64,000 nucleotides of DNA from an uncultured Actinomycetes bacterium. Lineage in GTDB: Bacteria > Actinomycetota > Thermoleophilia > Gaiellales > Gaiellaceae. The stretch is from positions 852 to 64,851 of the forward strand of contig CAWJCM010000006.1 in assembly GCA_963841405.1 (NCBI GenBank), read 5' to 3'. Position 1 is the stretch's first letter; every line of letters begins with the position of its first letter. Of this stretch, positions 1 through 64,000 are shown one piece after another. Below the pieces are notes generated by a model. That model was not told the origin of the DNA and ran no database searches. It worked only from the letters and a program-made list of their open reading frames with translations. The translations under genes were made by a program, and so were the position numbers.

Positions 1-581
1 ATCAGGCCGAGCCAGTCATGGCTGCGGTGGTTCGCCGAGCCAAGCCAGCTGCGCCGGTCTTGTGCCGAGGAGGCGAGGCCGGGGTCCGGATGGGTGTGCC
101 AATCGCCGAGTAGCGTCCAGCCCGCGCCACGGAAGTGGCGTTCCTCCGTCTCGAGCCGTTCGTCGTCCACTTCCACGGAGTTGCGCGTCCGGCGCGTGTT
201 GCGAGTCACGGTGCACCGCTCAACCACGAGTTCGCCGTCCGCGGCGAAGCCGAAGAGTCCGCCGGAAGCCTCGAGTCCGTCGCCGATCTCGTGGTACTCG
301 AGGAGATCTTCGTAGGCCCCGCGGGTGATGACGACGCGAACCCCGGCGCCGCCGTTCACTTTCGGCGTCGAGCGTGCGGATGCGCCCGACGTCGCGCGCG
401 AGCTCGATCGCGGCTCGCCGCCGTCCCTGATCGTCACCGAGCCCGGGCCCAGGGTGCGGCGGATCGCAAAGCCGCCGTGCCTGAATGCCTTTTGCAATGC
501 GCGAAGCTCGGCCTGGTCGCCGCGTTCGTGTGCGGCGCGGATCTCAGCCTTGATCTCGTCAACGTCCCGTACTGCCTTCAT
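1..581 (-). CDS. JAB/MPN (JAMM) metalloprotease-domain protein, partial; the 3' end runs off the window
   Basis: My own minus-strand translation from the ATG at 579-581 (GAAGGAG sits 6 nt upstream) stays open to position 1. It contains LEASGGLFG and GDWHTHPDPGLASSAQD, matching the H-x-H-x7-S-x2-D JAMM motif. It is absent from the ORF track because no stop lies in the window. Confidence 0.7.
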   Translation of the reverse strand, partial: MKAVRDVDEIKAEIRAAHERGDQAELRALQKAFRHGGFAIRRTLGPGSVTIRDGGEPRSSSRATSGASARSTPKVNGGAGVRVVITRGAYEDLLEYHEIGDGLEASGGLFGFAADGELVVERCTVTRNTRRTRNSVEVDDERLETEERHFRGAGWTLLGDWHTHPDPGLASSAQDRRSWLGSANHRSHDWLGL

Positions 582-813
582 GATCGCTCCTTCGGGTTGG
601 TCTCAGCCGCGGCGCCGGAATGGGGGGAGCAAGTTCGGAGTCCGAATCTTGCTCCCCCCATTCAGCCGCGCGCAGATGCTCGCGGATCGCCTGCCTGATC
701 TCTGCGGAGCGGGATCGGTCGGCGGCGGCGGCTTGACGGTCGAGCCGGTCGGCGAGCTCCTGCTCGATCCAGGCGCCGACGAGCCGGCGGTCTTTCTCAC
801 ACATTGAATCCAT
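559..813 (-). CDS. ribbon-helix-helix (CopG/MetJ-like) DNA-binding protein
   Basis: The 84-aa ORF contains KDRRLVGAWIEQELADRLDRQAAAADRSRSAEIRQAIREHL, a typical beta-strand plus two helices RHH pattern. Its 3' end overlaps the JAB start by 23 nt. The C-terminal tail is encoded by the 618-663 palindrome. Confidence 0.55.
   Translation of the reverse strand: MDSMCEKDRRLVGAWIEQELADRLDRQAAAADRSRSAEIRQAIREHLRAAEWGEQDSDSELAPPIPAPRLRPTRRSDHEGSTGR
618..663. repeat. 46-nt near-perfect palindrome (22-bp hairpin with one bulge)
   Basis: GAATGGGGGGAGCAAG-TTCGGA-g-TCCGAA-t-CTTGCTCCCCCCATTC. The outer 16 bp are perfect and the inner 6 bp are perfect. Confidence 0.9.
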
Positions 814-884
814 GCGTACAGACTAACAAAATGAACGGATCGCAATACCTAGAGCATGTTGAATATAGGCGTAGACTCCGGAGC
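790..884. promoter_or_regulatory. AT-rich divergent intergenic region, candidate promoters
   Basis: GC content drops locally (ttgaatccatgcgtacagactaacaaaatgaacgg...gttgaatataggcgtagact) between the minus-strand RHH start (813) and plus-strand ORFs. No precise -10/-35 assignment is possible. Confidence 0.25.
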
Positions 885-1178
885 GTGGCGCAATCAGCGC
901 AGCGGCGCCGGGCTGACCGCCTCGGCGTCGATCAGGCCCGGTTGAGACCTCACCTCCGCGACCGTGCCGGCTCGGTAAATGTCCGAGCTCCGGACATTGA
1001 CCCGGAGGCGGGAATCGACACGACCGCGCCGCGGTGGAAGACGCCGGCCGGTGACGACCGGCAGCGGCTCAGGGGGTTGCCGTGTATCGCCAGGGAAGTG
1101 ACCGGCGCGCAGCCCGGATCGGATCCGGTGCTCGAGCTGCTCCGCAAGGAGGCACGCCAGGAGCGGCGCCGGGGGTGA
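885..1178 (+). CDS. hypothetical protein (weak call)
   Basis: GTG at 885 lies in the frame of track ORF 804-1178. The third codon position is strongly G/C. Its stop overlaps the next GTG start as GTGA (1175-1178), suggesting translational coupling. No recognisable domain. Confidence 0.25.
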   Translation: MAQSAQRRRADRLGVDQARLRPHLRDRAGSVNVRAPDIDPEAGIDTTAPRWKTPAGDDRQRLRGLPCIAREVTGAQPGSDPVLELLRKEARQERRRG

Positions 1179-1399
1179 CGGTCGAGGCGCCCGTGCTCGT
1201 CGAGTGCGCGAGCTGCGGCGTCGACTTCGACCTATCCGCCCGGAACGCTCGGGAGCACCGCAGGTCCGGCGCCCCGCACATCTGCTGGACGTGCCGGCAC
1301 CCACCGCCGCCGCCCGACCCGGCTCGGGTCGAGTCGTTGCGCGAGTGGTGGCTTGCCCGCTTCACGCTCGAGGAGCTCCAGTCGTGGCCGCCGCTCTAG
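1175..1399 (+). CDS. hypothetical small protein with two CxxC pairs (zinc-ribbon-like)
   Basis: This is the C-terminal part of track ORF 1082-1399, VTVEAPVLVECASCGVDFDL...HICWTCRHPPPPPDPARVESLREWWLARFTLEELQSW. The GTG start is inferred. Confidence 0.4.
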   Translation: MTVEAPVLVECASCGVDFDLSARNAREHRRSGAPHICWTCRHPPPPPDPARVESLREWWLARFTLEELQSWPPL

Positions 1400-1580
1400 T
1401 CGTCGAACCTGATGAACCTGTCTGGGTTGCACCCGGCGCGAGCTCGCGCCGATCGCGATTCTCGTTCGCCAGTCGTTCGCCAGTCCCACACGAAAACGGC
1501 GGACTAACACGGACGACGACGGACACGCCGCACGTCCCGCAAAGCCGCTTCGTTACTGAGTTTGCGGGCCGTTGAGCCAT

Positions 1581-1643
<63 letters not shown>

Positions 1644-1653
<10 letters not shown>

Positions 1654-2483
1654 CGGTTCGAGCGGCCAGTGTATCGGCGCCGGCCGTTGACTTCCGGCGC
1701 CGGCCAGAGCACCGGGAAGAGCTCGTGCTCCATCGGCACGTCGGCGGGCAGCTCGTCCGCGAGGCCGGGAAACTCCGGCGACGTCTTCCACGGCCGCGGG
1801 ACGTGCGTCGCATCGTCGCCGAGGAAGCGCACCGAGTATGCCCGCCGCCGACTCGTCGCGCCGCCGGCGGCGTGCAACGTGAGCATGTGGAAGAACACCG
1901 CGTCGCCGGGCTCGAGCTCCCAGGCGAGGATCTCGAAGGCGTTGCGGCCGGCCTCGATGTCCGGCAGTTCCTCGAGGCTGCCCTCCGGAAACCACCTGGC
2001 CTCCTCGTCCATGAACGTCCGCGGCATCAGCCAGGGGCCGCGGTGCGAGCCGGCGACGAACTCGACCGTCGACTCGCGGTCGACCGGGTCGACCGGCATC
2101 CACAGCGAGCAGTTGTCGAAGCCGCCGATGTTGTAGTACGGCTGATCCTGGTGCCAGGGCGTGCGTTGCCGCGTCCCGGGCTCCTTGACCAGCAGGTGGT
2201 CGTGGTAGAGCCGAACCTGCCGCGAGCCCATCAGCTCTCCGGCGATCGCGGCCGCGGGTGATTCGCGGACGAACCGCTCGAACTCGCGGATCCGCTGCCA
2301 GTTGCAGAAGTCCTCGAAGAAGAGGCCGGGGTCGTCCGGCCGGCTGGCGACGTTCGCCCGCTCGCTGGGCTCGGCCAGGTTCCGCTCGATGCCCCGTTCG
2401 ACGAGCGCGATCTCCCCGGCCGAGAACGCGCCCCGGACGCAGACGGCGCCGTCGCGCCGGAAGTCCTCGTGCAGCCCGGTCAC
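1644..2483 (-). CDS. phytanoyl-CoA dioxygenase (PhyH) family Fe(II)/2-oxoglutarate oxygenase
   Basis: The 279-aa ORF shows the PhyH-like pattern (RTPWHQDQPYY...SLWMPVDPV...VEFVAGSH...GDAVFFHMLTLH). Its GTG start overlaps the upstream stop as GTGA. The last 10 nt overlap tRNA-Trp. Confidence 0.75.
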
Positions 2484-4009
2484 GGCGAGCCGATCGCCTG
2501 CGGGAAGCGGAAGAGCCGGTCAGGGTCGTACTTGTGCTTGACCGCCACGAGTCGAGCGTAGTTGGAGCCGTAGTACGCGCTCTGCCAGTGCTCCAGGTCG
2601 GGGTCGGCGTAGTTGACGTACGCACCGCCGGTGACGTACGGACGCATCGATCCGTGCTGGGAACGCAGCCAGGCGAGGGACGGCGCCTGGTGCTGCGGCG
2701 CGCCCCAGGTGGAGAAGTACTGCATCGAGTGCAGCGGCCTGCGGTGCACGAAGGCGGTCGCGTCGGGGTCGACCCGCGCGATCGCGCCGCCGTAGGAGTC
2801 CATGATCACCGCGCCGGAGCCGTGGCCGGCGTGCTGGCGGGTCTCGAGCCCCCGCTGGAGTGTCCGCACGGCGGCGGCCGGGAAGGGCTTCTTGACGTAG
2901 TCCGACTTGCCGGCGAACGCCGCCCGCGCGAGCGTCCCGTGCTCTGCGACCAGATGACAGGCGGACGACGACCGCCCGAGGCAACCGGCCCAGCGCAGCA
3001 TCAGGTCGAGGTAGGTGGACGTGCCGCTCGAGTAGCGGATCGGCGGCGACACCGTCGTCAGCGGCGCGAGCAGCCCCGCCAGGTGCTGCTCGGCGCCGAG
3101 GTACTGGCCGAAGATCTGCAGCGTGGGGCCGGTCGGCCCGGTCGAGAGGCGGCACAGCGTCATCAGGCCGTCGGTGGCGTTCGGCGCCCAGCGCTGCCAG
3201 GCGGGAATGATCGTGGGGCCGGCCGACCACGGCCAGGTGGCGAAGAAGTAGGAGGCGTTGCCGGCGGGCGTCGCCTGCAGCCGGAAGTCGGTGACGATCC
3301 CGAAGTTGCGGCCGCCGCCGCCGCGGCAGGCCCAGAAAAGGTCGGCGTTGTGCCGCTCGTCGCAGGTGAGCAGGCGCCCGTCGGCGGTCACGATCCGCAG
3401 CGACCGGACGGCGTCGGCGGTCGTGCCGAGCTTCCTCGACGCGAGGCCGATGCCGCCGCCGAGGGCGAGCCCGCCGAGCGCGACGGTCGCGCACGATCCC
3501 GCCGGGATGGTCAGGCCCTTGCCGGCGAGCGGCGCATAGACGTCGATCAGCCTGCGCCCCGCGCCGACGACCGCGCTCGTTCCCTCGACGCGGATGCCGC
3601 GCAGCCTGCCCAGGTCGACGACGACACCCGTGCCCGTCGACCAGCCGGCGTAGCTGTGCCCACCCGAGCGGGGGACGATCGCGATGCCGTTCCGCTGTGC
3701 CCAGCCGATCACCGCCTGAACGTCCTGCACGTCGTTCACGCGCACGACCGCGAGCGGACGGACGCCGTCGAAGCGTTCGTTGTAGACGAGCCGAGCGGCA
3801 CCGTAGCCGGGGGCGCCCGGCGCGAGCACGGGGCCGGAGACGAGGCGGGCGAGCTCGGCGACCCGCGGGTCCGGGCCGGCGGCGAAGGCGTCAGCGAGCC
3901 GTCCGAGCGCGCTCCCGGCTGCAACCGCGCCGGCGGCGGCGGCGAGCAGCTCACGGCGGTCGAAGGTGCGCACGTCCCCAGCTTGCCCGACGCGCACCGC
4001 GGATACCAT
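2480..4009 (-). CDS. FAD-binding (FAD-linked oxidase / BBE-like) oxidoreductase with a twin-arginine signal
   Basis: The 509-aa ORF carries the TAT motif FDRRELLAAAAGAVAAGSALG and the FAD-binding PCMH pattern IVPRSGGHSYAGWS. An alternative GTG start at 3973 would leave a more plausible divergent intergenic gap. Confidence 0.8.
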   Translation of the reverse strand: MVSAVRVGQAGDVRTFDRRELLAAAAGAVAAGSALGRLADAFAAGPDPRVAELARLVSGPVLAPGAPGYGAARLVYNERFDGVRPLAVVRVNDVQDVQAVIGWAQRNGIAIVPRSGGHSYAGWSTGTGVVVDLGRLRGIRVEGTSAVVGAGRRLIDVYAPLAGKGLTIPAGSCATVALGGLALGGGIGLASRKLGTTADAVRSLRIVTADGRLLTCDERHNADLFWACRGGGGRNFGIVTDFRLQATPAGNASYFFATWPWSAGPTIIPAWQRWAPNATDGLMTLCRLSTGPTGPTLQIFGQYLGAEQHLAGLLAPLTTVSPPIRYSSGTSTYLDLMLRWAGCLGRSSSACHLVAEHGTLARAAFAGKSDYVKKPFPAAAVRTLQRGLETRQHAGHGSGAVIMDSYGGAIARVDPDATAFVHRRPLHSMQYFSTWGAPQHQAPSLAWLRSQHGSMRPYVTGGAYVNYADPDLEHWQSAYYGSNYARLVAVKHKYDPDRLFRFPQAIGSP

Positions 4010-4017
4010 GCCCGTCG

Positions 4018-4440
4018 ATGCTCCTCTACCTCATCCCGCTGTTCGTCCTCGGCTTCCTGCTGCTGCTCTTCGGCACGCTGGTGGTGCTCTCGCGGTTCCG
4101 GGGCGGCAAGTACCTGCGTCCGATCGTCGCCTTCGCAGCGAAGGTGCCGATCCTCAAGCGGCTGATCGAGAAGGCATCGGAGACCGCGATCGAGCGCTAC
4201 AACCCCGAGTTGAGCTCGGCGATGAAGAAGCTCAAGCGGGCCGGCGCCGACCGCGACCCGAGCCAGGCGCAGCGGGCGCTGAGCACGCTGACCGCGGACG
4301 AGCGCAAGGCGTGGATGGAGGCGATGGGGCAGCAGGGCGGGCCCGACCAGAAGCCGGCGAACCGCGAACAGCGGCGGGCGATGGAGCGCATGCAGAAGGG
4401 CCGCATGCCTGCGCCACAGCAGAAGCGGCGCGCCAAGTAA
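4018..4440 (+). CDS. small membrane-anchored hypothetical protein
   Basis: ATG at 4018 lies inside track ORF 3697-4440. It reads MLLYLIPLFVLGFLLLLFGTLVVL (one TM helix) followed by a charged helical tail. Confidence 0.55.
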   Translation: MLLYLIPLFVLGFLLLLFGTLVVLSRFRGGKYLRPIVAFAAKVPILKRLIEKASETAIERYNPELSSAMKKLKRAGADRDPSQAQRALSTLTADERKAWMEAMGQQGGPDQKPANREQRRAMERMQKGRMPAPQQKRRAK

Positions 4441-4471
4441 GAAAGCGCGGTGGGGCCGGAGGCAGAAGGGC

Positions 4472-6238
4472 CTACGAGCTCACGATCGGCGAGACCAGCT
4501 CGAATGTCGTCGCGTCGACCAGCCCGCGGTTCGTCAGCCGCAGCGCGGGGATCACGCCCAGCGAGAGGAACGAGAAGATCATCGTCGGGTTCGCGACGGT
4601 CGAGCCCAGGCTGCGGTAAGCGTCCTCGAGCGCGAGCGTCTGCCGGGCGAGCTCGGCGACGGGGCGGTCGCTGATCAGCCCGGCGATCGGCAACTCGACC
4701 AGGCCGAGCACCTCGCCGCCGGCGACCGCGACCATTCCGCCACCCGCCTCGACCAGGCGATCGACTGCGAAGAGCATGTCGTCGTCGCTCATGCCCGCGA
4801 CGAGCAGGTTGTGATTGTCGTGGGCGATCGTGCTGGCGACCGCGCCGCGACGGAGACCGAGGCCGTGGACGAAGCCGAGCCCGACCGTCCCCGACCCCCC
4901 GTGGCGCTCGATGCTCGCGAGCTTCGCGACGTCGGCCTCGACGGAAGCGCGGATCTCGCCGCCGCTGAGGGGCAGCTCGACGGTCAGGTGCTCGGTCGTG
5001 ACGCGGTCGGAGGCAACCCCGATCGCGCGCACCGTCGCGACCTCGCCCGTCGCCTCGACTCGGAAGTCCGCCCCGGTCAGCGGACGGGCAATCCTGATCG
5101 ACTCGTACGCCTCGGCCGGGTACGCGAATGCCGGCAGCTCCCCCGGCTCGCGACCGTCGGCGAGGACGCGGTGCGGGCGAAAGTCTCCGAGGTGCTCGAC
5201 GAACAGGATGTCGGCGAGCCGGCCGGGCGCGATCGAGCCGAGGTCGTGCCGCATGCCGAAGTACTCGGCGCCGTTCACCGTCGCCATCTGGATCGCGACC
5301 AGCGGATCGATGCCGGCCTCGAGCGCTCGGCGCACGACGCGGTCCATGTGCCCGTCGGCGGCGATCGTGTCCGGCAGGACGTCGTCGGTGACGAGCAGGC
5401 AGTGCCGCGGGTCGACTCCGTCCTCGGTGAGCACGGCGGCGAGCGCCTCGACGTCGCGGAACGTCGAACCTTCGCGGAACTGCACCCACATCCCGGCGCG
5501 GAGCTTCGCGAGCGCGTCCTCTCGCGAGGTGGTCTCGTGGCACGAGTCGATGCCGGCGGCGATGTACGCCTGCAACCGGTGGTCGCGGACGCCGGCCAGG
5601 CTCCAGTGGCCGGTGACCGGTTTGCCGCGCTCGAGCGTGGCCGCGATCTCCGCATGGATGCTTGCGTCTCCGTCGATCACGCCGGGCATGTTCATCATCT
5701 CGCCCAGCCCCGCGACCCCTTCCCACCCGAGCGCCTCCCGGATCTCGTCGGGCCCGAGCTCTGCCCCCGCGTCCTCGAACCCCGGCAGCGCAGGCACGCA
5801 GGACGGCACCGCGAGGAACACCTTCAACGGCAGCTCCCTCCCCTCCTCGAGCATCCAGCGCATCCCTTGGAGCCCGAAGACGTTCGCCATCTCGTGGTTG
5901 TCGATGAACGCGGTGGTCGTGCCGTGCGGGAGCACCGCCTCGGCGAAGCGCGTGACCGTGACCATCACCGACTCGACGTGCAGGTGCGTGTCGATCAGGC
6001 CCGGGACGAGGTAGGCGCCTTCTGCGTCGATCGTCTCCGTCTCCGGGCCGACGGTGTGCCCGACGTCGCCGAACATCGCGACGCGGCCGTGGGCGACCGC
6101 CACGTCTGCACCGTCGAGGATCTCGCGCGTGTGCACGATCACGAGCCTGCCGCCGCGGACGACCAGGTCGGCGGGCCGCCGCCCCATGCAGACGTCGGTC
6201 AGGTCGCGCGTGAGCTCGGAAAGCGGACGGCGCGCCAT
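4472..6238 (-). CDS. ade: adenine deaminase (amidohydrolase superfamily)
   Basis: The 588-aa ORF contains GLIDTHLHVES, GTTTAFIDNHE, GLGEMMNMPGV and HWSLAG...CHETT, typical of Ade. Confidence 0.85.
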   Translation of the reverse strand: MARRPLSELTRDLTDVCMGRRPADLVVRGGRLVIVHTREILDGADVAVAHGRVAMFGDVGHTVGPETETIDAEGAYLVPGLIDTHLHVESVMVTVTRFAEAVLPHGTTTAFIDNHEMANVFGLQGMRWMLEEGRELPLKVFLAVPSCVPALPGFEDAGAELGPDEIREALGWEGVAGLGEMMNMPGVIDGDASIHAEIAATLERGKPVTGHWSLAGVRDHRLQAYIAAGIDSCHETTSREDALAKLRAGMWVQFREGSTFRDVEALAAVLTEDGVDPRHCLLVTDDVLPDTIAADGHMDRVVRRALEAGIDPLVAIQMATVNGAEYFGMRHDLGSIAPGRLADILFVEHLGDFRPHRVLADGREPGELPAFAYPAEAYESIRIARPLTGADFRVEATGEVATVRAIGVASDRVTTEHLTVELPLSGGEIRASVEADVAKLASIERHGGSGTVGLGFVHGLGLRRGAVASTIAHDNHNLLVAGMSDDDMLFAVDRLVEAGGGMVAVAGGEVLGLVELPIAGLISDRPVAELARQTLALEDAYRSLGSTVANPTMIFSFLSLGVIPALRLTNRGLVDATTFELVSPIVSS

Positions 6239-6463
6239 CGCAGGATCGTAGTGACGGAGCCCTGACAGGCGACGGTGGAGACGTTAGGCTGTCGCCGCGC
6301 TGCGGCCGCGAGGACGCACCGGTTCTGCCGGTGCGCGGACGCACGCAAGGGCCGGTGCGGGTCTGCTTCTGCCTCTCCCAGCAGTCCGCACCGGCTTTCT
6401 CTGTATCGGCAACGAAGGCGGAAAGCTGAGTGACGGCAGACGGGTGGTCTAGGCTCCCGGACC

Positions 6464-8023
6464 ATGCTGCTCACCTCGCAGGTGGAGCGCGACAGCGGCC
6501 TCTTTGCGCGGCGGCGCGACCGGATGGCGGGCCTCGTCGCAGAGCTGCGCGAGCGCACCGCACAGGTCGCGGCCGGCGGCGGAGAGCAGTCGGTGGACCG
6601 GCATCGCTCGCGCGGGAAGCTCACGGCCCGCGAGCGCATCGACCTCCTGGTCGACCCGGACAGCGCCTTTCTCGAGCTCTCCGCATTGGCCGCCTGGGAC
6701 GTGTACGACGGCCAGGCGCCGTCGGCCGGAATCGTCACCGGCGTCGGGATCGTCGAGGGCCGCGAGTGCGTGGTCGTCGCCAACGACGCGACCGTGAAGG
6801 GCGGCACGTACTTCCCGCTGACCGTGAAGAAGCACCTGCGCGCGCAGGAGATCGCCGAGCAGAACCGGCTGCCGTGCCTGTACCTGGTCGACTCGGGCGG
6901 GGCCTTCCTGCCGCTGCAGGCTGAGGTCTTCCCCGACCGCGAGCACTTCGGGCGGATCTTCTTCAACCAGGCGCGGATGTCGGCCAAGGGGATCGCCCAG
7001 ATCGCCGTCGTCATGGGCTCCTGCACGGCCGGCGGCGCCTACGTGCCGGCGATGTCGGACGAGACGGTGATCGTCCGCGGGACGGGCACCATCTTCATCG
7101 GCGGCCCGCCGCTGGTGAAGGCGGCGACCGGCCAGGAGGTGACGCCCGAGGAGCTCGGCGGCGCCGACGTGCACACACGGCAGTCGGGCGTCGCCGACCA
7201 CTACGCGACGAGCGACGAGCACGCGCTCGCGATCGCGCGGTCGATCGTGCGGAACCTGGCCCGGAGGAAGCCCGAGCCGCCCTGGGAAGCCGCCGCCCCC
7301 GATGCCCCGGCGGTCGATCCCGCGGACCTCTACGGCCTCATCCCGGAGAGCTTCCGCGAGCAGGTCGACGTCCGCGAGATCGTCGCGAGGCTCGTCGACG
7401 GCAGCCGCTTCCACGAGTTCAAGGCGCTGTACGGCGAGACGCTCGTCTGCGGCTTCGGCCGGATCGAGGGCTTCCCCGTCGGGATCCTCGCCTCGAACGG
7501 CGTCCTCTTCGCCGAGTCGTCCCAGAAGGGCGCGCACTTCGTCGAGCTCGCCTGCAAGCGCAGGGTGCCGCTCGTCTTCCTCCAGAACATCACCGGCTTC
7601 ATGGTCGGCAAGGAGTACGAAGCCGGCGGCATCGCCCGCGACGGCGCCAAGCTGGTGACGGCGGTCGCCTGTGCCGAGGTGCCGAAGTTCACGGTCGTGA
7701 TCGGCGGCTCGTTCGGGGCGGGCAACTACGGGATGTGCGGCCGGGCGTACTCGCCGCGACAGCTCTGGATGTGGCCGAACGCGCGCATCTCGGTGATGGG
7801 CGGCGAGCAGGCCGCGACCGTCCTGACGATGGTCGGCGACGCCGACCCCGGCGAGATCACCTCGAAATACGAGCAGGAGGGCAGCCCGTACTACTCGAGC
7901 GCACGGCTCTGGGACGACGGGATCATCGACCCGTTCGACACGCGCCGCGTGCTCGCGCTCGGCATCTCCGCAGCGCTGAACGCGCCGATCCCGGAGACGA
8001 CCTTCGGCGTCTTCCGGATGTAG
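6464..8023 (+). CDS. acyl-CoA carboxylase carboxyltransferase (beta) subunit, methylcrotonyl-CoA carboxylase type
   Basis: The 519-aa ORF contains [40 protein letters not shown] and [17 protein letters not shown]. Its context includes a biotin carboxylase, an enoyl-CoA hydratase and an acyl-CoA dehydrogenase. Confidence 0.85.
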
Positions 8024-8089
8024 CCCCGGCGGGCGACGCCCGTCCGTTGCAGCCATTACGATCCCGCCACCCTGACAAGGAGGTTGTTC

Positions 8090-8662
8090 GTGAAAGGCAG
8101 GATCCCCAGGCCGTCACCGGCCATGGTCGTTGCGTGTCTCGCCCTGACGGTTGCACTCGGCGGAGGAAGCTATGCCGCAACTTCGAGCAGCGCCGTACCG
8201 CAGAAGGCGAATGCGAACGCCGTCAAGTCGAGCACGCAGGCAGGCCCGAGAGGCCCCAGAGGCTTCAGGGGGCCCAGAGGCTTCAGAGGCCTGAGGGGGC
8301 TCAGAGGCTTGCCCGGCCCGGTAGGCTTGCCCGGCCCGGCAGGCCCCGCTGGCCCGGCGGGCGCGAAGGGCGAAAAGGGCGACTCGGCCAGCGCGCTCTG
8401 GGCTTTGATCGACAGCAACGGCACGCTCATCCGCAACAAGGGTGTCACGTCGGCCCAGAAGCTCGGAACCGGTTCGTATCAGGTGATCTTCAACCAGGCC
8501 GTGACGAACTGCAGCTCCCTCGCGACACTGTACGGATCGTCCGGTGAGGTGGCGTCAACTCCGGACATCCTCGGAGTCGTTGCCGGCCGGGTGAATGTGA
8601 ACACTTTCAGCAGCGCCGGAGCGGCCACCGACAAGGTGTTCCAGGTGGCCGTCTTCTGCTGA
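8090..8662 (+). CDS. secreted collagen-like triple-helix repeat protein
   Basis: GTG at 8090 sits 6 nt after AAGGAGG (8077-8083); the track starts at TTG 8084. There is an N-terminal hydrophobic signal, then about 16 uninterrupted G-X-Y triplets (GPRGPRGFRGPRGFRGLRGLRGLPGPVGLPGPAGPAGPAGAKGEKGD), then a globular C-terminal domain. Confidence 0.75.
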   Translation: MKGRIPRPSPAMVVACLALTVALGGGSYAATSSSAVPQKANANAVKSSTQAGPRGPRGFRGPRGFRGLRGLRGLPGPVGLPGPAGPAGPAGAKGEKGDSASALWALIDSNGTLIRNKGVTSAQKLGTGSYQVIFNQAVTNCSSLATLYGSSGEVASTPDILGVVAGRVNVNTFSSAGAATDKVFQVAVFC

Positions 8663-8670
8663 TCGACCCA

Positions 8671-8699
8671 TTGGGGCCCGCCCTCACGGCGGGCCCCAA
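8671..8699 (+). terminator. GC-rich hairpin downstream of the collagen-like gene
   Basis: TTGGGGCCCGCC-ctcac-GGCGGGCCCCAA forms a perfect 12-bp stem. No U tract follows. Confidence 0.5.
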
Positions 8700-8734
8700 C
8701 CACTCCGGCGGGACCGCTGCGTAGAGTTCCGCGC

Positions 8735-8875
8735 ATGCACACGATCGAAGTCTCCGACGAGGAGCTGCGCCTCCTCCAGAACGCCCTGCACGCCTACCTC
8801 GACGACTTCGGGCACGAGGAGGCCGACGTGCTCCGCGAGGTCAAGGCGCTGATCGCGAAGCTCAGCCGCGAATGA
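8735..8875 (+). CDS. small hypothetical protein (46 aa)
   Basis: My own translation reads MHTIEVSDEELRLLQNALHAYLDDFGHEEADVLREVKALIAKLSRE. Its stop overlaps the next start as ATGA. It is below the track length cutoff. Confidence 0.4.
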   Translation: MHTIEVSDEELRLLQNALHAYLDDFGHEEADVLREVKALIAKLSRE

Positions 8876-9639
8876 GCGCCCTCCGCGTTGAGCGCGACGG
8901 GGGCATCCTCCGCATCACGCTCGCGCGTCCGGAGCGGCGGAACGCGTTCGACGCAGAGCTGATCCGGGAACTGGGCGAGGCGTTCGCCGAGGTCGGCAAC
9001 GCCCGCGCGGTCGTGCTCGGCGGCGACGGCCCGAGCTTCTGCGCCGGCGCCGACGTCGAGTGGCAACGGGCATCGATCGACCTGACCTACGAGGACAACG
9101 TCGAGGACTATCGGCGTCTCTACCGGATGCTCCAGGCGATCGACCGCTGCCCCGCGCCGGTGGTGGCGCGGGTCCACGGATTCGCGCTGGGCGGCGGCGC
9201 GGGGCTGGCTGCCTGCGCGGACATCGCCGTTGCCGCCGAGGACGCGGTCTTCGGCTTCTCCGAGGTCCGGCTCGGGATCATTCCCGGCGTGATCTCGCCG
9301 ATGGTGATCGCGAAGATCGGCCCGGCGGCGGCGCGACGGTACTTCCTCACCGGCGAGCACTTCGACGCCCGCACGGCGCTGCGGATCGGGCTGGTCGACG
9401 AGGTCGCGGCCGACGCCGACGAGGCGGTCGATCGGGTCGTCGACGGCATCCTCGCCGGCGGCCCGAGCGCAGTCCGCGAGGCCAAGCGGCTCGTGCTAGA
9501 GCCCGGCGATGAGGACGACCTGCTCGCCCGCGCCGCGGAACGGCGCGCGAGCCCGGAGGGCCAGGAGGGGCTGCGGGCCTTTCTCGGCTCGCGGGGTGGT
9601 GAGAGGGTCCATCCCTCGTGGCACCCCGAGCACGGTTAG
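8872..9639 (+). CDS. enoyl-CoA hydratase/isomerase family (methylglutaconyl-CoA hydratase-like)
   Basis: The 255-aa ORF shows the crotonase fold pattern RPERRNAF...FCAGADV...VHGFALGGGAGLAACADI. Confidence 0.85.
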   Translation: MSALRVERDGGILRITLARPERRNAFDAELIRELGEAFAEVGNARAVVLGGDGPSFCAGADVEWQRASIDLTYEDNVEDYRRLYRMLQAIDRCPAPVVARVHGFALGGGAGLAACADIAVAAEDAVFGFSEVRLGIIPGVISPMVIAKIGPAAARRYFLTGEHFDARTALRIGLVDEVAADADEAVDRVVDGILAGGPSAVREAKRLVLEPGDEDDLLARAAERRASPEGQEGLRAFLGSRGGERVHPSWHPEHG

Positions 9640-9645
9640 CGCTCG

Positions 9646-9675
9646 TCCAGAACGAGGTTAATTTTCTATTAGAAT
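9646..9675 (+). promoter_or_regulatory. candidate promoter in an AT-rich island
   Basis: TAGAAT at 9670-9675 is a good -10 hexamer. ATTAGAA occurs twice within about 13 nt. The -35 is weak. The site is 40 nt upstream of the 9715 start. Confidence 0.3.
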
Positions 9676-9714
9676 GTGATTAGAAGCAAGGACTGATGGA
9701 TATCGTCGTCAGCG

Positions 9715-12009
9715 ATGAGTCGCTGGACGAGCCTTTCCGTCGCTTTCGCTTTCGCTCTCGCTCTCGGAGTCGCGGCCTTCGCGACGGCGAGCAGCGCCTC
9801 CGACACGGCGATACCTGCCAACCAGTCGCCGCCGACCGTCGTCGGCGCCGCTGTCGAGGGCAGCGTGCTGATCGTCCACCACGGCCGCTGGCAGAGCGAC
9901 TCGGCGGTTTCGATCGCCTACCAGTGGCGCCGGTGCCTGGCCGACGGGACCGGCTGTATCGACGTCTCAGGCGCGACCGACCGCATCTACACCCCGAACC
10001 CGGCCGACATCGGCCACACGCTCCGCGTGGTCGAGACGGCGACGAATCGCGACGGCCCGGCTGCAGCTCTCTCGGCAGTCACGCGCGCCGTTGCAGCGCT
10101 GCCAGCAGCCGGGCCGCACAACACAGCGCCTCCCACCGTCGCCGGGTCCGCGGTCGCCGGCGGGCAACTGACTGCGACGAACGGAACCTGGACGGGCACC
10201 GCGCCGATCCGCTTCTCGTACAAGTGGCGCCGCTGCACGCCGGCCGGAGGCGACTGCGGCGAGACCTTGGCCCGCTCGCGCGTGTACAGGCCTTCCTCCG
10301 ACGACGTGAATCGGACGCTCCGCGTGCTGGTGACCGCGCACGGCCCTGCCGGCAACGCCGCTGCCCTCTCCAACCCGACCGGCCGAATCGCCAAGGCGCC
10401 GTCCCCCCCGCCGCAGAACCGCTCCCTGCCGCGGATCCAGGGGCTGCCGCGGCAGAGCCAGCAACTGACGGCTGATCGCGGCAACTGGGCGAACTCGCCG
10501 ACCAGCTTCGCGTACACCTGGCTCCGCTGCGACTCCTCGGGGAACGGCTGCGCGGGCATCCCGGGAGCGCACGGATCGTTCTACAACCTGACCTCTTCGG
10601 ACGTCGCGCACACTATCCGCCTCCAGGTCGACGCGCGCAACGCGGGCGGACTGCGTAGAGCCTTTTCCGTGCCGACGGCGGTCGTCGCCGCGACGCAGCC
10701 CGCTGCAGCCGCCGGGAAGCCAGCCAACACCGTCCGGCCGTCGGTCTCCGGCACCGCGCAGGAAGGCAATACGCTGACCGGCAACCGCGGGTCGTGGACG
10801 AACAACCCGACCAGCTACAACTATTCGTGGCGTCGCTGCGACCGGAGCGGCAACCACTGCGACTCGATCGGCGGCGCCGAGGCGACGAGCTACACGCTGA
10901 GGAGCAAGGACGTCGGCTCGACGATCCGGTTCCGCGTGCAGGCACGCAATTCGTCCGGCTCCGACAAGGCCACCTCCAACCAGACGTCGGTCGTCCGAGC
11001 CGCGGCGAAGCCCGGGAACACCTCGCCGCCGACGATCTCCGGGACGCCGGCCGAGGGAGCGACGCTCTCCGCCGCGAACGGCAGCTGGACACACGGGCCG
11101 ACCTCCTACGCCTACAACTGGTACCGCTGCGACCGCAACGGCAACAACTGCGCCGCGATCGGCGGTGCCCACTCGACCTCCTACCGGCTGACCTCCGCGG
11201 ACGTGGGCGCCACGCTGCGCCTGCAGGTGACCGCGCGCAACTCCGAAGGCAGCAGCTCGGCGACCTCGGTGCCGACCCCGGTGATCGTGACGTCGGCCAG
11301 GGCGCCCGTGAACAAGGCGGCGCCGACGATCTCGGGGATCGCGGCGGTCGGGCAGGTGTTGACGATGAGCAGAGGGAGCTGGAACGAGTCGCCGACCAGC
11401 TACCGCTATCAGTGGCTTCGTTGCGACGGTAACGGCAACGCCTGTGTCGCGATCGCGGGGGCCGTCGGCACGACCTGGCGGATCTTGCCTGCATCGGTGG
11501 GGCACAGGATCCGTGCTCGCGTGACGGCATCGAACGCGGGCGGCTCGACGCCGGCAACCTCCGCCCCGACCGCGGTGGTCGGGGGCACGCCGCCTCCTCC
11601 GCCCCCCGTGGCCGGCTGCCCGGCCGGTGGCGGCCCCGACCTGGTGACGAGGATCTCGCCCCCCGCCCGGCTTCTCGTCAACACGTTCCAGGCCACGCCG
11701 CGGGTGGTCACGCGCCGGACATCTGCGGTGGTCGTCCGCTTCCACGTCACCTCGAGCTGCGGGCATCCGGTGCAGGGGGCGCTGGTGTACGCGACCGCAA
11801 CGCCGTACAACCAGTTCGCGATCCCGCCCGAGGCCGCGACCAACTCCAACGGCTGGGCCACGCTCGTCTTCAACCGCCTGCGCGGCTTCCCGGTCAGCGG
11901 GCACCAGCAGCTGATCGCCGTCTTCGTCCGGGCGCGCAAGCCGGGCGAGAACCTGCTCGGCGGGATCTCCACCCGCAGGCTCGTCTCCATCCCCGTCCGG
12001 CTCGGCTGA
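9715..12009 (+). CDS. secreted protein with six Ig-like tandem repeats plus a C-terminal domain
   Basis: The 764-aa ORF has the signal peptide MSRWTSLSVAFAFALALGVAAFATASSAS. Six repeats of about 92 aa follow, each with G.W...P.S..Y.W.RC...G..C..I.GA....Y.L...DVG.T[IL]R..V.A.N..G, then a Pro-rich linker and a roughly 150-aa tail. Confidence 0.8.
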   Translation: MSRWTSLSVAFAFALALGVAAFATASSASDTAIPANQSPPTVVGAAVEGSVLIVHHGRWQSDSAVSIAYQWRRCLADGTGCIDVSGATDRIYTPNPADIGHTLRVVETATNRDGPAAALSAVTRAVAALPAAGPHNTAPPTVAGSAVAGGQLTATNGTWTGTAPIRFSYKWRRCTPAGGDCGETLARSRVYRPSSDDVNRTLRVLVTAHGPAGNAAALSNPTGRIAKAPSPPPQNRSLPRIQGLPRQSQQLTADRGNWANSPTSFAYTWLRCDSSGNGCAGIPGAHGSFYNLTSSDVAHTIRLQVDARNAGGLRRAFSVPTAVVAATQPAAAAGKPANTVRPSVSGTAQEGNTLTGNRGSWTNNPTSYNYSWRRCDRSGNHCDSIGGAEATSYTLRSKDVGSTIRFRVQARNSSGSDKATSNQTSVVRAAAKPGNTSPPTISGTPAEGATLSAANGSWTHGPTSYAYNWYRCDRNGNNCAAIGGAHSTSYRLTSADVGATLRLQVTARNSEGSSSATSVPTPVIVTSARAPVNKAAPTISGIAAVGQVLTMSRGSWNESPTSYRYQWLRCDGNGNACVAIAGAVGTTWRILPASVGHRIRARVTASNAGGSTPATSAPTAVVGGTPPPPPPVAGCPAGGGPDLVTRISPPARLLVNTFQATPRVVTRRTSAVVVRFHVTSSCGHPVQGALVYATATPYNQFAIPPEAATNSNGWATLVFNRLRGFPVSGHQQLIAVFVRARKPGENLLGGISTRRLVSIPVRLG
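9811..11580 (+). repeat. six tandem coding repeats of about 276 bp
   Basis: The repeat units begin PANQSPP, PHNTAPP, PQNRSLP, PANTVRP, PGNTSPP and PVNKAAP. Boundaries are approximate. Confidence 0.7.
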
Positions 12010-12012
12010 GCA

Positions 12013-12038
12013 GAGGGTCAGGCTGAAGCCTGACCCTC
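12013..12038 (+). terminator. hairpin downstream of the repeat-protein gene
   Basis: GAGGGTCAGGC-tgaa-GCCTGACCCTC forms a perfect 11-bp stem 4 nt after the stop. Confidence 0.55.
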
Positions 12039-12058
12039 CCGTACGATCCGACCTCGGG

Positions 12059-13669
12059 ATGAGCATCCGGAAGCTCCTGGTCGCCAATCGCGGCGAGATC
12101 GCCGTGCGCATCTTCGGCACCTGCCGCGAGCTGGGGATCGCGACCGTGGCGGTCGCAGCCCCGGACGACGCCGGAGCCCTGCACACGCGGGTCGCGGGCG
12201 AGACCGTCGAGATCTCGTCCTACCTCCACTCGGAGGCGCACATCCGAGCTGCGTCACGCGCCGGAGCCGACGCGATCCACCCCGGATACGGCTTCCTGGC
12301 CGAGAACGCCGACTTCGCCGAGGCGGTCGAGGCGGCGGGGCTCGTGTTCGTCGGCCCGACGCCGGAGGCGCTGCGCGCGGGCGGCGACAAGCTGGCGGCG
12401 AAGCGCGCCGCTCGGGAGGCGGGGGTGCCGGTGCTCGAGGAGGGAGACGCGGCGGAGCTCGGCTTTCCTCTGCTCGTGAAGGCGGCCGCGGGCGGAGGCG
12501 GCCGTGGCATGCGGATCGTCCGCTCGGCCGCGGAGCTGGCGGACGCGCTCGCAGCCGCGCGCCGCGAGGCCGGGGCGGCGTTCGGCGACGACACCGTGTT
12601 CTGCGAGCGCTACCTCGAGCGCCCTCGCCATGTCGAGATCCAGCTGCTCGGCGACGGCACGGGGGAAGCGATCGCGCTCGGCGAGCGCGAATGCTCGGTG
12701 CAGCGCCGTCACCAGAAGGTGCTGGAGGAGTCGCCGTCACCGGCTCTCGACCCGGCTCTGCGGGCGGCGATGAGCGACGCGGCGGTCGCCTTCGCGCGCG
12801 CGATCTCGTACCGCAGCGCCGGTACGGCCGAGTTCGTACTCGACGGCGGCGAGTACTTCTTCCTGGAGCTGAACGGGCGCATCCAGGTCGAGCACCCGGT
12901 CACGGAGCTCGTCACCGGGCTCGACCTGGTCGCCGCCCAGCTCGAGCTCGCCGACGGCGGCTCGCTGTCGCAGGCACCCGAGCTGCACGGACACGCGGTC
13001 GAGGTCCGGCTGTACGCGGAGGACCCGCGTACCTTCCTCCCCCAGGCCGGCAGGCTCCAGCGGCTGCGCCTGCCAACCGGAGTGCGGGTCGACGCCGGCG
13101 TCGAGGAGGGTGACGAGGTCGGGATCGCCTACGACCCGATGATCGCGAAGCTGATCGCGCACGGGGAGACACGCGACGAGGCGCTCGACCGGCTCGCCAC
13201 CGCCCTCGCCGAGACCGAGATCGAGGGCGTTGTCACGAACCTGCCGTTTCTCCGCTGGCTGGTCGCACACCCGGTGGTGCGCGCGGGCGAGACGACCACC
13301 GCTTTCCTGGTCGAGCATCGACCGCTGTCGGTGTCGCGGCCGCCGGCCCAACCGCCCTGGCGCGGCGCGTTCCGGCTCAACCTGCCGCCGCCTCCGCCCC
13401 ATGCGCCGCCCGACGAGACCGTCGACGCCCACCGTCACGCGCCCGGCGCCGAGCACAGCGCCGTCAGCGCCCCGATGCCGGGCACCGTGCTCCGCGTGCT
13501 CGTCCGGAAGGGCGACCGCGTGGAACCCCGGCAGCCGCTGGTCGTGCTCGAGGCGATGAAGATGGAGACGCCGCTCGTCTCGCCCTACGCCGGGGTCGTT
13601 CAGGAGGTGCACGTCGCCGAGGGCGACCGCGTGGCCGGCGGCGCGACCGTCGTGGAGCTGGAGGAGTGA
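12059..13669 (+). CDS. biotin carboxylase plus biotin-carboxyl-carrier (alpha) subunit of an acyl-CoA carboxylase, methylcrotonyl-CoA carboxylase type
   Basis: The 536-aa ORF has an ATP-grasp biotin carboxylase N-terminus (KLLVANRGEIAVRI, ...EMNGRIQVEHPVTE-like ELNGRIQVEHPVTE) and the C-terminal biotinylation motif EAMKMETP. Confidence 0.9.
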   Translation: MSIRKLLVANRGEIAVRIFGTCRELGIATVAVAAPDDAGALHTRVAGETVEISSYLHSEAHIRAASRAGADAIHPGYGFLAENADFAEAVEAAGLVFVGPTPEALRAGGDKLAAKRAAREAGVPVLEEGDAAELGFPLLVKAAAGGGGRGMRIVRSAAELADALAAARREAGAAFGDDTVFCERYLERPRHVEIQLLGDGTGEAIALGERECSVQRRHQKVLEESPSPALDPALRAAMSDAAVAFARAISYRSAGTAEFVLDGGEYFFLELNGRIQVEHPVTELVTGLDLVAAQLELADGGSLSQAPELHGHAVEVRLYAEDPRTFLPQAGRLQRLRLPTGVRVDAGVEEGDEVGIAYDPMIAKLIAHGETRDEALDRLATALAETEIEGVVTNLPFLRWLVAHPVVRAGETTTAFLVEHRPLSVSRPPAQPPWRGAFRLNLPPPPPHAPPDETVDAHRHAPGAEHSAVSAPMPGTVLRVLVRKGDRVEPRQPLVVLEAMKMETPLVSPYAGVVQEVHVAEGDRVAGGATVVELEE

Positions 13670-13700
13670 ACGCTCGCCGCGCTTCGCGCGAGCTCGCTCG

Positions 13701-13729
13701 CACGGGGGAAAGAGCGGGTTTCCCCCGTG
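13701..13729. repeat. GGGGGAA/TTCCCCC hairpin (REP-like family, copy 1)
   Basis: CACGGGGGAAA-gagcggg-TTTCCCCCGTG. It is flanked by GCTCGCTCGC and CCCCCTTCCCC, and related copies occur at 15524 and 27711. Confidence 0.7.
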
Positions 13730-13829
13730 AACCCCCTTCCCCCTCGTTCTCGCCGAGGTCGGTTCCGGGCCGCGCCCGCCATGTCGGTCGCGTCTGCGGA
13801 CACCCCCACGAGAGCCGGGAGGCGGATCC

Positions 13830-14681
13830 ATGAGCCTTCTGCAGACGGACGATGCTCGCACGTTTCTCGACGCTGCGAGTCCGCTGCTGCTGGCCGACGA
13901 ACCCCGGAACAACCTGATCCTCGGGATCGCCGGAACGCTGGTCGAGCATCCCGACCTCTACCGGGAGAAGCGCTTCTGGCTCGTGACCGGCGACGCGGGC
14001 GAGCCCGTCGCTGCTGCGATCAGGACGCCGCCCTACAACCTCCTGCTCGGGGGTCGCCGGCCCGGACCGGCGCTCGAGGAGCTCGTGGAGGGGATCGAGG
14101 ACGACCTGCCCGGCGTCGTCGGCGCGCACCCCGAGGTCGAGGAGTTCGTCCGGCTGTGGACGCGCTCGGGCGCGGTCGAGGCGCGCGTGCTGCGCGAGCA
14201 GGGTGTCTTCGCGCTCGAGCGAGTGCAGCTGGTTCCGCCAGCGCCCGGCCGGTCGCGCAGCGCGACCCGCGACGACCTGCCGCTGCTCCTCGACTGGATG
14301 GTCGCCTTCGGCGAGGAGGTGCTGGAGGAGAACGACCCCGGCCGTGCCGAGGCGCGCGAGGCCGTCGAGCACCGGCTCGGGACCGGCGGCGGCGGCTTCG
14401 AACTGTGGGAGGACGGCGGCGAAGTCGTCTCCCTGTCCGGCTGGGGCGGGCCGACGCCGAACGGGATCAGGATCGGGCCGGTGTACACGCCCCCGGAGCG
14501 ACGCGGCCGCGGCTACGCGAGCACGCTCGTCGCCGGGCTCTCGCAGGCGCTGCTCGACGGCGGACGGCGCTTCTGCTTCCTCTACACCGACCTGGCCAAC
14601 CCGACGTCGAACGCGATCTACGAGCGGATCGGCTACGTCAAGGCGGCCGAGTCCGCGATGGTCGCGTTCGAGCCGCGATAG
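13830..14681 (+). CDS. GNAT family N-acetyltransferase
   Basis: The 283-aa ORF has a C-terminal acetyl-CoA binding pattern, IGPVYTPPERRGRGYASTLVAGL...NPTSNAIYERIGY. Confidence 0.75.
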   Translation: MSLLQTDDARTFLDAASPLLLADEPRNNLILGIAGTLVEHPDLYREKRFWLVTGDAGEPVAAAIRTPPYNLLLGGRRPGPALEELVEGIEDDLPGVVGAHPEVEEFVRLWTRSGAVEARVLREQGVFALERVQLVPPAPGRSRSATRDDLPLLLDWMVAFGEEVLEENDPGRAEAREAVEHRLGTGGGGFELWEDGGEVVSLSGWGGPTPNGIRIGPVYTPPERRGRGYASTLVAGLSQALLDGGRRFCFLYTDLANPTSNAIYERIGYVKAAESAMVAFEPR

Positions 14682-15551
14682 ATGGCCGAGACCCCGCTGT
14701 ACGACAGCATCGGACAGACCTACGCCGAGATCCGGCGCCCGGACCCGCGGATCGCCGAGCGCCTCTGGCGGGCTCTCGGCGATGCCCGGACGGTCGTGAA
14801 CGTCGGCGCGGGCACAGGCTCCTACGAACCGCCCGACCTGAGCGTGACCGCGGTCGAGCCGTCAGTGGTGATGATCGCACAGCGAGAGCCGGGTGCCGAT
14901 GCCGTCGTGCAGGCGGCCGCCGAGAACCTTCCCTTCGCCGACGACACGTTCGACGCGGCGATGGCCGTCCTCACCCTCCATCACTGGCACGCACTCGATC
15001 TCGGCCTGTCCGAGCTGAAGCGCGTCGCGCGGAGGCGAGTCGTGATCGTCACCTTCGAGCGTCGCGTGTGGCCGGACCAGTGGATCGTCCGCGACTACCT
15101 GCCGGAGATCCTCGAGGATCGGTCGATGCCGGAACTGGACGACGTGCTCGCCCACCTGCCGCCGGCGACGGTCGAGCCGCTGCTCGTGCCGCGCGACTGC
15201 ACGGACCGGATGTTCGCCACCCTCTGGGCCAGACCCGAGGAGTACCTCGACCCACGAATTCGAGCGGCGACGTCCGTGTGGCACCAGCTGCCGGCAGCCG
15301 TGACCGAGCGCGCGCTCGACCATCTTCGAAGCGACCTCGAATCAGGGCTCTGGGATGCCCGCTACTCCCGCCTTCGCACTACTCCCGAGTGGGACGTCGG
15401 CCTCCGCCTGATCCGGGCGGAGCTTCGCAAGACCTACGCTGCCGCGACCGACCTTGGCGGGCGGCGGCACAGCAACGCCGTCGGTCAGTCGGCGATGCGA
15501 GCGCAGCGAGCGAGGAGGGGGCCCACGGGGGAACGGGTTCCCCCGTGCTAG
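14682..15551 (+). CDS. class I SAM-dependent methyltransferase
   Basis: The 289-aa ORF has motif I VVNVGAGTGSYE and post-I LPFADDTFDAAM. The C-terminal roughly 40 aa may be read-through into the hairpin at 15524. Confidence 0.7.
   Translation: MAETPLYDSIGQTYAEIRRPDPRIAERLWRALGDARTVVNVGAGTGSYEPPDLSVTAVEPSVVMIAQREPGADAVVQAAAENLPFADDTFDAAMAVLTLHHWHALDLGLSELKRVARRRVVIVTFERRVWPDQWIVRDYLPEILEDRSMPELDDVLAHLPPATVEPLLVPRDCTDRMFATLWARPEEYLDPRIRAATSVWHQLPAAVTERALDHLRSDLESGLWDARYSRLRTTPEWDVGLRLIRAELRKTYAAATDLGGRRHSNAVGQSAMRAQRARRGPTGERVPPC
15524..15547. repeat. GGGGGAA/TTCCCCC hairpin (copy 2)
   Basis: CACGGGGGAAC-gg-GTTCCCCCGTG lies at the junction of two convergent genes. Confidence 0.6.
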
Positions 15552-15853
15552 AACAGTTTCTGCAGCCTCATCGCCGCGCCCATGTCGCCCTTGATCTTGA
15601 GCTTGCCGGACATGTACGCGGCCGTCGCGTTCTGCTCACCCTTCACCACCTTCTCGAACGTCTCGGCGGAGGCGGCGATCGTGCAGTCGCCGCCGGCGTC
15701 GCCCCCGTCGACGGTGACGCCGCCGTCGGCGACCTTGACCGTCCAGGTGCCTGCGCCCTCGATGTCGAAGACGTAGGAGTTGTTCAGCCCGGCGGTCTTG
15801 CCGGGGTCGACGCGGGAGGGAAGCTGTTCGAAGAACTCGCTGACGACGGACAC
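15548..15853 (-). CDS. SCP2 sterol-binding domain protein
   Basis: The 101-aa ORF contains FDIEGAGTWTVKVADGGVTV...AETFEKVVKGEQNATAAYMSGKLKIKGDMGAAMRLQ, the SCP2 signature. Confidence 0.8.
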   Translation of the reverse strand: MSVVSEFFEQLPSRVDPGKTAGLNNSYVFDIEGAGTWTVKVADGGVTVDGGDAGGDCTIAASAETFEKVVKGEQNATAAYMSGKLKIKGDMGAAMRLQKLF

Positions 15854-15890
15854 TGGGCTCGCTCCTTTTCGATTGACCCGAGCCTAGCGG

Positions 15891-17093
15891 CTACAGGACG
15901 GCGACCTCCGGCTCGAGCCGCCGGCGCTCCCGCGTCTCCGGGAGGAGCGTCGTCAGCGCGAGGGCGACCATGGGCGCGGCGGCCGAGATGAAGAGCGAGG
16001 TGCGGAGGTCGATCGAGTCGGCGACGGCACCGAGGAACACGGCGGCGACCCCACCGAGACCGATCGCGAACCCGATCGAAAGGCCCGAGGCCAAACCGAT
16101 GTTGCCGGGCAGGTACTGCTGCGCCATCACCATCGTCACGCCGAACGTCCCGACCACTGCCGCGCCGACGCCGGCGAGCGCGATCGCGCCCGGGATGCCG
16201 CCGACCAGCAGGAACACGAGGATCAGCGGCGTGCTGACGACGAAGCTGCCCATCAGCACGGTGCGCAGCCCGACCCGGTCGGCCAGCGGCCCGGCCAGCA
16301 GCGTGCCGACCGCGCCGACCAGGAGCATCCCCGCGAAGACGTAGTTGCCGTACGACTTCGAGTGACCCTGCGACACCTCGTAGAGCGGCACGAACGTGAT
16401 CAGACCGAACCAGGCGAGGCTGCGGAACGTGATCACCGCAAGCAGGATGCCGAGCGAGCGCAGGTCGGTCCGCCCCCCGCTCGTCACCTTCGACCCCGCG
16501 TCGGGTACGAAGCCGAGCAGATACCTCGTTCCCGCGAGCAGCAGGAGCGCGACGATCGCACCGGGAACGACCAGGAACCAGCCGCCTCGCAGCCCCACGG
16601 CGACGATGATCGGCGTCACGACCAGCGCACCCAGTCCGTAGCCGACGTTGCCCCCGACCGCGAACAGCGACATCCCGCTCGCCCGCTTTCGCCCGCTCGT
16701 GTAGGCGGCGAACTTCGAGCCCTCGGGGTGATAGGCGGCGGTGCCGAGCCCGGAGACGATTACGAGCACGACCACGAGCCAGTACGCAGGGGCGTCCGCT
16801 GCGGCCGCCATCCCGACACCGGCGACCGCGACGCCCGCCGGCAGGAGCCAGATCGCGCCGCGGGCGTCCGACCAGAGCCCGAACAGCGGCTGAACGATGG
16901 ACGACGAGAGCGCCGAGGCGAGCACGAGCACGGCGACCAGCGTGTAGGACAGGCCGAACTCGGTCTTCAGAAACGGGAGCAGCGCCGGCAGCGCCCCGCC
17001 CGAGAAATCGACCGCCGCGTGACCGGTCGAGAGCAGCGTCATCGCCCGCCGGTCGATCTGGTCGCGCACGCTCGCAGCGTATCCGGATAGCAT
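15891..17093 (-). CDS. MFS transporter
   Basis: The C-terminal 400 aa of track ORF 15891-17372 are multi-TM with MFS motifs (GLWSDARG, YHPEGSKF). I chose the start at the internal ATG 17093; the ATG at 17042 is also possible. Confidence 0.75.
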   Translation of the reverse strand: MLSGYAASVRDQIDRRAMTLLSTGHAAVDFSGGALPALLPFLKTEFGLSYTLVAVLVLASALSSSIVQPLFGLWSDARGAIWLLPAGVAVAGVGMAAAADAPAYWLVVVLVIVSGLGTAAYHPEGSKFAAYTSGRKRASGMSLFAVGGNVGYGLGALVVTPIIVAVGLRGGWFLVVPGAIVALLLLAGTRYLLGFVPDAGSKVTSGGRTDLRSLGILLAVITFRSLAWFGLITFVPLYEVSQGHSKSYGNYVFAGMLLVGAVGTLLAGPLADRVGLRTVLMGSFVVSTPLILVFLLVGGIPGAIALAGVGAAVVGTFGVTMVMAQQYLPGNIGLASGLSIGFAIGLGGVAAVFLGAVADSIDLRTSLFISAAAPMVALALTTLLPETRERRRLEPEVAVL

Positions 17094-17103
17094 CGCGCCG
17101 CCG

Positions 17104-18555
17104 ATGGAGATCGCCGCCGCGCCGGAGGCCGCCGAGGCGGACCTCACCGCCTTCGCCGTCCTCGACCCGGTCGGCGACCTGCCTGCTCTCGATCCCCGGC
17201 TTCCGGCCCTGGTCGAGTCCGGCGAGGTAAAGGGCGAGGCCGGCGCGACGTGCGTCCTCCACGGCGACCGAAAACGGATCGTCGCCGCCGGGGGCGGCCG
17301 CCGTGACCAGCTCGACGCCGATTCGATCCGCGACGCCGCCGCCGGCGTCGCGCGTCTCGGCCTCGGCGGCACCGTCGCCTGGCTGCTCGACGGCGACCTC
17401 GAGCTGAGCGCGGCCGAGCAGGCCCGGGCGGTCGTCGACGGCCTGGTGCTGGGCGGCTACGACGCAGGCGCCTGGAAGACCGACCGCCCCCGGCGGCACC
17501 TCACCGAACGGCTGGTGCTGGTCGGGGCAGATGAAGAGACACGAGAGCTGGCGCAACGCGCGGAGCGCGTTGCGCAGTGGGCGAACCGCGCCCGCGACCT
17601 CGCAAACCGCCCGGCGAACGACCTCACGCCGGAGCGACTCGCCGAGCGGGCTGCCGAGATCGCGCAGGGGTCGAGCTCGCTCTCCTACGAGTCGTTCGAC
17701 CGTGGACAGATCGAGGAGATGGGCATGGGCGCGTTCGCCGCCGTCGCCCAGGGAAGCCACGCGGAGCCGCGGTTGATCGTCCTGCGCTACGACCCGCCGG
17801 GCGCACGCGACGACCTCGTGCTCGGCCTGGTCGGAAAGGCGATCACCTTCGACACCGGCGGGGTGTCGCTGAAGCCCTGGGAGTACATGGAGGACATGAA
17901 GGGCGACATGTCCGGGGGCGCCGCCGTGGTCGAGGGCGTCGGCGCGGTCGCCGACCTCGGTGTCCCGCTGCGCGTGCTCGCCGTCGTCGCCTCGACCGAG
18001 AACATGACCGGAGGCGGCGCGTACAGGCCGGGCGACATCCTCACCGCGATGAACGGCAAGACGATCGAGGTGATCAACACCGACGCCGAGGGCCGGCTCG
18101 TGCTCGCCGACGCGCTCTGCTACGCGTGCGAGCAGGGCGCCACGCATCTGATCGACCTGGCGACCCTCACCGGCGCGATGGTGCTGGCGATGGGCGACCT
18201 CTACGCCGGAGTCTATGCGGACGACGACGGCTGGCGCGCCCAGGTCGTCGACGCCGCGAATGCGGCCGGCGACCATCTCTGGCCGCTGCCGCTGCACCGC
18301 CGCTACCGCCGGTACGTGAACTCGAACTTCGCCGACATGAAGAACGCCTCGATCCTGAAGGAGGGCTCCCCCGCGCTTGCGGCCGAGTTCCTGCGCGAGT
18401 TCGCCGGCGACGGGCCGTGGGCACACATCGACCTCGCAGGACCGGCGTTCATCCGCCGCTCGCGCGGCGACTACCTCAGCCAGCAGGGGGGTACCGGCTA
18501 CGGCGTGCGGCTGATCGCTGAGCTAGCGCAACGACTCTCCGAATCGTTGCGCTAA
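17104..18555 (+). CDS. pepA: leucyl aminopeptidase (M17)
   Basis: The 483-aa ORF contains VGKAITFDTGGVSLKP, MKGDMSGGAAV and NTDAEGRLVLADAL. Confidence 0.9.
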   Translation: MEIAAAPEAAEADLTAFAVLDPVGDLPALDPRLPALVESGEVKGEAGATCVLHGDRKRIVAAGGGRRDQLDADSIRDAAAGVARLGLGGTVAWLLDGDLELSAAEQARAVVDGLVLGGYDAGAWKTDRPRRHLTERLVLVGADEETRELAQRAERVAQWANRARDLANRPANDLTPERLAERAAEIAQGSSSLSYESFDRGQIEEMGMGAFAAVAQGSHAEPRLIVLRYDPPGARDDLVLGLVGKAITFDTGGVSLKPWEYMEDMKGDMSGGAAVVEGVGAVADLGVPLRVLAVVASTENMTGGGAYRPGDILTAMNGKTIEVINTDAEGRLVLADALCYACEQGATHLIDLATLTGAMVLAMGDLYAGVYADDDGWRAQVVDAANAAGDHLWPLPLHRRYRRYVNSNFADMKNASILKEGSPALAAEFLREFAGDGPWAHIDLAGPAFIRRSRGDYLSQQGGTGYGVRLIAELAQRLSESLR

Positions 18556-18561
18556 AAGACC

Positions 18562-19704
18562 ATGGACTTCGATCTCTCGCCGGAACACGAGCTCGTCCGC
18601 GACACGGTGAGAACCTTCGCGGTCGAGAAGGTGGCGCCCGTGGCCGAGGTGCTCGACCGCGAGCACCGTTTCCCGTACGAGCTCGTGGCCGAGATGGCCG
18701 AGCTCGGGCTGATGGGGATCCCCATCCCCGAGGAGTACGGCGGCGGCGGCGGCGACACGCTCTCGTACGCGATCGCGGTCGAGGAGCTGACCCGGATCGA
18801 CTCGTCGGTGGCAATCACGGTCGCCGCGCACACGTCGCTCGGGACGATGCCGATCTTGCTGTTCGGCTCCGAGGAGCAGAAGCGCGAGTGGCTGCCCGGC
18901 CTGGCGTCGGGGAAGCACCTGGCGGCGTTCGGGCTGACAGAGCCGGGTGCCGGCTCCGACGCCGGCTCGACCGCCACGACCGCCGAGCTGCGGGACGGGA
19001 GCTGGGTGATCGACGGCGCGAAGATGTTCATCACCAACGCCGGCACCGACATCACCGCCTGCGTGACGATCACGGCACGCACCGGCAAGGACGAGGTCTC
19101 GAACCTGATCGTCCCGAACGGGACCCCCGGCTACGAGATCTCGGCGCCGATGCAGAAGCTCGGCTGGCGCGCCTCGGACACGCGGGAGCTGTCGTTCCAG
19201 GGCTGTGCAGTGCCGGAGGGCAACCTGCTCGGCCCGCGCGGCGAGGGCTTCAGGCAATTCCTCGAGATCCTCGACGGCGGCCGCATCTCGGTGGCGGCGA
19301 TGGGGGTGGGGCTCGCACAGGGCGCCTACGACCTCGCCTACGAGTACGCGCTCGAGCGGCAGCAGTTCGGCAAGCCGATCGCGTCGTTCCAGGCGGTGCA
19401 GTTCCAGCTCGCCGACCTGGCGACTGAGATCGAGGCGGGCCGGGCGCTCGTCTACCGGGCCGCCTGGCTGAAGGACGGGGACCGGCCCTTCGCGCTCGCG
19501 GCTGCTCAGGCGAAGCTCTACACTGGGCTGCTGTCCAACCGGGCCGCGAACGTCGCACTCCAGATCCACGGCGGCTACGGGTTCATGGACGAGTTCCCGA
19601 TCTCGCGGCTGTACCGCGACCAGAAGATCCTCGAGATCGGCGAGGGCACGAACGAGGTGCAGCGGATGGTGATCGCGCGGCAGCTCGGCCTGCCGCCGTC
19701 GTAG
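18562..19704 (+). CDS. acyl-CoA dehydrogenase (isovaleryl-CoA dehydrogenase-like)
   Basis: The 380-aa ORF contains GLTEPGAGSDA, WITNAG-like FITNAG, QIHGGYGFMDEFPISRLYRDQKILEIGEGTNEVQ. Confidence 0.9.
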   Translation: MDFDLSPEHELVRDTVRTFAVEKVAPVAEVLDREHRFPYELVAEMAELGLMGIPIPEEYGGGGGDTLSYAIAVEELTRIDSSVAITVAAHTSLGTMPILLFGSEEQKREWLPGLASGKHLAAFGLTEPGAGSDAGSTATTAELRDGSWVIDGAKMFITNAGTDITACVTITARTGKDEVSNLIVPNGTPGYEISAPMQKLGWRASDTRELSFQGCAVPEGNLLGPRGEGFRQFLEILDGGRISVAAMGVGLAQGAYDLAYEYALERQQFGKPIASFQAVQFQLADLATEIEAGRALVYRAAWLKDGDRPFALAAAQAKLYTGLLSNRAANVALQIHGGYGFMDEFPISRLYRDQKILEIGEGTNEVQRMVIARQLGLPPS

Positions 19705-19737
19705 CCGGCCCAGCAGGGGTCGATCGGAGCAGGGTTG

Positions 19738-19764
19738 AGGGACAGGCACTCAGTGCCTGTCCCT
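19738..19764 (+). terminator. perfect 12-bp hairpin after the acyl-CoA dehydrogenase
   Basis: AGGGACAGGCAC-tca-GTGCCTGTCCCT lies 34 nt after the stop. Confidence 0.6.
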
Positions 19765-19970
19765 GCCCTACGTGGAACGCACCCTCGTTCGAGGACAGCG
19801 GCCGCCGCAGCCGCCGCCGCCCTCCAGACCCCGAGCGGCGCACCAACTCTCTCTCCCGTGCCCATGGTGCCCGCCGGCCGCGAACGCGACAAGGGCCGAA
19901 CGGCCTATTTCGCGGGCAGGCGGGTCACTATGGGAAAGACAGCGAGGCGCGGTGCTAGCGTCACCGCGGG

Positions 19971-21332
19971 ATGCTGTTACGGCAGTTCGTCGACGAGGAC
20001 ATCGGGTGCGCCTCCTACCTCGTCGGCGACGCCGACGCGGGCGAGGCGCTGCTGATCGACCCTGCGTATGCGATCGAGCAGTACCTGGCGGCGGCCGAGC
20101 AGGAGGGCGTTCGCATCGTGCGTGTGCTGGAGACGCACACACATGCCGACCATGTGTCCGGCCACGGCCGGCTCGCGCTCGAGCACGGGATCCCGGTCTC
20201 CATCCACCGCCGTGCCGGGGCCGGTTATCCGCACGACCCGCTCGAGGACGGCGGCGAGTTGTCGGCCGGCTCGGTGACGGCCCGGACGATCCACACGCCT
20301 GGACACCGCCCCGAGCACTGCTGCTTCCTCGTCGACGCTGCCCACAGCGCGGCCAGGCAAAGCCCGCCCGCGCGCATGGAAAGCTGGCTCTTCACCGGGG
20401 ACTCGCTGTTCGTCGGCACCGTCGCCCGGCCCGACCTCGCCGTCGAGGCCCGCGAAGGCGCCGAGGGCATGTTCCAGAGCCTCCAGCGGCTGCTCGAGCT
20501 GACGGATGACGTCAAGGTCTTTCCCGGGCACGTAGCAGGGTCGCTCTGCGGCACGGGGATGAGCCCTGCCCCGTCGACGACGATCGGCGCAGAGCGGCGC
20601 GGAAACCCGCTGCTGGCGATCGCGACGGTGAGCGACTTCGTGGACGAGACCGCGGAGGCGGCGACGCCGCGGCCGCCGAACATGGGGCGGATCGTCGAGC
20701 TGAACCGCGGTCCGTTCGTCGGCGCCTCACCCGCACCGGCGCCGGTCGCCTCGCCCGACGACGCCACCGTCCTGGACGTCCGCAGCGCAGACGACTTCGC
20801 CGCCGGCCACGTCCCTGGCGCGCTGAACGTGCCGGTGACGGTGAAGGGCTTCGGGACGCGCGCCGGCTTCGTGCTCAGAGACGGGGAGCAGGTCGTCCTG
20901 CACGCGTCGACGCCCGCCGAGGCCGACCTGGCCGCCCGCCGCCTGCGCGCGGTGGGCCTGCTCGAGCTGCAGGGGTATCTCGACGGGCCGCTGGAGCTCG
21001 AGCCGCTGGAGGCAGTCGAGCTGGACGACCTCGAGTCGCTGCTCCGGGGCGGCGAGGTGGACGTGATCGATGTGCGCGAGCTCGACGAGCGCGACTCGGG
21101 CTTCATCCCCGGGAGCAGGCACATCCCGTACCGGCTGCTCCGGGCCTACGGCGCCAACGTCGCGGGCGGAAAGCCGGTGGTGACGATCTGCGAGAGCGGC
21201 GCGCGGGCGGCGGTCGCCGCCAGCGTCCTCGCCGCGGCCGGCGTGGACGCGCGGCCGGTCCTCCACGGAGGCATCGCCGACTGGCACCGTCGCGGCGGGC
21301 ACACGGTCGAGTTCCGGCGCTGCGGTAGCTGA
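19971..21332 (+). CDS. MBL-fold metallo-hydrolase fused to rhodanese domains (persulfide-dioxygenase-like)
   Basis: The 453-aa ORF has ETHTHADHVSG (the HxHxDH motif) N-terminally and two rhodanese-like segments C-terminally (LDVRSADDFAAGHVPGALNVP; VIDVRELDERDSGFIPGSRHIP...ICESGARA). Confidence 0.8.
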   Translation: MLLRQFVDEDIGCASYLVGDADAGEALLIDPAYAIEQYLAAAEQEGVRIVRVLETHTHADHVSGHGRLALEHGIPVSIHRRAGAGYPHDPLEDGGELSAGSVTARTIHTPGHRPEHCCFLVDAAHSAARQSPPARMESWLFTGDSLFVGTVARPDLAVEAREGAEGMFQSLQRLLELTDDVKVFPGHVAGSLCGTGMSPAPSTTIGAERRGNPLLAIATVSDFVDETAEAATPRPPNMGRIVELNRGPFVGASPAPAPVASPDDATVLDVRSADDFAAGHVPGALNVPVTVKGFGTRAGFVLRDGEQVVLHASTPAEADLAARRLRAVGLLELQGYLDGPLELEPLEAVELDDLESLLRGGEVDVIDVRELDERDSGFIPGSRHIPYRLLRAYGANVAGGKPVVTICESGARAAVAASVLAAAGVDARPVLHGGIADWHRRGGHTVEFRRCGS

Positions 21333-21369
21333 CACAGGCATCGGAGCCTGTTCCGGCGTCGGTCCCGTG

Positions 21370-24300
21370 TCAGGCCGTCGCGGGCAAGAGCAGCTCGGCC
21401 TCGCGGACGTATCGCTCGGCGCCGACCGTACGGTAGAACGCGAGCGCCGGAGCGAGCTGAGCGAGGTCGCCCAGACGCCCCGCCGCGAGCCGGCAGTACG
21501 CCTCGGAGGAGACCGCGCCGATGTCGGCGCTGAGCTCTGCGGCCCTGATCCGATCGCCGCGAGCGTAGGCGATGCCGATTCGGGCCCAGGGGATCCTCGC
21601 GTATGCCTCCAGCGCCGACGCGCACTGCTCACCACGCCCGAGCTCGGTGAGCGTCCAGGCAAGGACGTGCAGGAACGTGTCGGCGAAGCCGATGTCCGTG
21701 CCTCCGGCGATGCCGGTGAGGAACTCGCCGGCCGGGAGAAGGGCGCGCTCCGGCTCACCCGCCTCCCGGAACACATGCGCCGCCACGGCAAAGGCCGGGT
21801 ACATGTTCTGGGGATCCCTCGCCCGTCGGCCCGTCTCGAGAGCCTGCTCCGCGTCCTCGAGCGCGCTCTCGCGTTCGCCCCTTGCGATCCGGATCAGCGC
21901 GCGGTAGGAGTAGCAAGGGGAGGCGAGGTAGTGCGGTGAGCCGGCCTCGACCTCCGCGAGGAGCGAGTCAACCCGGTCGGCTGCCGCACCCCAGTCTCCG
22001 AGTTCGTACTCGGGACCCGCCAGGACACCGAAGAACCAACGGCGAAACCCCTTCTGCCCGTATCGCTCGGCTTCGCGCTCGGCATCGCGCCAGAGCTCCA
22101 CCGAGCTGACGAGCTTGCCGCGCGCCCACCACCGGGCAGCGAGATTGCCCATGCCGCGGCACAGGTCGAACACGGCATTGGCCTCGCGCGCGAGCTCGAT
22201 CCCGCGGGCGAGCTCTTCGAAGCCTCGCTCACTCCCGAGGGCGGCCCGGGCCGAGCCGATGTTGATCAGCGCGGCGCCCCGGATCTCCTCGAGACCGAGA
22301 TCCTCGGCCATCGACAACGCCTCTTCCCCGACCCGGATCGACTCCTCCTCCTGGGCGGCGAGCATCAGCAGCCGGGAGGCGGTCGCGGTCACGCGTGCCT
22401 TCGTGCGCGACGCCTCCAGCGAGGCGACACGGTCGCGGGCGCGGCCGAGATGCTCCATGGCCGACTCGGTATCACCCGCGAGCCAGTAGTGCTCGCACAA
22501 CGTCGTCTCGGCCTCGGCTGCACCTTCCACGTCGCCGGCCGCGAGCAGGTCGTCGCGCGCCTTCTCGAGAACCGCGAGGTCCGTCTCGCCGAGCAGGTAG
22601 AGCGCGCGCCCCAGGCGGTGCAGCAGCCGACCCCGCGCGCGATCGTCCTCGGCCGGCAGCTCGAGCGCGGCCCGGAAGAAGCGCGCGGCGGCGGCGTACG
22701 CGTTGAGAGCCAGGGCGCGGTCACCGGCGTCCCCGAGCGCCTCGCCGGCCGCTCCGGCGAACTCCGATGTACTGCCGGAGGCCGCCTCGGTCAGCTCGAG
22801 CGCCTGGAGGTAGTGGTGAGCAAGCATCTCGGCGTGATCCTCGCGGCGGCCGAGCTGCTCGATCCAGCGGGCGGCGAGCAGGTGTTTCTCGGCTCGACCC
22901 GCCCGCGGGATCTGACCGTACGCGACGTCGCGTACGAGCAGGTGACGGAACGAGTACTCGCTGTCGCCGACGACCGAGCTCGCGCGCTCGCGACGGACGA
23001 ACTCCTTCCGCTCGAGCGAGTGCAGACCGACGTCGATTCGAGAACGATCGGCGAGCGCCGCCAGCGCGCCCGACCAGAAGCGCTTCCCGATCACGGCCGC
23101 GTCCTGGAGCAGCGCCTTCTGCTCGACCCCGAGCAGGTCGAGGCGCGCGGCGATCAGCCCCTGCACCGTCTCGGGCAGCTCGCCCACGCCTCCGCGGTCG
23201 CGGAGCATCCGGACGAACTCCTCGGCGTAGAGGGGGTTTCCGCCTGCGCGGGCGAGCAGCTCGGCCTGGGTCTCGGCGGGCAGAAACGTTCCAAGCAGCT
23301 CCGAGAGCAGGCGGGCAGTGTCCTCGTCGGAGAGCGGGGACAGGGATATCGTCAGGGCATTCGGCTTGCCTCCGCCCCAGGCGGGACGCCGGGTGAGCAG
23401 TTCGGGGCGGGCCGTGCAGACCACGAGCAGCGGCACGCCGGTTGCCCAGTCGATCAGGTGATCGACGAACTCGACCAGGTTGTCGTCGGCCCAGTGCAGG
23501 TCTTCGAAGACGAGGACGAGGGGTCGCTCCTCGGCCAGCTCCTCGAAGAACCGGCGCCAGGCCGCAAACGCCTCGTCGCGCATGTCGCCTCCGCCCTCGG
23601 TGCCGCCGGCCAGGCCGACCAGAGGACGCAGGTGCGACTGGATCCAGGGGTCCGAGACTGCCGCCGAGAGCTTCCGGGCGGCCTCGTCGGCATCGTCGCC
23701 CTCGAGGATCCCGAGCTGGGCCTTGACCATTTCGCCGAGCGCCCAGAAGGTGATCCCTTCGCCGTACGGCAGGCACCGGCCGTGGCGCCAGGCGATCAGA
23801 TCGGGGTGACGTTCGATCGCCTCGAAGAGCTCGAGCGCCAGCCGGCTCTTGCCGATCCCGGGAACGCCCACGATGGTGACGAGCTGAGACGAACGCTCCT
23901 GGAGCACACGCGCGAGCGCGTCCTGGAGCAATGCGACCTCGCGGCGTCTTCCGACAAGCGGCGCGCCGTGGACGCGGTCGACGGCGACGAGCGAGCGCGC
24001 CTCGAGCGCCTCCCAGGCGTTGACCAGTCGGGACTTGCCCTTGGCCTCGACCGGGGCGAGCTCCCGATACACGATCGCCCGCTCGGTTGCCCGGAAGGTC
24101 TGCTCGCCGACGACGATCGCGTTGACCACCGCCGCGGTCTGGAGTCTCGCGCCGGTGTTGATCACGTCACCCGCAGCCATCGCCTCGCCAACCTCCGGCC
24201 GGGCCTCGATGCTGACCAGCGCCTCGCCCGTGTTGACACCGATCCGGATCTGGATGCCTTCCTCGAGCGCCCACTCCCGGATCGCGAAGGCCGCTCGAAC

Positions 24301-24540
24301 CGCCCGCTCCGGGTCGTCCTCGTGCGTGGTCGGCGCGCCGAACAGCGCCATCACCGCGTCGCCGATGAACTTCTCGACCGTGCCGCCGTACCGTTCGAGC
24401 TCCGCGCGGACGTGCCTGTGGTAGCGGTCGAGCTCGGCTGCGACGTCCTCGGGGTCGAGCTCCTCGGCGCGCGAGGTGAAACCGACCAGATCGGCGAAGA
24501 GAACCGTGACGACTTTCCGCTCCCGGCGGCCCGTAGGCAC
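21370..24540 (-). CDS. class III adenylate/guanylate cyclase - AAA/STAND ATPase - TPR multidomain regulator
   Basis: The 1056-aa ORF has an N-terminal cyclase domain (VTVLFADLVGFT...KFIGDAVMALFGAP), a P-loop (VGVPGIGKSRL) and long helical TPR-like repeats. Confidence 0.85.
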   Translation of the reverse strand: MPTGRRERKVVTVLFADLVGFTSRAEELDPEDVAAELDRYHRHVRAELERYGGTVEKFIGDAVMALFGAPTTHEDDPERAVRAAFAIREWALEEGIQIRIGVNTGEALVSIEARPEVGEAMAAGDVINTGARLQTAAVVNAIVVGEQTFRATERAIVYRELAPVEAKGKSRLVNAWEALEARSLVAVDRVHGAPLVGRRREVALLQDALARVLQERSSQLVTIVGVPGIGKSRLALELFEAIERHPDLIAWRHGRCLPYGEGITFWALGEMVKAQLGILEGDDADEAARKLSAAVSDPWIQSHLRPLVGLAGGTEGGGDMRDEAFAAWRRFFEELAEERPLVLVFEDLHWADDNLVEFVDHLIDWATGVPLLVVCTARPELLTRRPAWGGGKPNALTISLSPLSDEDTARLLSELLGTFLPAETQAELLARAGGNPLYAEEFVRMLRDRGGVGELPETVQGLIAARLDLLGVEQKALLQDAAVIGKRFWSGALAALADRSRIDVGLHSLERKEFVRRERASSVVGDSEYSFRHLLVRDVAYGQIPRAGRAEKHLLAARWIEQLGRREDHAEMLAHHYLQALELTEAASGSTSEFAGAAGEALGDAGDRALALNAYAAAARFFRAALELPAEDDRARGRLLHRLGRALYLLGETDLAVLEKARDDLLAAGDVEGAAEAETTLCEHYWLAGDTESAMEHLGRARDRVASLEASRTKARVTATASRLLMLAAQEEESIRVGEEALSMAEDLGLEEIRGAALINIGSARAALGSERGFEELARGIELAREANAVFDLCRGMGNLAARWWARGKLVSSVELWRDAEREAERYGQKGFRRWFFGVLAGPEYELGDWGAAADRVDSLLAEVEAGSPHYLASPCYSYRALIRIARGERESALEDAEQALETGRRARDPQNMYPAFAVAAHVFREAGEPERALLPAGEFLTGIAGGTDIGFADTFLHVLAWTLTELGRGEQCASALEAYARIPWARIGIAYARGDRIRAAELSADIGAVSSEAYCRLAAGRLGDLAQLAPALAFYRTVGAERYVREAELLLPATA

Positions 24541-24552
24541 GCGGCGAGTGTA

Positions 24553-25509
24553 TTACGGGCCGGTTCTGGCTCCCTCGACCGGCGGGCCGTCGATCGGCAG
24601 TTTCCCGGCGAGGAATGCGAGCTGGTCGCGGTACACCTGCGCGTTCAGCTCGTGGCCGGCCGGGTACCAGCGCACCTGAGAGCCGACCGGCGCCGCCTTC
24701 TGCAGTGCGACCAGCGCAGCCCGCGGGACGATCTCGTCCTTGCGGCCGTCCTGGAGCATCACCGACCCCGGATGCGCACGCGCCAGCCAGCGCAGCGGGT
24801 CGATCCGGGTCAGCGACGCACGCACCTGCCGACGTAGCCCGACGGGCGCCTGCGCGACGTACGCCGAGACCGGCAGCGAGCCGCCCGACATCAGGACCGC
24901 CGCACGGATGCGCGGCTCGGCTCCCGCGGCCACTGCGGCGACGCGGGCGCCGAGGCTCCAGCCGACGAGGCCGATCCGCTTCGGGTCGACCTGCGGCAGG
25001 CTTTGCAGCACGTCGACCGCCCGGCGCACGGCGACGACGTCCGAGGCGAAGATCCGCCGGTCGCGCGCCAGCGACTGTACAGGGGTCAAGCCGGCCGGCG
25101 GGGCGCCGGCGCTGCTGGAGGGCAGGGTCAGGGTCATCCCGACCGCACGTCTGCCCGCTGCCCAGACGGCCGGCAGCAGGAACCGCTCGCGGCCCTCTCC
25201 CGAGCCGTGCAGGTAGATCACCGCCGGGAGCCCGGCCGCCCTGTTCGGCAGCGCGAGGTAGGCGGGCACGCGGCCGCTCGGCGTCGCGTACGAGACGTCG
25301 TCGACTGCGATCGGGTACGGGCCGTTCACGCGTCCCTTGTTGCGAAAGGCGATCGGGCGAGATGCGTCGTACGCGAACGGGCTCGGCTGCGTCACCGCCG
25401 CCGGCCGCGTCGTCTGCACCGCCTCGTCGCTGCCGCCGCAGCCGGCCGCCCCGGCCCCGAGCGCCGTCGCCGCCAGCGTTACCGCAGCCGCTCGACCTCG
25501 TAGCCCCAT
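24553..25509 (-). CDS. alpha/beta hydrolase lipoprotein (dienelactone hydrolase / peptidase S9-like)
   Basis: The 318-aa ORF has the lipobox LGAGAAGC and the nucleophile elbow GWSLGA. Its 5' end overlaps the ilvA 3' end by 31 nt. Confidence 0.65.
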   Translation of the reverse strand: MGLRGRAAAVTLAATALGAGAAGCGGSDEAVQTTRPAAVTQPSPFAYDASRPIAFRNKGRVNGPYPIAVDDVSYATPSGRVPAYLALPNRAAGLPAVIYLHGSGEGRERFLLPAVWAAGRRAVGMTLTLPSSSAGAPPAGLTPVQSLARDRRIFASDVVAVRRAVDVLQSLPQVDPKRIGLVGWSLGARVAAVAAGAEPRIRAAVLMSGGSLPVSAYVAQAPVGLRRQVRASLTRIDPLRWLARAHPGSVMLQDGRKDEIVPRAALVALQKAAPVGSQVRWYPAGHELNAQVYRDQLAFLAGKLPIDGPPVEGARTGP

Positions 25510-26633
25510 CCGCGCATCTGGTCGAGGAGCGCCTCGCAGTGGGCCTCGTCGCGCGTGAGCAGCGTCAGGTCGATGCCGGTCGCGCCGACCGGAATGTCCA
25601 CTCCTTCGCGGCGATGCTCCACTGAAAGGACGTTGACGCGTTCCTCGGCCACAAGTTGGAGGAGTTTCAGCAGCTCGCCCGGCCGGTCGGGCACCGACGT
25701 ACGCACGACGAGGTGCCGGCCGGCCGAGGTGACGCCGTAGCGGAGGACCGTGATCAGGGTGCTCGCGTCGATGTTGCCGCCCGAGAGGACGGCCGCCACC
25801 GGCCCGTCGCCCGGGATCTTCCCGGCCAGGAGCGCGGCGACACCGACGGCTCCCGCGCCCTCGACGAGGAGCTTCGTCCGCTCGAGCAGAAGCACGATCG
25901 CCTCGGCGATGCCGTCGGGCGAGACCTCGACCACGTCGTCGAGCACCTCGTCGAGCAGCGGGCTAGTCAGCTCCCCCGGCTCCTTGACGGCGATCCCGTC
26001 CGCGAGCGCGAACGCCTCCCGGGCGGCGCGAACGCCGACGATCCTCGTGCCGGGAGCCGCGACCCGCAGGGCCAGGCCGATCCCCGCAGCGAGCCCGCCG
26101 CCGCCGATCGGCACCAGCACGGTCTCGGCGTCAGGCACCTGCTCGGCGAGCTCGAGGCCGATCGTCCCCTGGCCGGCGACGATCGTCTCGTCCTCGAACG
26201 GGTGCACGAGCGTGGCACCGCTCTCCTCGCTCAGCCGCCGCGCCTCGGCGAGTGCCTCCTCGATCCCGTGCCCGACCATCCGCACCTCGGCGCCGTAGCC
26301 CTTCGTCGCCTCGACCTTGGCCATCGCCGCGTCCTGCGGCACGAAGATGGTCGCGCCGATGCCGCCCTCACGGGCCGCCCAGGCGACCGACTGGGCGTGG
26401 TTGCCGGCGCTCGCCGCGACGACGCCGGCGGCGCGCTTGGCCTCGCCGAGCGTCGACAGCTTGTTGACCGCCCCGCGGATCTTGAACGAGCCCGTCCGCT
26501 GGAGGTTCTCGGCCTTCAGGTGGACGTCGCGGCCGGCCAGGCGCGAGAGGGTCTCGGAGCGGTACACGGGCGTGATGCGCGCGACGCCGACGAGGCGGTC
26601 GCGGGCGCGCTCGATGTCAGCCGGCGTCGGCAC
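25479..26633 (-). CDS. ilvA: threonine ammonia-lyase (short form with one ACT-like domain)
   Basis: The PLP motif is ENLQRTGSFKIRGA. I chose the GTG start at 26633 because the track ORF's N-terminal 89 aa are Ser/Arg junk overlapping meaB. Confidence 0.8.
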   Translation of the reverse strand: MPTPADIERARDRLVGVARITPVYRSETLSRLAGRDVHLKAENLQRTGSFKIRGAVNKLSTLGEAKRAAGVVAASAGNHAQSVAWAAREGGIGATIFVPQDAAMAKVEATKGYGAEVRMVGHGIEEALAEARRLSEESGATLVHPFEDETIVAGQGTIGLELAEQVPDAETVLVPIGGGGLAAGIGLALRVAAPGTRIVGVRAAREAFALADGIAVKEPGELTSPLLDEVLDDVVEVSPDGIAEAIVLLLERTKLLVEGAGAVGVAALLAGKIPGDGPVAAVLSGGNIDASTLITVLRYGVTSAGRHLVVRTSVPDRPGELLKLLQLVAEERVNVLSVEHRREGVDIPVGATGIDLTLLTRDEAHCEALLDQMRGWGYEVERLR

Positions 26634-27627
26634 CGTCGTCGACGTCGAAGACCCGGGACACGATCTGCGAGACGGCCGAGAGCGGGTCGAGCCGGCGAGC
26701 CTGGACGTCGTCGAGCAGCCGCCGCAGCTCCGGGTCGGAGCCGACCGCGCGCTCGAGGTGTGACCTGGCCCGAGCGGAGGCGACCGCGTAGACCTCTGCC
26801 GTGAGGTTGCGGCGGCGGCGCTCTTCGAGCCCACCCTCGCGCTCGAGGAACTCGCGGTGCTTCTCGACCTTCGCCCAGAGCTCGGGCACGTTCTCACCAC
26901 GATGCGCCTCGGTGAGCACGATCGGCACCGTCCAGGGCCTGTCGCGGTCGAGCGAGAGCACCGACCGCACCTCCGTGAGCATCGTCTTCGCCGCCGGGTG
27001 GTCCATCTTGTTGATCGCGATCACGTCTGGAATCTCCATGATCCCGGCCTTCAGGGCCTGGATCGAGTCGCCCGAGCCGGGCATGAGCACGAGCACGACG
27101 GTGTCGGCGACGCCGATCACCTCGATCTCGCTCTGGCCCGTTCCGACCGTCTCGACGAAGACGAGGTCCTTGCCCGAGGCGTCGAGGATCAGCATCGCCT
27201 GGAGCGTCGCCTCGGCGACCCCACCGAGGTGGCCGCGCGTCCCCATCGAGCGGATGAAGACGCCCGGGTCGAGGAAGTGGTCGGCCAGCCGGATGCGGTC
27301 GCCGAGCAGCGCACCGTGAGAGAACGGGCTGGACGGGTCGACCGAGACCACGCCGGCAGTCCGGTCGAGGGCACGCACACGGCGGAGCAGCGCGCCGATC
27401 AGGGTCGACTTGCCGACTCCCGGCGGGCCGGTCACCCCGACCGAGTAGGCGCGTCCGGTGTCCGGGTAGAGGTCGTGGACGAGCTCGCGCGCCAGCGGAT
27501 CGGAGCTCTCGACCAGCGTGATCGCACGCGCCAGGGCACGCCGGTCGCCCGCGCGCACGCCGGCGGCGAGGCTCTCGCGCGTCCATGGTCGGCGACCGCT
27601 CATCTCCCTTGCTGCCAGACTTGGCAA
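26617..27627 (-). CDS. meaB: methylmalonyl-CoA mutase-associated GTPase MeaB/ArgK
   Basis: The 336-aa ORF contains GVTGPPGVGKSTLIGAL, VETVGTGQSE and INKMDH. Confidence 0.85.
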   Translation of the reverse strand: MPSLAAREMSGRRPWTRESLAAGVRAGDRRALARAITLVESSDPLARELVHDLYPDTGRAYSVGVTGPPGVGKSTLIGALLRRVRALDRTAGVVSVDPSSPFSHGALLGDRIRLADHFLDPGVFIRSMGTRGHLGGVAEATLQAMLILDASGKDLVFVETVGTGQSEIEVIGVADTVVLVLMPGSGDSIQALKAGIMEIPDVIAINKMDHPAAKTMLTEVRSVLSLDRDRPWTVPIVLTEAHRGENVPELWAKVEKHREFLEREGGLEERRRRNLTAEVYAVASARARSHLERAVGSDPELRRLLDDVQARRLDPLSAVSQIVSRVFDVDDGADAG

Positions 27628-27710
27628 GAGGTTCTCGCCGCCGCGACCGACCCGGCGGGCGCGGCTCCTCGCCGTGGCGAGGGGCCGCGCGCCTCTGGGG
27701 AGGGGGGCTC

Positions 27711-27737
27711 GCGGGGGGAACCCGCCGTTCCCGCCGC
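27711..27737. repeat. GGGGGAA/TTCCC hairpin (copy 3, one mismatch)
   Basis: GCGGGGGGAAC-ccgcc-GTTCCCGCCGC. The flanks resemble copy 1 in reverse orientation. Confidence 0.5.
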
Positions 27738-27763
27738 GCGAGCGAGCCGAAGACGAGCGACGG

Positions 27764-28993
27764 TCACGAGGGGGCCGGCTCGGGGACGGCGGCCGGCTCC
27801 CGTCGGAGCAGCGCGTATCCGGTGCTCGCGGACGCCAGCGCGATCACGCCGGCGATCCCCCAGACCCAGCGTGCCCCGATCCCGTCGACGAGCGGGCCTG
27901 CGACGGCCATCCCGAGGCCCAGCACCGCGAAGTTCGTTCCCATGATCAACGTGAACGCGCGGCCGCGCGCGTGGTCGGGCGCGCCGCGCTGGACGAGCAG
28001 CGTGTTGCACACGAGCGCGGTCGCGTTGCCAATCCCGCTGGCGACGACGAAGGCAGCCGCCACCCAGACGTTCGGCGAGAGCCCGACTGCGATATTCGCG
28101 ACCCCCATGGTCGCGATCGCGAGCCCGTACACGAGCGTCATCCCGCGCCGCTCGAGCAGCGTGGACGCGAACAGTGCGCCGATCACCGCGCCGAAACCGT
28201 TCGCCGCGAACAGCAGGCCGAAGCCGAAGTTGCCGGCGTCGAACGAGTCCTTCGCGAGCACCACCTCGGACACGTTGACGAACGCGATCGTGATCATCGC
28301 CAGGTTCCAGGAGAGGAGCACGGCGAGCAGCGGCCGGGAGTGGAGGACGAGCCGAAAACCCTCGCCCAGGTCCTGCCAGTACCCGTGGCTCTCGGTCCGG
28401 CCCTGCTGGAGCAGCGCGCGCGGGATCTGGAGCAGCAGCACGGCCGAGATCCCGAAGCTGACCGCGTTGACCATGTAGGCCGGATCAGGGCCGGCCACTG
28501 CGGCGATCAGGCCGCCGAGCAGCGTCCCGACGGTGATCGTCAGCTGCTCCGCGAGCCGCAGCAGGGCGTTCGCGCGCGGGAGGTCTTCGACTGAGACGAG
28601 GTTGGGCAGCCCCGCGTACGCGGCCGGCCGGGCGAAGCCGGTGGCGATGCCGGCGACGAGCGCGAGCGCGACGATCTGGCCCGACGTCACCGTGAAGGTG
28701 AGCAGCACGAAGACGATCAGGCGCACGAGGTCCGCGCCGACGAGCAGCCGCTTCCGCGAGAGGCGGTCGACCAGGGGACCGAGCAGCAGCCCGATCGCGA
28801 CCGCGGGCAGGAAGTCGGCGATCAGCAGAGCGGCCACCCACTTGCCCGAGTGGGTCCGGTCGTAGACGTCGACGGTGAGAGCGATGACCGCGAGGAACGT
28901 CCCGAGGCCGGAGACGAGATAGGAGCTGAACAGGAGCTTAAAGCTCGGCGACGAGCGGAGCACCTCCCGCTGACGAGCGAGGAAGGGCGGCAC
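27764..28993 (-). CDS. MFS transporter
   Basis: The C-terminal 409 aa of track ORF 27764-30019 are multi-TM. GTG at 28993 lies 11 nt after the hisC stop; the upstream part of the track ORF is antisense junk. Confidence 0.75.
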   Translation of the reverse strand: MPPFLARQREVLRSSPSFKLLFSSYLVSGLGTFLAVIALTVDVYDRTHSGKWVAALLIADFLPAVAIGLLLGPLVDRLSRKRLLVGADLVRLIVFVLLTFTVTSGQIVALALVAGIATGFARPAAYAGLPNLVSVEDLPRANALLRLAEQLTITVGTLLGGLIAAVAGPDPAYMVNAVSFGISAVLLLQIPRALLQQGRTESHGYWQDLGEGFRLVLHSRPLLAVLLSWNLAMITIAFVNVSEVVLAKDSFDAGNFGFGLLFAANGFGAVIGALFASTLLERRGMTLVYGLAIATMGVANIAVGLSPNVWVAAAFVVASGIGNATALVCNTLLVQRGAPDHARGRAFTLIMGTNFAVLGLGMAVAGPLVDGIGARWVWGIAGVIALASASTGYALLRREPAAVPEPAPS

Positions 28994-29004
28994 GGGGCGG
29001 GAGC

Positions 29005-30138
29005 CTAGCGCCCCGCGGCGCCGGGGCGCGCGCGGGCGAGCGCCTCGGCGAAGTACGCATTCTCGTCCGGCGTTCCGCACGAGACCCTGATCGCCGTCGG
29101 CGCGCCGAAGCCGTGGAGCGGCCGGACGATGACGCCTTCGGCGAGGAGCGCCTCGAAGAGCGGCCGCGTGTCGGTGCCGGTCTCGGCGTAGAGGAAGTTT
29201 CCGAACACCGGTCCGGCGGGCGGGAGGTCGGCCGACTCGAGGATTCCGCGGAGCTGGTCGCGCGACTCCGCGTTCAGCCGGCGGCGGCGGGCGATCTCGT
29301 CGACGTCGTCGAGGCTGGCGAGGGCCGCCTCCTGCGCGGCCGAGGAGACGTCGAACGCGCGCTTCACCTTGTTCGCGGCCGTGACCACGGCCGGCGGGGC
29401 GACCATGTAGCCGACCCGCAACCCGGCAAGGCCGTAGATCTTCGAGAACGTCCGCAGCACGGCGACGGGCCGGCCGGCCCGGTAGTACTCCTCGATCGCG
29501 TCCGGGTAGTCGGGGTCGTCGACGTATTCGCGGTACGCCTGGTCGATCACGACCAGCACGTGCCCCGGGACACGGTCGAGGAACACGTCCAGCTCCGCAC
29601 GCGTGTTCATCGTCCCGGTCGGGTTGTTCGGGTGGCAGACGAAGACGAGCCTCGTCTTCGGCGTGATCGCCTCGAGCATCGCGTCGAGGTCGTACCGGTC
29701 GTCCCGGAGGGGCACCTTGATCGCGACGGCGCCGAGCTTCGCGGCGTCGATCGGATAGGTGGCGAACGACGGCCAGCCGCAGACCATCTCGTCGCCCGGA
29801 TCGAGTGACGCCTGCGACAGCAGGTCGATCAGGCCGTCCGCGCCGGAGCCGACGGCGACCTCCTCGAAGGAGATCCGGTGCCGCTCCGCCAGTGCGGTCC
29901 GGAGACGCCAGGCGCCGCCGTCGGGATAGCGGTTGAGGTCGGCGACGGAGCGCCCGAGCGCCTCGACAGCCGCCGGGAAGGGCCCGAACGGCCCTTCGTT
30001 GGATGCCAGCTTGACGCACCGGGCGAGCCCGAGCTCCCGTTGCACCTCCTCGACCGGCTTGCCCGGCTCGTATGGGACGAGGCCCTGGACGGCCGGCCGG
30101 AAGAAGCTGTCGGCGATCTCGGCGACGGACGCAGCCAC
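29005..30138 (-). CDS. hisC: histidinol-phosphate aminotransferase (class I/II aminotransferase)
   Basis: The 377-aa ORF contains KLASNEGPFGP, NPNNPTG and RTFSKIYGLAGLRVGY. Confidence 0.85.
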   Translation of the reverse strand: MAASVAEIADSFFRPAVQGLVPYEPGKPVEEVQRELGLARCVKLASNEGPFGPFPAAVEALGRSVADLNRYPDGGAWRLRTALAERHRISFEEVAVGSGADGLIDLLSQASLDPGDEMVCGWPSFATYPIDAAKLGAVAIKVPLRDDRYDLDAMLEAITPKTRLVFVCHPNNPTGTMNTRAELDVFLDRVPGHVLVVIDQAYREYVDDPDYPDAIEEYYRAGRPVAVLRTFSKIYGLAGLRVGYMVAPPAVVTAANKVKRAFDVSSAAQEAALASLDDVDEIARRRRLNAESRDQLRGILESADLPPAGPVFGNFLYAETGTDTRPLFEALLAEGVIVRPLHGFGAPTAIRVSCGTPDENAYFAEALARARPGAAGR

Positions 30139-30170
30139 GCGCAGACTGTATCCGGGCTTAGTCTTCGGCC

Positions 30171-30791
30171 GTGCCCGAGATCGGCCTATTCCCGCTCGAG
30201 CTGGTGCTCCTGCCGAGCGAGCGCGTCCCGCTCCACATCTTCGAGGATCGGTACCGCGAGCTGGTCGGCGAGAGCCTTGCCGACGGGAGCGAGTTCGGCG
30301 TGATCCTCGAGGACGACGACGGGCTGCGGCAGGTCGGTACGAACACCGGCGTGATCGAACTGGTGCACACGTTCGACGACGGGCGGATGAACGTCCTGGT
30401 CGAGGGTCGGGGCCGCTTCCGGATCGTGGAGGAGACCGAAGGCCGTTCGTACCGGACGGCGGAGGTGGAGCCGCTCGAGGACGCAGCGGGCGAGGAGCCG
30501 AGCGACGAGGAGGCCGAGCGCACGCTCGAGGCGTTCCGGCGGCTGGCGGCGATCGCGGAGGCGGACGAGGTCGACGTCCCGAGCCCGGGCGGCGGAACGC
30601 CGCTCTCGTTCCAGCTCGCGGCGCGGGTCGACTTCGGCACCGTGCTCAAGCAGGAGCTGCTCGAGCTCCGCTCGGAGCGAGCCCGGCTCGACCGGCTCGT
30701 CGACCTCCTCGCCCAGGCGGCGGGAGCGCTCGCGCGCGAACGCGAGGTGCGCGAGCGCGCCGCGGGCAACGGCAAGGTCACACGCGACTAG
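30171..30791 (+). CDS. LON substrate-binding (Lon N-terminal) domain protein
   Basis: The 206-aa ORF contains LFPLELVLLPSERVPLHIFEDRYRELV. Its TAG stop lies inside the IS481 target duplication. Confidence 0.75.
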   Translation: MPEIGLFPLELVLLPSERVPLHIFEDRYRELVGESLADGSEFGVILEDDDGLRQVGTNTGVIELVHTFDDGRMNVLVEGRGRFRIVEETEGRSYRTAEVEPLEDAAGEEPSDEEAERTLEAFRRLAAIAEADEVDVPSPGGGTPLSFQLAARVDFGTVLKQELLELRSERARLDRLVDLLAQAAGALAREREVRERAAGNGKVTRD

Positions 30792-31762
30792 TTGTCCTGC
30801 CCACACAGGTTCCATACGCGGCTGATTGGTGGCCGGCCTCTGAGCGAGCTGTGCGGTCTGGCGGTGTTGTAGTGGTGCAGCCAGTGTGGCAGAGCGGCGG
30901 CGCGGTCTCGTGAGCTGCGGTAGCTGACGCCGTAGGCCCACTCGCGCGCCATTGTTTGGTGAAAGCGTTCGACTTTGCCGTTCGTGCGTGGCCGGTAGGG
31001 CTCGATCGTCAGGTGCTTGATCCCTTGCTCGCTGAGCAGGCTTCGGAACGCCCGGCTGCGCGTGTAGCACCAGGCGTTGTCCGTCATCAGCCGTTTGGCT
31101 TTGATTCCGTGCCGAGCGAAGAAGGCGAGCGCCCGCTCGGTGAAGGCGACGACGGTAACGGCGCGCTCGTCGGGCAACAGCTCGGCGTAGGCGAGCCGTG
31201 AGCGGTCGTCGACGACCGCGTGTGCGAAGTCGTAGCCGACCCGCGTCTCCACGCTTCGACCGCGCAAGGATTGGGAGCGATTTCCGGTGACGCGGTGGCC
31301 GGGCCGCTCGAAGCGCGCGTAGCTCGAGGAGTCCATGTGTAGCAGGTCGCCCGGGCAGGGCCACTCGTAGCGGTTGGCCGGTCCCCGCGGTCGCTTCTCC
31401 GGCCGCGAACAACCGTTGCGCTGCAACGTTTTCGAAACGGTCGAGTGCGGATGGCCGAGCTCACCCGCGAGCAAACGAGGGCCCCAGCCGGTGCGGCGGC
31501 GCTTCTCGCAGATCCGCTCCTGCTCGGCCAGCGGGAGCATCCGCGGGCAACGATGCGGACGGCTCGAGCGGTCGTGCAAACACGCCAGCGACTCACGCTC
31601 TGCCCGGCTCGCCACGCGCCACCTACGCGACCACTCACAAGCAGTCGCCGGCGAGACGCCATGGCGTCTCGCCGCTTCCCGAATCGAGCATCCAGCTTCA
31701 ATCGCGCGCACCAGCGCGAAACGTCCCGACAGTCCGAGCTTGGCGTTACGGTGCAGCTGCAT
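30788..31762 (-). CDS. IS481-family transposase (DDE, rve)
   Basis: The 324-aa ORF has an HTH N-terminus and an rve core (GDLLHMD...YTRSRAFRSLL...PYRPRTNGKVERFH). Its stop codon TAG is supplied by the flanking target repeat. Confidence 0.9.
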   Translation of the reverse strand: MQLHRNAKLGLSGRFALVRAIEAGCSIREAARRHGVSPATACEWSRRWRVASRAERESLACLHDRSSRPHRCPRMLPLAEQERICEKRRRTGWGPRLLAGELGHPHSTVSKTLQRNGCSRPEKRPRGPANRYEWPCPGDLLHMDSSSYARFERPGHRVTGNRSQSLRGRSVETRVGYDFAHAVVDDRSRLAYAELLPDERAVTVVAFTERALAFFARHGIKAKRLMTDNAWCYTRSRAFRSLLSEQGIKHLTIEPYRPRTNGKVERFHQTMAREWAYGVSYRSSRDRAAALPHWLHHYNTARPHSSLRGRPPISRVWNLCGQDN

Positions 31763-31856
31763 CCGGGCCCTCCTTTGGCCGACGTCCTCGCAGACGCACA
31801 GCCTCAGGAAGGGCCCGGACGACTCTCAGCCGTTCACAACGTGTGTGGGCACGTCA
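30793..31856 (-). mobile_element. IS481-family insertion sequence, complete (1064 bp)
   Basis: The terminal inverted repeats are TGTCCTGCCCACACAGGTT and TGACGTGCCCACACACGTT (16/19 match). Direct repeats ACTAGT lie at 30787-30792 and 31857-31862. Confidence 0.9.
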
Positions 31857-31861
31857 ACTAG

Positions 31862-32371
31862 TCAGCGCGGTGTCTCGTACGCCATCAGGATCGCGTCCAC
31901 GTAGCCGCTGCCGCGCCGGTAGTGCTGCTTGCGGTAGCCCTCGCGGACGAAGCCGAAGCGCTCGTACAGCCGGATCGCGGGCTCGTTGTGCGGGAAGACG
32001 TGAAGCTCCAGCTTGCGGACGCCGGTCGCGTCCGCCCAGGCGACCGCCTGCTCGAGCAGGGCCGTCCCGACCCCCTGCCGCCGGGTGGAGCCCGCTACCA
32101 TCAGCCCCAGGTCGGCGACGTGGCGGCTCGCGGGATGGGGGTCGCGCGAGATCGAGAGACGGCCGACGATCTCCCCGTCGCGCTCGGCGAGGAACACGGC
32201 GGCGTCCGGGTGGTTTCGAACGGCCTTCAGGTAGCGGCGCTCGTCGGACACCGAGCGCCAGCGGCTCTCGGAGATCAGCCAGCCCTCCGGCTCCGACCCG
32301 ACCGCCTCGGCGAGAGCGACGAGCGCCGCTGCGTCGCCCGGCCGCGCCGGTCGTACGAGGGCGGGGCTCAT
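31862..32371 (-). CDS. GNAT family N-acetyltransferase
   Basis: The 169-aa ORF contains RRQGVGTALLEQAVAWA and NEPAIRLYERFGF. There is an ATGA overlap with the ggt stop. Confidence 0.8.
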   Translation of the reverse strand: MSPALVRPARPGDAAALVALAEAVGSEPEGWLISESRWRSVSDERRYLKAVRNHPDAAVFLAERDGEIVGRLSISRDPHPASRHVADLGLMVAGSTRRQGVGTALLEQAVAWADATGVRKLELHVFPHNEPAIRLYERFGFVREGYRKQHYRRGSGYVDAILMAYETPR

Positions 32372-33927
32372 CCGACGACGATCCCGTGACCGCCGCGGCG
32401 CGGATCGCCCGCCGCGGCGAGCCTGCCCCCCGCGCCGACCTCGACCGCGGCCACCCCGCCGAAGTAGAGGTTGCGCCGGCGCCAGCGGACGACGTCGTAG
32501 CCCCGTGCCTCCAGCGCGTCGAGGGCGGCAGGGTCGCTTCCCCCCTCGCAGTGGAGGTGCGGCTCCTCGACGTGGACGCGCGGCGCGTCGATCGCCTCCT
32601 CCACGCCGAGCCCGTGGTCGACCACGTTCACCACCGTCTGCAGGATCGCCCCTCGCAGCCGGACCGAGCCCGCGCTGCCGACAACCAGGCGGGGCCGGCC
32701 CCGGCGCAGCACGATCGACGGCGCCATCATGCTCGTCAGCCGCGTTCCCGGCCGCGCGGCGCCGCCCGACGGGTTCAGGTCGTACTCGCCGAGCATGTTG
32801 TTCAGGTGGATCCCCGTTCCGGGGACGATCACGCCCGAGCCGGAGCCCGTGGAGGCGGTCAGCGAGGCGGCGTTCCCGCGCGCGTCGACGACCGAGATAT
32901 GGGTCGTCCCGCGGTCGGCGGTCTCGGAGGCGCCTGCGAGGCCTGCCCGGATCCGCCCGAGCGCCTCGCGGACGTTCTCGGCCGACCCGAGCCGGCGCGC
33001 GAGACCTCCCCGGTACAGGTCGCGCGCAAAGCTGCCCGTGCGAGCACGACCCTGCTCGCGCATCACGTCCGCGAGGCGCGCGATTGCGTCGGCGCTTCCG
33101 GTCGGTGCGCCGGGCCCGAGCGCGTCGTGGAGCTGGAGCCCGTAGCCGACGAGGACGCCGCCCGAGGATGGAGGCGGGTTGGAGACGAACTCGTCGCCGC
33201 GGAACCGCACCCGGACCGGCCGCCGGCGGACGACGCGGTAGGCGGCCAGATCGGCCCCCGTGACCGCTCCCCCCTGCTCGCGCAGGTGCGCGACGACCCT
33301 CCGCGCGATCGGTCCCGTGTAGATCGCCGCGGCGCCCTTACGCGCGAGCTCCTCGAGTGTGCCCCCGAGGTCGCCGAGCACGAGCCGGTCGCCGGCGACA
33401 AGACGCGAGCGCCGGCCGTAGATCCGCCTGCCCTCACGCGTGTGGCGCAGGATCAGATCGAGGATCGCGTGCAGGTACGCCTGCGGCCGCGTCAGCTCGA
33501 CGCCGCCGCGCGCGAGCTCCAGCGCCGGCTCGACCAGGCGGGGCCACGGCAGCGAGCCGTACGAACGGTGTGCGGCCTCGAGCCCGGCTGCGGCGCCCGG
33601 CACCGCACACGACGCTGCGCCGATCCGAAAGATCTGGCTGGTGTCCCCGTCGAAGTCGATGTCGACCGCCTCCATGTCGGCCGCCCGCGGCGGGGACGCG
33701 CCGAGACCGGGAACGGCGACGAAGAAGTCCAGCAGACGGTCGGTCCGGTCACGTGCCAGGTGGACGAGCATGAACCCTCCGGCGCCGGGGCCGGTGAGCG
33801 GGCTCTCGGCGACCCACGAGGCGAACGCGGCGGCGACGCAGGCATCGACCGCGTTGCCGCCGTCGGCAAGGATGCGGGCCCCGGCCTCGGCCGTCAGCAG
33901 GTGCCCGGCGGCGATCGCTCCCTTCAC
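32368..33927 (-). CDS. ggt: gamma-glutamyltransferase
   Basis: The 519-aa ORF contains GGNAVDA and the autoprocessing site region GTTHISVVDARGNAASLT, plus GSGGS-like SSGG. Confidence 0.85.
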   Translation of the reverse strand: MKGAIAAGHLLTAEAGARILADGGNAVDACVAAAFASWVAESPLTGPGAGGFMLVHLARDRTDRLLDFFVAVPGLGASPPRAADMEAVDIDFDGDTSQIFRIGAASCAVPGAAAGLEAAHRSYGSLPWPRLVEPALELARGGVELTRPQAYLHAILDLILRHTREGRRIYGRRSRLVAGDRLVLGDLGGTLEELARKGAAAIYTGPIARRVVAHLREQGGAVTGADLAAYRVVRRRPVRVRFRGDEFVSNPPPSSGGVLVGYGLQLHDALGPGAPTGSADAIARLADVMREQGRARTGSFARDLYRGGLARRLGSAENVREALGRIRAGLAGASETADRGTTHISVVDARGNAASLTASTGSGSGVIVPGTGIHLNNMLGEYDLNPSGGAARPGTRLTSMMAPSIVLRRGRPRLVVGSAGSVRLRGAILQTVVNVVDHGLGVEEAIDAPRVHVEEPHLHCEGGSDPAALDALEARGYDVVRWRRRNLYFGGVAAVEVGAGGRLAAAGDPRRGGHGIVVG

Positions 33928-33962
33928 GCCGCCAGCCTAGAACGAGGCCTTCGGAGCTGCGT

Positions 33963-34379
33963 TCAGATCAGCTCGACGAGCCGGAAGCGTTCGCAGACCA
34001 CCGACGTGTCGTCGTCGACCGCCACCACGCCGACCTCCTCGCGGTAGGGAGCCGAGCTCCAGAACCACTCGTGTGCCGCCCGCCAGTCGGCGACCGTGCG
34101 GAAGCCTTCGCCCTCGTCGATTGCGAACTGGACGTCGACGTCGCCGGCGCGAACCACCCGCACCTCGGTCGTCTCGATCACCGCGACCGGCCGCTCGTCC
34201 GAGTCGATGACAACACTCCGGGCGCCTACCTCGGGCAGCGGGTCGGGGCCGTCCGGCACGTACTCCTGTCGGAGCGACGAGGTTGCCGTTTTCTCGCCGC
34301 GCAGCACTGCGGCGACCAGCTTGTCCCGGAGCGCGCCCGGAAACCCGAACTGGCAGATCGCCGTGCCGTCCAGCATCAC
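33963..34379 (-). CDS. ASCH domain protein
   Basis: The 138-aa ORF contains LVAAVLRGEKTATSSL...V.VV...V.DV...FA..EGEGF, the ASCH pattern. Confidence 0.65.
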   Translation of the reverse strand: MMLDGTAICQFGFPGALRDKLVAAVLRGEKTATSSLRQEYVPDGPDPLPEVGARSVVIDSDERPVAVIETTEVRVVRAGDVDVQFAIDEGEGFRTVADWRAAHEWFWSSAPYREEVGVVAVDDDTSVVCERFRLVELI

Positions 34380-34482
34380 GCTCGCACCCTACTACGAGAG
34401 TCCAAGAGCTCTACCGATGCACTGGCCGCCGTGCCCGACATATGCGGGCACGGCTCGCAGGCTCGGCGATCCACGGTCGTCA

Positions 34483-34527
34483 GATGAAATCGTCATGCCA
34501 CCGGCGAAGCCGGTGGCGGATTTCATC
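34483..34527 (-). terminator. nested hairpin overlapping the ftsZ stop codon
   Basis: The outer stem GATGAAATC/GATTTCATC (9 bp) encloses GCCACCGGC-gaa-GCCGGTGGC (9 bp). Confidence 0.55.
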
Positions 34528-35872
34528 CGGTCAAGAAGCTGGGCGGTTCGAGGGCCTCGCCCTCGGCCGCGGCCGTGGTGTCGCGCGGATGGACGGCGAA
34601 CGGCCGCTGCGCCCGCCGCTGGCCGCCGAGCCCGGTGGCGACCACGGTCACCCAGACCTGGCCGTTCAGGCGTTCGTCGATGGTCGCGCCGAAGATCAGG
34701 TTCGTGTCGTCGACGGCGCCCTGGCGGACGACCTCGGCCGCCTCGTTCACCTCGAACAGCGACAAATCCTCTCCGCCGGCGATCGAAAGCAGGATCCCGC
34801 GCGCGCCGCCGAGCTCCGTGTCTATCAACGGCGAGCGCAGCGCCCGCTCGGCGGCCTCGCGAGCGCGGTTCTCACCGGTCGAGAAGCCGATCCCCATCAG
34901 GGCGTTCCCGCCGTCCTGCATGACGGTGCGCACGTCGGCGAAGTCGAGGTTGATCAGGCCCGGCTGCGTGATCAGATCGGTGATCCCCTGAACGCCCTGG
35001 CGGAGAACGTCGTCCGCGATCCGGAAGGCATCGAGCATCGCCGTGTTCTTCTCGAGCACCTCGAGCAGGCGGTCGTTGGGGATGACGATCACGGTGTCGC
35101 AGGCGCTGCGGAGCGCCTCGACGCCCGCCTCGGCCGCCGACTTGCGGCGCGTCCCTTCGAACCGGAACGGCGTGGTGACGATGCCGACGGCGAGGGCACC
35201 GAGCTCGCGGGCGATCCTGGCGACGACCGGCGCCGCGCCCGAGCCGGTCCCCCCGCCCTCGCCCGCGGCGACGAACACCATGTCGGAGCCGCGGAGGGAC
35301 CGTTTGATCTGGTCATACGCCTCCTCGGCCGCAGCGCGACCGATGTCCGGGTCGGCGCCCGAGCCGAGGCCTTGGGTCAGCTCGCGTCCGATGTGGATCT
35401 TCAGCGGCGCGTCGTTCATCTGCAGCTGCTGGATGTCGGTGTTAACCGCGACGAACTCGACGCCCGTGATTCCGGCGTCGATCATCCGGTCGATCGCGTT
35501 CAGGCCCGCACCGCCGACGCCGACGACGCGGATCACGGCGAGGTAGGCGGAGTCGGCGCGCGGCGCCTGCCAGAGCCGCGGCGGCTGCTCGGGCAGCGGG
35601 TCGACCAGGCGGGCCGCGGGGCGCGCCTCCTCCCGCGGAGCCGGCTCGGTCTCCGACTCCGGAGCGCGTACCGGAGCCCCTGCTGCCTCCGCAGCGGCTT
35701 CCACGACTCGGTCCGACCTGTGCTCCGGCTCGGGCTCCCGAGTCGAGAGCTCGGGAGACGGAGCTACTTCGGCCGGCTCGGTCTGTGCCTCGGCCTGGCG
35801 CTGGGCGGCCTCCGTCGCGCGGAAGAGCTCCGCGAGCGGGCCCTCACGCATGCTTGCGCGCTTGCGCGCCAT
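34523..35872 (-). CDS. ftsZ: cell division GTPase FtsZ with an N-terminal extension of about 105 aa
   Basis: The 449-aa ORF contains [22 protein letters not shown], the tubulin signature [13 protein letters not shown] and a C-terminal peptide LEPPSFL. Residues 1-105 are Ala/Glu/Pro-rich and low complexity. Confidence 0.9.
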
Positions 35873-36677
35873 TGAGCACCTCCTTCGCCAGGTCGCGGTA
35901 GGCCTGCGCAGCGGAGCCGGTGGGGTCGTACTTGAGCACCGACGTCCCCTTCACGGGCGCCTCGGCGTAGCGGATCGTCTTGCGAATTCGAGTCTTGAAC
36001 ACGAGGTCGCCGAAGTTCTCCTCGAGGATCTCGAGCGCCTCACGCGAGTGCAGCGTCCGGCTGTCGTACATCGTGGCCAGGATCCCCTCGATCCCGACGG
36101 CCGGGTTCAGGTTCTCGCGGATCATGCTCAGCGTGTTCTCCAGCTGCACGAGGCCGCGCAGAGACAGATACTCGCACTGGACCGGGACGATCACCCCGTT
36201 CGAGGCGACGAGCGCGTTGATCGTCAGCAGACCGAGCGACGGCGGCGTGTCGATGATGACGAAGTCGTACCGGTCGATCACCGGCGCGAGCGCCTTCTCC
36301 AGGGAACGCTCACGGCCGATCATCGCGGAGAGCGCCAGCTCGGCGCCGGCCAGGTCGATCGAGGCGACCGCGAGGTCGATCTCGCCGTGGTGGATGATCT
36401 GGTCGATCGGGAGCCGGTGGACGAGCACGTCGTACATCGAGCGCTCGATCGTGTCCGGGTTCAGGCCCTGGCTCATGGTCAGGTTGCCCTGCGGGTCGAG
36501 GTCGACCGCGAGCACGTTGCTTCCCTCCTCGGCGAACGCGACGGCGAGGTTCAGCGTCGAGGTCGTCTTCGCCACTCCGCCCTTCTGGTTGGCGAGTGCG
36601 ATGACCCTTCCCACGGTTGCTCCTTTAGAGGTGGACGCCCGAACCTGCGGGCGCGCGATGTCCTGTAGGGCCGACAT
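35844..36677 (-). CDS. orphan ParA/Soj-family ATPase
   Basis: The 277-aa ORF has the deviant Walker [11 protein letters not shown], plus DLDPQGN and IDTPPSLG. No parB follows. Its stop overlaps the ftsZ start by 29 nt. Confidence 0.88.
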
Positions 36678-36698
36678 GGTGCCGGGCCGTCTTTCGGC

Positions 36699-36938
36699 TC
36701 AGGCTAGCAGAGTCCTGCCGGAGATCCGCTCTGCGGTTTCCGGTGGCCGGAGCAGCTCCCGGCAGCGGTCCACCGCGTCGGTCGCCCCGCCCGGGACGGG
36801 GTGCTCCACCCGCGCCCAGGCCTCCGCCTCGGACAGCAGTGACCGCAGCTCGGCGAGCAAATCGGCCGGCGCGGCGTGCGCACGGTCGAGCGCCTCGATC
36901 CGCTCCAGCCGCGCCAGCAGGCGCCTCGCCTCGTCCAT
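36699..36938 (-). CDS. hypothetical small helical protein
   Basis: The 79-aa ORF lies 21 nt upstream of parA on the same strand. Its composition is coding-like. No recognisable domain. Confidence 0.4.
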   Translation of the reverse strand: MDEARRLLARLERIEALDRAHAAPADLLAELRSLLSEAEAWARVEHPVPGGATDAVDRCRELLRPPETAERISGRTLLA

Positions 36939-36995
36939 GCCGCGACCGTAGCCGGGCAGGACGCGCCGGTTCGTGGCAGGTGCGTGCCGACTTCG

Positions 36996-38174
36996 TCACG
37001 CGGCACTCGCCCGGGCGGCGAAGAAGCCCGCCGGACGCGCGCGCAGCCCGAGCAGCGCCTCGTCGAGCGACTCGAGCAGCCGGGGCCGGTCGTCGGCAAG
37101 CATGGTCTCGACGAAGATCCGGCGCATGGTGTCCGCAGTTTCGGCGTCGGCGCCTGCCCCTCGTGCCAGACCGAGCAGGCCGTCCACCCGAGCCCGTGCC
37201 GTGGGGTCGGTGACCTCGCCGATCAGCACCGCCGCGCGCATCGCAGCCGCCCAGAGCCCGTCGGCGCCGCCGAGGAGGGCGGCGAGCGCTTCGCGGAGAC
37301 GCTCCGAACGGAGCGGCTCGGCCTCGAACAGCGACAGCTCCCAGCGTTCGAGCGCCTCGCCGAGGTCGCCGTCCTGCTCGGATGCTGGAAGCCTGGCGAG
37401 CACGTCGGCGGCGAGCTTCCCGCGCCATAGATCGAGCCGCGACGGCTCCCCACCCGGCCGGGTGGCAGCGATCCCGAGCAGTGGCCTCGGCTCGAGCGGG
37501 TGGCGGTCGACCCGCTCGACGACGAGCGGCCCGGCGGCAACGGCTGCGCCCGTGGCCAGACGGAGCGCCGTGACCGCGTCGGCGAGCTCTCCGGGAGCGT
37601 CGGGCAGCGTCAGCTCGCCCGCAGGGAGATCGCGCTCGAACGCGAGAGAGCCGTTCTCGTCGGGCTCCGCGCCATCGACGCGCTCGACGCGGATGCCGCG
37701 CGCCAGCTCGATCGTACCGCCGACCGAGAGGCCCAGGAGCGGCACTGCGGCGGCGTATCGCCTGCCTGCTCCGAAAAGCGACCGTTCGAGCTCGCCGTAG
37801 ACCCGGTTGAACCCCCCGTCCTCCCAGTCGAAGCCCCCGCAGGCCTCGGCGGTCGAGACGAGCAGCGGCAGCAGGATCGCACGAAACAGTGTCCGGCCCG
37901 CGGCCGGCCCGTCGGCGGCGCCGCGCGCGAAGACGGCGGCCGCGGGCTGGCGCCGCAGCTCGTCGAGCGCGATCCGGGCATCCGGGAGCTGCGAAAGGAC
38001 GTGCACTCGCTCCTCGAGATAGTCGCGCAGGAGCGGCCGGTACTCGTAGAGGCCGCCGCGCTCGTCGACCACGAACGGGATCTCGCCTTGCTCCGCGTCG
38101 GGGGCGATCCGCGCGAAGGCCGCGAGACAGAACGCCCGAAGGGCCCCGTAGAGATGGGGAGCGGCGGCCGTCAT
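36996..38174 (-). CDS. hypothetical protein (392 aa), first gene of the parA-ftsZ module
   Basis: The long ORF has balanced, non-junk composition (YEYRPLLRDYLEERVHVLSQL..., WEDGGFNRVYGELERSLFG...). I do not recognise any domain. Confidence 0.6.
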   Translation of the reverse strand: MTAAAPHLYGALRAFCLAAFARIAPDAEQGEIPFVVDERGGLYEYRPLLRDYLEERVHVLSQLPDARIALDELRRQPAAAVFARGAADGPAAGRTLFRAILLPLLVSTAEACGGFDWEDGGFNRVYGELERSLFGAGRRYAAAVPLLGLSVGGTIELARGIRVERVDGAEPDENGSLAFERDLPAGELTLPDAPGELADAVTALRLATGAAVAAGPLVVERVDRHPLEPRPLLGIAATRPGGEPSRLDLWRGKLAADVLARLPASEQDGDLGEALERWELSLFEAEPLRSERLREALAALLGGADGLWAAAMRAAVLIGEVTDPTARARVDGLLGLARGAGADAETADTMRRIFVETMLADDRPRLLESLDEALLGLRARPAGFFAARASAA

Positions 38175-38280
38175 CCCGATCGTGTTCTCCCGCCGGTCTC
38201 GATCACCTTCGCCGGGACCGGCTCCGGGCGGTCACGACGGGTACCTGCCGAGGCGTCTGATCCGGTTACGGCACCCGGGA

Positions 38281-39015
38281 TCAGCGCTGGCAGGCCGGGC
38301 ACCAGTAGGCGATCCGATTGGCGTCGCCCTGGCCGCGAGAGCAGATTCGCCCGCGGCAGCGAGGGCACGGCCGGCCGGCGCGGCGGTACACGCGGTTGGC
38401 GTGGCGACGGCCCTCGAGCGAGCCGCGCATCTGGGTCGTGGCGGCCCGGAGCACGGCGTGAAGCTCCGCGTCGCTCGTCTCCGAGAGCGGCCGCCACGGC
38501 GAGAGCTCGACGGACCACAGCGCCTCGGCCTTCCATTTGTTTCCGATTCCGGCGACGAGCCGCTGGTCGAGCAGCGCATCGCCGACGGCGCGACCCTGGT
38601 CGTCCCTGCGGAGGTTCTCCAGCATGCGGCCGACGTCCGGCTCGGCGGCGAGCACGTCCGGACCCAATCGTCGGACTGCGCGCGAGTGCAGCTCGAGCAC
38701 GGGGCCGTTCCACTGGACACCTTCGTAGCGCGAGCCCCGGAGGACGAGCCAGGGACGGCCGCGGCGCGTGGCGCCCCGCGGGACGAGCGACCAGCGGCCG
38801 GTGATCCGCAGGTGGCTGCGCAGGACGAGTCCGCCCTCGAAGGTGAGCAGCAGGTTCTTGCCGACCGCCTCGGCGGAGAGCAGGCGCCGGCCGTCGAGCC
38901 GCTCGGCGATCCTCCCGACCTGCGCACGGGGGTTCGGGGTCTCGACCTCGACCGGCTCGCCGACGAGCGGCTGCAGACGGCGGGCGGCCCGGTGAAGTGC
39001 ATCTCCTTCGGGCAT
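38281..39015 (-). CDS. Fpg/Nei family DNA glycosylase (endonuclease VIII-like)
   Basis: The 244-aa ORF has the N-terminal MPEGD catalytic motif, H2TH (GIGNKWKAEAL) and a C-terminal zinc finger CPRCRG...CPACQ. Confidence 0.85.
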   Translation of the reverse strand: MPEGDALHRAARRLQPLVGEPVEVETPNPRAQVGRIAERLDGRRLLSAEAVGKNLLLTFEGGLVLRSHLRITGRWSLVPRGATRRGRPWLVLRGSRYEGVQWNGPVLELHSRAVRRLGPDVLAAEPDVGRMLENLRRDDQGRAVGDALLDQRLVAGIGNKWKAEALWSVELSPWRPLSETSDAELHAVLRAATTQMRGSLEGRRHANRVYRRAGRPCPRCRGRICSRGQGDANRIAYWCPACQR

Positions 39016-39034
39016 CGGGTAGGACGATAGGAGG

Positions 39035-39454
39035 ATGAACGCGCGTGCGGCAGCAGCGGGGGCGACGGCAGCCCTCCTCTGGACGGCGTCCGAGCCGCTC
39101 GACCGACGGATCTTCCGCTGCGACTACTCGGACACGGCGCTGCTCGGCAAGGCGGTCTCTCGCCGCCACTGGCGGCCCGTCGGCCTCGCGATGCACGCGG
39201 CGAACGGCGCCGCGTTCGGCCTCGCCTTCGACCTCGTCCGCCGGCGCACGGGCGCAAGGCCGGTTTCGCTCGCGGTCGGCATGGCGATGGCCGAGAACGC
39301 GGCGCTCTGGCCGTTCTGCGCACTCGTCGACCGCTACCACCCCGCCCGAGGCGAGCCCGGTGTGCCGCCGCTGCTCACGAATCGGCGCGCCTTCGCACAG
39401 GCGACCTGGCGGCATGCCCTGTTCGGCCTCGCGCTCGGCGTGCTCGCCCGTTAG
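39035..39454 (+). CDS. hypothetical membrane protein
   Basis: The 139-aa ORF has several hydrophobic segments. No recognisable domain. Confidence 0.5.
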   Translation: MNARAAAAGATAALLWTASEPLDRRIFRCDYSDTALLGKAVSRRHWRPVGLAMHAANGAAFGLAFDLVRRRTGARPVSLAVGMAMAENAALWPFCALVDRYHPARGEPGVPPLLTNRRAFAQATWRHALFGLALGVLAR

Positions 39455-40257
39455 TTGGCTGGCCCCCGGCGCACGAGCGCGAGCATCTCGCCGGTGCTTC
39501 CGCGCCGGTCGTGGACGTTCTCCAGCCACCAGGTCGCCCCCGCCGCGGCGTAGGCGCCCGGATCGACCTGGTCCGCGTGCCCCATGACGGCAACGTCGAA
39601 CCCGTCCAGCTCGCCACGGGCGTCACGCAGGGTGGAGACCGAGCGCTCGACGTCGGCGGGCGTCTTCGTCATACCCTCCCGGTTCGTCGAGTCCGCCGCC
39701 CAGCCGTCGAAGCGGGCTGCGCGGCGGAGCGCCCGCGCGCTGTTACCGCCGATCCAGATCGGCACCTGCTCCTGTGCCGGGCGAGGCGCGAGCGTCACTC
39801 CGTCGACCGTGTAGTGGCGCCCGTGGTGCTGGACCCGGTCGCCCGACCAGAGCCGGCGGAGCACCTCCAGCCCCTCGTCCAGCTGTTCTGCCCGCGTGCG
39901 CGCGTCCGCGACCTCGCCGAAGGCGGTGAACTCCGACTCGATCCCGCCGATCCCGGCGCCGAAGACGACGCGGCCGCCGCTGAGCACGTCGAGGGTCGCG
40001 ACCTGATGCGCCAGCACGTGCGGGCGCCGCCGGGGAACCGGCGTGACGTTCGTGCCGACCACGAGCGAGGACGTTCGGGCCGCGACCGCGGCGAGCGTGA
40101 CCCAGGGGTCAGCCGCAGGCGGGCCCCAGACGAAGGCGAGGTGGTCCCAGAGGAAGAGCGCCTCCCAGCCGGCCGCCTCCGCCTCGCGGCCGAGCTCGAC
40201 CACGGTGCGAGGGTCGGCGTAGGAACCGACGTTGGCGACGCAGAGACCGAGCCGCAC
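39451..40257 (-). CDS. LLM-class (luciferase-like) flavin/F420-dependent oxidoreductase
   Basis: The 268-aa ORF contains AEAAGWEALFLWDH and GGRVVFGAGIGG. Confidence 0.8.
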   Translation of the reverse strand: MRLGLCVANVGSYADPRTVVELGREAEAAGWEALFLWDHLAFVWGPPAADPWVTLAAVAARTSSLVVGTNVTPVPRRRPHVLAHQVATLDVLSGGRVVFGAGIGGIESEFTAFGEVADARTRAEQLDEGLEVLRRLWSGDRVQHHGRHYTVDGVTLAPRPAQEQVPIWIGGNSARALRRAARFDGWAADSTNREGMTKTPADVERSVSTLRDARGELDGFDVAVMGHADQVDPGAYAAAGATWWLENVHDRRGSTGEMLALVRRGPAN

Positions 40258-40295
40258 CGCCGCACTCTAGGGGCGACCTGCAGCAGAATGCGCCC

Positions 40296-40796
40296 ATGAC
40301 GACCAACTACGAGCGAGCGTTCGAGGCCCGGCCCGAGGTCTACGCCGCCTGGGCCGAGCTGCTCGGCGCGATCAAGGCGAACATGGATCTCCGCCGCTAC
40401 GAGCTGGCCACGCTCGCCGCCGCTCAGCGCCTCCGGTCCAGCTACTGCTCACTCGCGCACGGCAAGGTCTTGATCGAGCAGTTCGGAGAGCCCGTGCTCC
40501 AGATCGCCACCGACCGCAGTGCCGCCGGGCTGGACGAGGTCGACCTGGCCGTCATGGACCTCGCCGAGCGGGTCGTCGACGACGCGACCGCGATCGACGA
40601 GGCCGATCTGCAGCGGCTCCGCGACCTCGAGCTCTCGGACGAGGAGATCCTGGACGTGATCCTCACCGCCGCGGCGCGGAGCTTCTGGACGAAGACGCTC
40701 GATGCGCTCGGCGTGCAGCCGGACGCGAGCTACGGCGAGCTCGAGCCGGAACTGCGCGAGGTTCTGGTCGTCGGCCGCTCGATCGCCGAGCCCTGA
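40296..40796 (+). CDS. carboxymuconolactone decarboxylase / AhpD-like family protein
   Basis: The 166-aa ORF contains LRRYELATLAAAQRLRSSYCSLAHG, a CxxH-type AhpD-like motif. Confidence 0.7.
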   Translation: MTTNYERAFEARPEVYAAWAELLGAIKANMDLRRYELATLAAAQRLRSSYCSLAHGKVLIEQFGEPVLQIATDRSAAGLDEVDLAVMDLAERVVDDATAIDEADLQRLRDLELSDEEILDVILTAAARSFWTKTLDALGVQPDASYGELEPELREVLVVGRSIAEP

Positions 40797-40799
40797 CCC

Positions 40800-41369
40800 G
40801 CGGCAGACCGGAAGCGCGTTCGCCCGATGCCGAGTGGTGCTTCCCCGGCGGATCTTCGACAACTGGAACCCGTTTCTCGTCGTAGCCGATCCGGCGCTGT
40901 TCATGACAGCCTGGGTGCGTCTCCACAAAACCGCGTTCCGACCCGCACGGCGTCGGCTCCGAGGCCGATCACCTGGGCGAATCATTCGGCAGTCGTGACG
41001 CCGCCCGCCGCGACCACGGGAACCGAAACCGTGCCGAGCACGTAGACGAGCACGTCTGCGAGCGGCCGCGTCCCCCGCGCGTCTCCATCCGCCCTCGATT
41101 CCCTGGGCGACCACGTAGTCGCAGCCGCAGCCCTGAGCACTCTGCGCCTCAGCTGCGGACCCGACCTGCCATCCGGCGAGTGCCCCCCGATGGACCGCCT
41201 CGACGAGGTCGGGTCGTGGATCGCCGTAGAAGAACGGATCGATCGACTCGAGGAACGGCACGAGGAAATTCGTGCCGCACACGCCAGCGATACAAGGCCT
41301 CAACGTTGTTCCCATCTGGGTCGAGCAGCGATACTCTCGCTGGTTAGGGGCACACACGATCCCGGACAC
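40800..41369 (-). pseudogene. nitronate monooxygenase (NMO / 2-nitropropane dioxygenase)-like pseudogene
   Basis: NMO-like segments sit in three different frames: GTNFLVPF...DYVVAQGIEGG, then PLADVLVYVLGTVSVPVVAAGGVTTAE-stop-FAQVIGLGADAVRVGTRF, then a further shift. The N-terminus is missing. Confidence 0.55.
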
Positions 41370-41437
41370 TAGCCGCGGCGAACATCGGGTCGCGAACTGC
41401 CTCCCGACTGCACGGCAAACCGTCTTGCGGAATTTGA

Positions 41438-42895
41438 CACGAGTTCAGTACGGGTAGACCCTTTCGGGCAGGGTGGCTCACGACTGAGCGTCTGAGCGGC
41501 ACCGTCACCTTCCTGTTCACCGACATCGAAGGCTCGACGGGGCTGCTCAAGAAGCTCGGCCGAGAGCGCTACGGGGAGTTGATGGCCGACCAGCAGCGGC
41601 TGCTGCGGGACGCGTTCGCAGCGAATCGCGGCGAGGAGATCGACACGCAGGGCGACTCCTTCTTCGTCGCCTTCCGAAGCGGTGCCGACGCGCTCTCTTC
41701 GGCGGTCCAGATCCAGCGTGCATTGGCCGCTCACCGATGGCCGGAGGGTGTAGCGGTGCGGGTGCGGATCGGTGTCCACACAGGCGAGGCGTCGGCGACC
41801 GAGGAGCGGTATCTCGGCTTCTCCGTCCACCGCGCTGCCCGCGTTGGCGGGGCCGCCCATGGCGGGCAGGTGCTCGTCTCGGACTCGACCAGGTCGCTGA
41901 TCGAGGACGATCTGCCCGAAGGCATCTACCTCCGCGATCTTGGCCCTTACCGGCTGAAGGACATCGACCGCCCCGAACGGATCTCGCAGTTGGCCGCCGA
42001 GGGTCTCCAGGTGGAGTTTCCACCGCTCCGGGGGGCGGAGCGAGTCAAGCCGTCGCCCATCCTTCGACGCCGCTCGCTGCCGCCGCGGCGCTGGTCGGGG
42101 TGATCGCAGCCGCGGTCGCGATCCCGGTGTTCGCGATCGGCGGCGGCTCGGGCAACTCCGACGCGCTTGCGGGTGTCGACGGGAACGCGATCGGGGCCAT
42201 CGATGCGGCGAGCGGCCAGATCGCGCACTGGATCCCGGTCGCAGGTCCCGGGGTCGGTCGCGGTCGGAGAGGGCTCTATCTGGGTGACGAACGCCAATAG
42301 CCAAAGCGTCTCGAGAATCGACCCGAAGACGAACGCAGTCGTGCAGACGATCCAGGTCGGGAGCGGGCCTTCCGGGATCGCAGTCGGTGACGGTTTCGTC
42401 TGGGTCGCGAACAGCCTCGATGGCACGTTGTCGCAGATCGATCCGCGCACGAATGGCGTCGTCCAGCGAATCCCGGTCGGCAACCAGCCGACTGGTGTCG
42501 CCTTCGGCGGGGGCGGGCTCTGGGTCTCGAACTCGAGCGACCGCACTGTCGTACGAATCGACCCGCGTACTGGAACGAGCCGTAAGCCGATCCCGGTCGG
42601 CGGCGGAGCGGACGCGATCGCGGTCGGATCCGGGGCGGTCTGGGTGACAAGCGAGTCGGCAGGCAGCCTCGCCCGCATCGACCCGTCGACGGGGAGTGTG
42701 ATCCAGACGATCAACGTCGGCAACGGGCCCGCGGCGGTTGAAGTCGGTGCCGGCTCTGTCTGGGTCGCGAACTCATTCGACGGCACCGTCTCGCGGATCG
42801 ATCCGCAGACGGATGAAAATGTCAAGCGCTTCGGCGGCGCCTCCGGGCCGATTTCGTGCGGCTTATTGGTAGCGGCGGGTACTCGCAGGGGCTGA
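41438..42895 (+). pseudogene. 5' part of a disrupted giant gene: class III cyclase - TM helix - YVTN beta-propeller repeats
   Basis: The cyclase core LSGTVTFLFTDIEGST...GDSFFVAF...RIGVHTGEA has no canonical start after the in-frame stop at 41435. The TM segment LAAAAALVGVIAAAVAIPVF is only readable in another frame (about 42064-42250). The repeats (VWVANSLDGTLSQIDPRTN...) return to the first frame. Confidence 0.7.
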
Positions 42896-44492
42896 GATCG
42901 GCTCCTGTCGCGTCGGTCCGCGGCCGATCGGCTGTTTTCGGGCGTGCGCGGCCCTTCACCGGCGATGCCGGCGCCGGCGCGACGTCGTGTCCGCGCGCTC
43001 AGCGGGCGTTACGCTTCGTTGTGGGCGCGGGTGACCCCGGACCGAAGAGCGGGGCATCGGGGATGGAAGCCCCGCCGCGCAGGATTGCCGCTTGACGGCC
43101 TCAGAGTCGCACCCCAGTGGCGGCACCCGCGCCCGCTCTCTGGCGTGCTTTCGCGTGCCAGTCGGCGACGAGCTGGCGGTAGGCGAGCTCGCCCTGCTCA
43201 CTCAGCGCGCGTTCTCGGGCGCGTACCTCTTTGAGGTTGTAGGCGTGGGTGGAGCCGCGCTGGCCGCGGCGTGAGGGCATGCCGGCGCGGAGCTCGAGCT
43301 TGCGCAGCTTCTGCGCCAGCAGCGAGGGACGGCCGTAGGCGTAGTCCTCGCCCTTGACGATCAGGTGCCAGCAGAGCACGGCCAGCTTGCGCGCGGTCGC
43401 GACGACCGCGATCTGCATGCCGCGGCGGGCACGGACGCGTTCGTAGAAGGCGTGGAGCGGACCGGGGGTCTTGGCCGCGGCCCAGGCGGCTTCAACCAGC
43501 ATGCCGCGCGCGTGCGCACGTCCCTGCTTGGTGATCCGTCCGTGCGAGGCCGGTTGTCCGCCGGACTGGCGCACCCGCGGGTTGAGCCCGAGATAGCAGA
43601 CCAGCTTCTCCGGTGAGCGGAAGCGGCCAAAGTCGCCAACAGCGGCGACGATCGAAAGGGCGACGGTGGCGTCGATGCCCGGGATTGTCATCAGCCGCTT
43701 CACCTCGTCGCGCTGGAGCGCGACGCGGGCGAGCTCGCTGTCGATCAGCCGGAGCTCCTCGCCGTGGAAGTCGAGCTGGCGCAGGAGCGCCTCGACCGCC
43801 CGCCGCTCGTCGGCGGGCAGCTCCTGCTCGACCAGCCACCCGCGGCCCTTGTGTCCGAAGAGGTCCGCGGCCGGGCAGCGCGGGATCAGGTTGCGGTGCA
43901 GGATCGACTGCACCCGGTTCTTCAACCGCGTCCGTTGCCGCACGATATGGGCCCTACGGGCGACCTGGCGGCGCAGCGCGTGCGTCTCGTCATCGGCGAT
44001 CCAAACGCCGGGCAGATAGTCGGCCGCCAACAGCTCGGCCAGCACCTGCGCGTCGACCTTGTCCGTCTTCACCTTCGCCTCGGCGATCGCGCGCGTCTTC
44101 ATCGGATTCGAGACAACCACGCGGCCGACGTGCTGCTCGAGCAGCCGCGCGATCGCGTGCGTGTTGCAGGTCGCCTCGATCGCCACCTCGTCCAGCTCGC
44201 ACAGACTCTCGGCGAAGAGGCGAAGCGCCTCCGGCGTCGTCGTGATCTGCCCCGCCGAGCGCACGACCCCGTCCTCCCAGATCGCCACCTCGGCGAACTC
44301 GCGATGCACATCCAGACCGATACAGCGTCGCATGCTCACTCCTTCCAGCATCGGTTGACATCGGAGCAAGAGGCGGGCAAACGACACCTACGGATCCGCG
44401 CTCGAGGCGCATCCGGGCAAGTCGCAGGGGCGGCCAAATAACTAACACGGGCTCGAAGCCCATCCTGCAAGAACGGCCTGCCCGACCTGCGT
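42896..44492 (-). mobile_element. IS110-family insertion sequence (boundaries approximate)
   Basis: A transposase gene plus non-coding flanks are inserted between beta-propeller repeat units of the disrupted gene. No clear inverted or direct repeats are present, as usual for IS110. Confidence 0.7.
43101..44333 (-). CDS. IS110-family transposase (DEDD N-domain plus Transposase_20)
   Basis: MRRCIGLDVHREFAEVAIWEDG...IPGIDATVALSIVAAVGDFGRF...ITKQGRAHARGMLVEAAW. I took the start at ATG 44333, preceded by GGAAGGAG; the track ORF starts 54 nt upstream. Confidence 0.88.
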   Translation of the reverse strand: MRRCIGLDVHREFAEVAIWEDGVVRSAGQITTTPEALRLFAESLCELDEVAIEATCNTHAIARLLEQHVGRVVVSNPMKTRAIAEAKVKTDKVDAQVLAELLAADYLPGVWIADDETHALRRQVARRAHIVRQRTRLKNRVQSILHRNLIPRCPAADLFGHKGRGWLVEQELPADERRAVEALLRQLDFHGEELRLIDSELARVALQRDEVKRLMTIPGIDATVALSIVAAVGDFGRFRSPEKLVCYLGLNPRVRQSGGQPASHGRITKQGRAHARGMLVEAAWAAAKTPGPLHAFYERVRARRGMQIAVVATARKLAVLCWHLIVKGEDYAYGRPSLLAQKLRKLELRAGMPSRRGQRGSTHAYNLKEVRARERALSEQGELAYRQLVADWHAKARQRAGAGAATGVRL

Positions 44493-46409
44493 TTGCTCCC
44501 GAACGCCCCCGTCCCGGACGGTCGCACCGTACTCACCAACCCGGACACCACCAGCATCGAGGCGGTCAAGGGTCACGGCGGGCATCCACCGCCCTTCATA
44601 CGCGATACGAACAAGGTGGAGGCCACAATCCAGGTCGGCGACGGGCTGCGCAGCGTCGCGATGACACTGGACGGCAAATCTGCCTGGGTCTCGAACGAGC
44701 TCGGCGGCACGCTGTCCAGGATCGACACGACTCAGGAGAAGGTCGTCCGGACCGTCACGACGGGAAACCAACCCAATGGCCTTGCCCTAACCGCACACAC
44801 GATGTACGTCGCCATGCGGGAATCCAGCCTCGCGCACCGTGGCGGCACATTGACCATCAGCTCGAACGACGCCAACCTCTTCAAGGGCCCAAACCCGGAC
44901 TACTGGGATTGGCTGAATCTCACAAACGACGGGCTCACGGGATTCCGGCACGTAGGTGGCAGCGCCGGCGCGCACCTCGTCCCGGATCTCGCCACCACGC
45001 TTCCGGCACCCACGGACGGAGGCAGGACGTACGCATTCCAGCTTCAACCGGGAATCCGCTACTCGACCGGAGCGCTGCTTGAACCTGCCGACTTCCGCCG
45101 AGCGATCAAGCGCGCGCTTCTCAACCCGCTGTACGGCGGCTTCTACTACACGGGTATCGTCGGCGCCGCTGCCTGCGTAAAGGCGCCGAAGCACTGCGAT
45201 CTCACCAGAGGGATCGTGACCGACCCGGCTGGCAGCACGGTCACGTTTCATCTCACCGCTCCCGACCCGGACTTCCTCTACAAGCTCGCGCTGCCGGCAG
45301 CGGTCGCGGTGGCCGCCGGCACCCCGCTCACGACGCGCGCGCGACTGCCCGCAACCGGCCCGTACATGATCAAGAATGCGAGCCAGAAGCTTCTGCGGCT
45401 GGTCCGCAATCCGCGCTTCCATGAATGGTCACGGGCCGGGCAGCCAAGCGGGTACCCAGCCGAGATCGTTTGGAGACTCAGTCCCTCACTCGAGGCGAGC
45501 GTCCGCGCCGTCGAGCAGGGAGCGTCCGACCTGACAGCACTTGGCACCGCGGCCACGCCCAGCCTGCGCCGGATCCTCTTCGAGCTGCGAACCCAGTACG
45601 CGAGCCAGCTGCACAACGAGCCAACGCCGTCGATCGGGTTCTTCCCTCTCAATACGAGGGTGCCGCCTTTCAACGACATCAACGCGCGACGAGCGGTCAA
45701 CTATGCACTCGACCGCAACGGCCTGATCGGTCCCGCTGGTGGCCTCGATTTCGTCCAACCGAGCTGCCAGGTGCTGCCGCCGAACTTCGACGGCTACCAA
45801 CGCTACTGCCCCTACACGATCGACCCGAAGTCCGACGGAACCTACACCGGCCCTGACCTCGCAAAAGCGCGGCGGCTCGTAGCCTCCTCCGGTACGAAAG
45901 GGCAGCGAGTGACTGTCTGGATCCTCAAGAGCTTCGCACCGTACGCCGCCTACCTCGTCTCTGCGCTCAACCGCATCGGCTACAAAGCGCGCCTCAAAGT
46001 CCTCTCGGACAACTCGGGGTCAAAGTACTTCAACGCCGCAACCGACTCGCGCCGAAAGATCCAGGCATTCGGCATGCTCTGGACGGCGGATTACCCCGCG
46101 GCCGGTGGGTTCATCACTCCGACGCTGAGCTGTGGCTCCTTCTCTCCGAACACCCCCGGCCAGCAAAACTTCTCTGAATTCTGCAACCAGAAGATCGACG
46201 CCGAGATCGCCCACGCCCGCGCACTCCAAACCAGCGACCGACCGGCCGCCTCCCAGCTCTGGCGCAAGATCGACCATGACCTCGTCGACCAAGCACCGTG
46301 GGCCGTCCAGTGGAACCCGCGGTCGATTCAGTTCGTCTCACGCCGCGTCCATAACTACCAGCATCATCCGGAATGGGGCCCGCTTCTCGACCAGATCTGG
46401 GTCAAGTAA
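44493..46409 (+). pseudogene. 3' part of the disrupted giant gene: last beta-propeller repeats plus a family-5 solute-binding (SBP_bac_5) domain
   Basis: The 638-aa ORF has no signal peptide and no credible start. It begins inside YVTN-type repeats (TVLTNPDTTSIEAV, AWVSNELGGTLSRIDTTQEKV) and continues as a peptide/nickel-type SBP fold. Confidence 0.7.
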
Positions 46410-46466
46410 GCGGAGTGGCCGGCGCCTGAACTCCCCGTCTGCACCGATGCACACTGCTCTCCCCTC

Positions 46467-46869
46467 TCAACTCAATGTTGCTGAGCGACCATCGGGGTCG
46501 AGCAGATAAGCCGCGTAGTAGCCAGGGCCGTAGTCACGGTACCCCGGCGCGCCATTCGACCGAAAACCGGCCTCGACTCCCGCATGGTGGAAGGCGTCAA
46601 CCTGCTCTTTGCTCCTCGCGTAGAAGCAGAGATGTCAGATTGGTCGTCGGCGGTCGCCTGTCCATGACGTTGAGGTCCGTGAAGTCAGTCCAGGCCGAAC
46701 TGCACGTTCCCTGCTCGTGCTCTGCGATCTTCGGGATTCCGAGCGGCGATAAGACCGTCTCGTAGAAGCGAACCGACGCCGTGTAATCGCTCGCGTTGAG
46801 ATCGACGTGGTCAAAGACCCTGAGCGTCCAGTCCCACTCGCTGGCGGTCATCGGGCCCGATGATTCCAC
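46467..46869 (-). pseudogene. VOC/glyoxalase family gene with a 1-nt frameshift
   Basis: The N-terminal half is FDHVDLNASDYTASVRFYETVLSPLGIPKIAE. After about 46630 the VOC C-terminal half (HLCFYARSKEQVDAFHHAGVEAGFRSNGAPGYRDYGPGYYAAYLLDPDG) is only readable in a shifted frame. Confidence 0.65.
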
Positions 46870-46893
46870 ACGCGAGGCAAGGCGCCTCGCCTG

Positions 46894-46942
46894 GGCCAGC
46901 GTTTAGGAATGTCCTTGAGCTCGAATCACGAACCGGCTCAGG
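46894..46942 (+). repeat. accessory-array repeat, copy i
   Basis: GGCCAGCGTTTAGGAATGTCCTTGAGCTCGAATCACGAACCGGCTC matches the core TGCGCCAGCGTTCGGGAATGACGCC, with a GTT...GAAC dyad. Confidence 0.65.
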
Positions 46943-47025
46943 ACATGCCCTGTGACGGCGCCTTACAGGAACACGCGGTACCGGGCGTGAGGTCTGAGGG
47001 CGCAATTCACCGATACGGTCACCAC

Positions 47026-47889
47026 GTGGGACAGGACGAACGGCTACCTCTGGGTTCGTCGTTCGGGGCAGCAGCGACCGCATACGCCGAGCACCGCCCG
47101 GACTACGCGCAGGCCGCGGTGCGCTGGGCGCTCGAACGCGCGACCGGCCCGCGAGTGCTCGACCTCGGCGCGGGAACCGGTAAGCTAACCGCCACGCTGG
47201 TCTCGCTGGGCGCCGAAGTCATCGCGGTCGAGCCCGACCCGGCGATGCTGACCGAGCTGCGCCGCGTGCTGCCGACTGTTCGCGCCTTGCCGGGTAATGC
47301 CGAGGCGGTGCCGCTGCCGGACGCGTCTGTCGATGCCGTGCTGGCCGGCAACGCCATGCACTGGTTCGACATGAACGTCGCAGGACCCGAGATAGCCAGA
47401 GTCCTCGAACCAGACGGCATCCTGGCCGGCCTGTGGAACATCTTCGACAACCGGGTCGACTGGGTTGCCGGACTCGAACGGATCAGCGGAAGCGCGGCCA
47501 TTGGCCCGCGGGATACGTTCAGCAGCTGGCGCGCCGAGACGGCCGAAGCGCACCTCCCAAACAGTGGCTCAATCGTCCAGTTCGGCTCGCCGGAGCAGGC
47601 CGAGTTCCCGCATGGGCAGCGCCGGACCGCCGACTCCCTCGTCGCGACGCTCGCGACGAAGGCGGGAATGCTGGTCATGCCAGAACAGGAACAAGAGGCC
47701 ACGCTCGGTCGGATCCGCGCTTTCCTCGCGAGCAGACCGGAGACCGCTCGCGGCGAATTCACCCTCCCGATGCTGACCGGCGTGCTCCGCGTCGCGCGAC
47801 TGCGAAAACCATCGACCGATCGTCTACGAGGTAAAGGGACTGCAGAGACGAGAGCGCCGCATGGGCCAGTGCTCAGGAACGACCCCTGA
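47026..47889 (+). CDS. class I SAM-dependent methyltransferase
   Basis: Motif I is VLDLGAGTGKLT, followed by LPLPDASVDAVLAGNAMHWF. I chose GTG 47026 as the start; the track ORF begins at ATG 46909, inside repeat i. Confidence 0.75.
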   Translation: MGQDERLPLGSSFGAAATAYAEHRPDYAQAAVRWALERATGPRVLDLGAGTGKLTATLVSLGAEVIAVEPDPAMLTELRRVLPTVRALPGNAEAVPLPDASVDAVLAGNAMHWFDMNVAGPEIARVLEPDGILAGLWNIFDNRVDWVAGLERISGSAAIGPRDTFSSWRAETAEAHLPNSGSIVQFGSPEQAEFPHGQRRTADSLVATLATKAGMLVMPEQEQEATLGRIRAFLASRPETARGEFTLPMLTGVLRVARLRKPSTDRLRGKGTAETRAPHGPVLRNDP

Positions 47890-47904
47890 ACCGGCTCGTA
47901 TGAA

Positions 47905-47950
47905 CTGCCTGCGGAGGCAGAGGTCGCATGTTCGAATCATGCCGGGCGCA
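47905..47950 (+). other. tRNA-Arg(CCG)-like 3' half, a non-functional fragment and possible att remnant
   Basis: CTGCC-tgcgga-GGCAG-AGGTC-GCATG-TTCGAAT-CATGC-CGGGCGC-A gives an anticodon arm (6-nt loop), a variable loop, a T arm and a 3' acceptor strand. No 5' acceptor or D arm lies upstream. Confidence 0.6.
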
Positions 47951-47975
47951 TCACCGCGACCCCCCAGCACCGTTC

Positions 47976-48024
47976 CTAGCGTTCCGGTGCGGGCGCGTGG
48001 CCGGAGGCGAGAACGGCGTGCCCC
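47976..48024 (+). repeat. accessory-array repeat, copy h (diverged)
   Basis: CTAGCGTTCCGGTGCGGGCGCGTGGCCGGAGGCGAGAACGGCGTGCCCC aligns with copy a (GTTCCGG ... GCGAACGGC ... GCCCC). Confidence 0.5.
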
Positions 48025-48041
48025 GATTACCATCGCCGCGC

Positions 48042-48575
48042 GTGACCGATGGCGTCGTCATCCGTCCCGAGCGCGACGCGGACCATCCCGTGATCGCAGA
48101 GGTGGTCCGCGCGGCATTCGTCGGACACCCCGACGAGGTCGCGTCGTTCGTCGAGCGCATTCTGGCGTCGGAACAGTTCATTTCGGAGCTGGCGTTGGTC
48201 GCCGAGGACTCCTCCGGTGTGATTGCTCACGTGATGCTGAGCTGGGTCGGCGTCAAAGGCGGATCCCGTCCAAGGATCCTCAATCTCACGCCGATGTCGG
48301 TCCGGCCTGACCGCCAGCGCCTCGGTGTGGGGACACGGCTGATTCGGGGCGCGCTCGGCCGCGCCGAAGAAGCAGGCGAGCCTGCCGTCATGGTCGAGGG
48401 CATTCCCGCGTACTATCCTCGCTTCGGCTTCGAGCAGGCGAGCGCGCTCGGCTTCATCTCCCCGCATCCGAAGATCCCCGACGACGCTTTCATGATCAAG
48501 CGGCTCCCGGAATACAGCCCCGACCTCGCCGGTCGGATCGTCTATCCGGCCGCGTTCAACGCTCTCGGGTACTAG
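48042..48575 (+). CDS. GNAT family N-acetyltransferase
   Basis: VVIRPERDADHPVIAEVV...MSVRPDRQRLGVGTRLIRGAL...YYPRFGF. The GTG start is inferred within track ORF 47928-48575. Confidence 0.75.
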   Translation: MTDGVVIRPERDADHPVIAEVVRAAFVGHPDEVASFVERILASEQFISELALVAEDSSGVIAHVMLSWVGVKGGSRPRILNLTPMSVRPDRQRLGVGTRLIRGALGRAEEAGEPAVMVEGIPAYYPRFGFEQASALGFISPHPKIPDDAFMIKRLPEYSPDLAGRIVYPAAFNALGY

Positions 48576-48697
48576 CGACCGGTCTGAGAAGAGCGGCGCA
48601 CTCGGCAGGTCGCAACGTGCCCAACGACGTCCCCGAGCGTCGGCTACGCGACCCTCGGCTGGGTCAGTGTTCGCGAGTTTCCCCCGAGTTGGGCGCG

Positions 48698-49249
48698 ATG
48701 GCGTTACGCCGTTCGAAGCAGAGGAAGGCGGGATCTGAGACTGCCGCTAGCGTTAACGCCGTGTGGGAGGGCTCGGGACAGCTTGTCCTTCGCGAAGTCG
48801 AAGATCGTGATCTCGGCGTGCTGTTCGCGCACTGGACGGATCGCGAGGCGATACGGATGGCCGCGTTCACTTCGCCGGAGGCCGATGATCGAACGACCTT
48901 CGAGCGACGGTGGGCGCGGCTGAGAAGCGATGCCTCTACGACGAACAGGGTCATCGAGATCGACGGTCGAGTTGTGGGTCACATTGCGAGCTTCGACTTG
49001 GAGGGTCACCGCGAGGTCACCTATTGGATAGGCCGTGAAGATTGGGGCCGCGGGATTGCCACGCGTGCTCTACAAGAGTTCTTGCAGCTGGAGGCAGCCC
49101 GTCCTCTTTACGCTGGCGCTGCAAGCGACAACGCCGCGTCGATTCGTGTGTTGACGAAGTGCGGTTTTCTGATCGTGGGCGAAGGGCGTGGGTTCGCTCA
49201 TGGGCGCAACGAGGAGATAGACGAGGTCGTGCTCCGACTCGATGCATGA
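48698..49249 (+). CDS. GNAT family N-acetyltransferase (RimJ/RimL-like)
   Basis: LVLREVEDRDLGVLFAHWTD...YWIGREDWGRGIATRAL...NAASIRVLTKCGF. The start is taken at the internal ATG. Confidence 0.75.
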   Translation: MALRRSKQRKAGSETAASVNAVWEGSGQLVLREVEDRDLGVLFAHWTDREAIRMAAFTSPEADDRTTFERRWARLRSDASTTNRVIEIDGRVVGHIASFDLEGHREVTYWIGREDWGRGIATRALQEFLQLEAARPLYAGAASDNAASIRVLTKCGFLIVGEGRGFAHGRNEEIDEVVLRLDA

Positions 49250-49266
49250 GCCCAACTGCCCTCGCT

Positions 49267-49320
49267 TGCGCGAGTGTTCCGGAATGACGCCTGACGGCTA
49301 CTGCGAACGGCTCTCGCCCC
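49267..49320 (+). repeat. accessory-array repeat, copy a
   Basis: TGCGCGAGTGTTCCGGAATGACGCCTGACGGCTACTGCGAACGGCTCTCGCCCC, with arms GCGAGTGTTC and GAACGGCTCTCGC. It overlaps the last codons of cupin 1. Confidence 0.8.
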
Positions 49321-49858
49321 AGGGTAGACGTCGCCAATGCCGCGGCCGCTCTCGCCGGAATCTCTCGGCCGTCGCATAGACCTGCGCCGGATCGGATGTC
49401 TCCTTCTCCACACTGGCGCCGTAGCGGGCTGCGAGGTCCGACACCGGATACCGGACCTCAGGGCTTACGTGTGCGCCGACCATCAGGATCACGCACGGCC
49501 CGTCGCCAGCTCCTACGAAGGCGTGCTCCGTCCAGGCGGGCGAATGGAAGAAGTCCCAGGCTCGGAGACAACGCTCCTCGCCCTCGACGAGCAGCCTGCA
49601 CTCACCGGCCAAGATGAGGAACGCCTCCTGATTCGCCTCGGCGTGGTAGACGCCGCTCTGGCCGGGCTCGAGGACCGTCACATTGATCCCGAGCTGCGTG
49701 AACTCGATCGGAGACTCGCCGTACTCGTTCGCGAACCAACACGCCGCGCCCCTCGTCTCCGAAGAAAACCACTCCGCATCGCGCACGTTGACGACGAACC
49801 AACCCTCCGTCACGGGAGCAAGCCCGGAGCCAGCGTCCTCAAGCCTCGCTTCGTTCAC
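49298..49858 (-). CDS. cupin domain protein (copy 1)
   Basis: The 186-aa ORF has a GTG start and the cupin motifs GVYHAEANQEAFLILAGE and HSPAWTEHAFVG. It is about 90% identical to 52752-53297. Confidence 0.8.
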   Translation of the reverse strand: MNEARLEDAGSGLAPVTEGWFVVNVRDAEWFSSETRGAACWFANEYGESPIEFTQLGINVTVLEPGQSGVYHAEANQEAFLILAGECRLLVEGEERCLRAWDFFHSPAWTEHAFVGAGDGPCVILMVGAHVSPEVRYPVSDLAARYGASVEKETSDPAQVYATAERFRRERPRHWRRLPWGESRSQ

Positions 49859-49899
49859 GAACCGGATTCTCGCAGTCGAATGGATGCGCGTCTCTCACA

Positions 49900-49938
49900 T
49901 GCGCCAGCGTTCACCGATGACGCCCGAACGCTAGGTGC
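49900..49938 (+). repeat. accessory-array repeat, copy b
   Basis: TGCGCCAGCGTTCACCGATGACGCCCGAACGCTAGGTGC, with the hairpin AGCGTTC-13 nt-GAACGCT. Confidence 0.75.
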
Positions 49939-49972
49939 TGCTTCACGACAGCCGGGGCATGCCGTAGTCAAG

Positions 49973-50030
49973 GCGCCACGCGTTCATGGCCGTGCGCAAG
50001 GCTGGCGATCACGCAGGGCTGAACGGCGCC
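49973..50030 (+). repeat. accessory-array repeat, copy b' (diverged)
   Basis: GCGCCACGCGTTCA...32 nt...TGAACGGCGCC has the same GTTC...GAAC dyad logic with a bulge. Confidence 0.45.
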
Positions 50031-50316
50031 GTCGCGCTGCGCCGTCGGCTGCTCGAAGTCAGGGCGCGGTCGGTTACGGTGGCGCCGTGGCGGGCGGGCT
50101 GCTCCACATCGATCGGGACGAGCTCGACGTCCGGCTGGCGGCGTACGCGTTGGTCGGCATCGCCGTTGCGGCCGTCTTCGAGGCGATCATCGGACTCGGC
50201 GCGGTGCAAGCCGCTATCGCCGCCGCCATCGTCATGGCTGCTGGTCGGGGCGGCGCGCTTCGCTTACGCCTGGTGCACATGGGGCCGTCACGCTGGTCGG
50301 TGGCGCCTTCGGGTTC

Positions 50317-51138
50317 TTGTCGTATATCAGCGCCGAAACGGCGTGGCAGGCTGCGCTCGTTCTCGGTGTTGTCGGCTATCTGACCGGACTCGGCTACGCG
50401 TTCGGTCCAGAACTGGGACGCGCCGGATACGTCTTGCTGCTGTGGACGAGCGCTGTCCTGATCGGAGAGGCGCACGGAGGCGATCCGCCGGCGACTGCTC
50501 TGGCGTTCCTGATTGGCGGCGCCGTGGCGATGCTCGTGGTCGCGGCAGCGGGCGCCGTGCAAGCGGTCCGCGGCGGCGCCGGAGATGGGGTTCCACCTGT
50601 CCCCCGGCCGAACGAGTCGTCGGGCTCTCCGCCTTCGGTCGGAGGCGCGGTGCGGTCGGGCATCGGCATATGGAGTCTGCTAAGGGCGGTGCTGGTGGTC
50701 ATCGCGACCCTGGTCGGTTATTGGCTGACCGACAGCGATCTCGATCCGTTCTGGACCGCAATCGTGCTGCTGATCGTGTTCCAGCCCGACCTGCAACACA
50801 CCATCTTCAAGGCGACCCAGCGCGGGCTCGGAACCCTCGTCGGCGCGACGACCGCGGCGGCGCTGGTCAGCGTCACAGGCTCCGAGCCGGTGATCGTTGC
50901 CGTCGCGCTCGTCGGCACATTTGGCGCGGTGGCGTTCTACAACGCGAACTACATGATCTACGCGTTCTTCCTGACCAATGCGGTGCTGCTCTACTACTGG
51001 TTCGCTGCCGACCAGAACGTGAGCGAAGCGACCGAACGGTTGGCCGCAACCGTCATCGGCATCGCGTTGGCGATTGCCGGGGTGGGCGTGCTGAAGCTAC
51101 GAGAGCGCCGCAGCATCGCAGCGACGCAAACGGCCTAG
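50317..51138 (+). CDS. FUSC / aromatic-acid-exporter-like membrane protein, probably frameshifted at its 5' end
   Basis: The 273-aa ORF is multi-TM. The frame stays open upstream (GAVTLVGGAFGFL). A further N-terminal TM region (from GTG 50087, LAAYALVGIAVAAVFEAIIGLGAVQAAIAAAIVMAAG) lies in another frame, implying a 1-nt indel near 50275-50285. Confidence 0.6.
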   Translation: MSYISAETAWQAALVLGVVGYLTGLGYAFGPELGRAGYVLLLWTSAVLIGEAHGGDPPATALAFLIGGAVAMLVVAAAGAVQAVRGGAGDGVPPVPRPNESSGSPPSVGGAVRSGIGIWSLLRAVLVVIATLVGYWLTDSDLDPFWTAIVLLIVFQPDLQHTIFKATQRGLGTLVGATTAAALVSVTGSEPVIVAVALVGTFGAVAFYNANYMIYAFFLTNAVLLYYWFAADQNVSEATERLAATVIGIALAIAGVGVLKLRERRSIAATQTA

Positions 51139-51199
51139 AGAAAAGCCATGCACGGCACCCGGCGGCGTCGAGAGGGTCTGCGGAACGAGAAGGGTCGAC

Positions 51200-51255
51200 T
51201 GCGCCAGCGTTCAGGAATGACGCCCGACGGATGTGAAGCGCCAACGCGTGGCCCC
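51200..51255 (+). repeat. accessory-array repeat, copy c
   Basis: TGCGCCAGCGTTCAGGAATGACGCCCGACGGATGTGAAGCGCCAACGCGTGGCCCC, with arms GCCAGCGTT and AACGCGTGGC. It overlaps the last 8 codons of the PPOX-like gene. Confidence 0.8.
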
Positions 51256-51738
51256 TCCCGCCGAGGCCGTGGCGACGCCGAGTGCACTCGTCGGCGTGAA
51301 GACGTGCAGATGCCATGGAGGTGGCGGCGCGGTCGGGGCCGCAAACGAGGCGGTGACAACCTCACCCTCGACTTCGAGAGGCCAGCCACGGGCGGCGAAA
51401 GCCTCAGCGACCCGAACGAGCGTCTGCGTGTCGGTGACACGAGTGGCCGTCCCGTCGAGCACGAGGTCGAGATCAGAAAGCGAGATTGCAAAGCTGCAGC
51501 GAGGATCGGCAACCAGGTTTCGCGCCTTCCTGGTCGTCGGGCCGCTGACAAAGTACAAGCTGTCGTCCGCCCAGAACCCCACGACGCCCGCGAGGTGAGG
51601 ACGTCCGTCCGGGCGGGTTGTCGCGAGCCAGCAGGTCGGACCTCTGCTACCGCCTCTCGGCTCTAGCTTGTCCAGTTGGTCGAGGGCTCGCGACCACGGG
51701 ATCTCCGCTTCTTCGGCGTCGAGATTGACCGACTCCAC
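51211..51738 (-). CDS. pyridoxamine 5'-phosphate oxidase (PPOX) family protein
   Basis: The 175-aa ORF contains CWLATTRPDGRPHLAGVVGFWADDSLYFVSGPTTRKARNL, a split-barrel FMN-binding pattern. Confidence 0.7.
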   Translation of the reverse strand: MESVNLDAEEAEIPWSRALDQLDKLEPRGGSRGPTCWLATTRPDGRPHLAGVVGFWADDSLYFVSGPTTRKARNLVADPRCSFAISLSDLDLVLDGTATRVTDTQTLVRVAEAFAARGWPLEVEGEVVTASFAAPTAPPPPWHLHVFTPTSALGVATASAGGATRWRFTSVGRHS

Positions 51739-51800
51739 TGTTGCCTCTCCTCTCCGAAGTTGAGGAGGCTGCCGTCCGCCCGACGTTACTAGCTCTCGCC

Positions 51801-51836
51801 TGCGCCAGCGTTCGGGAATGACGCCTGAGCGTCGAT
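51801..51836 (+). repeat. accessory-array repeat, copy d
   Basis: TGCGCCAGCGTTCGGGAATGACGCCTGAGCGTCGAT lies immediately 3' of the minus-strand GNAT stop at 51841. Confidence 0.8.
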
Positions 51837-51840
51837 CTCC

Positions 51841-52512
51841 TCAACCGTGAGGACCGGCACGAGTCTCTGTCGGGGGCCTCCGCATCGGCCAAACCGGCGG
51901 CCCGGCGTCTGGCAGCTCGAGCACGCCCATGTGCAGGAAGCCGAGCCGCTCGTACAGCGCCGCGCTACGCTCGCTGCTGGCCTCGATGTACGTCGGTAGC
52001 CCAGCCGAATCGGCTCTCTCCAGCGTCGGCTGCATGAGCGCCGATCCCACGCCCTGTCCCTGCAGGGCGGTGCGCACCCCGACCGTTCGGACGTAGAAGT
52101 GAGGCTCCCGTAAGTGTCGCGTCTCCATCGCGCGCTGCACTCGTATCGCCCGCGGCAATCGCGTTCTGAACGCTCCGATCCACTTGAGTGTCTCCCTCCC
52201 CGTCGCCGACTTCGGCATCTCCCAGGCGCCAGGGGGCAGCTCGGCGACCGCGCCGTCGTACCCCGAAGTCGTCCACACGGTCCCCCGGTTCGCCAGCACG
52301 TACTGCTCTATCTCAACCGCAAACATCGTTCGTAGCCGCGCTTTCTGCCGGAGACGGCCCGGGCAAAGGAACGTGAACACCGGGTCGTTGACGAACGCGT
52401 CGGCCAGCGCTGCCGCCACCTTCGGCACCTCATCCGCAGACGCTGTCCGGACCTCTATCGGCCTCAACGCGGCGATCATATGCTCAGGGCGAGAAGAGGA
52501 GTGGTCAGTCAA
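51841..52512 (-). CDS. GNAT family N-acetyltransferase
   Basis: The 223-aa ORF contains VGVRTALQGQGVGSALMQPTL and ERSAALYERLGF. Confidence 0.75.
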   Translation of the reverse strand: MTDHSSSRPEHMIAALRPIEVRTASADEVPKVAAALADAFVNDPVFTFLCPGRLRQKARLRTMFAVEIEQYVLANRGTVWTTSGYDGAVAELPPGAWEMPKSATGRETLKWIGAFRTRLPRAIRVQRAMETRHLREPHFYVRTVGVRTALQGQGVGSALMQPTLERADSAGLPTYIEASSERSAALYERLGFLHMGVLELPDAGPPVWPMRRPPTETRAGPHG

Positions 52513-52705
52513 GGTCCGGATGTCGAACTCCGCCGCCGCGGGATCGCTCGTCGGACGGCTTCGAGGTGTGAGGCGAGAGGCTGGTCGCTTCGGCCGCCGC
52601 GTCTCGATCGCCGCTGCGGACCAGCAGGACGCGCAGGCTCTCGCCCGAGAATTAGAGGCGGCGCATCCGGATGCTCGCGTAGAGGTTCGGGGCGACTAAC
52701 TCGGC

Positions 52706-52757
52706 TGCGCGAGTGTTCGGGAATGACGCTTGACGGCTACCGCGAACGGCTCTAGCC
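52706..52757 (+). repeat. accessory-array repeat, copy e
   Basis: TGCGCGAGTGTTCGGGAATGACGCTTGACGGCTACCGCGAACGGCTCTAGCC is nearly identical to copy a and overlaps the cupin 2 stop. Confidence 0.8.
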
Positions 52758-53297
52758 CCAGGGCAGCCGTGACCAGTACGACGGCCGCTGTCGCCGGAAA
52801 CTCTCGGCCGTCGCATATACCTGCTCCGGATCGGATGTCTCCTTCTCCACACTCGCGCCGTAGCGCGCTGCGAGGTCCGACACCGGATACCGCACTTCCG
52901 GGCTTACGTGCGCGCCAACCATCAGGACCACACACGGGGCGTCGCCAGCTCCCACGAAGGCATGCTCCGTCCAGGGAGGTGAATGGAAGAAGTCCCAGGC
53001 TCGGAGGAGTCGCTCCTCGCCCTCGACGAGCAGCCTGCACTCACCGGCCAGAACGAGGAAGGCGTCCTGATTCGCCTCGGCGTGGTAGACGCTGCTCTGG
53101 CCGGGCTCGAGAACCCTCACATTGATCCCGAGCTGCGCGAACTCGATCGGAGTCTCGCCGTACTCGTTGGCGAACCAACACGCCGCGCCCCTCGTCTTCG
53201 AAGAGAACCACTCGGCATCGCTCACGTTGACGACGAACCAACCCTCCGTCACGGGGGCAAGCCCGGAGCCAGCGTCCTCAAGCCTCGCTTCGTTCAC
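52752..53297 (-). CDS. cupin domain protein (copy 2)
   Basis: A GTG start at 53297 gives 181 aa. My hand alignment to copy 1 shows 18 differences over about 182 positions. The upstream part of track ORF 52752-53582 is non-coding. Confidence 0.8.
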   Translation of the reverse strand: MNEARLEDAGSGLAPVTEGWFVVNVSDAEWFSSKTRGAACWFANEYGETPIEFAQLGINVRVLEPGQSSVYHAEANQDAFLVLAGECRLLVEGEERLLRAWDFFHSPPWTEHAFVGAGDAPCVVLMVGAHVSPEVRYPVSDLAARYGASVEKETSDPEQVYATAESFRRQRPSYWSRLPWG

Positions 53298-53336
53298 GCA
53301 GCAGATTCTCGCAGTCCAAGCGACGGCTGTCTCGTC

Positions 53337-53372
53337 TGCGCGAGCGTTCAGAAGTGTTGCCTGAAGATGATC
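53337..53372 (+). repeat. accessory-array repeat, copy f (diverged)
   Basis: TGCGCGAGCGTTCAGAAGTGTTGCCTGAAGATGATC is positionally homologous to copy b, upstream of the cupin. Confidence 0.55.
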
Positions 53373-53463
53373 TCGGTTACCGCGGGGAAGCCCAAATCGC
53401 CGAGGAGCGAAGCGACGAGGGCGGGGGTCTGCGATTTGGGCGCGGGGGCCCGCGGTAACCGAG
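53372..53463. repeat. 92-nt bipartite palindrome (two perfect stems with an asymmetric internal loop)
   Basis: The outer stem is CTCGGTTACCGCGG/CCGCGGTAACCGAG (14 bp) and the inner stem is CCCAAATCGC/GCGATTTGGG (10 bp). The internal loops are 5 nt versus 9 nt and the apical loop is 30 nt. Confidence 0.85.
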
Positions 53464-53470
53464 CGCCGCG

Positions 53471-53513
53471 TGCACAAGCGTTCAAGAGTGTCCTGCAAAG
53501 CACAGACGACGTG
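53471..53513 (+). repeat. accessory-array repeat, copy g (diverged)
   Basis: TGCACAAGCGTTCAAGAGTGTCCTGCAAAGCAC... lies just 3' of the minus-strand gene ending at 53534. Confidence 0.45.
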
Positions 53514-53533
53514 CCCGCCGACGGGTTGTGAAG

Positions 53534-54147
53534 CTAGGGGGCTTCCGCCTGCCCGGGTGCAGAGCCGAGCATCCCGCGCCACTCGCTACGCAGGTATGCC
53601 ATCACGTCCGTCCAGGCGTGATCGAAGATGCTGTGCGCGGGCGCGTAGTCAGCAGCGTCCACCTCGCCATGCTGGAAGGAGCGCCAGTCCAAGACGTCGC
53701 GAACCTTGTCGAGACGAGGAAGCGTAAGCGTCACCGCCGTGTCTCCGCTGGCGTCGATGACTGGGACGAGGCTGTGCGGGATGACGGGGCCGTGCATAAG
53801 CCGATTCCGGTAACGGTGCAGGGGCTGCATCGGGTCGACCGGGATTCGGCGCGAGAGTCTGGCGGCCTGGCTCTTGCGCTCGTCCCAGGCGAAGTAGCTG
53901 TCGTCCCGCATCCGGGTAATGAGTTCGTCGGCGGTGTCGGTGGCGGACGATAGGTGGGTAAGGGCGCTCGCGAAGCGTGAGTAGAGCCGGGGTACGTCGG
54001 GGAGAGTCGCTGTCGGAAGGAAGAAGGTCTGCGGATCGCGTCGCGCCTCGTACGCGCAGACCAAGTGCATGAAAGTCGAGTAGTGCAACTGGGAGACGAC
54101 AATGCCGTTGTCTGGGTTAGGTTTCTCGGAGTTCTCCTCACGTCTAA
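53534..54147 (-). pseudogene. 3' part of an IS-interrupted gene; hypothetical protein with an R-x4-H (HEPN-like) motif
   Basis: The frame is open from the IS boundary (LRREENSEKPNPDNGIVVSQLHYSTFMHLV...) to the stop at 53534. It contains HRYRNRLMHG. GC content is lower than the core genome. Confidence 0.65.
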
Positions 54148-55062
54148 GAGCCTATCCCGGTAGGGGCTCCGGTGCCGCCAGACGCCAGGTGATCAGGCCG
54201 CAGGCGAGTTGCAGCAGGGCGCGGTGATTCTCGGGTTTTTTCGACCAGCGGATGAGCAGACCGCGGAAGCGGTTGAGCCAGGAGTGGGTGCGCTCGACGA
54301 CCCAGCGGCGGGCGCGGAAGCTGGCCTCACGTTCGAGCGCCTGCTTCTCCTCGCGGCGGGAGCGGATGTGCGGAGTGAGCCCGTACTCGTCGATGAGCTC
54401 GTATACCTCTGGGTAGTCGTAGCCCTTGTCCAGGCAGATCGCTTGCGGCTCAGCGGTGGCGTCCGGACGGGCGATCACGATGCGCTCGAGCGTCGACCGC
54501 AGGAGCTTGAAGTCGTTGACGTTCGCGCCGGCGATCTCGACTCCGAGCGGGGCGCCCCTGCCGTCGCACAGGAGCGAGCGCTTCCCCCTTTTTCGCTCTG
54601 TCAGTGGGGTTGGGGCCGGTCTCCTTCCCGCCCAGCGGCGCTTTGCCCATCAACCCGTCGCAGGACAGCCACTCCCACTCGATCCCCTGCAGCTCGTCAT
54701 AGGCGAGCAGCCCTTGCCGCCAGAACTGCTCGAACACGCCCGCCTGCGCCCACTCCTGAAAGCGCCGGTGCGCCGAGCTCGAGGAGCAGATCCCGGTCGC
54801 GTTCAGCGCGTTCCACTGCATCCCGGTTCGCAGCACGAGCAGGATCGCGTTCAGCGCATCCCGATCGGGAACGCGCGGGTTGTGGCAGCCGAGCGGGTGC
54901 GGCGGCCGCGGTGGAAGCAGCGCCTCCATCCGCGCCCACGTCTCGTCCGGAATCCGCCAACCGTCGTCCTTGGCCACGAGACCCATCGTCTACCTCCTCC
55001 GTCGGATGACGAAGGACCGCTTCGCCGTCAGACCAGTGCAGCCTGCCTACAGAGATAGGCTC
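54148..55062 (-). mobile_element. IS5-family insertion sequence (915 bp)
   Basis: The inverted repeats are GAGCCTATCCCGGTAGG and GAGCCTATCTCTGTAGG. 3-bp direct repeats TAA lie at 54145-54147 and 55063-55065. Confidence 0.85.
54152..54986 (-). CDS. IS5-family transposase, split into two frames at an A5G5 run
   Basis: The N-terminal part is WRIPDETWARMEALLPP...LRTGMQWNAL...NPTDRAKKG. The DDE part (KRSLLCDGRGAPLGVEIAGANVNDFKLL...DKGYDY...VERTHSWLNRFRGL) is in the +1 frame. The join is at 54584-54593, and removing one G would fuse the two frames. Confidence 0.8.
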
Positions 55063-55222
55063 TAAGTCGGATGCCGTCTGGGTCTTCGCGTAGCGGCCGA
55101 ACGAAGCGACTCCAGAACGCCGCGTACTGCGGGAACTCGGGCTCCAGGAGCACGGGCCAGTACGCCTTCTCGAAGTCGTCGCCGTGCTGAATGAGTTCTG
55201 CAGGCCGATCCATTGCGTCCAT
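55063..55222 (-). pseudogene. 5' part of the IS-interrupted gene
   Basis: MDAMDRPAELIQHGDDFEKAYWPVLLEPEFPQYAAFWSRFVRPLREDPDGIRL joins in frame to 54147 once the IS and one TAA copy are removed. The restored gene is 771 nt, or 256 aa. Confidence 0.65.
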
Positions 55223-55567
55223 GTAGTGAAGCGGGACGTGCGGCTGTGGCGCCGACCACAGGCTCCGCCGCACTGCGGCGGGCGCGCTTCGCCCGCGAGG
55301 GCGGAGCGCACGCCGGAGCGCGGTCGCCGGGCGCGGAGCGCCCGGCTTCTTCTCTTGTATTTCCAACGAAACTCGCTGGCTGCTGTCCGACGCGGCAACT
55401 AGGGTGCGAGTGCTCGTATCACGCAGCCATCAGGGTTCCAATGAGCGGTAGCGGCGTTCCCAGACGGGAGCCGAGAGCCGAACCTCAGCCCTTCTAGACA
55501 AGCGGCGAGCCGAGAGGCCCGGACGGGGCCACTGGTCTAGGTAGGGCGATGTGTCGGAGGTTCGGCG

Positions 55568-56178
55568 GTGTCTGGTTCGGTGTTTCGCGATTCGCGGTGG
55601 GTGCTTCAGCTGTACCCGGAGGCCGGGGAAGCCGGCGGCTGTCTCCAATCGAGTAGGCAGTCCGGGTCGGGTGGGCACTCGAGCCCGGAGCGGGTGGAGG
55701 CCGAGGCGGGGCGGCGGGCGAAGGGGAGGATCCGCCGCTACTGCGCTGCGAATCGGCTGAACCGGCTCGGGACGCTCACCTATGCGGGTGCCGGCTGCCA
55801 TGACCCGGTGGGCGTGCGTCAGAACGTTGGGAGGTTCTTTAAGAGCCTGCGTGAGGAACTCGGCGGGGAACCGTTCCCCTACCTGTGGGTGCCCGAGGTA
55901 CATCCCGGAGGTCACGGGCTTCATGCCCACTTCGCGGTCGGGCGGTACATCAAGCGGTCGCTGATCGAGGAGAGCTGGAGACATGGCTTCGTCCACATCA
56001 AGCTGCTCGGGGACCTGCCGGTGGTTCGGGCTCCTTGGAGGAGGCCAGGATGGCCGGCCGCTACCTCGGCAAGTACGCGGCGAAGGCGCTCGGAGAGGGG
56101 CGCGTTCCCGGTCTGCACCGATACGAGGTTGCTCGGGATGAACGGCGGAGTGTCGCTAGGTGCGCCAGACGGGGGTGA
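55568..56178 (+). pseudogene. HUH rolling-circle replication initiator (Rep), frameshifted and 3'-truncated
   Basis: Motif 1 is LGTLTYAG and motif 2 is GLHAHFAVG, both in the frame of 55568. Motif 3 (AGRYLGKYAAKAL, then GLHRYEVAR) is only readable in the frame of 55885-56178. The gene ends where the recombinase gene ends. Confidence 0.6.
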
Positions 56179-57559
56179 GTCTGCCCGGGTCGAAGCGGTT
56201 GAAGCCTCGCCTGCCGGGGCCGACGACGACGTGGTCGAGGACGGCGGCGACGATCGCGTGCTGCCGGGTAAGAGGGAGTGACGCCCAGCGCTTCCGTAGT
56301 TCGGTCGCGTGGCCGATCTGGCCGGCGAGGGCGCTGGTGCGGGTCAGTCTGGCGAGTTGCTTCTTCGCGTCGGTCACCCGGTGCTCGATCGGGGTGCGGG
56401 CAGCTTGCCACTCGGTCAGGCCGATCTCGCGACGGCCGTACATCGCCGCCAGCTTCTCTAGCTGCTCGCGCGACTGGTCGATCTCTGCCTGCCAGCGCTC
56501 CGCGTCGGGATCACTCGGCTCGCCGCTGATCGCGGCCGCGAGCTCGGGCGAGTCAAGCCGATACAGCACCGCCTCGACCACGAACTCCTCCAGCCGGTCG
56601 GCCATGGCCGAGATTCGGCCGCAGCCGGAGAAGCCTGGGCCTTTCACACACTGGTAGGCGCCAGCCCCTCCCTGCTTGGGCCGCGAGACAAGCGTTTCCC
56701 CGCACAGGCCGCAACGTAACAGCCGCACGAGCAGGTACCGGCGGGCTGCCTTGTTCGTCCGCCGATCCGGGTCAGCCAGCAGACCGCGAATCCTCGTTGA
56801 GTCTGCCGGGCTGATTATCCCCGGCCACTCCGCGGCAGCGACGATCTCGCCCTTGTGCTCCCGCTGACCCGCGATCCGGGCCGATCGCAGCATCCGGCTG
56901 AGCGTCTGCGCCTGCCACTGCCCCCCTGTCGAGGTCGGCACAGCTCGCTCGTTCAGATCCGCGCAGATGGAGCGCAGCGCTTCCCCGGCCAGAAACCGGG
57001 CTGCGCACTCACGGATCACGACCGCCTCGGACTCCCGAACCGTGCGCTTGTCGTCCTCGTACCCGTACGGCCGGGAGCCGCCACCGGCGATCTTCCCTGC
57101 CTGGGCCAGCTCCTCGTGCTTGCGCCGGATCCGCCGGCTCTTGTCCTCACTCTCCTTCGCAGCCACCGCACCGAGAATACGGGCCTGGAACTGCCCCTCA
57201 GCCGTCGTCAGATCAATGTCCCCACTGACCGAGGTCACATTCGTCAAACCGAGCCGCCGGCAAAGATCGATAAACGCCTCCAACTCCCGCGGCTGCCGAT
57301 GCAAACGGTCAAGGTCATACACGAGCAGACCATCGACCGTGCCCGCTGCGAGGTCGTCGAGACAGCGCACGTACTCCGGTCGCGTCCTGCCGCTCCAAGC
57401 GCTCACATCGTCGTCGACGTACCGCTCAACAACCTGCCAGCCCTTCCGCTCCGCTAGTTGCTCACAGTCCGCCAACTGCCGCCGCACACCCAGAGCGTCG
57501 CCTTCCCGATCAGACGAGATCCGGGCATAGATCCCAGCACGAACACGAACAGCAGCCAC
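56156..57559 (-). CDS. large serine recombinase (phage-integrase type)
   Basis: The 467-aa ORF has the N-terminal resolvase catalytic domain GIYARISSD...VYDLDRLHRQ, a recombinase domain, a zinc-ribbon (RCGLCGE...YQC...CGR) and a coiled-coil tail. It has a GTG start with no Shine-Dalgarno sequence. Confidence 0.9.
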   Translation of the reverse strand: MAAVRVRAGIYARISSDREGDALGVRRQLADCEQLAERKGWQVVERYVDDDVSAWSGRTRPEYVRCLDDLAAGTVDGLLVYDLDRLHRQPRELEAFIDLCRRLGLTNVTSVSGDIDLTTAEGQFQARILGAVAAKESEDKSRRIRRKHEELAQAGKIAGGGSRPYGYEDDKRTVRESEAVVIRECAARFLAGEALRSICADLNERAVPTSTGGQWQAQTLSRMLRSARIAGQREHKGEIVAAAEWPGIISPADSTRIRGLLADPDRRTNKAARRYLLVRLLRCGLCGETLVSRPKQGGAGAYQCVKGPGFSGCGRISAMADRLEEFVVEAVLYRLDSPELAAAISGEPSDPDAERWQAEIDQSREQLEKLAAMYGRREIGLTEWQAARTPIEHRVTDAKKQLARLTRTSALAGQIGHATELRKRWASLPLTRQHAIVAAVLDHVVVGPGRRGFNRFDPGRLTPVWRT

Positions 57560-57609
57560 TCATGCAACATACACAAACATTGGATGTGCGAGCGTCCTCT
57601 CGCTCGAGG

Positions 57610-60600
57610 CTAGGGACGCAGGACCGCCCGCCGCGGGCCGGCGAGGAACCCGACCTCGACGAGCAGCGGCAGGGCCTCGCTCTCCGACACCGGCTCGCCG
57701 TCGAAGCGCTCGACCGCCAGCCGCTTGCGGCCGAAGCGGCGGGTGTGGTCGACCAGGGCGGCGAGCGCGACGCGCAACCATTCCGGGTCGGGATCCTGCA
57801 GCGGCACCATCGACTTTCCCCCGCGCTCGACGAACAGGGCGGGACGACCGCCGAGCAGGACGACGTGGGCGCCGGCGACGCGGGCGGCGCGCGCCCCCGA
57901 CCGCTTCGGCCAGGGCAACACGGCTCCGTACGGCTGCGCCGGGTCGGCGGCGGCCAGCACGAGCGGCTCCGCCTCGTCGTCCTCGCGCGGCCGCAGCTCG
58001 CGCAGCCGCTCCACCGCGCCGCCGAGCGCGAATTGGGCGCCGCCGAGCCCCTCGACGAAATAGCCACGCCGGCACAGGCCGAGGGTCTCCAGCGCCTTCA
58101 GCTCGCCGTAGACGGCCCCGTAGCCGCCGGCGATCCCCTCGCCGCGGACGCCGTCGCGCGTGACGATCCCCTGCCGCTCGAGCAGGAGCTCCGCGAGCGC
58201 GCGGCGGTCCTGCTCGCCCGCGAACAGCTGCTCGGCGAGCGACCAGCGTCCCTGAGTGCCTGTGTCGGCCAGTGTCCTCGATCTCGAGAAACGCCGGGGC
58301 CGTCTCTCCTTTCGCGGCGTCGCGTAGCGACGCCGCGACCTAAGCGGTTGCCAGGCGTCGTTGGTCACCTCGCCGGCCCAGACCAGGTCCCAGAGAGCAA
58401 CGAGTGCCTCGCTGCTCTCTAGCTGGCTCGTTTCCAGAAGGTCGTGCCAGAAAACCGCGCCTTCGCGCAGGACGCCGCGAACGGCATCCGCGACCTCGTC
58501 TTCCGGCGCCGGTGCCGCGGAGGGGCGGCCGAGGACGGCTGCATCCTCGCGAAAGAACAGCGCCACCCGGTCGAGCCCCGCCCCGACCCAGATGGCCTCG
58601 CCGGTAGCGCAGAGCTGGTCGAGCAGCTCCGGCCGGTAGCCGGGAACGCGCCGCGGCAGCACCTCCGACTCCCACAGCGACACCGGCAGCGACAGCGCCT
58701 GGAGCGGGACGAGCGCCTCGCGCAGCGTCGCGCGCCGGTCGATGCCGTGCCAGGAGGGCAGGAAGCGGCCGAGCGTCGCCTGCTCGGCAGGCTCGACCTC
58801 CTTGCGGAGCGCGGCGAGCGATGCGCGACGGAGGCGGCGGAGGACGTCGGGGTCGCACCACTCGCGCTCGCTGCCGCCCGGGCGCAGCTCGCCGCGCACG
58901 AGCTTCTCCTCCCGCTCGAGCGCTTTGAGCTCGGCCTCGACGTCTCGGCCGAAGCGCTCGTTCACCTCTGCGGTCGTGAACGGTCCTCGCGAGCGGGCGA
59001 AGCGCGCGACCAGCGACCGCAGCGGCTCCTCGCCGCTCTCCAGGAAAACCTCCGGCAGCCCCGAGGGAGGCATCGCCCCCAGCGCGTCGCGGTACCGGCC
59101 GGCGTCTTCGGCGGCGATCAAGCGCTCCTCACCCGCGACCCGGACGGTCACGGCCCGCCGCTCGCGTAGTAACGGTTCTGCAAGTTGGATATCAAATTCG
59201 TCGAATCGCAAGTCACCTATTCTTCTGAGAAGATCATGCAGATCGTCTGAGTTACGTGGATCACCACGCAAGTAGCTTTCCACCTGCTCGATCGCGGAGC
59301 GATCGAGCAGGTCCCGAAGCTCCTCCTGGCCGAGCAGCTCGCGCAGCAGATCGCGGTCTAGCGAGAGCGCCTGCGCCCGCCGCTCCGCCGGCGGCGTGTC
59401 GTCCTCGTACATGTACGTGGCGACGTAGTCGAAGAGCAGCGAGGCCGAGTACGGGGAGGCCGAGGGCGTCTCGACGTCGACCACGTCGAGCGCACGCGAA
59501 CGCAGTTTGCGCAGCAGCTGCTGCAGCGCCGGCAGGTCGAAGACGTCCTGCAGGCACTCGCGGTAGGTCTCGAGCACGATCGGGAACGCGGGGTAGCGGC
59601 GTGCGACCTGGAGCAGCGACTGGGCCTTGAGCCGCTGCTGCCAGAGCGGGGTCCGCTCGCCCGGGCGGCGGCGTGGGATCAGGAGGGCCCGGCCGGCGTT
59701 CTCGCGAAAGCGCGAGCCGAAGAGGGCCGACTGGCCGACCTCGGCGACGACGAGGTCCTCGAGCTCGTCGGGGTCGGGAACGAGCTCCTCCGTCGGCGGC
59801 GGTACGTCCGCGTCGGGCAGGTGGAAGGCGATGCCGTCGTCCGACCAGATGAACTGCGCCTCGAGCCCGAGCGTGTCGCGGAGCCGCGCGCCGGCCGCCA
59901 TCGCCCACGGCGCGTGCACGCGCGCGCCGAACGGAGTGAGGATGCAGACCCGCCAGTCGCCGATCTCGTCTCTGAATCTTTCGACGACAAGGCTCCGATC
60001 GGAGGGGACCACGCCCGTGGCAACTTCCTGCTCGCGCAGGAAGGCTAGAAGGTTGTGCGCCGCCTTCTCGTCGAGTCGATGCCTGCCTTGCAGGACCTCC
60101 AGCGCTCTCGCTTGCGAGAGCGCGACCAGCTCGCGCGAGAACTGCCCGATGCGCTCGCCCAGTTCGAAGGGCCTCCCCACCCCCTCGCCCTTCCAGAACG
60201 GCACGGCGCCCGGGACGCCCGGCGCCGGCGTGACCAGGACGCGGTCGCGGGTGATCTCCTCGATCCTCCAGGTGGAGGCGCCGAGCAGGAACGTCTGGCC
60301 TGCGCGGGCCTCGTAGACCATCTCCTCGTCGAGCTCTCCGACGCGGCCGCCGCCGTCGACCAGGTGCACGCCGAACAGGCCGCGGTCGGGGATGGTGCCG
60401 GCGTTCGTGACTGCGAGGCGGCGTGCCCCCTCGCGGCCACGGATCGTGCCCCCGGTGCGGTCCCAGACGATCCGTGGCTTCAGCTCGGCGAACTCGTCGG
60501 ATGGGTAGCGGCCCGAGAGCATGTCGAGAACGTTCTCGAGCTGGGCGCGGGAGAGGTCGGCGAACGGATAGGCGCCGCGGACGAGGTCGTGCAGCTCCCC

Positions 60601-61884
60601 CAGGTCGATCTCCTCCTGCGCAGCGACCGCGACGATCTGCTGGGAGAGCACATCCAGCGGGTTCTTCGGGATCACCGTCTCCTCGATCTCGCCGGCGAGC
60701 ATCCGCTCCGCGACCACCGCCGACTCGAGCAGGTCGGCGCGGAACTTCGGGAAGATCCGCCCCTTCGAGGTCGCGCCGAGCTCGTGCCCGGCCCGCCCGA
60801 TGCGCTGCAGGCCGCGGGCGACCGACTTCGGGGACTCGACCTGGATCACGAGGTCGACCGCGCCCATGTCGATGCCGAGCTCGAGCGACGACGTTGCGAC
60901 CAGGCACGGGATCTCGCCGCGCTTGAGCAGCTCCTCGACCTCCACGCGCTGCTCCCGCGCCAGCGAGCCGTGGTGGGCGCGGGCGATTTCCTTCTCCGCG
61001 AGCTCGTTCAGCCGGAGCGCGAGCCGCTCCGCCAGGCGACGGTTGTTGACGAACACGATCGTCGAGCGGTGCTCCTCGACCAGCTTCAACAGCTCCGGGT
61101 AGATCGACGGCCAGATCGAGGTCGCTGCCACGCCCTCCGCGCCCGTGCCGAGGAGCGGGTCGGTCGGCGCGGCACCGGCGCCCGGCTCCCGCATGTCCTC
61201 GACCGGCACGACGACGCGCAGGTCGAGCTCCTTGCGGGTACCGGCGTCGACGAGCCGGATCGGACGGGCTCCCGACACGAAACGCCCGATCTCGTCGAGC
61301 GGCCGCTGCGTCGCAGACAAACCGACCCTTTGGGCCGGTTTGTCGAGAAGGCGGTCGACACGCTCGAGCGTGATCGCAAGGTGCGCGCCTCGCTTGGTGC
61401 CGGCAATCGCGTGAACCTCGTCCACGATGATGGTCTCGATTCCCCTCATGACGTCGCGGGCACGCGACGTCATGAGCAAGAACAGCGACTCGGGCGTGGT
61501 GATCAGGATGTCGGGTGGCCTGCGCAGCATCGCCGCCCGCTCCTTCTGGGGCGTGTCGCCGGTGCGGACGGCGACGGTCAGCTCCGACTGTAGCCCCGCC
61601 AGCGGCCCCCGCAGGTTCCGCTCGACGTCGTAGTTCAACGCCTTCAGCGGCGAGACGTAGAGCAGCCTGAGCCCCTCGCCGGGCGCCTCGTTCAACCGGT
61701 CGATCCCGTACAGGAACGCCGCCAGCGTCTTCCCCGAGCCGGTCGGCGCCTGGATCAGCGTATGCTCGCCCGAGGCGATCGCCGGCCAGCCCGCCTCCTG
61801 CGCGGGCGTCGGCCCGGCGAAGGCGCGCTCGAACCAGTCGCGCGTCGCCGGAGTGAACAGATCGAGAACGCCGGCGTCCTTCAT
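57610..61884 (-). CDS. lhr: Lhr-family ATP-dependent DEAD/DEAH helicase
   Basis: QAPTGSGKTLAAF, DEVHAIAG and HHGSLAREQR, plus a long Lhr C-terminal extension. I took the start at ATG 61884 (MKDAGVLDLF); the track ORF's first 68 aa are Arg-rich junk. Confidence 0.88.
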   Translation of the reverse strand: MKDAGVLDLFTPATRDWFERAFAGPTPAQEAGWPAIASGEHTLIQAPTGSGKTLAAFLYGIDRLNEAPGEGLRLLYVSPLKALNYDVERNLRGPLAGLQSELTVAVRTGDTPQKERAAMLRRPPDILITTPESLFLLMTSRARDVMRGIETIIVDEVHAIAGTKRGAHLAITLERVDRLLDKPAQRVGLSATQRPLDEIGRFVSGARPIRLVDAGTRKELDLRVVVPVEDMREPGAGAAPTDPLLGTGAEGVAATSIWPSIYPELLKLVEEHRSTIVFVNNRRLAERLALRLNELAEKEIARAHHGSLAREQRVEVEELLKRGEIPCLVATSSLELGIDMGAVDLVIQVESPKSVARGLQRIGRAGHELGATSKGRIFPKFRADLLESAVVAERMLAGEIEETVIPKNPLDVLSQQIVAVAAQEEIDLGELHDLVRGAYPFADLSRAQLENVLDMLSGRYPSDEFAELKPRIVWDRTGGTIRGREGARRLAVTNAGTIPDRGLFGVHLVDGGGRVGELDEEMVYEARAGQTFLLGASTWRIEEITRDRVLVTPAPGVPGAVPFWKGEGVGRPFELGERIGQFSRELVALSQARALEVLQGRHRLDEKAAHNLLAFLREQEVATGVVPSDRSLVVERFRDEIGDWRVCILTPFGARVHAPWAMAAGARLRDTLGLEAQFIWSDDGIAFHLPDADVPPPTEELVPDPDELEDLVVAEVGQSALFGSRFRENAGRALLIPRRRPGERTPLWQQRLKAQSLLQVARRYPAFPIVLETYRECLQDVFDLPALQQLLRKLRSRALDVVDVETPSASPYSASLLFDYVATYMYEDDTPPAERRAQALSLDRDLLRELLGQEELRDLLDRSAIEQVESYLRGDPRNSDDLHDLLRRIGDLRFDEFDIQLAEPLLRERRAVTVRVAGEERLIAAEDAGRYRDALGAMPPSGLPEVFLESGEEPLRSLVARFARSRGPFTTAEVNERFGRDVEAELKALEREEKLVRGELRPGGSEREWCDPDVLRRLRRASLAALRKEVEPAEQATLGRFLPSWHGIDRRATLREALVPLQALSLPVSLWESEVLPRRVPGYRPELLDQLCATGEAIWVGAGLDRVALFFREDAAVLGRPSAAPAPEDEVADAVRGVLREGAVFWHDLLETSQLESSEALVALWDLVWAGEVTNDAWQPLRSRRRYATPRKERRPRRFSRSRTLADTGTQGRWSLAEQLFAGEQDRRALAELLLERQGIVTRDGVRGEGIAGGYGAVYGELKALETLGLCRRGYFVEGLGGAQFALGGAVERLRELRPREDDEAEPLVLAAADPAQPYGAVLPWPKRSGARAARVAGAHVVLLGGRPALFVERGGKSMVPLQDPDPEWLRVALAALVDHTRRFGRKRLAVERFDGEPVSESEALPLLVEVGFLAGPRRAVLRP

Positions 61885-61979
61885 CGAGCCAGCGTACCGC
61901 CTGGCCGTCATGCGAACAAGTGTTCGTTCGGGACGGGTGTGTCGTCTGCGCGCGGGGCGTCGGCTAGGCTCTGCCGCTC

Positions 61980-62849
61980 GTGGAGCCGGCTCCGAAATCC
62001 CTCGTTCCTTGGCTCGCGGCCGCTGCCGTCTCGTTCCTCGTGCTCGCCGGGCCTGCGGCCGCGTCGCAGCTCGTCGGCGTCGACACAAGCCATGTCAAGC
62101 TGGCCGCCGACGGATCGGGCCGGGCGCTCGTCACCTTCACGAGCGGCGGCTCGGTACACCAGGTTCTCGCCTCGGGCGCGATCAACGCCAGGGCGCCGTC
62201 CGAGAGCGTGCCGCAGGTGCAGTTCACGCTGAACACCCACGGCGGCGCGCTCCGGAACGCCTGCACCCCGGTGTCACTCCCGCTCGCCTGGCTGGTCGCG
62301 GCGTGCAAGGCGCCGGACGGCTCCTACTGGGCGCTACAGAGCTGGCAGCGCCTGCTGCCGAACGGAGGCGCCCGGCCGGCGCCGGCCCAGGCCATCAGGG
62401 AGCTCCGCCTCTCCCACTGGCGGGGCCCGGCGGCCACCCTGACGATCCATTTCGGCTGGGCCTACCGCCGGTACGTCCAGCTCTACGGCCTCTTCGACTA
62501 TGGCGGGCCGGTGTTCGGCTACCACGTACGCAGCGGCGTTCCGCTCGACGGCTACGGCCGAAACATCTACGTCGACGCGCTCGACTCTGATCTCGGCGCG
62601 GGCTGGCGCCGCGTGAACAGCTTCCTCGCGCACGCCCCGGTCGGGGCGTTCTGCTACGGCTTCTACCCGCACGGCGGGCACCTCGGCGTCGGCAGGCTGC
62701 TGCGCGCGACCGCGATCGGCCCCGGGGTCACGCCGGACGTGATGTGGCAGGGCGCTCCTCCTGGCCGCTACGACGCCGCAGCCGACCGCGTCGCGGACGA
62801 CGACCTGCGCTCGCTGCTGAAGGGCGATCGCCTCTGCCGCGCAGTCTAG
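61980..62849 (+). CDS. secreted hypothetical protein
   Basis: The 289-aa ORF has a GTG start and the signal peptide LVPWLAAAAVSFLVLAGPAAAS. Its composition is Trp/Tyr/Gly-rich and coding-like. Confidence 0.6.
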   Translation: MEPAPKSLVPWLAAAAVSFLVLAGPAAASQLVGVDTSHVKLAADGSGRALVTFTSGGSVHQVLASGAINARAPSESVPQVQFTLNTHGGALRNACTPVSLPLAWLVAACKAPDGSYWALQSWQRLLPNGGARPAPAQAIRELRLSHWRGPAATLTIHFGWAYRRYVQLYGLFDYGGPVFGYHVRSGVPLDGYGRNIYVDALDSDLGAGWRRVNSFLAHAPVGAFCYGFYPHGGHLGVGRLLRATAIGPGVTPDVMWQGAPPGRYDAAADRVADDDLRSLLKGDRLCRAV

Positions 62850-62859
62850 GATCACGGGC

Positions 62860-63411
62860 ATGCCGGATCGCCTGTACTTCACCGGCAACGACGAGGCCGA
62901 CCGGCTGCTCGTCGAGGAACCGATGGCGCTGCTGATCGGGTTCGCGCTCGACCAGCAGGTGCCCGTTCCCACGGCGTTCCTGGGTCCGCTGAAGCTGAAG
63001 CAGCGGCTGGGCACGCTCGACCCGGGCCGGATCGCCACGACCGACCCCGCCGTACTGGAGGCAGCCTTCCGGGAGAAGCCGGCGATCCATCGCTTTCCCG
63101 GGAACATGGCGCGGCGGGTCCAGGAGCTCGCCGCAGTCGTCGAGGAGCGGTACGGCGGGAAGGCCGAGCGGCTCTGGACGGAGGCAAATGACTCGGACGA
63201 TCTCCGCGATCGGATCGAAGGGCTTCCCGGCTTCGGCGAGATGAAGGTGAAGGCGCTCGGGTCCGTGCTGGCCAAGCGCCTCGGGGTCGAGGCGGCCCAG
63301 GGCCTCGTCCCGGACCACCCCACCCTCGGGGACGTCGACTCGGCCGAGGCGCTCGAGCGCTACCAGGCCGGCAAGCGCGCGTACAAGGCGTCCCTCAGAG
63401 CGAAGAGTTAG
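62860..63411 (+). CDS. HhH-GPD-type base-excision DNA repair protein
   Basis: The 183-aa ORF contains LYFTGNDEADRLLVEEPMALLIGFALDQQV and LPGFGEMKVKAL (the hairpin-helix-hairpin). Confidence 0.75.
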   Translation: MPDRLYFTGNDEADRLLVEEPMALLIGFALDQQVPVPTAFLGPLKLKQRLGTLDPGRIATTDPAVLEAAFREKPAIHRFPGNMARRVQELAAVVEERYGGKAERLWTEANDSDDLRDRIEGLPGFGEMKVKALGSVLAKRLGVEAAQGLVPDHPTLGDVDSAEALERYQAGKRAYKASLRAKS

Positions 63412-63895
63412 AGAGCAGGGCGCGCAGCGCGTCCGCGTCGCGCCGTACCTCCTCCTCCGGGAACGGCGGCGGGTCCTCGTCCGGCCAGGGGAACGGCCAG
63501 CCCGGCCGTGGATCGTCGGCGTAGCGCGGCATCACGTGCGCGTGGAGGTGCGGAACGGAGTTGCCCAGCAGCTCGTAGTTCAGCTTCACGGGCCCGAAGC
63601 GGCGCTCGATCGCCCGCCCGACCTCGACCAGCTCGCGCCACCAGCCTGCGGCCTCCCCGGCGTCGAGCTCGGTCGGCTCGGCGACGTGCCGTCCCCGCCA
63701 GATCACGGTCGTGTACCCCCGCTGGACGTTCTTCCGCTGCAGGTACGCGTCCACCCGTTCCCCGGAGTAGAAACGGATGCCGTGGCCGTTGTCCGGGCCG
63801 CCGTCCGCGCAGAGCGGACATCCCTCGCCGCCCAGCATGGCGTAGAACGACTGCGGCCATTCCACGTTCGCGACGTTAGCATCGGGCCGAGCCAT
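63395..63895 (-). CDS. HIT (histidine triad) family protein
   Basis: HLHAHVMPRY is the histidine triad. The start is taken at ATG 63895 (MARPDANV). Confidence 0.75.
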   Translation of the reverse strand: MARPDANVANVEWPQSFYAMLGGEGCPLCADGGPDNGHGIRFYSGERVDAYLQRKNVQRGYTTVIWRGRHVAEPTELDAGEAAGWWRELVEVGRAIERRFGPVKLNYELLGNSVPHLHAHVMPRYADDPRPGWPFPWPDEDPPPFPEEEVRRDADALRALLSNSSL

Positions 63896-64000
63896 GCCCG
63901 AGACGCCCGAAGAGTTGCACGCACGGGCCGCCGGCGCGCTGCGCATGCCGCCGGTCGAGACCTGGGAGTCCTTTCCCTTCGACGGCGAGCTGCGGCCCCG
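63894..64000 (+). CDS. hypothetical protein, 5' fragment only; continues beyond the window
   Basis: ATG at 63894 reads MPETPEELHARAAGALRMPPVETWESFPFDGELRP and is open to the window end. It is divergent from, and overlaps, the HIT start. Confidence 0.3.
   Translation, partial: MPETPEELHARAAGALRMPPVETWESFPFDGELRP

Follow-up and report, generated by a model that had tools for sequence, protein, structure and literature searches.

A second ftsZ downstream of an orphan parA in Thermoleophilia, with an N-terminal peptide of FtsZ2 as a candidate ParA partner

The window, i.e. the whole 64,000-nt stretch of DNA analysed here, derives from a soil actinobacterium of the family Gaiellaceae, class Thermoleophilia. 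A group of four genes on its minus strand comprises two ORFs (p392 and p79), an orphan parA, whose product is here called ParA-Z, and an ftsZ termed ftsZ2, with the following features.

36996-38174, minus strand: p392, ORF of 392 aa; conserved soluble alpha/beta protein with no family assignment
36699-36938, minus strand: p79, ORF of 79 aa; small, probably helical protein
35844-36677, minus strand: orphan ParA (ParA-Z), 277 aa; Soj-like P-loop ATPase with the motif KGGVAKTT
34523-35872, minus strand: ftsZ2, 449 aa; FtsZ by TIGR00065
35879-35883, minus strand: GGAGG ribosome-binding site of ftsZ2, within the K-E-V codons of parA and 6 nt ahead of the ftsZ2 ATG (35872)
35810-35866, minus strand: FtsZ2 N-terminal peptide (residues 3-21), conserved in every family of the class; proposed ParA-docking tail
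35549-35809, minus strand: FtsZ2 linker (residues 22-108), Ala/Glu/Pro-rich, disordered and of variable length, ending in a family-level motif
34607-35548, minus strand: FtsZ2 core, tubulin-type GTPase domain and FtsZ_C domain
34532-34552, minus strand: FtsZ2 C-terminal conserved peptide LEPPSFL, aligning with LDVPSFL of FtsZ1
34481-34529, minus strand: strong predicted stem-loop across the ftsZ2 stop codon, judged by folding energy against shuffles

The gaps between the genes are 57 nt (p392/p79) and 21 nt (p79/parA), and parA and ftsZ2 overlap by 29 nt. An earlier sequence-only reading of this DNA had described the same four co-directional genes and distances, all of which agreed when the coordinates were re-read, and the neighbours that it had named, nei (H2TH and Fapy domains), ASCH and ggt, were borne out by domain matches. 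With a GC3 of 0.87-0.92, all four ORFs look like coding sequence. The stem-loop at the ftsZ2 stop codon had a folding energy of -31.9 kcal/mol (z = -5.0), equalled by 0 of 200 shuffles; a T run is absent, and the transcription unit probably ends at this structure, a putative terminator. A promoter and terminator consensus scan returned nothing useful.

The FtsZ2 protein scored 412 bits against the FtsZ equivalog TIGR00065 (cut-off 295.2) over residues 109-422, and included the Tubulin domain PF00091 at residues 114-273 (7.6e-47) and the FtsZ_C domain PF12327 at residues 322-415 (9.6e-32). Both the GGGTGSG signature and the T7 synergy loop NLDFADV aligned with those of FtsZ1, the product of the dcw-cluster ftsZ of the same genome, with an overall identity of 58%. 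The core had been called canonical on the basis of its motifs, and the profile score together with GGGTGSG, NLDFADV and LEPPSFL agrees with this; FtsZ2 is predicted to be a complete polymerising GTPase that has kept the anchor-binding peptide. The C-terminal conserved peptide of FtsZ is the usual docking site for its membrane anchors. SepF is present in the genome, and a search for FtsA returned no match above cut-off in the genome.

FtsZ1 is encoded by a 363-aa ftsZ on another contig (C2), where it follows rsmH-ftsI-murE-murF-mraY-murD-ftsW-murG-murC-murB-ftsQ, and the canonical parA-parB pair of the genome lies on contig C7. Since the genome thus has a dcw-cluster ftsZ and a canonical parAB in addition, the window copy, which sits between parA and ASCH/ggt, is a paralogue accompanied by an orphan ParA. 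The genome-wide check proposed in the sequence-only reading hence found both of the expected loci, the placement of the window ftsZ outside a dcw context was upheld, and what had been offered there as the alternative, a second and specialised FtsZ paralogue, is shown by the ftsZ on contig C2. At least two FtsZ matches were present in 56 of 61 genomes of the order and in 146 of 151 of the class. In a phylogenetic tree a single branch (SH-aLRT 99) set all FtsZ2 sequences apart from the others, and the topology within FtsZ2 tracked the families.

ParA-Z matched Pfam AAA_31 (6.8e-57, 192.7 bits) and the NCBIfam profile NF041546 ParA_partition (114.5 bits), and its deviant Walker A motif KGGVAKTT fits K-G-G-x-x-K-[ST]. 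The Arg in IRYAEAP, which aligns with the DNA-binding Arg of Soj, is kept, and the genome's own Soj is 43% identical to ParA-Z. Identities to orthologues were 62-84% across the class and at most 54% outside it. The nearest solved structures were 8RAY and the mycobacterial 4PFS/5IF9, the latter also having KGGVAKTT. The only ParB (TIGR00180) of the genome is found on contig C7 beside the other ParA and none adjoins ParA-Z, in agreement with the description of a Soj-like ParA with no parB nearby.

The parA and ftsZ2 genes were adjacent in all 52 Thermoleophilia loci that were read (40 from a genome search covering 13 families, and 12 named MAG loci), with the ftsZ2 start abutting or overlapping the parA end in 40 class loci. 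The arrangement of the ribosome-binding site inside the parA end was also seen in the Gaiellales loci inspected. The pair is a two-gene module, class-wide in Thermoleophilia and additional to FtsZ1 and ParAB; FtsZ2 has a single origin, and the co-occurrence counts are therefore not independent events. Regarding the four-gene synteny proposed for checking across relatives, the parA-ftsZ2 part stood in 52/52 loci, and the p392 and p79 part did not, p392 being patchy and p79 confined to Gaiellaceae.

The N-terminus of FtsZ2 in every family of the class carries the pattern [KR]R-x-S-M-x-[DE]-G-P-L-A-x-L-F-R-x-T, and a disordered linker, 26-152 aa long depending on the family, comes next. Because the peptide that begins at M1 is kept class-wide and GGAGG precedes the ATG by 6 nt, the N-terminal extension is considered genuine, and the suspicion that it could be an artefact of start-codon choice was dispelled.

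Outside the class, the ParAs nearest to ParA-Z belong to other actinobacterial classes and have as their neighbour a small uncharacterised protein starting RRASLPGADELFR-x-T, which was directly downstream of ParA in 46 of 47 genomes, counting those with both matches listed. In 10 such loci the ParA was 49-54% identical to ParA-Z against 39-49% to the genome's own Soj, and neither FtsZ nor ParB was found nearby. By sequence likeness these nearest ParAs appear to be of the PldP/Rv1708 kind; PldP (Corynebacterium glutamicum Cg1610), Rv1708 and MSMEG_3743 are, like ParA-Z, orphan Soj-like ATPases additional to ParAB, and differ from ParA-Z in that the latter is followed by an FtsZ paralogue in place of the small partner. 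One outside-class locus (L160) reads ald, parA-like, small partner, scpA, rluB, and its ParA is 47% identical to ParA-Z; unlike this scpA-linked relative, the window gene is away from scpAB, with scpA located on contig C3. PldP has been reported to affect division-site placement and its partner stated to be unidentified (10.1101/2025.07.02.662783), and Rv1708 affects septum placement (PMC10482377).

The small protein belongs to an unnamed family of at least 8,000 members, and gave no Pfam match and no PDB sequence match. In the AF2 monomer model residues 1-45 were disordered, and residues 60-122 (pLDDT 86-96) formed an extended segment and helices. The top Foldseek match, 3NO7 (the RHH ParB of pCXC100), was not significant (E 2.1, TMt 0.53), and a ribbon-helix-helix-like fold of the C-terminal domain is on this model suggestive. 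A search for the small RRASLPGADELF...RHH-like protein, whose control recovered 5 of 5, had matches in 0 of 151 Thermoleophilia genomes, and FtsZ2 takes the position of this protein there.

The FtsZ2 peptide and the N-terminus of the small partner have RAS[LM] and ELFR-x-T in common, with an indel of 1-2 residues between the two peptides. ELFR.T, a block built from columns that are invariant in the partner alignment, has a single occurrence among the 6.08 million residues of the genome's six-frame translation, namely in the FtsZ2 peptide; the full two-block pattern was picked after both sequences were seen. An HMM of the partner N-terminus ranked FtsZ2 118th (E = 33), a BLOSUM62 local alignment placed it 102nd to 2395th of 40,002 segments, and an HMM of the class FtsZ2 peptide gave E-values of about 34-44 against the partners, none of these being significant. 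Generic statistics thus give no support to homology of the two peptides, and the rare-residue block is the sole significant test. A likeness of the FtsZ2 peptide to the motif RRGLGRGLEVLIG of the genome's own ParB had been the first reading and was dropped as evidence.

By analogy with known partition systems, we propose that an FtsZ core took over the place and the docking tail of a ParA partner, and that ParA-Z positions FtsZ2, a reading to which we assign a probability of about one half. The FtsZ2 peptide would be derived from, or would at least mimic, the N-terminal tail of the small RHH-like protein, the FtsZ core having been swapped in for the DNA-binding domain of the partner in an ancestor of Thermoleophilia. 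ATP-bound ParA-Z dimers would reside on the nucleoid, and the FtsZ2 tail would dock on the dimer and stimulate ATP hydrolysis, as do the tails of ParB, ParG and PomX. ParA-Z would so place FtsZ2 polymers relative to the chromosome, and FtsZ2 could nucleate or bias the division ring via co-assembly with FtsZ1 or via shared SepF, in an organism where a search for MinD returned no match above cut-off anywhere in the genome. Of the Z-ring positioning module suggested in the sequence-only reading, the idea that a ParA system acts on FtsZ is still plausible and is favoured here, and the part that made partners of p392 and p79 finds no support. A fuller version is offered more tentatively, and we lean against it as a whole: FtsZ would be a direct ParA cargo after an ancestral domain swap, ParA and a self-tethering FtsZ2 would suffice to set the division site on the nucleoid, with no need of Min, Noc, MipZ or adaptors of the PomXY type, and the small RRASLPGADELF protein would be the PldP-type partner elsewhere in actinobacteria.

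Two described systems come near to this proposal. In type Ib partition (ParF-ParG; pCXC100 ParB, 3NO7), a small ParA precedes a small protein with a disordered N-terminal tail and an RHH-like C-terminal domain, and the tail activates the ATPase. The outside-class pair would have the same architecture, the RHH call for the partner being only suggestive (Foldseek E 2.1), whereas the window has a whole FtsZ where the RHH domain would be. In Myxococcus xanthus, the nucleoid-bound ParA-like ATPase of the PomXYZ system is activated by a partner's N-terminal peptide and acts as a positive regulator of FtsZ ring position; the peptide belongs to the scaffold PomX there and the recruitment of FtsZ is indirect, whereas here the peptide would sit on the FtsZ paralogue itself. 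To our knowledge, Actinobacteria select their division site without Min and Noc. If the proposal is true, the FtsZ2-ParA coupling would connect a ParA gradient to the Z ring by a shorter route than any seen so far, and FtsZ2 would illustrate how ParA systems gain cargo by domain swaps behind a conserved tail. The small RRASLPGADELF family is a candidate partner of the PldP/Rv1708-type orphan ParAs.

Alternatively, the FtsZ2 peptide could be an amphipathic membrane-targeting helix or a dock for SepF, FtsZ1 or another partner, ParA being merely co-expressed or acting on the FtsZ2 core. With a helical hydrophobic moment of 0.62, the peptide is inside the range of known membrane-targeting helices, and the lack of significance in the generic alignment tests is in line with such a role. 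Second FtsZ proteins, encoded by an additional ftsZ away from the dcw cluster, are likewise known from Atribacterota (PMC7736352) and Bipolaricaulota (PMC9871819), and the Atribacterota protein shares an N-terminal extension, there read as an amphipathic membrane helix (PMC7736352). A coupling to ParA is not described in these two papers, in which Thermoleophilia are unmentioned, apart from unnamed "9 of 6751 type strains". However, the peptide has three large hydrophobic residues only and several acidic ones, and RAS[LM]...ELFR-x-T also heads the soluble small protein after ParA elsewhere, which has no FtsZ part and where a membrane anchor would be unexpected. Amphipathicity itself fails to separate the rival readings, and we regard the membrane or other-dock role as unlikely.

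Somewhat poorer prospects are given to ParA-Z as a MipZ- or MinD-like negative regulator that would contact the FtsZ core and keep FtsZ2, or FtsZ1 as well, from polymerising over the nucleoid or at the poles, with the tail only tuning the effect. Such a role could be seen in the partial match to Pfam MipZ (PF09140, 43 bits, covering profile positions 1-144 of 262 and thus not the full length), in the genome search for MinD, without a match above cut-off, and in the influence of related orphan ParAs on septum placement (PMC10482377; PldP). The best matches of ParA-Z are however of the ParA/Soj type and not MipZ or MinD, the score against MinD TIGR01968 being 45.6 bits with a cut-off of 212.9, and the class-long retention of a dedicated paralogue with a tethered peptide beside ParA would be left unexplained.

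The two remaining proteins of the locus had been suggested as ParA partners. Sequence searches of Pfam, NCBIfam and the PDB with p392 had no match, and its AF2 model (pLDDT 90, pTM 0.85) found no match in the PDB with Foldseek (best E 0.04, TM about 0.12). A search of 1.8 billion protein representatives gave a family of 1,932 representatives, and p392 is essentially absent outside the class. Within the class, p392 was found in families f1 (Gaiellaceae), f2, f9, f11, f12 and f13, and also in f3 and f4, and it was present in 0 of 101 genomes of f5-f8 and f10 (five of the eleven class families), all keeping parA-ftsZ2. Where present, it shares the strand of parA and precedes it at a distance of 0.1-25 kb in several families. 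Genes of the opposite strand usually lie between the two, as does a BagA/BagB-like pair in f4, f9, f11 and f12, and cupin, M48 peptidase or LysR genes are inserted at other loci. The FtsZ2 linkers in families having p392 tend to be longer and to have a second short motif. A stretch of about 25 aa that is conserved in p392 is missing from the window copy.

No Pfam or NCBIfam match was obtained for p79, and its tblastn matches were in Gaiellaceae loci only, with none in five loci with p392 from other families. The order nei-p392-p79-parA-ftsZ2 recurs within Gaiellaceae; ggt, although unrelated, is equally syntenic, and conserved order is therefore no sign of function here. Both p392 and p79 are lineage-restricted neighbours and not core components, and the FtsZ2 N-terminal peptide is a better candidate for the ParA partner than either. 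One positioning machine made of all four genes, with p392 and p79 as PomX/PomY-like partners of ParA-Z, is very improbable despite the close co-directional arrangement in Gaiellaceae, the same-strand position of p392 elsewhere and the linkers that accompany it, given the families that keep parA-ftsZ2 without p392, the genes inserted between p392 and parA, the equal synteny of ggt and the restriction of p79 to one family. The p79 sequence has a conserved N-terminal part of ~45 residues and a GC3 of 0.90, and 16 of its 79 codons differ synonymously and 21 non-synonymously from those of the closest orthologue.

The four minus-strand genes were re-read as open reading frames, and their order and spacing (57 nt between p392 and p79, 21 nt between p79 and parA, and a 29-nt overlap of parA and ftsZ) were as claimed in the sequence-only reading, as were the flanking genes nei, ASCH and ggt on the basis of family assignments.

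36996-38174, minus strand: p392, encoding a 392-aa protein
36699-36938, minus strand: p79, encoding a 79-aa protein
35844-36677, minus strand: parA, encoding a Soj-like orphan ParA of 277 aa (ParA-Z)
34523-35872, minus strand: ftsZ2, encoding an FtsZ equivalog of 449 aa (FtsZ2)
34481-34529, minus strand: hairpin across the ftsZ2 stop codon (-31.9 kcal/mol, z = -5.0), without a T tract

GC3 was 0.87-0.92 in all four ORFs. A GGAGG motif is located within the parA codons K-E-V, 6 nt ahead of the ftsZ ATG, and translation of parA and ftsZ2 is, as judged from this junction, physically coupled. FtsZ2 scored 412 bits against the NCBI FtsZ equivalog model (cut-off 295), with Tubulin and FtsZ_C domains from residue ~109 onwards in the profile search, and contained GGGTGSG, NLDFADV as its T7 loop and LEPPSFL at the C-terminus, which bears out the canonical core proposed for it; by its predicted domains, it is an entire FtsZ, anchor-binding tail included. 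The Soj-like ParA-Z belongs to the deviant-Walker-A ATPases (KGGVAKTT); it has the signature lysine, and an Arg aligned with the Soj-type DNA-binding Arg is retained (IRYAEAP). No match for p392 or p79 was obtained among Pfam or NCBIfam families.

The genome (3.44 Mb, 11 contigs, 95% complete) contained two ftsZ genes above the cut-off in a whole-genome profile search. The other copy (FtsZ1, 363 aa) is the final gene of a complete dcw cluster (rsmH, ftsI, murE, murF, mraY, murD, ftsW, murG, murC, murB, ftsQ, ftsZ) and was 58% identical to FtsZ2 over the core, and a canonical parA-parB pair was located on contig C7, its ParA (Soj) being 43% identical to ParA-Z. With both a dcw ftsZ and canonical parAB present elsewhere in the genome, the alternative offered by the sequence-only reading, that FtsZ2 is a second, specialised paralogue, is established. 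SepF was also found in the genome, and neither FtsA nor MinD was detected above the cut-off.

Of the 61 genomes of the order, 56 had two or more FtsZ matches, as did 146/151 of the class. In all 40 loci read, from 13 families of the class, a longer FtsZ directly followed ParA, with the stop and start codons mostly overlapping, and ggt was a frequent downstream neighbour; twelve named MAG loci had the same ParA-then-longer-FtsZ arrangement, and the named relatives of FtsZ2 were uncultured Gaiellaceae, Gaiellales and Thermoleophilia MAGs. The ParA orthologues within the class were 62-84% identical (E at most 1e-100), and the best ParAs outside the class only 48-54% identical to ParA-Z. In a tree of 120 FtsZ cores (51 ParA-coupled and 69 dcw copies, including other classes and phyla), which is unrooted and does not give the donor side, all 51 ParA-coupled sequences were on one side of a single branch (SH-aLRT 99) and the 69 dcw copies on the opposite side. 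The topology of the FtsZ2 subtree mirrors the families, which fits a single origin followed by vertical descent.

The literature search found no published account of a ParA-coupled FtsZ in Thermoleophilia. A few bacteria with two ftsZ genes, the extra one outside the dcw cluster, are mentioned by Santana-Molina et al. 2023 (PMC9871819), an article from which the terms Actinobacteria, Actinobacteriota and Rubrobacter are absent. A typical FtsZ together with an extended FtsZ was reported in 9/6751 type strains (Katayama et al. 2020, PMC7736352).

Every FtsZ2 of families f1 (Gaiellaceae) and f5-f13 was headed by a near-invariant N-terminal peptide, followed by a low-complexity linker of 26-152 residues. 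Since this peptide is conserved class-wide at the FtsZ2 N-terminus, M1 is the start codon, which settles the question of whether the extension was an artefact of start-codon choice.

N-terminal peptide of FtsZ2 by family
f1: 18-residue peptide
f5: KRHSMRDGPLAQLFKATE
f6: RPSMREGPLSELFRRTE
f7: RPSMRDGLSELFRRTD
f8: RSSIKDSGLSSLFKATD
f10: RASMKEGALSNLFQPTE
f9, f11, f12, f13: 18-residue peptide

A second short linker motif, P-x-P-x-E-R-L-x-x-F, was found in FtsZ2 of f9, f11, f12 and f13, and the f1 linker carries a second short motif of its own (window 35549-35600); loci with a second motif were L131-L133, L138-L142 and L148. At the other end of the protein, FtsZ2 of family f6 (L136, L137, L146, L147) was without the usual C-terminal [DE]-[IV]-P-x-F peptide and ended in a long acidic tail with v-F-D-V-E, and its anchor binding may differ.

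The nearest ParAs outside Thermoleophilia were closer to ParA-Z than to Soj, and neither FtsZ nor ParB was near them in the loci read. Their 3′ end is abutted or overlapped by an ORF of 114-165 aa behind a GGAGG motif, usually in the same K/R-E-V codons of ParA. This small partner starts with M-x-RRASLPGA[DE]ELFR-x-T (family start also written RRASLPGADELFR), continues with a variable linker, and ends in a conserved C-terminal domain, RH[DE]EK[IV]TFYCT..EL..LE.ARL.LR...G...DRGRIVREAL. In the AF2 model the N-terminal tail was disordered and the C-terminal 60 residues were confident, forming an extended segment and helices; the top Foldseek match was 3NO7, the centromere-binding RHH protein ParB from plasmid pCXC100, at a non-significant E of 2.1, and sequence searches of Pfam and PDB returned nothing. 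At least 8,000 proteins belong to the family, every one annotated as hypothetical; one comes from Egicoccus. In the phylum-wide sample the partner was present in 17/17 genomes of f14, 16/17 of f19, 16/18 of f23, 5/5 of f32 and 4/10 of f20, and was immediately downstream of the ParA match in 46 of the 47 genomes for which both matches were listed. It was found in none of the 151 Thermoleophilia genomes, the control search being positive in 5/5 genomes known to hold the partner.

In a large-genome actinomycete (L160:3435-6222; further small-partner loci L149-L158) the gene order was ald, parA-like, small partner, scpA and rluB, the product of the PldP/Rv1708-type parA-like gene being 47% identical to ParA-Z, an arrangement similar to the scpAB-linked surroundings of the Rv1708 and PldP genes. 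According to PMC10482377, Rv1708 influences where the septum is placed and interacts with ScpA and ParB, and the partner of PldP is stated as still unknown in a 2025 preprint (10.1101/2025.07.02.662783). The small-partner family is a candidate partner of PldP/Rv1708-type orphan ParAs. In f23 (L150, L154) the ParA reading frame extends ~100 residues further, the partner's RHH-like domain is encoded in a different frame, and a RASLP..ADELF peptide was found separately, owing either to a junction of another kind or to frameshifts in the assembly. Some lineages have a ParA with a long N-terminal extension of 100-130 aa, acidic or rich in Pro, as seen in L138:6242-7447, L139:5881-7020 and L160:3435-4604.

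The tails of FtsZ2 and the small partner were compared in several ways. An HMM of the first 19 partner columns ranked FtsZ2 118th in the six-frame translation of the genome (E = 33), and in BLOSUM62 local alignment its rank among 40,002 segments varied from 102nd to 2395th with the gap penalty. Conversely, an HMM of 46 FtsZ2 tails returned partners only as two half-matches (E ~34-44). These non-significant scores are likely due to an indel of 1-2 residues in mid-peptide and to the G+C-rich background (genome G+C 71%, making non-coding frames Arg/Ala/Gly/Pro-rich). The block ELFR.T, defined solely on columns that are invariant in the partner alignment, occurred once in 6.08 million six-frame residues, at FtsZ2 residues 15-20. 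The two-block pattern R[AP]S[LM].{3,7}[DE]LFR.T, fixed only after both sequences had been seen, was expected 6e-4 times genome-wide and observed once. Both peptides are at the extreme N-terminus of a gene overlapping the end of related ParAs and are followed by a disordered linker, and FtsZ2 and the small partner are mutually exclusive in distribution; shared position and exclusive carriers add weight to the link, and the two tails are likely homologous or functionally equivalent.

At its core the module comprises two genes, parA and ftsZ2, a variant of ParA cargo-positioning systems with a putative tail-ParA contact. The tails of ParB, ParG and PomX dock on their ParA and trigger hydrolysis. 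By analogy, a ParA-ATP dimer would bind the nucleoid, the FtsZ2 tail would dock on it and set off hydrolysis, and FtsZ2 polymers thereby placed could, via FtsZ1 or SepF, seed the ring or bias it. Rival readings take the FtsZ2 tail for a membrane helix, one of the two FtsZ proteins described in Atribacterota having an extension that was read as an amphipathic helix (Katayama et al. 2020, PMC7736352), or ParA-Z for a MipZ-like inhibitor.

The third rival, a four-gene positioning machine with p392 and p79 as the partners, is unsupported in that form owing to patchy p392, inserted genes and a family-restricted p79. In the class sample p392 was present in f1 (23/23), f2 (1/1), f9 (12/12), f11 (11/11), f12 (1/1) and f13 (1/1), and in the order sample in f3 and f4 (6/6 each); it was found in none of 101 genomes of f5, f6, f7, f8 and f10, with one weak match in the sample outside the class. 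Where present, it has the same orientation as parA and starts or lies 0.1-25 kb ahead of it, and the unrelated ggt is as syntenic, so p392 is read as a member of a slowly rearranging gene block rather than a demonstrated partner. The p392-bearing families tend to have longer FtsZ2 linkers with the second motif, a hint from 2-3 independent lineages at most. In f4, f9, f11 and f12 an opposite-strand, divergent BagA/BagB-like pair of ArsA/Get3-type ATPases lies between p392 and parA (L138:7638-9714, L142:6696-8836, L039:7534-9710, L132:6655-8904), and a cupin, M48 peptidase or LysR regulator gene in other loci; a BagB-like gene was not found in the genome of the window. p79, detected in Gaiellaceae loci only and absent from one locus where p392 abuts parA, is conserved over its N-terminal ~45 residues (MEEARRVLARLERIEALDR...LLAELRALLAEAEAWARAE), a part that looks helical from sequence. 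The p392 model was confident (pLDDT 90, pTM 0.85) and had no structural neighbour in PDB (best E 0.04, TM ~0.12). Its family comprises 1,932 representatives at E 1e-3 or better, and a conserved segment of ~25 aa (GEL...WPEA.GLLP..FGREPDR), missing with the frame intact from the p392 of the window and its two closest orthologues, is present in the remaining members.
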